Origin: Macrostomum lignano
Lineage: Eukaryota
Reading direction: 5' to 3'
NCBI GenBank assembly: GCA_002269645.1
Contig: NIVC01001818.1
Coordinates: forward strand, 1-64,000
Length of the DNA stretch: 64,000 nucleotides
A model generated the notes under the pieces. It did not search any database. It had not been told where the DNA came from and saw nothing but the letters and a program-made list of their open reading frames with translations. The translations under genes were made by a program, and so were the position numbers. This document shows positions 1 to 64,000 of this stretch, piece by piece. Position 1 is the stretch's first letter; every line of letters starts with the position of its first letter.

Positions 1-959
1 GGAAGGCTTCGATAATCTGGCCTATTTGCGTTAGTCTCAACAATAGTAGACAAAAATTCTGTTTACCTGTGGCAAAGCTGTTACCATTTCCTTGCTGTGT
101 TAATGGTTCATACTAAAAGATTTTTTGGTGACAATGACCTTCCTCATCTAATATTCATAACTGGTGAAAGTTCCGAGTACATTTAGATATTCCAATCTGC
201 AAAAGGTTTCGGTTTTACATGGTAAAATGATTGACAATCTACTGACAACAACAGGCCAACGCGAGGCTCTTCAGAGCGGGGCCAAAGGCGCCAGCAGTGG
301 AAAGCTGCTGACTGGCTTAAGACGCCTCACTATGGCAACCGTGCACTCGGAAGTTGAATGTAAATAGCTCTACGAGCTGCAGAGCAGCATGTAGCTCGTA
401 TTGCTTCGAATACTTTACTGCTTTAAATAATATTAGAATCTATCGCCGCCGCTGCACCTGGGACACTCTGTTCACGTTAAATAACCAATGCGTTATAGAG
501 CTTGCACGGAGGTTAATCGTGTTAGAAATTTGAATTTGTCAAACTCTTTTGGTTGGCGGGCTTGAGTGATTCGATACCTACTTTATCAATGCACGGCAAA
601 GGCGTATAGTTGCTTTTTATTATTTTTCCACTTATTTTCTAGAGAATGAACCGTTTTTTGAAATTAAGTTACGTTAGAGACTATAGATTTCTATCTTAAC
701 TTCTAGCGACCCATCTCTTATTTTTTAGCAAATGGTCATAGAATCAACATATGCATTTCATGAATGGCTTTTTGATAATAACTTCACGTTAGCACGGCGA
801 AATACATGTATTTGACCATCAGATATAAAAACAGTTTATTCAACAAGCATCATCATCAAGCATTTAATTGTCGTGTATTCCAGTGAATTTATTATATTTA
901 TATATGTTTAAATCTAACTGCTGAAAACCGCCTCCGTCTCAACCTTAACGACGATACAG

Positions 960-1523
960 ACGAGGAACCATCGGCTGCACCAGCCACCAAGTCGAAGCCG
1001 TCCGGCAGCCTGCTGTCCTCGTCTCGACTGCTCACTGGCCGGGTTCACGCCGATGGCAGCACTGTGGACTTCATGCCGGCCGGCGGTGCTGCCGGACCAT
1101 CGTCCGGGTCGACGATGATGATTCCGATGATACCCGGACCGTCGGGCGCGTCGCGAAAAGCTTCTCAAGCCTCGTCGGCTGCTCGATTTTCACCCGCATT
1201 GCCGCCGCTTTATCAGCAGCAGCAGCAAGGCACCGGGATGTCAGCCGTTGGCTCATGCGAGATTCCAGCGGTTCTCGTAGCCGCCCAGCCTGGTGACATC
1301 CGTCTCGAGGATATGCGACCGCCGGGCGAGGAGAATAATCATCCGCGGACCTTCGTCACTTGGACCGATCAGCAGTCCGGAGGCCAGTCCGGCTCATCAG
1401 CCTGGCGCAGATCGTCAACACTGATGGGCGCGTCGGGCATCGACTGCTGGCATCGATGGGCGAAAGCCTCTGGCGGCCGGTGGGCGAGACCTCAACCTGG
1501 ATCTGGAGACTCGGCCCGGTGGG
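960..1523 (+). CDS. Probable upstream ferlin linker exon (low-complexity S/G/P/Q-rich); reading frame does not join the next exon cleanly
   Basis: GC-rich open frame, CTAAC at 915-919, acceptor gatacag|960, strong donor ggg|GTAAGA at 1524. The long frame ends in phase 1 but exon 2305 needs phase 0 (see findings). Confidence 0.5.
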
Positions 1524-2304
1524 GTAAGAAACCGTAGTTTCGGCTGAAGCTGCTGTATGCCAGACAGAGTAGACATTAAAAAGATTCCCAAATGACCAGC
1601 TTGAAATTGCTCTGGACTTTTGTTTTATAATAGACTGATGTGTAAATCTCATGACAAGCGACAAACTGGCTTGGCTGTTATTTCTGTATGTACATGCATG
1701 ATCAAAACAGCAATTTGTCAATTGCCAAAGCTTGTTGCTTGTCTCAGCTATAGGAAGATATCATTGTCCCAAGATATACGCTCATTATTCCACGCTTTGA
1801 AACCATAATTTATAAGTATACTAAAATTACATCCGTGGGACAATATGTTTGTGCCCTATGTTTTGGTCAAAAACAATTAAAAATTAGTCTCGAACACTAA
1901 AACCGAAACCATAATCTACACAGAACCGTTGTTCACTGTTATGCTGTCTCACTAGTACAAAACTGTACTTATATTTTCACTTATCCATTTGCAAAGTTTC
2001 AGTGGATGAAGGAATAGAAAGAGAGGATTGTCTGGAAGAGGGTTTATGCCAATGGTCAAAGCTTCTTTTACGAGCGTCGGCCCAAGGAATTTATACTTAT
2101 TATATAGTATATTACTCGTATATTAAAACTTCCCTGAACCAGATTTCAGCTAAGTACCAGTAAAAACTGTAATTTAAGAGACAATTTTAGACACAGAGCA
2201 CTATTTTCTGACGCTTGGTCACGATCTTGTCCTATGGTTGGTTTCTCAAAAAGACCTTGCTGAGTGCCCCGTTAAATTTACCACTACACTGTTTAACTTT
2301 TCAG

Positions 2305-11889
<9,585 letters not shown>

Positions 11890-12138
11890 GTTGAGTGTAA
11901 AAGTACGTGTTCATTTTTAAATCAAATCGTGTTCATTTTTAAATAGATGTCTGCTTGTAGATGTGTAGCAGTTTGTTATCTTACGCATTAAGTCTCTATG
12001 TTTATTTGATATACAGCTTTAACTTTTGTTGCATTTTGTTTGACTATATTACATGCTTACGCTTAGCGTTTGCTCATTGTTGTCATTGTTTTTTCACGTG
12101 TTGTAAGACTGTTTAAACAAAAAATATTATGCTTTCAG

Positions 12139-12316
12139 TCGCCCAGAAACGTCATTTCTAAGCCTACTGAATCCACTGAAAGCGATTCGGCTGCTTTTGT
12201 TTAAGTATCGCTGGATACTTATCAAACTGCTGATTGTGACCCTGCTGACTGCAATAATAGTGCTATTTATCTACTCCAGTCCTGGATACATCGCGAAAAA
12301 GCTCATTGGAGCATGA
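12139..12316 (+). CDS. OTOF: Alternative duplicated terminal exon of the ferlin gene encoding a second TM anchor
   Basis: Acceptor gctttcag|12139 in the same phase 2 as exon 11709. Translates (N)RPETSFLSLLNPLKAIRLLLFKYRWILIKLLIVTLLTAIIVLFIYSSPGYIAKKLIGA*, 46/60 identical to the first terminal exon by manual alignment. Confidence 0.9.
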
Positions 12317-14374
12317 TCCAGGTAGCGATCACAATATTCTGATATTTTTATTATGCTCAAAAAGGTGTAAGAATACTTTTTCGCTGGTGTTTTAAAGTGT
12401 AGCACCAATTTGCAGGTTTTGAACTCCGAACTTCATCCTGCAAAATAAGCGTTAATATTCACTCGTCTTAAAATATCATGAGACTTTTGAACTTTTGACT
12501 ATCTATCATTTATACCTAAAAGTTTTTCGGTCGGTTAAACTTAAATCTCGTAGATCATAGAGCTGATGCTAATATCGACTGTCCTTCCTCGCCGATGGTC
12601 TGAAACAAGCCTTTTTAAACTACCTCTTCTTTTTTCAGACTCACCGATCACAGCGAGAGGACTTCTGTCATCGCAGACTCTGGCTTGCACGTTGAAAAAG
12701 CAAAGAACTTACTCTGCGTCTGTGCACTTCTTTTACTCTTCTGTGATGGAAGTCGCAATGAAACAATATTTTCATTACAAGCGATTCGATAAAAAATGTC
12801 TCATATTTTCGTTTAAAATCGTGCATGCTTTTTAACTGAACTGTTGAACTGTTCATTCGATATTGCATTTCAGAAATTTCACTCGACAAAACCTTAGTAA
12901 AATCACTTTATGTGAAGTGACTACGAAAATTTGTTCCTGAAATTTTAAGCGCTTTAACAAGATATATAAGCTTGTCTATTCTGCAAGATTTGAAGTGTAT
13001 CTTCGTCAACCATTGCCTTCAGTGCCGGTAAGATAAAACAGCAATATTGTTTGCATGTTAGCTTGTCCCGCCCATTAATTTTAATATTTAATATTATACT
13101 ATGTTACTGTACCCTTTCTCACTGTCTTTTCTTTGTTTTAACCGCAGCTTGCGTTAAAACTTTTGTTTTAATATTATCTAATCATTGCTTTGTATCTTAT
13201 CGGATAGCTGAGACGGCTAACGAAATCACATTGTTTGGTTCAGTTAGCTAATAAGTATTTTACAAATCAATTAATATAATCTTGAGCGCCCAAACTCTGA
13301 AAGTGAGTCGTCTGAAAATGCTGAATTGTTTACAAATATAATACGAGCGTACGTCGAACTTTTCACGTTTACCGTGTCAGGTGTAGCAGCTTGAAGACAT
13401 AGGTAAATCCCAAATAGACATTCTTATGCGCCAAGCTTTTGACTTTCAATAAATACTTTCTCGCAAATAGTTCGTACTGCTGAAAATTGGATTTGCTAAA
13501 TATTTTAGTCAAGTTTTCTTCGACTGTTAACTTTATCTCTCGGAAGGTTTTGTCGGTGTAAATAATCTTGAACTGGTGTACTTGGATCTATAACAAACTT
13601 TTTAGAATTGCAATACTATGACTCTGTTCGCATGCAAAAGCGCTAAATACTTAAAGTTGGCTGCTTCTTTAACTTGTAACCTCCCGAAATTTCCACGCAT
13701 ATTTTCCTAATCTTGTTTTACTAAGCCGCGGGAATATTTTTTCTGTCTAGACGCAAACGCTGATAATTTCTCCTTTATTATTCATTCAATGAAATGCAGT
13801 TTATGCATAAATATAAGTCTGGTGTGATATTTATTTTTCTGCTTTCTGTCTCATTGCTACATAAAATCATTCGTTTGTCTACTTTTCCAACAATCTGTTC
13901 CATTGCCCCGAGTTCATTTTAGGTCAAGCTTAGCTAGAGAAACTTCTCAGAAAAAACTTAGTGGTTTTCTGCACTGAGAGCTGACCATTTCCGAAAGATT
14001 TAGCATCCTGAATTTAAGCATTGTTTTCTTGCTTTTTTCGCTTCGGCTATGAAAGCACCGAGATACGTACAATACTAACATGCTTAGTGAGTGACCACAG
14101 GAGAGAATAATGCGCATGCATAAAGCGAATGAGTTTGAGAAAGGGACAGGAGAGCTGCTCGTAAATAAGCATATTCCTCCGCTCATTGTAATGCAACTAT
14201 TGCCGTACAAGGCTTGTTAGTATCATTGATTCTACTACAATTTAATGCGTGGCAGCATCGGGCTACATAAGCGAGCAATTTCAAAAACTCTAAAAACAAT
14301 TTTTGCCTGCTTCACATGAATTCGACATGAATGATTCAAAACGTCTCATACTAGCAGCTGGTGAGAGTGTATCC

Positions 14375-17300
14375 ATGCTGCTGCTGCTACTGCTGCTGCT
14401 GCCAACAGTAGCCTGGAGCGCTAAACCGGCTTCCGAGCCTGGCCTACGCGGCGATCCAGCCTGGCTGTCCATACAATGCACCAACCAAAGCAAGACCGGT
14501 CCCGCCGTCTGCGCCTGTACGAAAGCTACTCGCAGCGAGGCCATCTGTCGTCTGGTGGCGGGGCATCAGGTCCCAGCTGATCAGCTGCCCTGCACAGATA
14601 TTAGTCCAACTAAGCTCAGCAGCTTGAAGATTGATTGCAACAATTTTAGCGCCTGCACCAATCTGCACCTACATAGCTTAGTTCGCCGTTCGAGTCTGCT
14701 TCGCCTGGAGATCACCGGCTGCCAGCTTGACGAAGTCGACGAGGCCGAACCGTTGGACAGAAGCAATTTCGTTCTAATCAACGATGGAAGTGAAAAAATT
14801 ACGGGCTCTGCTGGGTTTATTTCCAGCCATGGCAACAAGTCGACTAGCGATGTGAAAAAATTTGGCTGCTCGTTGCACAGTCTGCACATCAGGGACTCCG
14901 ATTTGAGGCTGCCGAATTGGCTGCTGCAGAACTGTCCAAGTATCTGTAGCATTCATATCGTTAAGTCCAGGCTTCGGGTAAGAATTTTTGAACTACGGGC
15001 GTATGAGTTTTATAAAGACAAATTTAACTGAAGGCATTGAGTCTTGTTTTTCACATATAGCTGTACGTGTTATTTGGTAAGTTACAAGGCTAAGTAAGCT
15101 AATTCGTAATTGTCAGAACTATTCATAATCATAGAATATACATTTTCAACTTCTAATTCGTCAAAAATGAGTTCGAATTTGCCAGCCATGCCTAGTGCCT
15201 AGTGCCTAGTACAAACATACCCATAGAGCCTTTGTATTTTTAAAAAAAAAATTAGCGATTACGGTATCAGGGGGGTGTTTCTCGAAACTCACGTAAGTTC
15301 TATGGTAAGTTAGATCGTAAGAAAGAAATTTACATGTAACGTAAGTTTGCTCGTAAGACGCTTTCTCAAAACTCACTTAGACTTTGCGTGGCTTACGCTG
15401 TTCGTAAGTCGTATCTGAAACGAAAATTTGCATGTCTATGGTCATAAATCTGCAAATATCTTTACTTAGTCTATCGTAAGTTGCTTTCGAGAAAGACCCA
15501 CCTTTGATAAAGTTTAACTTGACTTGGCTTTACTAAAGCTTCACGTACTATGCGATTAGTGCTCAAGTGCGTCTTACGACTGATACCGAGCAGTCGTAGG
15601 GTTAAGATCAACCTTACGAAAGACCACAGACATACGTACGTTTCGAGAAACAGTCTTTTGCGCAAAGTTACGAACTCGTAAAGTTGCGATCAATCTTACG
15701 CATAGCTAACTTGCGAGCCCTTCGAGCAACCCGTAAGTGTAGCTTACCCAACTTACGTCTATGGTCGATCTTAAGTTGCTTTCGAGAAAGAACCCCCAGG
15801 TCAGTAGCTTGTGCGCGGATCAAGATTTTTTTAAGGCATAAAATACCATTGCTTATTTCATCGTTAAAAAATTGTACTATTCTGAGCCGGGAATGTGTTG
15901 TCTGTGGTAATTTTTAACAAAAACTAGGATATTATATCATATAATCTCCTCGAAATCAGGAGCAATCAAATTTAATATATGATAAACGCCGTTTAATTCA
16001 TCATAGTCTATGGTTAGAATGTCCGAGGCTGCGTTTAATGGTCTCGAGGCGAGCATAGCGTTTAATGGTCTCGAGGCGAGCGTAGCGAGCTGAGGACCAT
16101 TGTTTAGCAATTTGACGATCATTATTCACATTTTTAATGCAGAACAATCCATTACTACGCTCGTAGAAACAATGCATTGTCTGTAGGATCGTCAAACAGA
16201 AAAACAATGCAAAGAATCAGCGGTCGCAGCACGTGACAACGATTTGTCTATGGCTCGCGCCTCTATGGACCGCTGATTATTTATCCATTGATTGCAGCCT
16301 CGGACATTCTAACCATAGAATGTGAATTAAACGGCGTTTATTATTTACATATATAGCTATTTTCTTGCAAATGTGTATTTCACTTGAACCAGCGAATGAA
16401 AAACCATTTTTTAAACGAAACAGTTAAACATCTAAACGAAATACAAGAAACTATAAACATCAGAAAGTTTCAACGAGTTGTACAGCTAGATGTTGGACAT
16501 CATCAATTTTTGGTGGTGACAATTTACATGTGCATGTGTGCTGCAGCCCTGAACACAGCTGCAGCTCCTCGAATTCACCGCTATTTTGCCAATTTTTTAT
16601 AGCAAAGCGCAAGGAAGCAAGGACTGGTGAACTTTGTGTCTGTTGCGAATACTTAGGCAAAAATATGTCTATGTCCCTTTAAGCTACTGACCTCAGAGTT
16701 GTCTCTAAGGCTGTCGGCTTAATTAAATTTTTCTTGCAATTTGCGGGGTCGGTCTTTTCTTATTGAACGCATTGAGAGTGGCCTATCTAGGGAATATAAG
16801 ATCTATGGTTTGGGTAGAGTAGAAAAAATGACTTCGAATCAAGGACGAGCCTCATACTTTTTTCGCCATGAATTGGTTCGTTTCCGGTCCTGAGTTATCA
16901 AGTTGTCCTTGCTTCGAATTTGACGAAGTGAGGGAATTCGTCAGCTAAGATATGCCGCGTCTATGGCAAAATCCGATACCGCAAGTATCTGAAACATTGT
17001 CACAATGAGTGAAATTCGTCAACACAAATGCTCAAAACTTTACTGCTGGCGCCAATTTTATAAAGCATAGATAACAGATATTTAGCCACGGGTAACGGCT
17101 AAAAGACATGTGCGGGTTTTATAAACACACTGGTAGCTAACCAGGATAATCCATACTCCGGCTATTGAGGACGACGGAGTAAAGTAATAGTCTATGGCAA
17201 AACTAGTCTAACCACGGATTGTAACCGTGGATAAAAAAGACGCAGATTTTAGCAGTGGTTTATAAAATCGATTTTTTTACCATAGATAAAATCCACGGAT

Positions 17301-20300
17301 AATTAATCCACGGGTAGCTGACATGGATTAAAGTGATTATAAAATTGGCCCCTGGGGTGGGACTAATCATGTGTCTACCGCAAAAGGCTGAGCAAAGTGG
17401 CTTCAAATTCGAGTAACTGTTTGACGAATTTGAAGTTTAAAAGGTATAGCTAATACAAGTATTGTGCTTTTTTCAGCTTTTAAACGCATCGGATTTAGTT
17501 CAAGATATGTTTCCCGATATAATGGAACTTTTGTCTATGATAGCAATTAAGGATGCCATCAGCATCATTTACTTTGGTCCAACAAGCATCAATTCGGTCC
17601 ATAGTTTCACCCCTATACTGCAGTGAATATGAAAGCAATGATTTATTCGTAACTGCGGAGGAGGAGCAAGAGTATTCCCAGAATCGTGAACCATATGTTA
17701 GACTGTCGAACAAACGCCAAGGGCTTGTGATCGAAGCGCAGTTTTGACCATGCTAAAATGCTTTTTTATTTGTTGTAGTTTAAGTTGATCAGATTGTATT
17801 TTTGACGTCTTGTTTCATTGGTACAGCGAAATTTGCTCAAAAAAATTAATTGTTTAGCAATTTGACGATCATTATGCGCATTTTTTATGCAGAACAATAC
17901 ATTACTACAAACAATGCATTGGATAAATCGCCAGACAATCGTTGTCACGCACTGGGACCGCTGATTCTTTGCATTGTTTTTCTGTTTGACGATCCTACAG
18001 ACAATGCATTGTTTGTAGCAATGGATTGTTCTGCATTAAAAATGTGAATAATGATCGTCAAATTGCTAAACAATGTTTTTAGGATCGTCAAACAGAAAAA
18101 CAATGCAAAGAATCAGCAGTCGCAGCACGTGACAACGATTTGTCTATGGCTCGCGCCGCGGGCGTTAATGAAAAATCCTCGGGCGCCTAACTGCGCCCTC
18201 TGATTTTCCCATTAACGCTACCGGCGCTCGCCAGACAATCGTTGTCACACACTGAGACCGCTGATTATTTATCCATTGTATAGCTGTAACTCATGATTGG
18301 GTTTCATAATATCTAATGGTCCAAGCTGTTGCTTGTTGGACCAAATTAAATGCTGCTGTGCAAGCCTTGTTACCTCGGACAAAATCTCCATTCTTTTCGC
18401 AAACGTATCTCTGATTAAATTTAATGCGCGTAAGCTCAAATGGACAGCAAAAAGTTATATTTATCAGCAGTTTACTTCGATGTTATTAATTGCCATTTTC
18501 ACACAGTTTTTATATTAATTTTGCTTCCCTGATTAAATTCTCCTCTATAAATTTTATTCTGAAAAATCAGGATCTAACTGAAATGGACGTATTAGCCATA
18601 TCAGCATCTGAGGTTGTAGTACTTTCGGGTTGTGAAATGTTCTACTTTGGTGAAGGTCTCGACGACCGAGCGATCGCCGGTATGAACGAACAACCTCTTA
18701 AATTAGAATGTCTCGGCAAACGGTGCTCCAATTTTACCACCCGAGCCAAGGAAATCATCGATTCAATGATCCAAGCAAGCGGAGCTGTCACAGACATTCG
18801 AGCTCTGTACTACGCGATGGAGATGAGCACTGTCGAGTTCCGCCTAATTCTAGGCAAAACTGTCCGTGACCTGCACAAGGCGAATCCGCTGCACAGTTTG
18901 GACTTGTCGAATAATCACCTTACTGTCATTCCCAGCTGCATATCGATGATGAGCGATTTGAACACGCTAAACTTAAGCAATAATGGGATTAAGGACTTGT
19001 ACGACGTGTCCGGTTGCTGGGGAGGACCTCCCACCGGCATACCCTTGTCCATAAAGGAGAAAACAAAGCGCCAATGCTATTGGTTTTGGTCATCCAGAAA
19101 ATCCTTGCGTGTTCTTGATCTTTCCCACAATTTAATAGAATATCTCGGCCAAGTGGAGCCTTGGTATCAGGTAAGTTATCTACTTTGGTTGACTGAATAT
19201 AGTTGCTTTTTTTGAACAGTTTTAACGGTAAACTTTTAACAAATCAATTCAGGTTAATCTGGAGACTCTGGATCTCTCCTACAACAGATTGGCTATCTTA
19301 GGCACCGACTCATTTACGGGAAGCCTGGCATCAAGTTTGAACAATATCTTCATTCAAAACAACCATTTGAAGACAGTAAATCTTACCTGTTTAAGCAAGG
19401 CTATCCGAATCAATGCTGCGAATAATCAAATTTCTTGTATAAAAAGGGACACTCTGCCGAGCTCGAGAAGCATGAGGTCAATTCATTTGGAAGGCAATCT
19501 AATATCTTCCATAGCTTCATCCGTGTTTACTAATTATCCCATTCTTGAGGAAGTTGATCTCAGCAAAAATATGCTTGAATACATGCCATTCCACAGCTTT
19601 AAAACGACACAACGAGACGCCCCATCCAATCGAGTTGAAGTAAGCATAGCTAAACAGAAGACTACCATTGTGTGCAACTGTCAGCACTTCTTTCTTAGTA
19701 CAATGCTGGAAGAGCAGAGCGACAATCATACGTACGAAATGTCAACTATTGCCACTAAGGAGAGGCAGAAAACCGAATGCCGGCTACTCCCGAGAAGCCT
19801 GGGGGGTCGACGCAACGTTACTAAGACGTTTGCAGCTCTGCATTTGAATGATTTCGGATGCAAGCTTCGCGACTCTAGTAAAATTGAGCTGCCAGTGTCG
19901 GTTTGCAAACGAAAAAATGGAACTTGCATTGGTAAATGCAACCCTAAGTGCTATTGCTGGTCGAATGCCATCAAAATTATAATGAACTGCTCAGTCCATG
20001 GAATACCGAACTCGGCTAGAAATATTCCTATGCCTATAACTGTGCTCGACTTTTCGCACATGACGACCAGCTTTATTCAGGCCTTTTGCAACGACACCAT
20101 CACCTGGAAATTTGATGAAGATCGATTCAGCCTGAAAGAATTCAGAGCCCAGCAAAGCAATATAGTTACTATTGCAGACTATGCATTCGCCAAGACACCT
20201 GAAGTGACCAAAATAATTGTTCCTCACAACAGAATAAAACAGCTAAACGAACGCACATTTGCTGGTCTGGAGCATTCGCTAAACCATCTCGACCTCCGTC

Positions 20301-21409
20301 ATAACAACTTGACAATGGTGTCTGTCAAACGTGTATTCGACCCCCTGTTAGCTTTAGGAACTGTAGAGCTTTTCGGCAACCCCTTCGTATGTGGCTGTTC
20401 TCCCATCCATTTAAACTACCTTAAAGAAATGGCTCAATACGATGGAGTCAAGAGTGTCATTAATGACTATAGACAGCTAACTTGCAACTTAACGGATGAA
20501 TTCGTCACAGATTTCAACTTCTACAACCTCTCTTTCGTCAACACCAATTTCACATTATCTAGCTTCCCAATGCATAGTGTAACTTTGCTCAAAAAAATGT
20601 GCAAAGAAATCGACAAGCAAAAGGCTCAGTTAAAACTTAAAATACTACAGACAGCTTTGAGCACGATAGGCATCGCTGCTGGTCTTATTATAACGGCGCT
20701 TCTTGTGCGTCGGCGGCACTTTGTTCAAAGCATGATTATGCACGTCGTCATAACCCACCTAGTGAAGCCTCGACGCTATCGAGGAGACGAAAGTTTTCAC
20801 GTATTTTTCTATTTCGACGACAGCGACAGCGATATTGCATCGGAAATATTGAAACATCTAAATAAGCCGCCCACGGAGATCCCCGGAAGCAGAGGCATTG
20901 TGGTACGCCATTCAGGCGAGCAAGCGCCATCAGAAGAACTGGCAACTAAAGCTGAGTCCATTCCCTATTTTGTACAGAGAAGCGTTAAGGTCTTGGTTCT
21001 GCTATCAACAGAACTGATGCAAAGCAACACCAATGAAATTCGGCTGATCACGGGAGAACTAGGAAACCTTAGAATGGCAAGGGATCTCATTTTGATCACT
21101 GCTGACAGGCAGGACGAAATGAAGATGCAACTGTCCCATCTGCAAGAAACTTTCCGAACCAACCAGGAGCGCAAGGGCATGGAGTTGTGGATGCGCCTCT
21201 TGACTCGGGGGCACACAATTCGATACGGCAGTAGGGATTGGCAGTACCACCTTATGAATAAGATTCTGCGTGGTCTGCCTTGGCTGCCCAGGTCTTTTGT
21301 ACCGAACCATGGAGGTGTTAATGAATTCGATTCGCTTCTGCTGAAAAATTCTTCTGGTTACGATGAGCTGGAGATGAGTGGCCACAGGCCTCTCTTAAAC
21401 ACATTCTAA
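14375..21409 (+). CDS. Toll-like receptor, multiple-cysteine-cluster type: signal peptide, LRRs, LRRCT/LRRNT, LRRs, LRRCT, TM, divergent TIR-like domain (about 1119 aa)
   Basis: Exons 14375-14977, 18571-19170, 19253-21409, all phase 0 GT-AG. Signal peptide MLLLLLLLLPTVAWS. LRRs: LHSLDLSNNHL, LNTLNLSNNGI, LRVLDLSHNLI, LETLDLSYNRL, LEEVDLSKNML, LNHLDLRHNNL. Internal IVCNC..C and CNPKCYC..C clusters; GNPFVCGC LRRCT; TM TALSTIGIAAGLIITALLV; TIR-like FHVFFYFDDSD...VQRSVKVLVLLS. An upstream in-frame ATG at 14327 is possible. Confidence 0.85.
15271..15796. mobile_element. PIF/Harbinger-like MITE in TLR intron 1
   Basis: 18-bp TIRs GGGGGTGTTTCTCGAAAC / GGGGTTCTTTCTCGAAAG (15/18 match), 3-bp TSD CAG on both sides, many internal CTTACG/CGTAAG subterminal motifs and an internal TIR copy near 15481-15500. 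Confidence 0.75.
15982..16341. mobile_element. Foldback/MITE-like element in TLR intron 1
   Basis: IRs ATAAACGCCGTTTAATTCA (15982-16000 / 16323-16341) and a perfect 25-bp CTATGGTTAGAATGTCCGAGGCTGC (16008-16032 / 16294-16318); 27-bp tandem duplication at 16031-16084. No clear TSD. Confidence 0.6.
17049..17351. mobile_element. PIF/Harbinger-like MITE in TLR intron 1
   Basis: TIRs GCGCCAATTTTATAA / GGGCCAATTTTATAA (14/15 match) with 3-bp TSD CTG (17046-17048, 17352-17354). Confidence 0.75.
17849..18290. repeat. Rearranged inverted copies of the 16100-16290 sequence (nested palindromes)
   Basis: Arms 17849-17920 and 18002-18074 are near-perfect inverted repeats; about 17956-17997 is inverted relative to about 18080-18120; both segments also occur at 16100-16290. 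Confidence 0.7.
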
Positions 21410-23285
21410 GCATCAGAGTAGAAGTTATCGGCGTAATCTAATGGCCAGGACAAGATTAGCACACACTGAACGTAGCAAACTTTATCAGAACGTTCTTATT
21501 CTTATATAACCTAAGTTAACTTAACTTAGTTTTAATTACGTTCAAAACAGTTTTATTTTGGAAAATATTAGGCATATTTTAAATGCCTTTCTATTCTCAT
21601 TCTGTGTTGCATATTGTATATTATACTGCATACTGTGCTGGTTAATTTTTTTACTGTTTCTAATAATTAAAAACAACACGTTAGATTAAGTAGCATAAAC
21701 TACGGGTCCGACTTAAAATAAATATAGCTGCACTTTATATAACTGTTCTTTATAACTAAAATCAATATGAACGTTATTTACGAGCTAATACAAACAAACG
21801 TAGTTATGTTGAAAATTTCGCTAAAAGTTTGAGGTTTTTTATATTGTGTATATAGTCTTTACCTTCGATATCGAGTACTACGTGCGCCTTTATATGGTTT
21901 TTTCCTATTGTATCAGATATTTTATATCAGAAGCGCTTGAAATTCTCACTTTTTATGTACTATAAATGGTTAGAAATTATCGTTTTTTTCAAACTCCAGC
22001 TTTTCTATTTCTGCTCATTGTATGTGCCTACGATACATTGTGTTACATATGATACTACTATACCTATATGATACAAGTATGAAATCCTAATCAGATCACG
22101 TTTAAAATAATAATTTGCCGTTTCATTTGACTCAAATCGAAATAATAAAATTAGAATTGCGTGCAATTCAAGTACGCTCTCCTACAATCGCAGCTGAAAA
22201 CTTCAATTTACAATATAAAATTTCGTTTTAATCTGTTCCAATAGAAAAATCTCGTGGAAGTTGTAGCACATATAAATAAATAAGCGTGCATATATTTTAC
22301 CTAATTACCACACTTTCTAGAAGTTTTGTTCGGTAAATTAGATGCATGAGTAAAATTCGCTCATAGAGCTGCACATACAGGCCACAGACTATCATGGAGC
22401 TACAATTATATATTCGTAAAATTGACACTGCTTATTGATTCACACCGTACTATAAATTTTTTTCACAGTGGCTTTATGTTTAATGTACCCAGTCTCAAAG
22501 TTGCCTTTTCAACCTCAAATGTGACACAAGTAAAACTTCGATGGTATATTTTTCGACTGTAACGGGTTAGGAAGGCCTAACGTTTTCATAAAATCCCTGA
22601 CTCCCTGGTCTAAAGTCACTAAATGATGCAAATCAAAAATGGTATAGCAAATTAAAGCGAAATGTGGCTCAACTCAGACAAAGAAGCAAGATCTACACCA
22701 AAAGTCTACACAGAAGAATTTTGGAACTAGATATTGTTTAATTTAGCAAGCGTGTTTACTGTTTTTATTCTTATTACTGTTTTTACAATTCCTCTTTACC
22801 GGCTGTCGAAAATGATCTCTTTAACATAAACTGTCACATATTGTTACTTTCAGCAGTCCCAATCCCATTTGGTTCCATATTGTCCCGTTTGGTCCCATTT
22901 GGGTCTACTTATTTACATGCTGAGATTCTACCAAAAAACGCAATTCCATCATTTGAAAGTACGTGTGGCAATTAGGTATTCGGGATTTTTAAATGGTGTT
23001 GCTACTAATAATTGTATTATTTTTTAGTTTAACCAGCCATTAGATTCCTACGGTTGGCATCTCAAGTTTCCAATAACGTTTTGACCATAGATTTTTTCGG
23101 GTGAGCATTTTCCATCCTTGATTTAACACCATTTATCAAATAAAATCTACTTTTATCGAGAATTATAAAAAATATTGACTCTGTTAAGCAGCTTGCTAGA
23201 AATAAAGCAAAGACCCTTGGTAATTACACTCGTAATGTTATATTTTGATCGAAGTACATCGAAGCACGATAACTACAGCAAGTAA

Positions 23286-24168
23286 ATGAAAACCTATTCG
23301 CAAAGTTCATCCAAATCCGCTTTGTCTGGAAGCAGTCCTTCCAACTGGGAGCAGAGCCAGTATTCGTGGCAAAACTCCGCAAAGTCTGTCCAATCAAGCT
23401 CGTCTCGATTTACCAAATGCCGTCTGGCCGCGCTGCAGAACTTTCTAGAGGCGAAACTAGCAGAAACAGAGGCGACCTCGAGTCGCATGCATCGGGGCGT
23501 CCCTCCGTGCAAGGCAATTCGCGAGCTCTATTGGGTGCGAGAACCCGGAGAAAAGCTGCTGCCCGGAGATCGATTGGGACTGCTGATCTGGCAGTACAGC
23601 ATGATGAAGGCGGCGCGGAAACTGCTGGCCGAGCACGAGAAGAAACAGCGACAGCAGATGACGAATTATCAATCCAGTCAGTGTGAAGACTCGCTACCAA
23701 CTAGATTTGAGACAGTTTGTAGCGAAACACCAAGGTGAGTAGGAGATACCAGTTCTCATATAAAGGATCTTCAAAAATATCATGGGATATGCTTATTTCT
23801 TATAACCTGACAGGTCAAACGCAGAGGTTAGGCAACACCAAAGTGAAGATTTTCTCCATCAGCAGCAGTGTTGCTGGGATTTATCTCAAGCGACACCAAT
23901 GCCCACTGACAATAACGAGAACTTATGCACGCTGGCACACACCATCCATATTAACGATGACGACGAGGAATACAATTTGCCCAGCAGCGATGAGTCGAGT
24001 GCTTCGTCGCACCGCCATGGCACTCTTCCCTCAAGTCTTCAATTCGATCGCAAACCAATCGAAAAATTTGCAACCAATCAGCAGGCAGCAACAAAGACAC
24101 CTTTGCAACGAGGTTGTCGCTTTCTCTGCCGTCGGATGCTGTGCCACTTTGGCGCAAATTTTCGCTAA
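23286..24168 (+). CDS. Orphan two-exon gene, about 267 aa, no recognisable domain
   Basis: Exon 23286-23734 (ATG with A at -3, GC3-rich codons, donor AAG|GTGAGT); 79-nt intron; pyrimidine-rich acceptor ctgacag|23814 restores the frame through DDDEEY to TAA at 24168. Confidence 0.6.
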
Positions 24169-24369
24169 ACCGTTCTGACAGTTTGTACTGTCGACTAATG
24201 CGCGTACCCTTATTTATGTTCAATTGGAATGTACATAAACGATACTGCGTAAGATGCAAGAATTTGACGTTAAATAATTTACAAAACTGCACTGCACTTG
24301 CACTATACTTGCGTGTTTTCTTTCAACTGATAATAGCTTCTTTAACTTGATCAGACTTTCATTTCTAGC

Positions 24370-24654
24370 GGCTGGTTGTAGCCTAGTGGTTAGAGCGTCG
24401 GACTTACGACTGAAACAATTTGTGTCCTTGAGCAAGACACTTAACTCCGCATTGCTTCAGTTCACCCAGCAGTAAAATGAGTGCCAGCATCAGCAGGGTT
24501 AATTGAGGGCGACCCCCTCCCAGTCCTTGGGCTGAACAGCCGTACGCAACCTTCAGATGCGCCGTGCAATAGCTGCGGCTGAGCTGTCGGTTGCACATCT
24601 GCCCTGGGCAGATGTAATCAATTATTATTATTATTATTATTACTATTATTTATT
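24370..24654 (+). mobile_element. tRNA-derived SINE with CORE (MIR-like) central domain and (ATT)n tail
   Basis: tRNA-like head with A box TAGCCTAGTGG (B box appears deleted). 24421-24482 GTGTCCTTGAGCAAGACACTTAAC...CTTCAGTT...AGTAAAATGAG resembles the remembered MIR CORE consensus. (ATT)n tail at 24621-24654. Confidence 0.7.
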
Positions 24655-25529
24655 AGTGGCTAAAATATTTGATCCTTTCCCATAGTTGTCCCCTGAATCC
24701 CAAAATGCCTTTTTAGATCCTTGCAGCGAGTTGAAATCCAGAAATTCAGACGAAGCCGGGAGTTAATGGGTCTGCGTACGTACTTGCATTTCCCTATACG
24801 CAAACAAGAGAAAAATACGGATTGTGCTATTGAATGAAGTCTAGGCATGGGGGAGAGGGTGCTTGCACACTCCACTCCGTTGTCAATGGCAGTAGGTATC
24901 TGATTGGATTGCCCGTCTCTATCTAATTAGAGGCTTCTCCATACTAACTCAATACCATTCTCTTCGGTTCTCTTTCTCCCTCTCTCTCATAAAGTGACCA
25001 TCCAGTCTGTACAGCGAGCAGACAGCAGAGAGGCCGAAAACCTATCCTAACTGCGTCTCATGCCCTTTGTGCTTTTCAATTCTTTGCCGTTACAGGCTGG
25101 AAAAAATTACGACGGGGGCACAATAAGACAGTTTCTGGCGGCTCAACCTCTTTAGCTCGTAAACAGGCTAACCCTTCCCTGGCTTTGAGCTTCATCATTT
25201 TTAACCAGGCTTCGTACGCTTTTAAGGCGAGCAAAACACAGAAGAATATAGAGCGAGCCAGCTGTGAAAAAATAATAAGCGCGCTGCCCTGCTATGGCGA
25301 ACACAGCATAGTGACTGCTATAGTGAGACTGTGCGCTTCCAAAGAAGCAGACAGTGGAGTGGCGTCAGCAACCAAGAGACCAAACATTCACTGTCACCCT
25401 CTGCCAGTCTCTTTTTCTGTCTGGCCCGTGGCTTCGACTGCGTCTTTATTTTTCTGCTGCTCCGCCCCGCTATTTAGACGCCTTCTTGAACCCTAGAAGC
25501 CTACAGACATTGATAAACAAGCAGCTACA

Positions 25530-27360
25530 ATGTACATGACTAAGCGTCAAGACGAAGACCAATTGACTGTGCGATTAACGCTGCATAAAGAGATGCTGCA
25601 GCCGAAAGTCAAGCGACCACTGGGACCTGGGCCGGCGACCGCCTCCGGAGCAACTGCACCTGCCTCGGCGTCGCAAGGTCAGCCACAGGAACGGGAGCCG
25701 ACCATCTCTATAGTGCCAGTGTTCTATTCTAATATTATGCCACCGGGTTCGCGTCAGTTAAACAAAGAGTCAAGCGTTAATAGCACCAAGATGCTGCTGA
25801 GACGGCATGCGCACGTTCCTAAGCGAAATCTGAACGCTCACGAGTTTTTCAAAGCCATTTATCAGGTCTGTTCAACTGTGGAAAGTACCTTTGTGATATG
25901 AGTACGAAGCATACACTTTTTGAAGAACTTAGAGTAGTCCATTTTTAGCCTGTTGCTAGGCGTTGCATATTTCGTATCAACGATGGCTAGATTACTAAAG
26001 TTATACAAGAACATGCTACATGTACATCTATATATTTTGAAAATTCATAAAAATTACCAAGGTTTTATAATTGAGTTTTTGTTATTAGATAGCCTCGCCT
26101 AGGATAATTAAGGCACATAATATTCTGTAGGTTCAGTATTATTATTATGTAATTTACCCTCGTACCAGAGATTCAATGGTGAATGGTGATTTAATGATTC
26201 AATGTACGTGTAATAGCTTGTTTATGACAATACTTGTATGTAAATTTCAGTGCTTTAAATGCGACGCAAACGTTAATGACAAAACACCGTTACTAAGTAA
26301 CCAAGCGTGTCCTAAATTCTAGGGCCAACTGTCGGACATTCTGTACTTCCTACGTGTAGTCAGCATTCGCAGCGTGGACCCGGCCGATGGTAAGACGCCT
26401 CTGATGGCCGCATTGCACATAGGCGCCGAAAAAAGACGCCAGGAAGTGTTCAACTACCTGGCTCATCATGGAGCTGTCTATGACGGAGTTGACGACCAGT
26501 ACAGACGGGATCTAGTTGGCTGGGCAACAGCGCTGGGTCGGCACGAGGAGTTGCGCGATATTTTGCGGGACACAACGGAAGAGGTGAGTTGTCGCTTTGC
26601 ATGCAAAATATTCATATCAGTAGAAGTTTTTCAGTGGTATTAGCAAAATCCACTAGTAGCTTAAGACATCCTCATCGAAATTAATTCCTTTTATTGCATA
26701 TCTTTTCAGGTCAACCTTCAGTACCGCGACGCCCTCGGTCTCACTTATATGCACCTCGCGGTGATGTCCGGCAGCTTACCCACCGTAGAGATCATCATCG
26801 ACGAGTTTCGTCGGCTAGACGTCAGCGTAGACATGCCTGACGCAGAGGGCATCACGCCTTACCTGTTATCGAGGAAGCTGGGCTACACCCGTATCTCGCA
26901 GTGCCTTCAACAGCGAGGCCGCGCTAGCGCACACAAAAGCGACCCAGTAAGTTTACGCAGTCCTCGTGAATGGTCGGTCATCGGCCGGCAAGAACGGCTG
27001 ATGGCGAAGCAGCAGCTGTTGCGGTACACAAATCGAGCGGTGCTGCCGCTGACCGAGGAAGAGTCACCAATCGAAGCTCTCCCGGTGCCGCCCGTGACCG
27101 AACGCGGCGAGACCTACGCTGAGATTCGAATGCATCTGCTGGCGCCGCCAACTAGCAAGACCTCGCAGCAGCTGGTACACGACGTTTTCGATTTGTGGAG
27201 CGAGCAGCACAGGCCCAGCTACCGACGTGGAGCCGCTCGGGCGCGTTGGCTCGATCAGGATGTCGGAAAGAACGACGCCGGTGGCCGGGGCGGTGGCGCC
27301 GGCGGAAGGTTCGGCAAGAAAAACGCGACGGGCAAGCGGAGTCGGTTGGCAAATAAATGA
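25530..27360 (+). CDS. Ankyrin-repeat protein (about 415 aa)
   Basis: Exons 25530-25865, 26323-26583, 26710-27360, all phase 0. ANK motifs DGKTPLMAAL, LGLTYMHLAVMSGSLPTVEIII, DAEGITPYLLSRKLGYTRISQCL. Confidence 0.85.
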
Positions 27361-27800
27361 CTTTATGTAGCAAACAAAGTTTTTCTTTTTGTCTTCTGTG
27401 ACCTTGGTCAAGAGATGATTCGTTAAATGTAGATTTATTAATTGTTGCTAATGTATTACGTTGTTAATGTTTATTTTTATCGGCGAATCAATCGATAAGC
27501 GAGAACCCAATAGAGCCTATATAAACCCTATATGTAGTCAGATGCTTCTGATTTTATAAGCACTGCGTCTGTATATAAGACTGGCTTTAACTTGATTGAG
27601 ATGTACAGAGTTAAGAGAACCGATATTGTTCTAATATTCGTATAGTTTAAAATGAACGTGAATTAGGGTTAATTTTTTCTATTAGTTTTCTATCAAGTTC
27701 TTCTTCGAATAAAAGAGTTCAGAGATTGACTAACACAATTGTCACTACTTGAAATTTACTGATAGTAGTGTGAATTCTGATACTCTGTGACTTTATCAAC

Positions 27801-27882
27801 TTGGCGAAAAAAGAACCTCAAAAGTCCCAAAAAAGAAGAGCTTGGCGAAAAAAGAACCTCAAAAGTCCCAAAAAAGAAGAGC
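27801..27882. repeat. 41-bp perfect tandem duplication
   Basis: TTGGCGAAAAAAGAACCTCAAAAGTCCCAAAAAAGAAGAGC twice. Confidence 0.9.
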
Positions 27883-28629
27883 TTTGACAGAACTGTTGAA
27901 TAGTTCAGCTCAGCGGCTCTCGGAGTGCCAGCAGAATGCATGCAGGAGGCGGCTGCATCACTCGAGCTGGCAAGTGAACAAGTAATTCGCGCTGGGTTTC
28001 TTCCACCTAATACTCGACCCCATTTTCTCCAGCAGCACTCCAGCTTTCAGCCTCATAAATCAATCTCCAGTCTGAGTGCGGACCTGGATGTCCAGCTTAA
28101 TACTCACACCCCCATGCATTATATAAAAGAATTGAAGAGCAGTAAAAGAGCTTTGGCTGAGAAGCGAAGCAAATCGAGCTTGCTACCCAATTTTCTAAGT
28201 CTATTTCTGACCAACTTAATTGCTTGGAGACTAATTTGATAGAAGCTCTACTTGAGGAATATCGTATTAGCGCTATGGGATACGGATAGATGCTATGAAA
28301 CCTTCTCAAGTACTCGATAGCATTATAAATTTACTAATGTGAATACTTCATTGCCTTTACTTAGCTATAACTACGAGCTATAACCCTTGCTATGCGGATA
28401 TACTTCAATATATTTATTAATAAACTTCACTCCAATTGTAGATAAGTGGAAGAAAATAAGATTTCCAACAAAAGCAATTAAGAAACGTACGCATTTTAAT
28501 TAATAAATATCGAGACTGTGATTCAAGTTGCAAAATTTGAATCGCAACACGAGGTAGAATCCAGTACTCGGAATTAGATACTTTTCAGAAGCTAATCACT
28601 CAGAAAAGCAGAATCACTTTCTAGTAAAC

Positions 28630-28799
28630 GTCAGTCAGTCAGTCAGTCAGTCAGTCAGTCACTCAAGTCAGTCAGTCAGTCAGTCAATCAGTCAGTCAGT
28701 CAGTCAGTCAGTCAGTCAGTCAGTCAGTCAGTCAGTCAGTCAGTCAGTCAGTCAGTCAGTCAGTCAGTCAGTCAGTCAGTCAGTCAGTCAGTCAGTCAG
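28630..28799. repeat. (TCAG)n microsatellite
   Basis: About 40 units with two interruptions; abuts and overlaps the nAChR stop codon. Confidence 0.95.
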
Positions 28800-31700
28800 A
28801 CAGTCTTAGGCAGCTGTGGCAGCGGTGGGAGGGTGCAGTCCAGCCTTTCGGCTGGGTCATAATGGTCCAGTGACTCCGGATGTGACCTGGGAATGAGTAG
28901 CAGTACAGCGATTAGGATAGCCAGAGTGTAGAGCGTGAAGAAGGCCCTGTCCAGCACCATAGCCATAGCTCGCCACTCCATCGCTATGAGGTTACGCTTC
29001 TCCTTGTCGCGCAGCCTGCCAAGGTATAATCGCAGGTGCCGCTTGACCTCGTGCACCTCGCGTTCCAACGGGCCGCTGGGTCGCGACAAAATCGGCGAAT
29101 GGTCCGGGGTTGCTTTCAGACCGGACATAGCCTCCTCCACAGTGGCCGGAGGTCGCTGATCGCAGCCGATTGTGAAGTCGGCCTCCGACTCCGCAACACT
29201 GTTGTCGAATTTGTTGTGCCGAAGCGGTGGCACTCGACGAAGACCGGCCACCGAAGCCAGCAACAGCGACTGCGGCGGCTGCGTTGGCGTCTTGTCCAGC
29301 TCTTCGCAACGCACTGGCGGCAGAGGAACCGACTGTCGCACGAGGAACAACCGGCCGAGGCCCTCGACTACTAATCTGCGTAAAATTGGATTTAAGCGTC
29401 CCTGACTTTCGGCTCGAAAGTAGAGATTAAGTACGATAGTTGCCAGGAAGGTGCTTAGCGTTATGAGAATCATGTTGAGGCAGTAGAAATAGCCGATGAG
29501 TGGAAAGGTGCGAACCGCGCTGGGAGTTGTCTCCGCTAACAGCAGGAGAAGAATGAAAAATGCCACGAAGATGTTCATGCCAAGCTGGGTCTTCGCTGGC
29601 GACTCGGGTGGCAGCCAGAAGATCACCCAGGTGAGACATGACAGCAGAATGCAGGGCAGGACCAAGATTGACAGGTAGAAAGCCGGATTTCGGTGCATGC
29701 GGATCTTGTACTCCAGTTTCTTGTAGGTCCGATTGTACAGCCGTCCGCTTGGGTCCTGATAGGTGACGTTAGTGCAGCGGATCTGTGACCGAATTTGTCG
29801 ATTGCGTAGCGACGGTCGAACTCGATACTCGTCTTGGCCGTCCGAGTACCACTCGTTGCTCTTGATGTAGTTGGTAAAGTCTACGTACGGATTGGGCTCA
29901 TAGCTGAACGGCTCGTACTGCAGAGTGTCAGTGTGGTTGGTGAAAGTTATTTTACTCCTTGACCTAGCAGTAGTACGTGAATCTACGCAAATGAGTGAAA
30001 ACCGGTTGTCGCGTGACCAGACAACATTTGCCTAAACATTCCCGTAGTGGCGTAGTAGTTTAGAGAGCACCCATGACCTCTATCGAAACAGTGCTCGAGA
30101 GAGCTGGCAAAATTATTACAACCCGCAAGTACTTGAGAGCGTCTGCATTAAGCAGGATCAATCGACTTTGGCCCCGCTATGCAGTCGGGCAACAATAGAA
30201 GAGACGTTAAGAGAGAAAGAATAGAAATTATGTACGTAAAAAAGTCCCTATTATCACTTCAGTCACGCACATGCAACCAAAACGTGATTAATTGATTAAT
30301 AATTTACTGCAACAAGAGAAATGCGAGAGTCCCCGCGGAAGCTCATGGCTCATTCATACGAGGTTTAGCTGGCACAGGCGTCGAGATTATTAGTGAGCCA
30401 CCCGGAATTGAGATCTGAAAACGTGTTTTTTACTTGACTTCATTTTTTCTAGCTTTCGTTTATGGAATCGGCGAATGCTGGGAAGGGGGCTGCCGCTGTC
30501 CTCTCTTCTTTTCGTCTCTGCAACTCATCTCATATTAAATTGTTGCACGCGGAACCATGGCTATAAAACTCCCACGGGTCCAAGAGAAATTGAATTTCTG
30601 AAGTCCTCGGCTACAACATTTTTGTCCCATTTTCAGGGCAACATTCGTGTTGATTCGAGAAAGCCAGTGTATTTTCGAAATACCGTTTTACTCGTATTAT
30701 AGCTACGCAGTTTTCCAGCAACCCATCGCTGATTTGTACTTTTGCAGAACTTTTGCAGAATCTCGTATCTTTGACTGGTATATGCACCTGCGTGTCTATG
30801 GGTGATACACCCCTGTGTGTCTATGGGTGGTACACCCCTGTGTGTCTATGGGTAGAAATGTAACCCTGCGTGTCTATGGGTGGTAATGTACTCATGTGTG
30901 TCCATGGGTGATGTACACCCCTGTGTGCATTTACCCCCATTGTGCACTTGCCTGTGAAATTTACCCCCTGAGTGTCCATGAGCGATGTCTCCCTGTGTGT
31001 CTATGGGTGATGTATCCCTGTGTCTATGGGTAGTAATGTATCCCTGTGTGCCTATGGGTGATGTAGCCCCCGTGTGTCTATGGGTGATGTACCCCTGTGT
31101 TTCCATGGGTACTAATTTATCCCTGTGTGTCTATGGGTGATGTATCCATGTGTGTCTATGGGTGATGTATCCATGTGTGTCTATGGGTGATGTATCCCTG
31201 TGTGTCTATGGGTGATGTATCCCTGTGTGTTTATGGGTAGTAATGCACGCGCAGAGTTTTTTTCACAAGCAAAGAATTTTCACCATTTATTTTGGTAATC
31301 GCAACTTCAGCGGGGTCATAAAGAAGCCTCACTACTGCACTGCAAGTGTAGAAAGCTTGTTCTCTGTCAAGGCCTAATCTTAAGCTTTTAGAGCTTCTAA
31401 GATGAAAGCAGTGCATAGCCGACCAAGTTGTGTCCATGTCAGCCAAACACGAGTTTTTTTCTCTTGCATGACCTATGAATGACGGTTTCATTAGAACTGC
31501 CTTGTTTGGTTCAGAAAATTACATAATATTCTCGTAGACATCCTGACTTGAATTACTAAATTTTGTGAGCTTCTGCAGAGGTATTGCTGTTAGAATTAAT
31601 AATACTGATTTGACTAATGGTAAATCTTACTTTTCTAGTATAAGCTATCTCTATATTTAATTCAGGATCAATTTGTATCTTCCTTTACTATTTTTCATCA

Positions 31701-34700
31701 TCATTAGAATTGCCTGATTTACTCGCATCATCTCATTTCAATTATTGGAAAACTTAATTCTGCGGTTCCCGATTGGTGTTCCTTCATGAACAGGAAATTG
31801 TTTCAGAACCTGCCATCCGCATTAAGCTGCTTTCAATTTCTGAAGCCCGTCAATTGAAACGGAAATTACTGTGCGTGATTCAAATTAACGTGACAGCGAA
31901 GCGACTTTGTAGCAACGGAGTGTAATGTAATTTTATTCGAAGGCATTAGTTTATTTATTGCGTTGCTTCTATTTTACACATATTTTCAAAGAATGAGCAG
32001 TCATGAGTCATGAGACTCATACGCTAGTGTCTAAGCACCAGTATCTGTGTGATAATATTCATTCACCAGTGTCTATGGGTGCCAATGCACCAGTGTGTAT
32101 TGGTGAAAATGCACCAGTGTGTATTGGTGATAGTGCACCAGTGTCTATGGGTGATAATGCACCAGTGTCTATGGGCGATAATGCACCAGTGTCTATGGGT
32201 GATAATGCACCAGTGTCTATGGGCGATAATGCACCAGTGTCTATGGGTGATAATGCACCAGTGTCTATGGGCGATAATGCACCAGTGTCTATGGGTGATA
32301 ATGCACCAGTGTCTTTGGGACGATAATGCACCAGTGTCTATGGGCGTTAATGCACCAGTGTCTATGGTGCCAAACTTCAATGCACCAGTGTCTATGGGCG
32401 ATACTGCACCAGTGTCTATGGGCGATACTGCACCAGTGTCTATGGGCGATACTGCACCAGTGTCTATGGGCGATACTGCACCAGTGTCTATGGGTGATAA
32501 TGCACCAGAGTCTATGGGTGCCAATGCACCAGTGTCTATGGGCGATACTGCACCAGTGTCTATGGGCGATACTGCACCAGTGTCTATGGGTGATAATGCA
32601 CCAGAGTCTATGGGTGCCAATGCACCAGTGTCTATGGGCGATAATGCACCAGTGTCTATGGGCGTTAATGCACCAGTGTCTATGGTGCCAAACTTCAATG
32701 CACCAGTGTCTGCATGTGCTAATCCAGCAGGAATGGGGAGAGCTCTAAAGCTGCTCCTAGCTAGAAGGAGATGAAGTTAGTTCTCTCTCTGGAGCAGAGC
32801 AATCATGAGAGTTCCCCAGACAGGTCTGTAATTTTCTTGTCAATGTTTCTCCTATGACTGATTTCCCCTGATGCTCCTTTCCTCTCCAAGGGAACTATCG
32901 ACAGTTTAAAATTACACGTTTGTCGTATGTAAAACAGTAAAAGTTTTTTGTAGCTTTTTCTGTGTTTTTCTGTGTTTCAACACTGCGACAACGGAGTCTA
33001 AAGATAATTGGTTCAGTCTGGCATTTTAGCGCAGGCTTGCAAGAAATTAGATGTTTGCAAGCGTTTTTCTCTCTCTCTCTCTCTTTCTGGCTGTAGCGTG
33101 TGGGATTCCGCGCACTTGGCTCATGGCGTGTGTGTGGGTGTGGGTGTGCGTTAGCATGCGAGAATTTCTGTGTGTGTGTGACTGGCCTAACAATTAGATG
33201 CTAAAATTTGGTCCGGGAGCCGGGTCAGGACAGGGGCGGATAGCGCGGATAAAATTAGTCAGTTTTAATCAATCTTTGTCAGCACTGTTAGAACTTTAAT
33301 TATCGTGTGTGCAACTACTGGCCTGACTGTCTGACTGTCTGACTGCCTGGGTGCTATTTCAGAGGAGTCAATTTTTATTTAGCTAACATGATTTTGTGTT
33401 CATTTATTATAGATTTTGATTTCCTGTAATCGTGTCATGATTATGACAGCCTGCAATTAATTTGGTATTCGTGTTACCCATGTAGAATGACGAATGAACA
33501 TATGAGATTATCTCTAGGGTGAACTTCCTGGGGAAAATTGAAGCTGGTTTACAACGTCATCAAATGAAGCCATCAGTTTGATGCATAACACAGCAAAGAC
33601 TTGAAATGTAAAGAAATGGTTCAATAAATAATCTTTCAGAGATGTCGTGAGACATGCAGAGAAGATCAGTGAGATGGAAACAGCGAAGCACAGAAGGAAA
33701 GAGATAGATGAGAGATGGAGACAAAGGAGGGATTGTGAGATAGAGAAGGGGAGAGTGAGATAGAAAAGGGCAGAGTGAGATGGAGAAAGGGAGAGGGAGA
33801 TAGAAGATGAATGAAAGAGTGGGCAGGAGAGCAGGAGAGTGGGCAGGAGAGCAGGAGAGTGAGCAGGAGAGCAGGAGAGTGGGCAGGAGAGCAGGAGAGT
33901 GGGCAGGAGAGCAGGAGAGTGAGCAGGAGAGCAGGAGAGTGGGCAGGAGAGCAGGAGAGTGGGCAGGAGAGCAGGAGAGTGAGCAGGAGAGCAGGAGAGT
34001 GGGCAGGAGAGCAGGAGAGTGGGCAGGAGAGCAGGAGAGTGGGCAGGAGAGCAGGAGAGTGGGCAGGAGAGAGTGAGAAGTATACTCAGAGGTAAAAAGT
34101 TAATGGAGCGATGGTCATTATTCAGAATTCGGAATAATCTCACCTCAAAACCGAACCAGGTGAGATTCAGCTGCGTTATATCATAAGTCCACGAGCCGAA
34201 CTCCAGATAGCAGATCTGTGTGTCAAATGGAAAGTACTGAATCTCCACTGGACAGGTGCTTTTAAACAGACTCTGCGGAATCCACAGCACGGTGCCGTCT
34301 GAGTACACCACTACTCGGGCCATCCGCTTCTCGAGCAGTCTCTCGTCTGCGAAGTTGTGCAATCTAATATCCGGAGTCCACACCTCGTATGGGAACAGTC
34401 TCACCTGGGTGATGTTCTCGAACTCGCCATTAGCTAACCAAGATTCCCAATTGAGCAGAGGATCCTTCCAAGTGTACCTCAGCCAGCAGTTCGTCCGGAG
34501 CATCTGTCGATTCTCGTCTAAATCGAGAATCTGAATGATGGCCAAACCGAACTCAATGGTGATTTGATCTGAGCTGTTGAGCACTGGTCTTCCAAGCAGG
34601 CCGAAGTCCTGATAGCGGTGCACCAGTCGCTGGATCAGAGTCTTCTCCCGGGACTTGTTGGCTGCAGCTCGGAAGCTGCTTATCTTGTCATGGTGGAAAT

Positions 34701-34709
34701 GATTGTCGC

Positions 34710-34753
<44 letters not shown>

Positions 34754-34824
34754 GAATTGATGACTAGAATTCCGAGTAGGAGAAGTGTCTGACAAACAGC
34801 TAAGGACAGGATTCTGCTGATCAT
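28796..34824 (-). CDS. Nicotinic acetylcholine receptor-family Cys-loop subunit, non-alpha, predicted anion-selective (ACC-like), about 600 aa
   Basis: Exons 34824-34144 (donor GAG|GTGAGA) and 29917-28796 (acceptor ctgcag), phase 0. Signal peptide plus polyQ14, VWTPDI, Cys-loop CPVEIQYFPFDTQIC, FGSWTYD, four TM segments, M1-M2 linker LPPESPAK, no vicinal Cys pair in loop C. Confidence 0.93.
30788..31243. repeat. Minisatellite, about 23-25-bp unit GTGTGTCTATGGGTGATGTATCCCT
   Basis: Degenerate tandem array in the nAChR intron. Confidence 0.85.
32055..32711. repeat. Minisatellite, 24-bp unit AATGCACCAGTGTCTATGGGCGAT
   Basis: About 27 tandem units in the nAChR intron. Confidence 0.95.
33813..34073. 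repeat. Minisatellite, 20-bp unit GAGTGGGCAGGAGAGCAGGA with 60-bp higher-order period
   Basis: Lines 33841, 33901 and 33961 are identical; every third unit has GAGTGAG. Preceded by GA-rich low-complexity DNA. Confidence 0.95.
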
Positions 34825-35150
34825 GTTTACACCCTCTGGGCTTTATTGACCAATTCAGAAACAATTAGCTCTAGGGGTCCTAGAGGCAGTGGTGCATCAC
34901 TATTTTATGCTGTGCTATTCTGTGCAGTTCTGTTCAAGTTTCAAGGGTATTGAAAGATGTGTTGAGAGCTCTTTGATTTCTCATACAAGCCGCATTCAGG
35001 CGCTGCTTTTTATCGGAGACCCGTTGTGGCCCGCAGCCAATCAGGTAGCTATGGCATTTGCACCGTATCAGGCTGCCATACTGCTTCCACTTTGCCTGCT
35101 TTCAACTTTTAAATGCTAATTTGGGGGTTCAGTGCAGGTTTTCTTCTTTC

Positions 35151-35990
35151 ATTCATGAGTTTATAAGTTTATGAATGAGTTCATGAGTGAGTTCATGAGT
35201 GAGTTCATGAGTGAGTTCATGAGTGAGTTGATGAGTGAGTTCATGATTGAGTTCATGAGTGAGTTCATGAGTGAGTTCATAAGTGTGTTCATGAATGAGT
35301 TGATGAGTGAGCTCATGAGTGAGTTTATGAGTCCATGAGTGACTTTATGGGTTAGTTTATGAGTTAATGAGTGAGTTAGTGAGTTCATAAGTGAGTTCAT
35401 GAGTGAGTTAGTGAGTTCATGAGTGAGTTCATGAGTGAGTTAGTGAGTTCATGAGTGAGTTCACGATTTCATAAGTGAGTTCATGAGTGAGTTTATGAGT
35501 TCATGAGTTCATGAGTGAGTTCATAAGTGAGTTCATTAGTTCATGAGTTCATAAGTGAGTTCATGATTTCATAAGTGAGTTTGTGATTTCATAAGTGAGT
35601 TCATGATTTCATAAGTGAGTTCATGGTTTCATTAGTGAGTTTATGATTTCATAAGTGAGTTTATGAGTGAGTTGATAAGTGAGTTCATGAGTTCATGCGT
35701 GAGTTCATGATTTCATGAGTGAGTTCATGAGTTCATGAGTGAGTTCATGAGTTCATGAGTGAGTTCATGAGTGAGTTCACGAGTTCATGAGTGAGTTCAT
35801 GAGTTCATGAGTGAGTTCATGAGTGAGTTCATGAGTTCATGAGTGAGTTCATGGGTTCATGAATGAGTTCATGAGGTCATGAGTGAGTTCATAAGTTCAT
35901 GAGTGAGTCATGAGTTCATAAGTGAGTTCACGAGTGAGTTCATAAGTGAGTTCATGAGTTCATATGTGAGCTCACGAGTGAGCTGAAGAG
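35151..35990. repeat. Satellite of mixed 8/12-bp units (GAGTTCAT / GAGTGAGTTCAT)
   Basis: Tandem degenerate array starting about 330 bp upstream of the nAChR ATG. Confidence 0.9.
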
Positions 35991-37123
35991 TGAGTTCCTT
36001 TGTGAATGAAGGGCAGTCAGAGCTAAGAGAAAAATGTATAAACATTTTTTCAATTCGAATTCCATCAATTGCAACAAATTGTAACAATTTTCAAAGCCCG
36101 TGAAAACATATCCATTATCTGTATAGATTGTAACTATGCACATTGCATAGTTGAGCTAAGTGGCAGCCGCTAACTGGGCTAGCACGAGGTACTTTCAGTC
36201 AAATTAAATAGCAAATTCAGTTTTAATAGGCGAAATTTAATATAAAATTTCCATTAGCAACTTGAGCGAATCTCAGATTTATTTTGCGAATGATGGCAAG
36301 CAACATGATGACAGTTTAAGCCAACTGCAAGAGCTCTACAGAACTGAATGAAACGTAACTTGTCGCTTACTTGTCGAACTCACAATTGGGATAAATCAAT
36401 TTTATCCGGATGTGTCCCTGTTTCTTTCAAAAATGACTTTGTTGAATCTTTAAGTCCAGTTTTGTTTAAACAGATTGCATACTTTGTGTTTCTATATATT
36501 GGTTTATTTGTCAGGCAGAAATGGGTTTATAGAACGACTGCATGGATACTGTTCACACTACTAACTAGAAGCTACTTATAGTAGCGATTAGAGGAGTGGA
36601 GAGATTAAGAAAAACATTAGCTAAAAAAATTTGAACAGATTTGAACTGGGATCGCGAACATTTGATTGCAACTGCAACTGCTCGGGGCGAGTGGCAGCTG
36701 AACTTACAAAGAGAAAATGCAAAATGCTCGCCCTTGAAATTAAACAATGTTTGGAGGTTTGGCTCAGCCAGCAAAACAAAAATTTATTGGAATGCTGTGA
36801 GTTTTATTGCAAATTTGAGTCGCCACACGGATAGAGGAGCTGCAGCAGTGTGGAATGTTTCATTAGAAAATTAATCGCTACAAACAGAGGTCATTTACTT
36901 AGCTAAGTGTATTAAAGCAGATACAAAAGACAAAGTAAAGTCTGTACAGGTTTGCATTGAGTGAACGATTACTAGAGTTTATAGCAGCAGATATTCGACA
37001 ATAAAAAGTGTCTATGAGATCTCGAAAATGAGTACGAGTGTACTTGAATTGGAATATGCTTCTGACGACGCAATGGCTGTTTTTACCAACTAAATATAGA
37101 AAGAAATATATACCTCCCAATAT

Positions 37124-39724
37124 CCCAGTGAAAAATGATTTATGGATTCCACGTGGGTTCCACGTGGCCATGTGGAATTTAAATGTTTCTTTAATTTTTG
37201 CAAATTAATGACTTAAAGATGACATAATGGTATGCAAAGTATTTTTTATGCATTATTTTTTTATTTTTACTGTCCTAATGTTGATGTGGATTTTACAAGG
37301 AATTCAAGAGAAATAAGCGTATATTGATTCAACATGGAATCCACTTCGATAAAAAACTGTGATACACCACATTCAGACGTTTTTATGAAATTACTATAAT
37401 AAATTATTATATTTATATGCTTTTAAGTAAAAATTAATATCTTAAAGCTAAATTATAATCAGAAAGTATAATCAGACAATAAGACACTGTTTGTTAAAAT
37501 AGACAAAATAGAAGTAAACAATAAAAAACGTTTCGTGCTTTTTAAAATGAAATTAATTTTATTTTATATTCGTCAATGTCTTGGTTCAAGGCCTTGAAAC
37601 ATAAATTGCCTTGTTTATGGCTATTTAAGCACCTTAAAAATTTTAGTAGACCTAGCCTATAGGCAATAACTTATAAGGCCATGGCCTCCATGGGATTAGA
37701 AATTAGATAAATCAGTATTTTATCATAGATAGGCCTAATACTTTTGGTAAAATCCATGATAAATTTATTTAGGCTTATCCAATTTCTAGGAATCCCATGG
37801 CCATGTCCATAGATTGTCTACTCATTTTTTAACTTGAATAGGCCTTTAGAAGTTCATAATTTCCTCTTAGTCCTACCTATCTATTTATATGTATGCTCAT
37901 TAGGCCTATTTTAAGCTAGGCCTATAACTATCAATTTAGCCTAAAATTTAGGTCCTTCTATTTTAATTAAGGTTAGGACTAGCTTGACTTTGTGAATTGT
38001 GACTAGTCAATCTAGTTAATCTGTTAAAAATCTATTAATTTATGATTTTCTTCAAAAAAGCCTATTAGCATCTTTTGGACTTGTTGCATTTTTTAAAAAC
38101 AATTTTTCTCTAATCAATTGCATACAAACAAGCAAGATTTTCATTTTTAGTATATGGATATTATTAATTATAATAAATAATTCTTTGCAATTACACTTGC
38201 AACTTGCTTTTGGCATAGCTAGCCTAGCAGACCCCTAAGGTTGCTATTATAAATAAGTATTAAATTATTGTAAATTTGATCTGATTTAGGCCAAGACCAG
38301 AATTTAATAGCCATAGGGCATAGCTATTTAGGCTTAGGCCGCTTAGGCCTAATGTTTAATCATACTAGGCTAGCAAATATAAAAAACATGCATTGCTTTG
38401 CCTAAATACTTTATAGTCTAAAATCAATTTTAAAATAAAAAATTAAATTTATAGAAACATTTATTAATTCTTTTTGTACTTATTATTTTATTGGTAATTT
38501 TATTGATTGACTTAGGTAGAGTTTTCTTTTTTGCTAGAGACAAGGTGCAAAATCATACCCTATGCTTACTTTCAGGGTTTTATAATTTTAAGGCTTAGAA
38601 TGCAGTTTCTCTTTTTTCTTATATGAAGGCAGTGCAAAAAAGGCTTCAACAAAAAAATAGGTAATGAGATCACGCCTAAACTGTATCCACTTTTTATTTT
38701 CAATTTTCAAGGTGGGATTTTAAAATTTAGGGTGCATATGCATACTTTGCGCATAAAAAATAAACCTAGGACTTAGGCCTAGTTAATTTTAAAATAAACT
38801 TTTTTTATAAGTATTCATCAATAAATTAGTTTTATGAATTATATCAATATTATTTATCAATCCTAATTGGCAACAATTATTTTTCTATTTTATTTCAGCC
38901 TAACATTACATGGCCCATCCTCAAACTTGGATGTCACCTTGGTCTTGCATTTGAAGAAGCTTGCAAAGCTACTTGGAATTTGAATTTAATATCTCAAATG
39001 CTACCTTTTGTGAAGCAATGGTAAGTTTTAGTTATAAACTGATTTTTTTCTGTCATCAAAATCTATCAAAATCTATTATAAAATCTGTCATCAATCTGTT
39101 ATAAAATTCTGTAATTTAAACCCTTTCTTTTCTAAGGTTGCTCACCTGACCTAAAGAAGCAGCATTCTGGCAATTGGCAGCAGCATGTTTTTGACTGTTC
39201 TAATTCTGATACATTATATTATTGTTAATTAATTAATGCTATTGACAATGTCAATTTCAAATTATATATTATATCATATGCGCAGTGCAACTCTAAAGAT
39301 ATCAATATTTACATCAGTGTGTTTATTCTTTGTGTGCCAATGACTCACTACTGTACATAAATACACCTTACATCGTTTTTAAATATTGAATTTTGAATTT
39401 TTGTGCAGAAATATTTTTGGCTATAGCTAGTGTTTTATCTGTGTTTCAGTTTCTTTTATATGGTATTGAGATCTGGGGTTCGTATGAAATTTTGAGATCT
39501 GGTATTATTTTGAGATTTAGGATGCAACAATTTATTATGGCAACCAGTATAATGGCTGCTTACTCAATGACAATGTGGATTCTATGTGAAATACATAATT
39601 ACTTCCATATGGATCTTCCATGTGGAATCCATATCTTGATTCCACATGGATGGACGGAGACAAATGCACATATGGATTTCATATGAAAAATCCACATGGA
39701 ATCCATATCATTTTTTTCACTGGG
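37124..39724. mobile_element. Non-autonomous EnSpm/CACTA-like (CMC) DNA transposon, 2.6 kb
   Basis: Imperfect 33-bp TIRs CCCAGTGAAAAA...ATGGATTCCAYGTGG, 2-bp TSD AT (37122-37123, 39725-39726), repeated CCAYRTGG subterminal palindromes at both ends, AT-rich interior without a long ORF. Confidence 0.7.
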
Positions 39725-39914
39725 ATCCCTACTATACTACTGACGTATTTTCCAGTAAGTAGTGTCTACGCGTTTTTTAAATATGATTACGATTAGTTAG
39801 GCCGAGACCAGATTTTTGCCCATGTGTTCGTAAAGCATTGAAGCTAACTGCTGGTTTTAAGAGTGCAGTGACAGAAGAGTGCATGTACAGAAGGCTAGTC
39901 AATGAAACTGGTCT

Positions 39915-48436
<8,522 letters not shown>

Positions 48437-51400
48437 TCTAAACGATATTAAAATAAACACGACTCTATTTTGGGCTCTATTATAGCAATTATAGAAGCCT
48501 TGATGACGGCTGCCACTCTGCCTGAGTCGCGAGAGTATTCCAGCAAATCTGCTTCAGCCTTCAAACTTAGTCGGCCTGGGGTTCCAGATTCTATACATAC
48601 AAGACAGGAAATAGAAGGCAAACAGTGAAGTTATTACGCAACCGTGTACGGGCGAGGACCCTTCGAACCGTGTCCAATATACTGAAGCAGAACCGAGTCT
48701 GTGATGAATAAACTTTGTTCTTATTCGCTCCAGGTAACGACAGCTTCTAGACCGTCCTCACCTAGCCAGGTCTTCACTCCCTTGTTAAATTGCAGTCTTC
48801 TTCTTTTGCGTAGCCTTTTATGCTCTGTTCAGGTATATTATATAGGTATTGAGCTGGCGCACACACTGCGTATTTAGTAGGTGCTGTGTTGAAAGGCCTC
48901 TGTCCCGTCAGTGTACAGTGCTGCCGCTTTGCGCTGAGGTGGGCCCGCACTCTCGAGAGTGAGGGGGGGGGGGGTTGAAGTTGCAGAAGCAGCAAGCCAA
49001 TTTTTATCCTTACTTTTTCTTTAGTAAGCTAAAGCTGTTGGCAGTCAGTCAGAAAGTCTGTCTGTAGCAATGCATTGGCCTAACAACAAAATTTTTAAGT
49101 TTAATAGATAATTATGAGCTTGCGAAACCTCACTTACTAAGCCTAGGTGGTAACGCAGTCTCACGCGCAAGGAAACTATTAGAAGCCAGTTGTTATAATA
49201 TCGCTCTCTTAAAGCTCTTTCTCTCCGACAGACTATAGCTCACCACTGAATGTGTGTCGCTATTGCGAGAGGACACTGTTCACTGGTTGGATTGCGGCCT
49301 TCCAATCCCCTGTGCTCTGCTCTCTCGTATACGCTTTCATTCTAGAGTTTCTTTGCCAACACTCTAACCCCCGTTCATTCTCTCCCCCCTCCCTCCCGTC
49401 TACGTTCCCCTCTCTTTGGGGGGAAGAGTCTTCTATTGTTTTTTCCAGTGCGTACACTGGGAGTTGAAATGTCTAAACGCCCGTTTGTGTACACGCCGAG
49501 TCTTGATGAGTAGACGACAGCGAACGGGAGGGGAAGAGAGGTGAAAAGGGTGAGAGGGAGAGAGAAAGAGCAGGTGGGGAAGAGGATTCCCAGTTTTTTG
49601 GGGGGAGCAGAGCAAAGACGAGAGGGAACGAGGGGCGTTTCCTATGGCCTGACCATAGCCAACACTGCTGCTCCTGTCCGCCTGTCGTCTGTCTGAGCTC
49701 CAGCCCAGCCTAATTTCAATCTTCTTCAGTTCTTTTCCTCTCTCGTCTCTCCACTCCATGGCTTTATTATTCTCGCCGTCGATATCCATGGTGGCAATAC
49801 CTGGCTAGCCAAGGTATAGAGAGACGCCCTATATACACCTGTGTACGCCTAGCAGGGAGAAAGAAATTGGAGATCGGGACGTGCTTTGAGGAAGACAGAG
49901 CGGGAAATGAAGGGGGTTGTATTAGGAAAAGCGCTTAGGTCGAGGCAGAGGACGTACGATTGAGAATACATGTACGCGCGTACAGGATTGTCTGCACATA
50001 CGCGCGTTATGGTGGGATGGGGATGCTGAGACTGGGATGACCTGTCCCTGTGGAGAGTTTTAGAAAGAGTTTTGTAGAGCCGCGTGTGATGATGCATTCT
50101 GTACAGCTGTTGCAGGATGACTATAATTGATGCCATTAGCCATATAGGTGAGTAAAGTGAGTTTTGAGCAAGGTGAATTTAATATTCCGTCTGCATTATT
50201 GTTTCTTTGAACAAATTCAGAAGCGTACAAAATTTGCGCAATTTCTTTATGAAAATAAAACTACACCATCGGCCAATATACAGCTGTAGGCCTTGGAGTT
50301 TCGGGAGATGAAGTTAATACAAGCCGTATTTGTATCAAAAACTGTCTGAAATCAAAATCGAAATGTGGGCAAACAGCTTTCTTTTTCTGCGGTGCGATGC
50401 AGAGTGCGCAATCAATGCTTCTTGCTGAATAAGGTGCTTTAATTAAAAAAAGCAAAAAATAAAGTAGTCTTTCTTTAATAGTAAGATAGGGTCGCGCTGC
50501 ACAGATTGCATGGGTGATCGAAAACAAATTATAGTGAGAAAAAGCGATCGATTTTAAATTTTCGAGACTTCACATCGTCCAGAATATTAAGTTGTGATGA
50601 CTCATTGATGACTCATACCTTACAACCCCACTTCTTTTAATCCCCAATTCCGACCTTTCTTTATTTTTCAGCAAAAAAATCAATGCGTATAACACAATGC
50701 GTAACAATTTTAACCCCATTTGCATCTCTGTAAGTTGTAAGCTTCTTAATTGTCTCGTGACTTGTTGCGCAACCCCATATTTTTCTAGCCAATCAGAGAG
50801 TCTGAAAGGCTGGAGTGTTTTGAATCAAAATTTTGAGCCCTTCTGGTATAGGTTGGCTGGTCGATTATTTAATTTTTATAATTATCTGCCGACAGATAAA
50901 TACCGGCGGGAGATCGAGAATAGCCGCAGGCTAGTAGTTACAAGTACATGTAAAGTGCATGAGTTTTGCAAGCAAGGTAAATGTATACACACGTGTATAT
51001 ACGTTGGGGCTGTTTGTTTGAGCTTCTCCGTCACTATAGCAGGCCTCTGCAGTGACGTCGTCACTTAATTTCGGTTCCTTGCATGTACATGTAGATCAAA
51101 GGCTAGCTGCGCGGTTGTTTACAAAGCATATCTTGACTCTTAATTACATGTAAGCGATTAACTAGAACCGCTGTCCTCATCACAGTGTTACATTTTATTT
51201 AATTGTCCTTCAGATTACCACGATTAAGTTCTCTGAATAAAATTTGGACCATTTTACTTTTGGCTTTCTGCAGTAACGATGGAGTTGCCATGCAATCAAT
51301 GGTCCAAATGCCTGTACATGTATAGTGCTAATAAAACTACTTACTTCCGGGGTATTAAAAGGCACACTCCAAAGGCTGTAAAGTCGATGGAAAGTGTCGA

Positions 51401-52203
51401 CGAAGTGCTTAGCAGAGATTACTGCAAGGGGCGGGTTCTCTCTGATGGAGATTTCAAGAATTGCGCGCACCCGGGGTTTTCCAAGGACGAACAGAAGAAC
51501 GGAAAAGGCTCAGGATCTTATTTTAGGAAGAGGGAAGTAGAAATAGTCCTCAATTGTGTGCTTATTTTGTGCAAGACAAAGACAAAACGACTTGTCTACC
51601 TAAAAACACAAATTTTCAGCATAAAGAACATAAATTTTAGATGTTTCACTAAATATAAAATGAAAAGTAAACTGCATGCATGCATTTTACACTTACTTAA
51701 CGGCAAAAGCTAAATTTGTTATAAATAATTTCCAAATTTCCGGCTTGACCATTCTATACAAGTGTAAAATTTAAACGCGACATTTAATTACATTTTTTCT
51801 CCTTATTTGTCCTAACACAGTATAGTATTGCTGACAGGCGGACGTGCATTGAAACCAATTAAACAGTTCGCTGTCACTCCTTTCGCGAACATTCGGAACA
51901 TCCAATCAGGCTTCCACTCTTGTTAAAATTAAAATATACTATTGTAATCGTTCACTTAACAGTTAACTCGCTCGGTAGGCCTAGGCCCACTAAGTCTAAA
52001 CTAACATCCTATTCCGAAACTATGACTAGGCCTATTATTTAGGGCGTAGTTTTTCTATAGCAATGTGTAGTTTTTTGTCGGTGTTTACTTGTTAAAATCT
52101 AGTTTATGTCAATTGGACAAAATTGATTAATTAAGGCCATATTTATGTCTCATAGGGGGCCTATTCATATTGTACTTTGCAAGTTTTGCTTTGTTCAACT
52201 TTT

Positions 52204-52318
52204 GGCAATCCTGAAGATTCCCGCGTTTAATTATAACCCCACCCCCCCCCCACCACCCTTGAATAGAGGGCGAAATAATTCTGTAAAATAATTAAATGTG
52301 GGAATCTTCAGGATTGCC
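52204..52318. mobile_element. Tiny MITE with 8-bp TSD (Merlin- or hAT-like)
   Basis: Perfect 19-bp TIR GGCAATCCTGAAGATTCCC; perfect TSD CAACTTTT (52196-52203, 52319-52326); the GG terminus fits Merlin. Confidence 0.7.
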
Positions 52319-52560
52319 CAACTTTTTGGTGTATATTTCTATTGTTATGATACTTAACCTAAGTTTTATTGTTCTATTTTTTAAATTATGTTCAAGCATA
52401 AAAGTAAAACCTCTAGCCAAGGTATAAACTGCATCAAATGCCCCTTTTTCCTAAAGACTAGGCCTACATAATACCAGGCCCAGAGTGCCATGCCACTATG
52501 TAGTTTTTTTCACTAAATTATTTTTTATTGAAGTTTGCTCAACTAAAAAAAATAATTTTT

Positions 52561-52950
52561 TGAAGAGCTTGCATGCACGGCAGCCATTCACGTAAGCTCA
52601 GAATTGCGTGCATGGCGGCTATCTACCTAGTGCTTTATTTGCATGTATGCAGCCATACACCTAGTGTTGTAATTGCGTGCACGGCAGCCGGCAATTGGCC
52701 AGGACTGGGGCCCTTAAATCCACGCATTGGCATTGGCAAACCTAATTAATATTTTTACTATATTGTTTTATAATGTTTTATCCCCCGTACACCATGGACT
52801 GCAAATGTAATCTTAATTCATTGTTTTTTTGTTAACTTGAATATTAATTCGAATAGTATATGACTTACTGTATAAGCCTATAAGATATAGCTCTGCCGTG
52901 CACGCAATTCTGAGCTTGCGTGAACGGCGGCCGTGCACGCAAGCTCTTCG
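52561..52950. mobile_element. Mutator-like MITE, copy 1
   Basis: TIR (C/T)GAAGAGCTTGCRTGCACGGC..., 9-bp TSD ATAATTTTT / TTAATTTTT (8/9 match). Confidence 0.8.
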
Positions 52951-53046
52951 TTAATTTTTTTCTTACTCCTGGGAGTACAAAAATTGTAACATATAAAACA
53001 TTTGTTGGTTTGTTTATAACACTTAATATAGGGGCCTAATTATAAA

Positions 53047-53438
53047 CGAAGAGCTTGCGTGCACGGCCGCCGTTCACGTAAGCTCAGAATTGTGTGCACA
53101 GCAGAGCTATATCTTATAGGCTTATACAGTAAGTCATATACTATTCGAATTAATATTCAAGCTAAAAAAAACAATGAATTAAGATTACATTTTCAGTCCA
53201 TGGTGTACGGGGGATAAAACATTATAAAACAATATAGTAAAAATATTTTTTAATTAGGTTTGCCAATGCCAATGCGTGGATTTAAGGGCCCCAGTCCCGG
53301 CCAATTGCCGGCTGCCGTGCACGCAATTACAACACTAGGTGTACGGCTGCATACATGCAAATAAAGCACTAGGTAGATAGCCGCCGTGCACGCAATTCTG
53401 AGCTTACGTGAACGGCTGCCGTGCACGCAAGCTCTTCG
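53047..53438. mobile_element. Mutator-like MITE, copy 2 (inverted relative to copy 1)
   Basis: Same TIRs, perfect 9-bp TSD AATTATAAA; interior is the reverse complement of copy 1. Confidence 0.85.
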
Positions 53439-53812
53439 AATTATAAACCAGAGTTTGTAGCTTAGTGTATCTGTATGTATAGTGTATAGTTATGGTCATG
53501 GATCAATTGTTGGCCTAGTTGGATGTCTAGCCATTTTCGGTTGAAGTGGTAAAATATACTTATAAGAATTATACTTAAAAAATAGATTTGGTAAAAAATG
53601 CTTTTTGTTATTCCTCTTTCCTTATTTAGCAATTATTAGATACCACCCCTTTGGACCATATATAACTCACAAGGGTATAGGACTGAGATTGCTACATACC
53701 AAGACCATCACACTTGAGCCATAGTCAAGATGATGTACACTATGCCGGAAATTTCTGGCATACAATTGAAAATTTTACTTTTTTTGGCATACAATTGGTG
53801 TAAAAAATCCAG

Positions 53813-54295
53813 GATGGAATTCTTGTATTTCTTAAGTCAAACAGAATTATGCAATTTTTTTATGGTGCGCAAAATATTTTTTATTGGTCGCATTTTTTAT
53901 TTTGGTACTTAGCACGTCGCAAAATAACAAAATAACAAAATAACAAAAGACAATAACAAAAAATGCATTCTAAGAAAATGCTGTGATTTGAATTTTCATC
54001 CAAATATGTATGTTAGAGAATGTTACGAGTTTCTACTTTTTATAGAATTTTTTTTCGAATTTTTACTTTTGTGCCTTATTTAGTTTTTAGTTTTTATTCT
54101 TTTTTTCTTCGTGATCTTAGCTAGTAGGATTATCTTTTGCAAAATCCAATATCTCAAGCGCATTTTTGCATATATTAGGAATTAGAAATTTTGTCTGAAA
54201 TTCTGCGACGCATTTTTCCAGATTTTTTGACACAAAATTGCATTTTTTTCGCTTAATCGCATAATGCGTTGTGATTTTTCTGCAAGAATTCCATC
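53813..54295. mobile_element. Probable PIF/Harbinger-like MITE
   Basis: Perfect 13-bp TIR GATGGAATTCTTG with CAG flanking both ends. Confidence 0.5.
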
Positions 54296-57200
54296 CAGGT
54301 AAAAAATGAGGCAAAATATATTTGGCGTACTAACCGTACTTTTTGGTGTGACACCATGGCATAAATATGCCAAGCAGCATATGCCAACTCCAACCTTTAT
54401 GCCAAAGTTAATATTAACAATTGTTGGCATAATGCCATAACCTTAGAATCTTATTATAAAATCATAAAAACGATAAAACTCGTAAAATGAAAGTTCATAA
54501 CTATTCGTGATTTATAAAAATTTATAATTCCACGCAAACTAATCGTGTTAATTTTCTAAAAAAACAAACAAAAAATTGATTTTTGTTGGCATTTTCTGTA
54601 AGCCAATTTACTTTAAATGAAAACCACACATTTGTTAAATTTTTATTGTTAAAAAATGTGTAACACACAAAAAAGGTCTTTTATTGGTGCAAAGCCTAGA
54701 AAACCTAGCGTAAGTACCTAGGGCCTTGGCACACATTTCAGTATGAAGTGGCGTAGATTTTTTTAGGGGACTTTTTATTCCAGGATATACCATGACATGA
54801 TCCTATGGCACTTGAGGAGCTAGAAGAGGAATTTCGCTGAATGTGTTATTAGATGGTGCTAAACAGGATGAGTGGGTAAGAAGGCCAGTAGTACAAGCCT
54901 GCAAGAGAGGAACCTATGAGAGGAATAGCAATGCTAGAAGATTGGTAGCTCTCTCAATACTAGTAGCCAATAATAGCTATGGCAATCTTGGTGTGGCCGT
55001 CTTAGTCATGTACCCTCACAAGGTAGACTTTATTGTTATATATATATCATACAAATCAGCAATTTAAATTCTTGGCACTGCTACAAATCAAATTCAAATG
55101 AAAAATAATTTCATAAAATATTGCCAACAGACTTAACCATGAAGTCAAATAATGAAGTCAAATATTGGCATAAATTCGAAAGAAAAATAATTTTTCAAAC
55201 AAAACTGCACTAATGCCAATGATACTAGCATGTTGCATTACCCGTGTGTGACTACCAAAGGCTAAGCCAAAGGGCAAAGGCTAATCCTATGTTAGATATC
55301 AGCAATAATGGTCATTGGCTATAATAGGACATAAACTTTATTAGTCAAAGTATTTCGTAATGTAAAATGGAAACTAGTTATTTCACTGATAGTCATTTTG
55401 ATAATAAGCTATTTTGGTAACATCCATTTTGGTAATAGGTTACTAGTTATAAGTTATATGTTATAAGGCCAAATGTATATATGGAATACTATACATCCAT
55501 TATTTATAAGTTTTTTGTTTTTATGATAATTCAATGTTAAAGAATTTTTATTAATAGTTATTATCCTTTTGAAATATCTTTTAATTTGTTATATATATAT
55601 ATTGTATAAACAATGAGTAGTTTATTTCCTAACTTTTTTCCATGTTTATTTTCCAGATTTTACCTATCTTATTGATAGCTATTAGGCCTAACTATTTGTC
55701 ATTTTTAGTTTTTAATTGAGATTTGATCTTAAGATTTTATTTTATGCATATTTCAATTTGTTGATTAAAATTTGATCATAAAGTTATTTAGTGCATGTGC
55801 CATTCACTTGATATATAGAATTGTAATTTGTATCCAATTTATCCAATTGATGCAATAAAAGTTTTGTGCTTTAATATCTATAAATTTTTTAATCACCTTT
55901 AAAAACAAAAAAATATGAATAATTATGAGATAATAGATAGTAAAGTCAATGCTTTATATATACACATGTATATATTTAGCACTAAAGTGACTGTTACCAA
56001 GCTGCCATAGTCTAGATCATGCTAGGTGCATACTTAAACAAAAATAGAATAATTACAAATACATGCCAAAAAATTTAGAGTGCATATTTATACTCAAATC
56101 TATGCCAATATTGCCAAAATAAATGATCTTTTTATGTTACCACAATAAATGACCTTTTTAGGTTGCATAATAGACCCTTTTTGGCTAATAACTTGATTTA
56201 TTTTTTGCTTTTTTTGCCTATAGATATTATTTATAACAAAAAATCAAAACACACAAAAATATGTTTAAATGCCTTATTCTAAGCTTAAAAAACCTAGAAA
56301 GCTTGAAATTTATGCTTTAAAATGAATTTCTTTCGTGTTTTTCTATTTAATACTCTAATTGTGATTCTATAAGCTGCATACCAAATGTGCATGCATACTA
56401 TTTTCTTAGGAGTGATACATGCCAATTATGCACATATACTTTTGGCATCCAAGGCTAATGCATGCCTAGATTTTTGGGCATATACTAAATGATCTGGAGT
56501 ATGGCCAAACTGATTGTTACCTAAGTAACTGTAATTCTATAAAACTGCTTTGGGTTTTGGTGTGTAGTATAAACAAAAATGTTTTAGTATTTTTAGGCAT
56601 AGGCTATATTATCTTTCTAGCTGTAAGTTTCTTGCCAGTTTTTCTATTTCTATTTTTTATTTCTTTTTGTATAAATACAATATAGTCATTTTAATTGGGT
56701 CTTTATGCCTGTATCTTAAGTAAATACATTATTTATATATGGGCTATAGATAAGGGTTGGACAATATCACATTTTTAAAGATTTTTTAAGACTTAAGATC
56801 TATGCTTTTAAGATAATTGGGATTTAACTGAGATCAAGTGTAATCAAGTGTAAGCAAGTATTGCAGTGCTCTTGGAATAACTTGATCATTTTCAAAGATA
56901 TTATACTTAACTTGCCTAGTTTTGCCAAAAATTGTCAAGTTTTGTTGAGTAGTTAAATTTTACATATGTACATAAATATTGCATTTATTAAATACATTTC
57001 CAAGATCATTGCAATCTGCAACTATGCCAAATTGATATGTTTTTTAAGTTTGAAGTTTTTCTGAGTTCCTAAAATATGTTCATTTAAATAAATCAATAAC
57101 TAACTTAAGCCAAGAGAGACACAAATATAAATGTGCAACCTTGGCAACCACCTAGCTGTTTCCATTGGCAACACACATGTAAATCATTATTGGCTAAAAC

Positions 57201-58282
57201 CTTTGGCTAAAAGAGCATTTGATTAATAGTTGCTATTGGCTAATAGAAGAATTAATTGCTATTCTCTTTAATAGTGACTTACATGTGTGTGTTGCCAATA
57301 GAAATGGTTAGGTGAATCCCTAGGTTGTGCCTAAGCATGGATACAGAGAGGACTCTTATCCACCCAATATGAGAGACAGAAGCTAAGACATGCAATGCAA
57401 CAAGTTAAACAAAATGTAATTAAAAAGCAATATTTCATTCTAAAAGTATTACTTTGGAATCCACAATTCCTAGAAAGATAAACAACATGAAAAATATAAA
57501 TTTTAATGCAAAAATATGACAAATAGACTGAGCACAAGGTTGAGGTTTGAAATTCACTAACTACCAAATTTTAATTTTATTTAACTATTCAACAAAGCTT
57601 GACTAAAAAGATTGGCCTAACCCCTCAGTTTGATCAAGTACTCAACTTAAAGTTAGATTTAAAAGTAACTATTTAGTATAATAGATATTAACTGTGCTTT
57701 TTATAATAACTTTATTGCGTGAACTTGTTTTTTTCTGTTTTTTAAAAATACAAAAGGCCCTATTTTTGAATTTTAAAATTTAATAAGCATTATTTATTTA
57801 AAAATCAAATATTTCATTAGTGTGCCATGTGTATTTATATGCTTTTTTGCAAAAAATATTTTTAAATGTATATTAGCATTTTGAAAGTATATTGGCAGGT
57901 CAGATGACCTTATGAAAGTTTGTATTATTTCATAAGATCAATCTATTTTGCCCCCAATAATATGAATTAATATTAGAGCTAAGATTATTTGTTTATAATT
58001 ATTTATCAAAACTTGAAAATAATTTAAATTGTGATGCTTATTTTTGTTGTTTATCAGATTAAAAGTCTGATTTTGTTGATTAGGTGTCTATATATAAGTC
58101 TAAAAGTAAAAAAATTCAAAAGTTATTTTTCCAAAGTCTGTATCAAGTTCAAGAAATAACATAAATAAGCTGCAATTGGGGTCGATTCTTCATTTATTGT
58201 CCACAAATAAAACAATGACTGTTGACTTTCTATTGCATAACAAAAGGCTACTTTGTTTCCATTCATGCTAGTTATACAAGCC

Positions 58283-60908
58283 ATGTCAGCCATTGCTGGC
58301 GTACCAACATTCTCAGCGTCTGCGGCGGCCATTTCAAACTCTTCGTCTACCAGCCAATCAGTGACTGGTTCGAGGCCTCCCGTGCCACTGCTGTCCGCTG
58401 TGCCCAGTGCGGCCGGGAGCGCCAGTGCAACTAACTCTCCTCTGCGCTCGCAGCAGCAACAGCAGCAACCAACCCAGCAACAGCAGCAGCAGCCTCCCGA
58501 ACTTGTCTGTCTGACCCTGAAGAATGTCCTGCTACCGCCTGAACGATTGGACCCAGCTAATAGTCCATCTAGGCTAGATGGCCTGTCCTATTCAGACGAA
58601 TGGAATTTGCGATACATGGGCTGCGAGCTGATCCAATCTGCTAGTATATTGTTGAAACTGCCGCACGTGGCCTGCGCCACTGGCCAGGTGCTCTATCAAC
58701 GATTCTATTATTCTCGTTCGTTAGTCAGGCATCACTATGAGCACACTGCTATGGCTAGTATATTTCTAGCCGCTAAAATTGAAGAAGCGCCCAGACGAGC
58801 TCGCGACGTTATTAATGTGTTTCATCATATCCGACAGTTTAGGGAGAAACGGTAGGTTGAACTTCTTGAGTTATATCATCAGGTCGATTTCAACCAGAAC
58901 CTTTTAAAATCTTCTAAAGACAGACACCTTGAATTCCTTGATAATGGACACTGGAATTCCCTACAAGGAAGGTCATAAAAGCAGTCGCTATAGACTTCCC
59001 TATTAGCCGACCCTATAGAATTCCCTATTAGCAGACCCGATAGAATTCCCTATTAGCAGACCCGATAGAATTCCCTGTTAGCAGACCCGATAGAATTCCC
59101 TGTTAGCAGACCCGATAGAATTCCCTGTTAGCAGACCCTAAAGAATTCCCTATTAGCAGACCCTATAGAATTCCCTGTTAGCAGACCCTATAGAATTCCC
59201 TATTAGCAGACCCTCAACAATTCCCTATTAGCAGACCCTATAGAATTCCCTATTAGCAGACCCGATAGAATTCCCTATTAGAAGACCCCAAAGAATTCCC
59301 TATTAGCAGACCCTCAACAATTACAATTCCCTATTAGCAGACCCGATAGAATTCCTAAAATTCTCACATGATTCTCCTATCGCATTTCAGGCCGTTCACT
59401 CCGCTACCGTTAGACAACAACTATGTAAATCTAAAAAATCAAGTCATCAAGGCGGAGCGCCGTTTATTAAAAGAATTGGGCTTCTCTGTACATGTACAGC
59501 ATCCTCACAAGGTAAGCACGTTTCTTCTTTGATTCGCGGTTAGAACACATGTTAACTAATTTATACCCAGGCAAATCATAATATTAAACGACATTGCGTC
59601 AAATCTGTTAGTCTCTAGGGCTGAAATAGAATTATTCTCAGAAAACCAGCTTGATACAATACAATTCCTCCTACTGTCTGTAATCATTGCCTTGTTTACC
59701 GCATGTCTTTTCTGGCAAAAGGGTTTTTGGTATCTCCCCCAATCAGTTCTAAATCCCACCTGATCCTGTTTATCAAATTGTACTATATGGACTGAGCCAG
59801 TTACCTAAAACTCCACTAAGCCAGTTTACCTAAAACTCCACTAAGCCAGTTACCTAAAACTCCACTAAGCCAGTTTACCTAAAACTCCACTAAGCCAGTC
59901 ACCTCAAACTCCACTAAGCCAGTTACGTCAAACTCCACTAAGCCAGTTAACCTAAAACTCCACTTAGCCAGTTACCTAAAACTCCACTTAGCCAGTTACC
60001 TAAAACTCCACTTAGCCAGTTACCTAAAACTCCACTAAGCCAGTCACCTAAAACTCCACTTAGCCAGTTACCTAAAACTCCACTTAGCCAGTTACCTCAA
60101 ACTCCACTAAGCCAGTCACCTAAAACTCCACTTAGCCAGTTACCTAAAACTCCACTAAGCCAGTTAACCTAAAACTCCACTTAGCCAGTTACCTAAAACT
60201 CCACTAAGCCAGTTACCTAAAACTCCACTTAGCCAGTTACCTAAAACTCCACTTAGCCAGTTACCTAAAACTCCACTAAGCCAGTTACCTGAAACTCCAC
60301 TAAGCCAGTTACCTAAAACTCCACTAAGCCAGTTACCTAAAACTCCACTAAGCCAGTTACCTAAAACTCCACTTAGCCAGTTACCTAAAACTCCACTAAG
60401 CCAGTTACCTAAAACTCCACTTAGCCAGCTACCTAAAACTCCACTAAGCCAGTTACCTAAAACTCCACTAAGCCAGTTAACCTAAAACTCCACTTAGCCA
60501 GTTACCTGAAACTCCACTAAGCCAGTTAACCTACGAGCTTCACTAAGAATTTGATTTAATTATCAAGTTGCGCAAATCAATTTTCAAGTCTTCAAAGAGC
60601 GCCTCGGTCGCGGATAAATCAACCAAGTTATTATATAAAATGGTAAAATGCTATATAAAATCGGAACAAAAGTGAAGTTCCGTTAAAATATTTTAATAGC
60701 CTTAATCCTACACTACACAGCTTTTGATATTAAGTGACTGATTACAATTTCCATGATAAATGATCGGTGTCTGTATCGCAAAACGCTAACCTGCTTGCCC
60801 TCTGTTGCCTTTTTATGGCGACTCGTTTCGTCAAAAATTTCAGCTGATCCCAGTTTGGCTGAACTGGCTACAGCTGGATGACAACCAGCAATTGAGACAA
60901 TCTGCCTG
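58283..60908 (+). CDS. CCNL1: Cyclin L, 5' part (gene continues beyond the window)
   Basis: Exons 58283-58851, 59391-59511, 60844-60908, phases consistent. Motifs [88 protein letters not shown]. Confidence 0.95.
58993..59355. repeat. Minisatellite, 25-bp unit GAATTCCCTATTAGCAGACCCGATA
   Basis: Cyclin L intron 1. Confidence 0.95.
59787..60530. repeat. Minisatellite, 24/25-bp unit AGCCAGTTACCTAAAACTCCACTA
   Basis: Cyclin L intron 2. Confidence 0.97.
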
Positions 60909-61009
60909 GTAAGTTAGTCTTTGTTTTTTGTTTGCTTTTCTCCTCTGCGAGGTTTAGAATTTAATGTTCCATATACCTGAGATTAGTTTAGCCTAAATTC
61001 AAAGGTTGC

Positions 61010-62485
61010 AACCCGTAAAGAACCTGAAGTGGCAGCCAGTAAGAACCCTGAAGGACAGCCTGTAAGAACCCTGAAGGACAACCTGGAAGAACCCTGAAGG
61101 ACAGGCTGTAAGAACCCTGAAGGACAGCCTGCAAGAACCCTGAAGTGACAGCCAGTAAGAACCCTGAAGGACAGCCTGCAAGAACCCTGAAGGACAGCCT
61201 GCAAGAACCCTGAAGGACAGACTGTAAGAACCCTAAAGAGACCAACAGTAAGAACCCTGAAGGACAGCCTGTAAGAACCCTGAAGGACAGCCTGTAAGAA
61301 CCCTGAAGTACAGCCTGTAAGAACCCTGAAGGACAGCCTGTAAGAACCCTGAAGGACAGCCTGTAAGAACCCTGAAGGACAGCCTGTAAGAACCCTGAAG
61401 TGACAGCCAGTAAGAACCCTGAAGTACAGCCTGTCAGAACCCTGAAGTACAGCCTGTAAGAACCCTGAAGTGACAGCCAATAAGAACCCTGAAGTACAGC
61501 CTGTCAGAACCCTGAAGTACAGCCTGTAAGAACCCTAAAGTGACAGCTAGTAAGAACCCTGAAGTATAGCCTGTAAGAACCCCGAAGTTCAGCCTGTCAG
61601 AACCCTGAAGTAGTCTGTAAGAACCCTGAAGTGACAGCCTGTAAGAACCCTGAAGGACAGCCTGTAAGAACCCTGAAGTACAGCCTGTAAGAACCCTGAA
61701 GGACAGACTGTAAGAACCCTGAAGTGACCAACAGTAAGAACCCTGAAGTGACAGCCAGTAAGAACCCTGAAGGACAGCCTGTAAGAACCCTGAAGTGACA
61801 GCCTGTAAGAACCCCAAAGTGACAACCAATAAGAACCCCAAAGTGACAACCAGTAAGAACCCCTAAGTGACAGCCAGTAAGAACCCTGAAGGACAGCCAG
61901 TAAGAAGCCCGAAGTGACAACCAGTAAGAACCCTGAAGGACAGCCTGTAAGAACCCTGAAGGACAGCCTGTAAGAACCCTGAAGGACAGACTGTAAGAAC
62001 CCTGAAGTGACCAACAGTACGAACCCTGAAGAACAGCCAGTAAGAACCCTGAAGTGACAACCAGTAAGAATCCTGAAGGACAGCCTGTAAGAACCCTGAA
62101 GTGACGAACAGTAAGAACCCTGAAGTGACAACCAGTAAGAACCTGAAAGACAGCCAGTAAGAACCCTGAAGGACAGCCTGTAAGAACCCTGAGGTGACAA
62201 CCAGTAAGAACCCTGAAGTGACAATCAGTAAGAACCCTGAAGTGACAACCAGTAAGAACCCTGAAGTGACAACCAGTAAGAACCCTGAAGTGACAACCAG
62301 TAAGAACCTGAAAGACAGCCAGTAAGAACCCTGAAGGACAGCCAGTAAGAACCCTGAAGTGACAACCAGTAAGAACCTGAAAGACAGCCTGTAAGAACCC
62401 TGAAGGACAGCCTGTAAGAACCCTGAAGTGACCAACAGTAAGAGCCCTGAAGTCACAATCAGTAAGAGCCCTGAAGCGACTGCCC
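61010..62485. repeat. Minisatellite, 23/24-bp unit GTAAGAACCCTGAAGGACAGCCT
   Basis: About 60 units in cyclin L intron 3. Confidence 0.97.
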
Positions 62486-63033
62486 CACAGACAGCTAAAA
62501 TGACATTCGAAGAAATTCGAAGAAACAATTTCAGCGTTTTATTACTACGTTCATTATTTTGTTATTTTTGCTACATCTTGAAGGGCTGGCTGTACATCAC
62601 TTTAGTAGATACACTGTCGATCTCTAAAATGTAAGAAGCTGGAAGTCTCTAGAAGATCAAATAACATTTTTTATAACTGCAAACGCAAGCCGCTTGAAGA
62701 ATAATCAATATAAATGCAGTTGTCGAGCATAATTCTAACCGTACTCTCCCCCCTTTTGCCTTTCTCTTTCTCCCCCCTCCCACTTCGATACTACTCAATC
62801 CTCGGCTCAGATCTATGCGATCTCTAAGCCAATGAGAGCACTGCTCAGCCTGCAGCAGCGAGTGAGGTCAGCGGCCGCAGCAGCATCTGTCAGTCAGTCA
62901 GTCATCTGATCGGTCGCTACCAAATGAAGCTCGCTCAGCCGTGGCGTGGCGTTTGCGTTGCGGTCCGATTGGTTGGTTGGTTGGTTAGCCGTATCCTTAT
63001 ATCATTTTACTGTTCAATTTTTTTATTAACCAG

Positions 63034-63068
63034 CCTTCATTTGTGTGCTTGAGTTCTGCTTGATGGCC
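63034..63068 (+). other. Candidate 35-nt poison cassette exon in cyclin L intron 3
   Basis: T-rich tract and TTATTAACCAG|63034 acceptor; donor CC|GTAAGA at 63069; in phase 2 it reads TG|C CTT CAT TTG TGT GCT TGA (stop at 63050-63052). Confidence 0.35.
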
Positions 63069-63109
63069 GTAAGATTAGTTGGTATCCAACCGGGATCTGT
63101 GGGTGCCCA

Positions 63110-63750
63110 GAATGTTAGCCAGTGGCCTAATTAGGCACACCTGTGGTTAGCCAGCGGCCTAATTAGGTACACCTGTTGTCAGCCAGCGGCCTAATTAGGT
63201 ACACCTGAGGTTAGCCGGCGGCCTAATTAAGTACACCTGTGGTTAGCCAGCGGCCAACTACACCTGAGGTGAAACAGCGGTCTAATTAGGTTTACCTGAG
63301 GTTAGCCAGCGGCCTAATCAAGTACACCTGAGGTTAGCCAGCGGCCTAATTAGGTAACACCTGAGGTAAGCCAGCGGACAAATTAAGTACACCTGTGATT
63401 AGCCAGCGGACAAATTAAGTACACCTGTGATTAGCCGGCGGCCTAATTAAGTACACCTGTGGTTAGCCAGCGGCCAAGTACACCTGAGGTGAAACAGCGG
63501 TCTAATTAGGTTTACCTGAGGTTAGCTAGCGGCCTAATTAAGTACACTTGAGGTTAGCTAGCGGCCTAATTAAGTACACCTCAGGTAAGCCACTAAAGCC
63601 AGCGGCCCAATAAAGTACACCTGAGGTTAGCTAGCGGCCTAATCAAGTACACCTGAGGTAAACCAGCGGTCTAATTAGGTATACCTGATGTAAGCCAGCG
63701 GCCTAATTAAGTACACCTGGTTAGTCAGCGCCCTAAATAAGTACACCAGA
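63110..63750. repeat. Minisatellite, 32-bp unit GGTTAGCCAGCGGCCTAATTAAGTACACCTGA
   Basis: About 20 units in cyclin L intron 3. Confidence 0.95.
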
Positions 63751-64000
63751 GGTTAATTAATTACCCACGGAGGGTAGCGAGCCAGGATAATTCCGAGAGT
63801 CTTGTCGTCAGAGGTTTGTCAAACAGCAGTACTGCCTGTCTGCCTGTCCGAACGGTTTATAGGCCTTTGTATCGTTTGTCAGAAGATTTGATTAAATATC
63901 ACCGGGCTTGCAATGCATTCCTGACACAGATCAGAGACAAGTGATACTCGCGGACTGCTGTGCAATGCACCATCCCTACGGTCACCCGAGTTGATGATGG

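Follow-up and report, generated by a model that had tools for sequence, protein, structure and literature searches.

Among the described systems, Drosophila Toll-1 and the P-type or multi-cysteine-cluster (mcc) TLRs, known as mccTLRs from spiralians and cnidarians, come closest to the gene presented here. They are type I membrane proteins in which the LRR ectodomain is broken by an LRRCT–LRRNT junction and followed by a short second LRR block, a membrane-proximal LRRCT, one transmembrane (TM) helix, a cytoplasmic domain of the TIR type and a C-terminal extension, and this is the arrangement that the flatworm protein appears to share. Several insect Tolls act in adhesion or guidance. Macrostomum lignano belongs to one of the earliest-branching flatworm lineages and is a regenerating model organism for which transgenesis and RNAi are available.

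In published surveys a TLR is defined by the combination of LRRs, a TM segment and a TIR domain (PMC8609888, PMC10279657). The survey of 2021 found no TLRs in Platyhelminthes and counted M. lignano itself at zero, a value that was used to date the loss of TLRs early in the phylum (PMC8609888); the survey of 2023 likewise reported them absent (PMC10279657) and two reviews concur, so the statement of the sequence-only reading that surveys report no TLRs from Platyhelminthes agrees with the literature. From planarians homologues of MyD88, SARM, TRAF, IRAK and NF-κB have been reported, and in Schmidtea mediterranea the name “non-canonical TLRs” is used for TIR-only and LRR-only proteins (PMC7958881, PMC6043800). 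These are also flatworm proteins, each bearing one half of a TLR, but 0 of 20 Smed-TIR proteins have attached LRRs whereas in M. lignano the LRRs, the TM helix and the TIR-like domain are encoded by one exon. TOL-1 of Caenorhabditis elegans functions in development and neuronal pathogen avoidance and not in classical MyD88/NF-κB immunity (PMC6043800). It resembles the flatworm receptor, in a comparison made by description only, as a lone divergent P-type TLR of a lineage thought to be poor in Toll-pathway components; in contrast with the flatworm protein, however, TOL-1 is picked up by standard domain searches and counts as a canonical TLR.

The window analysed here is a stretch of 64,000 nucleotides from the M. 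lignano contig NIVC01001818.1 (positions 1 to 64,000, forward strand). The protein encoded at this locus is 100% identical to GenBank entry PAA63714.1 of M. lignano, which is named “hypothetical protein” and whose model is flagged as partial. This identity together with the lineage of the species (Platyhelminthes, Macrostomorpha), a free-living flatworm, confirms the suspected flatworm host. A second copy with 97% identity, PAA94200.1, carries the automatic UniProt name “TIR domain-containing protein” and its tail is 100% identical to the tail encoded in the window. This name, which presumably derives from the PROSITE profile PS50104, implies that some other TIR signature passes its threshold. 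No paper turned up in a literature search for the locus tag Mlig030947. The expectation that the gene had not yet been annotated as a TLR thus holds in so far as no source calls it one, but both copies are present in GenBank and the 97% copy is named as TIR-containing in UniProt. Contamination or mis-assembly was considered and rejected: there are two M. lignano loci with 97–98% DNA identity that have a common gene structure and common flanks.

The gene lies on the plus strand and consists of three exons (14327–14977, 18571–19170 and 19253–21409) that are separated by two GT-AG introns and code for a product of 1135 amino acids. Exon 1 (aa 1–217), delimited by a 100% identical tblastn match of PAA63714.1 together with the splice model and its translation, contains the start codon, the signal peptide, the N-terminal Cys cluster and, from 14615 on, the first LRRs, which are irregular; it ends at the donor GTAAGA. 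Its ATG at 14327 is the first in-frame Met downstream of an in-frame TAA at 14291. The start at 14375 that was proposed earlier corresponds to an internal Met (M17) located just ahead of the stretch of Leu residues in the signal peptide, and 14327 is preferable; otherwise the gene is as it had been described. Within intron 1 (14978–18570, plus strand) there are MITE-like repeats, inverted as well as direct, at about 16000–16330 and 17850–18270; its counterpart in the paralogous locus is shorter by about 1.9 kb. Exon 2 (aa 218–417; acceptor CAG, donor GTAAGT) continues LRR block 1 and gives matches to Pfam LRR_4, LRR_8 and LRR_1. Exon 3 (aa 418–1135 plus the stop codon; acceptor CAG, stop TAA) is a single continuous open reading frame of 719 codons that takes in, without interruption, the final LRRs of block 1, both internal Cys clusters, LRR block 2, the LRRCT, TM helix and tail, and the stop. 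Since all these elements lie within this uninterrupted exon, the linkage of LRRs, TM helix and tail does not depend on splice prediction.

The order of domains, all of them encoded on the plus strand, is signal peptide, N-terminal Cys cluster, LRRs, internal LRRCT plus LRRNT, LRRs, LRRCT, one TM helix and a tail of 233 residues. The signal peptide (14327–14416, aa 1–30) is seen as a hydrophobic peak in a signal-peptide-like N-terminus, and the Cys map places the N-terminal cluster (C51, C62, C64 and C74) at 14477–14548. LRR block 1 (about aa 97–545) is outlined by Pfam LRR matches; with the full protein LRR_8 gives E=8e-25, and LRR_4 and LRR_5 match as well. An internal LRRCT-like cap follows at 19637–19861 (C558-x-C560, C593, C620), where phmmer alignments with LRFN, LRRC4B and LRIG1 continue through the CxC motif. 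It is succeeded at 19904–20017 by an LRRNT-like cap (C635, C642, C646, C650-x-C652, C663 and then NIPxxITVLDFSH), where phmmer alignments with Slit, LRRTM and LGI1 set in at the N-cap's first residues in each of these proteins. The two Cys clusters span 19673–19990, close to the interval of about 19660–19990 that had been assigned to an internal LRRCT+LRRNT cluster. LRR block 2 (20018–20371, aa 673–790) has about five repeats, contains the best stretch for Pfam LRR_8 and is covered by PDB alignments. The membrane-proximal LRRCT (20372–20602; GNPFVC797GC799...C828...C867) fits the NPW/F-x-C-x-C caps known from solved structures of LRR proteins and aligns with GNPWDCGC, NPWDCSC and NPFICDC of ALS, LGR4-VLR and Slit2.

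Our LRRNT and LRRCT calls, which concern four Cys clusters in all, are based on Cys patterns and on phmmer and PDB alignments, as the Pfam LRRNT and LRRCT models gave no match on the isolated Cys-cluster segments. There are at least two LRRCT modules (CxC clusters at aa 558–620 and 797–867) and an LRRNT-type cluster (aa 635–663) after the internal one, which is the pattern that defines P-type or mcc TLRs. Besides the signal peptide only one segment reaches a Kyte-Doolittle peak of this kind (19-residue mean 2.15), namely the single TM helix TALSTIGIAAGLIITALLV at 20651–20707 (aa 884–902); it is followed by RRR, so that positive charges are found at its inner side. The ectodomain has 16 NxS/T sequons. 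The domain map therefore agrees with the mcc or Toll-1-like architecture proposed before, and each element of the complete Toll-type receptor in one spliced reading frame was found in the splice model, the translation and the Cys map, with small corrections of coordinates.

A divergent TIR-like domain was delimited in the tail at 20789–21277 (plus strand, aa 930–1092) from Pfam PF01582, a TIR profile of our own, hhalign, the predicted order of strands and helices and the UniProt name of the paralogue. Among 24,736 Pfam models the TIR family PF01582 is the only one that matches the tail, and other families with alternating strands and helices stay silent. The match has E=0.017–0.035 and 14.3–15.3 bits (profile positions 15–138 of 179 for the 15.3-bit match), which is below the curated gathering score of 21.3 bits; the library-wide E=0.017 corresponds to a P of about 7e-7 for a single pre-specified model. 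In a Pfam scan of the full-length protein no TIR match appeared. Hence the earlier suggestion that this TIR is too divergent for standard HMM thresholds is borne out. Our own TIR profile, built from 11 sequences and checked against PDB TIR chains, scores the tail with 10.5 bits (P=2.3e-5), a value that none of 20,000 shuffled sequences reached (maximum 8.3), and the reversed tail with -0.1 bits. The match is collinear and covers strand A, helix A and the part from helix B to strand D. As a control, 189 ORF segments running from stop to stop were taken from the window and from the paralogous locus, and the two exon-3 ORFs ranked first and second among them. An alignment with hhalign, collinear from strand A over strand C to the start of helix C, gave P=0.0037–0.0062 at a probability of only 6–9%.

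Of the canonical TIR boxes 1–3, (F/Y)DAFISY, RDxxPG and FW, the first is partly kept in the tail as FHVFFYF. Box 2 is not conserved; HSGEQAPS is found instead, with only a Pro at or beside the position of the BB-loop Pro. Outside the aligned region a Trp resembling box 3 (DW or LW) was read by eye only. Single-sequence AlphaFold2 yielded low-confidence models with a pLDDT of 38.9 for the 233-residue tail and 43.3 for a trimmed domain of 171 residues, and DSSP assigned to both runs the same order strand-helix-strand-helix-strand-helix-strand-helix-helix-strand-helix. Of the TIR fold, a parallel sheet of five strands with five helices, it is only this order that the low-confidence models match. 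A Foldseek search of the PDB with both low-confidence models gave nothing at E ≤ 0.001; the top matches (PII-like proteins, ribosomal proteins and Lrp) are meaningless and comprise no TIR. With phmmer against PDB sequences no TIR was obtained from the tail either, only a chance match to OS-9 (E=1.1), and scans with PADLOC and NCBIfam gave no match. A word-index search of the tail returned nothing at E ≤ 10, and an exhaustive phmmer search of 1.84 billion representative proteins detected no homologue except its own paralogue. The TIR call thus draws on neither an alignment of relatives nor covariation nor an orthologue. A NADase-type TIR was also considered; it is unsupported, and the tail has no aligned counterpart of the conserved Glu in helix C. 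The putative TIR assignment of the tail is thus a weak one that is backed statistically and not structurally. What had been termed a TIR-like tail has a real statistical similarity to TIR profiles, but this similarity is weak and falls below the curated threshold. With respect to Toll-1 and the mcc TLRs the difference is considerable: canonical TIRs match each other with E-values from 1e-7 to 1e-50 and the flatworm tail matches none of them, box 2 is lacking, the Pfam cap models are silent and orthologues are not detectable.

Two other explanations have to be weighed against a divergent TLR. According to the less probable of them, which we regard as very improbable, the locus is a non-functional or unexpressed duplicate, i.e., one of a young pair of pseudogenes or an artefact of gene prediction. 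It could account for the loss of 1 bp close to where exon 1 of the paralogue ends and for the partial flag that GenBank attached to the model of the window copy. In the window copy itself, however, 1135 codons can be read without a break across three exons joined at canonical splice sites; its signal peptide is a proper one, and its ATG is preceded by an in-frame stop. Between the two copies we counted 19 synonymous and 26 non-synonymous changes (pN/pS 0.39), whereas under neutrality about 35 of the 45 changes would be expected to be non-synonymous; this deficit amounts to about 3 SD (the SD being our own arithmetic). The coding sequence is at least as conserved as the non-coding flanks. The two copies are under purifying selection.

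The other alternative, which appears unlikely to us but carries far more weight, sees in the protein an LRR-TM adhesion or guidance molecule of the Slit, SLITRK, LRRTM or Tartan type with a tail that is either non-homologous to TIR or a decayed, non-signalling relic, so that a generic alternation of strands and helices would lie behind the weak TIR score. The ectodomain is compatible with it, as the best matches are generic: LGR4/5, ALS, LRIG1, Slit2, LGI1 and LRRC4 rank equal to or above TLRs. The neuronal LRR proteins Slit, SLITRK and LRRTM, which are among these best matches, also have tandem modules capped by LRRNT and LRRCT (two of them in SLITRK and Slit), and SLITRK and LRRTM share the single TM helix. 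Since internal LRRCT–LRRNT junctions occur in Slit and SLITRK too, a Toll cannot be diagnosed from the ectodomain alone. The sub-threshold score, the missing box 2 and the failure of the structural comparison point in the same direction. On the other hand, Slit, SLITRK and LRRTM are without a TIR-like cytoplasmic domain and their similarity is one of general LRR type. A generic pattern is also difficult to reconcile with the silence of all other strand-helix families in Pfam, with a collinear profile match that exceeds every shuffled and the reversed sequence, and with the TIR name given to the paralogue by the UniProt pipeline. Furthermore, the tail proteins of the two copies are identical (one synonymous and no non-synonymous change) while the aligned parts of the ectodomains differ by 24 residues.

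Taken together, we consider it probable that this M. lignano gene encodes an overlooked, highly divergent TLR-like receptor of the mcc type. We assign a probability of about two in three (0.68) to the reading that the gene is intact and specifies a type I receptor whose domains are ordered as in mcc (P-type, Toll-1-like) TLRs, with a very divergent TIR homologue on the cytoplasmic side. Only tentatively do we propose the more far-reaching view that M. lignano has kept a working descendant of an ancestral mcc-type Toll receptor whose TIR drifted past the thresholds of the surveys. The announcement of a new or unrecognised Toll system in the sequence-only reading was overstated; the protein is at most a divergent member of the TLR family. 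In the putative mechanism the glycosylated ectodomain would bind either a ligand outside the cell or a partner carried by another cell, this binding would bring two receptors together, and the paired TIR-like domains would form a homotypic platform for recruitment of a TIR adaptor, with a presumed role in immunity or development. By analogy with several insect Tolls and C. elegans TOL-1 the divergent receptor may alternatively serve in adhesion or guidance.

A receptor of M. lignano that combines LRRs, a TM helix and a TIR-like domain in a single exon would change the survey count of zero for the very same species, and it would shift or soften the loss of TLRs that has been deduced for flatworms. 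Should descent from an ancestral mcc Toll be true, the loss would have occurred inside Platyhelminthes and not at their base, and a regenerating flatworm would offer an axis of Toll-type signalling or adhesion for study. Such a receptor would also provide a tractable model of regeneration with a surface protein that is a candidate for a part in immunity or tissue patterning, and it illustrates that TIR searches based on thresholds can overlook fast-evolving receptors. Our claim is a modest one, as the sequence is already public, its TIR was flagged automatically by UniProt and the function is a prediction. The last 43 residues (21278–21406, plus strand), as read from the translation, contain an ExxxLL motif (EFDSLL) and a YxxPhi motif (YDEL), which may represent endocytic sorting signals.

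The window DNA is that of Macrostomum lignano (Platyhelminthes, Macrostomorpha), since PAA63714.1 ("hypothetical protein BOX15_Mlig030947g2, partial"; 1144 aa) is recovered from it by tblastn with 100% identity across three blocks; the flatworm host presumed in the sequence-only reading is thereby established. This protein shares a 90% cluster with PAA94200.1 of the same species, which matched the 706-aa ORF 19289-21409 with 97% identity in a protein search and is named "TIR domain-containing protein" in UniRef. The receptor gene comprises three exons on the forward strand, namely exon 1 at 14327-14977 (donor GTAAGA), exon 2 at 18571-19170 (acceptor CAG, donor GTAAGT) and exon 3 at 19253-21409 (acceptor CAG, stop TAA), which together encode 1135 aa. 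No other in-frame Met lies between an in-frame TAA at 14291 and the ATG at 14327, which leads directly into a signal-peptide-like sequence; position 14375, formerly taken as the start, codes for an internal Met (M17). The motifs AATAAA and ATTAAA occur 260-310 nt 3' of the stop codon.

Hydropathy reveals only two strong peaks in the receptor, the signal peptide and aa 884-902 (TALSTIGIAAGLIITALLV), the latter being followed by RRR. Pfam detects leucine-rich repeats (LRR_8 with E=8e-25, plus LRR_4, LRR_5 and LRR_1), and the cysteines group into four clusters: LRRNT-like C51/62/64/74, LRRCT-like C558-x-C560...C593...C620, LRRNT-like C635/642/646/650-x-652/663 (followed by NIPxxITVLDFSH) and the LRRCT NPFVC797GC799...C828...C867. 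The Pfam LRRNT and LRRCT models gave no match to these clusters, so the cap assignments depend on cysteine patterns and pairwise alignments. The last cap (C797-C867) pairs residue by residue with GNPWDCGC, NPWDCSC and NPFICDC in the solved structures of ALS, LGR4-VLR and Slit2. Alignments to Slit, LRRTM and LGI1 obtained with phmmer start at the cluster C635-663, from residues 2-36 of those chains, and the internal CxC motif (C558-x-C560) is spanned by alignments to LRFN, LRRC4B and LRIG1. The internal LRRCT+LRRNT junction lies at 19673-19990, where the sequence-only reading had located it, and the whole architecture described there is present in the spliced three-exon gene. As everything from aa 418 to the stop is encoded within exon 3, the linkage of LRRs, transmembrane helix and tail is taken straight from DNA.

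The 233-aa cytoplasmic tail alone has TIR (PF01582) as its sole match among 24,736 Pfam families, with E=0.035 and 14.3 bits (residues 41-169 on profile positions 15-137 of 179), rising to E=0.017 and 15.3 bits for the trimmed domain; both scores fall under the gathering score of 21.3 bits, and a Pfam scan of the full receptor returned no TIR match. Because the hypothesis had specified one model beforehand, the probability that applies comes to about 0.017/24,736 = 7e-7 by our own arithmetic. An independent check was made with a home-made alignment of 11 TIR domains; its TLR2 sequence matches PDB 1FYW at 341 bits, and its profile retrieves TLR1, 2, 3, 5, MyD88, TIRAP and SARM1 chains at 110-200 bits. 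With an HMM made from this alignment the tail obtains 10.5 bits (P=2.3e-5), a value reached by 0 of 20,000 composition-preserving shuffles (maximum 8.3), the reversed tail giving -0.1. The window and the paralogous locus together yield 189 stop-to-stop segments of 80 aa or more, among which the two exon-3 ORFs score highest (6.5 and 6.4 bits; third 1.7). With hhalign the values are P=0.0062 for the tail and, once it is trimmed to the domain, P=0.0037; the alignment runs through 72 collinear columns, and its HH probability is only 6-9%. HMM, hhalign and pairwise alignments give the same register, comprising strand A and helix A with box 1 (ESFHVFFYFDDSDSDIASEILKHL), strand B and BB loop (GIVVRHSGEQAPS), strand C (RSVKVLVLLSTELMQS) and strand D (DLILIT). 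Of the TIR boxes, box 1 survives in part, box 2 (RDxxPG) is not conserved apart from a Pro at or adjoining the BB-loop Pro position, and a DW or LW resembling box 3 was recognised by eye only; the helix-C Glu of NADase TIRs has no aligned counterpart. Within the final 43 residues (21278-21406) EFDSLL (ExxxLL) and YDEL (YxxPhi) are candidate sorting motifs, a hint at endocytic trafficking.

When the tail was run exhaustively with phmmer through 1.84 billion representative proteins, the paralogue (tail 100% identical) was the only match; a word-index search gave no match and a search of PDB sequences no TIR. Canonical TIRs, by contrast, detect each other at E 1e-7 to 1e-50, which makes the tail either an extreme outlier or specific to its lineage. 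Confidence was low in two single-sequence AlphaFold2 runs (pLDDT 38.9 and 43.3; pTM 0.26 and 0.36), and Foldseek with these models retrieved nothing at E<=0.001 and no TIR. All that can be used from these runs is the sequence of predicted elements, the same in both, strand-helix-strand-helix-strand-short helix-strand-helix-helix-strand-helix, which would be compatible with TIR topology from strand A to helix E if the paired helices represent helix D. A less likely reading is an LRR adhesion receptor whose tail is a relic or no TIR at all; against it stand the shuffle controls and the collinear match. The best reading, with a probability of roughly two in three, is a divergent TLR-like receptor of the multiple-cysteine-cluster type. 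It falls within the three-domain TLR definition only on accepting the sub-threshold TIR. Having neither a Pfam score at the curated threshold nor a conserved box 2, it is classed here as TLR-like, a probable divergent member short of a proven TLR. The lone divergent P-type TLR of Caenorhabditis elegans, TOL-1, may be its closest functional analogue.

As a probable member of the TLR kind the receptor contradicts a specific published count, namely 0 TLRs in M. lignano, used as argument for early loss in the phylum and obtained by hmmsearch, first with a TIR and afterwards with an LRR profile, and SMART validation (Orus-Alcalde et al. 2021, PMC8609888). A 2023 survey (PMC10279657) likewise has no TLRs for Platyhelminthes. 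A full-length score of about 15 bits would yield a non-significant E in a proteome-wide hmmsearch, which would explain why that survey missed it. According to reviews planarians have TIR-only and LRR-only proteins only, with LRRs on 0 of 20 Smed-TIR proteins, and homologues of MyD88, SARM, TRAF, IRAK and NF-kB are reported from them (PMC7958881, PMC6043800). Our literature search found the receptor's locus tag in no paper and a Macrostomum TLR reported in none. The idea of a flatworm TLR overlooked through TIR divergence is partly supported: the sequence is already public and its TIR flagged automatically by UniProt, and both the TIR fold and a receptor function are putative.

The paralogous locus on NIVC01000013.1 (L001) has the three exons and flanks in common with the window at 97-98.5% DNA identity. 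There, codon 215 is short of one A, 8 nt 5' of the donor of exon 1 (L001:8264-8272, corresponding to 14966-14974), which breaks the frame and is the reason why the PAA94200.1 model begins in exon 2. The missing base may reflect either a genuine frameshift confined to one duplicate or an indel from long-read assembly. The copies differ by 19 synonymous and 26 non-synonymous changes (pS 0.025, pN 0.0098, ratio 0.39), and against a neutral expectation of about 35 of 45 non-synonymous this is a deficit of about 3 SD by our own arithmetic. The tail contributes one synonymous and no non-synonymous change, too few to be tested alone. A dead gene, a reading that could point to the broken frame of one copy and has this deficit against it, is very unlikely. 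Intron 1 is about 1.9 kb longer in the window than in the paralogue owing, for much of that length, to MITE-like copies (16000-16330 and 17850-18270), with direct and inverted repeats of 60-87 nt at 93-98% identity.

Downstream, minisatellite arrays are densely strung along 27800-63755, each with a period of 9-32 bp and the largest with 126 copies. The ORF 41973-43244 (423 aa) is a plain 9-bp repeat (ACCGATGTC x126), and its Pfam Forkhead_N and His-rich matches were rejected as low-complexity artefacts. Two large minus-strand ORFs at 28796-34824 match Neur_chan_memb (E=2.5e-30) and Neur_chan_LBD (E=1.4e-44), indicating a putative Cys-loop ligand-gated ion channel gene; the upstream one includes a 20-bp tandem array (33816-34071) that is probably intronic read-through. 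Two exon-sized forward-strand ORFs, with a C2 domain at 6905-7453 (E=3.6e-19) and a cyclin N-terminal domain at 58253-58855 (E=8.7e-6), look like ordinary neighbour genes without relation to the receptor.
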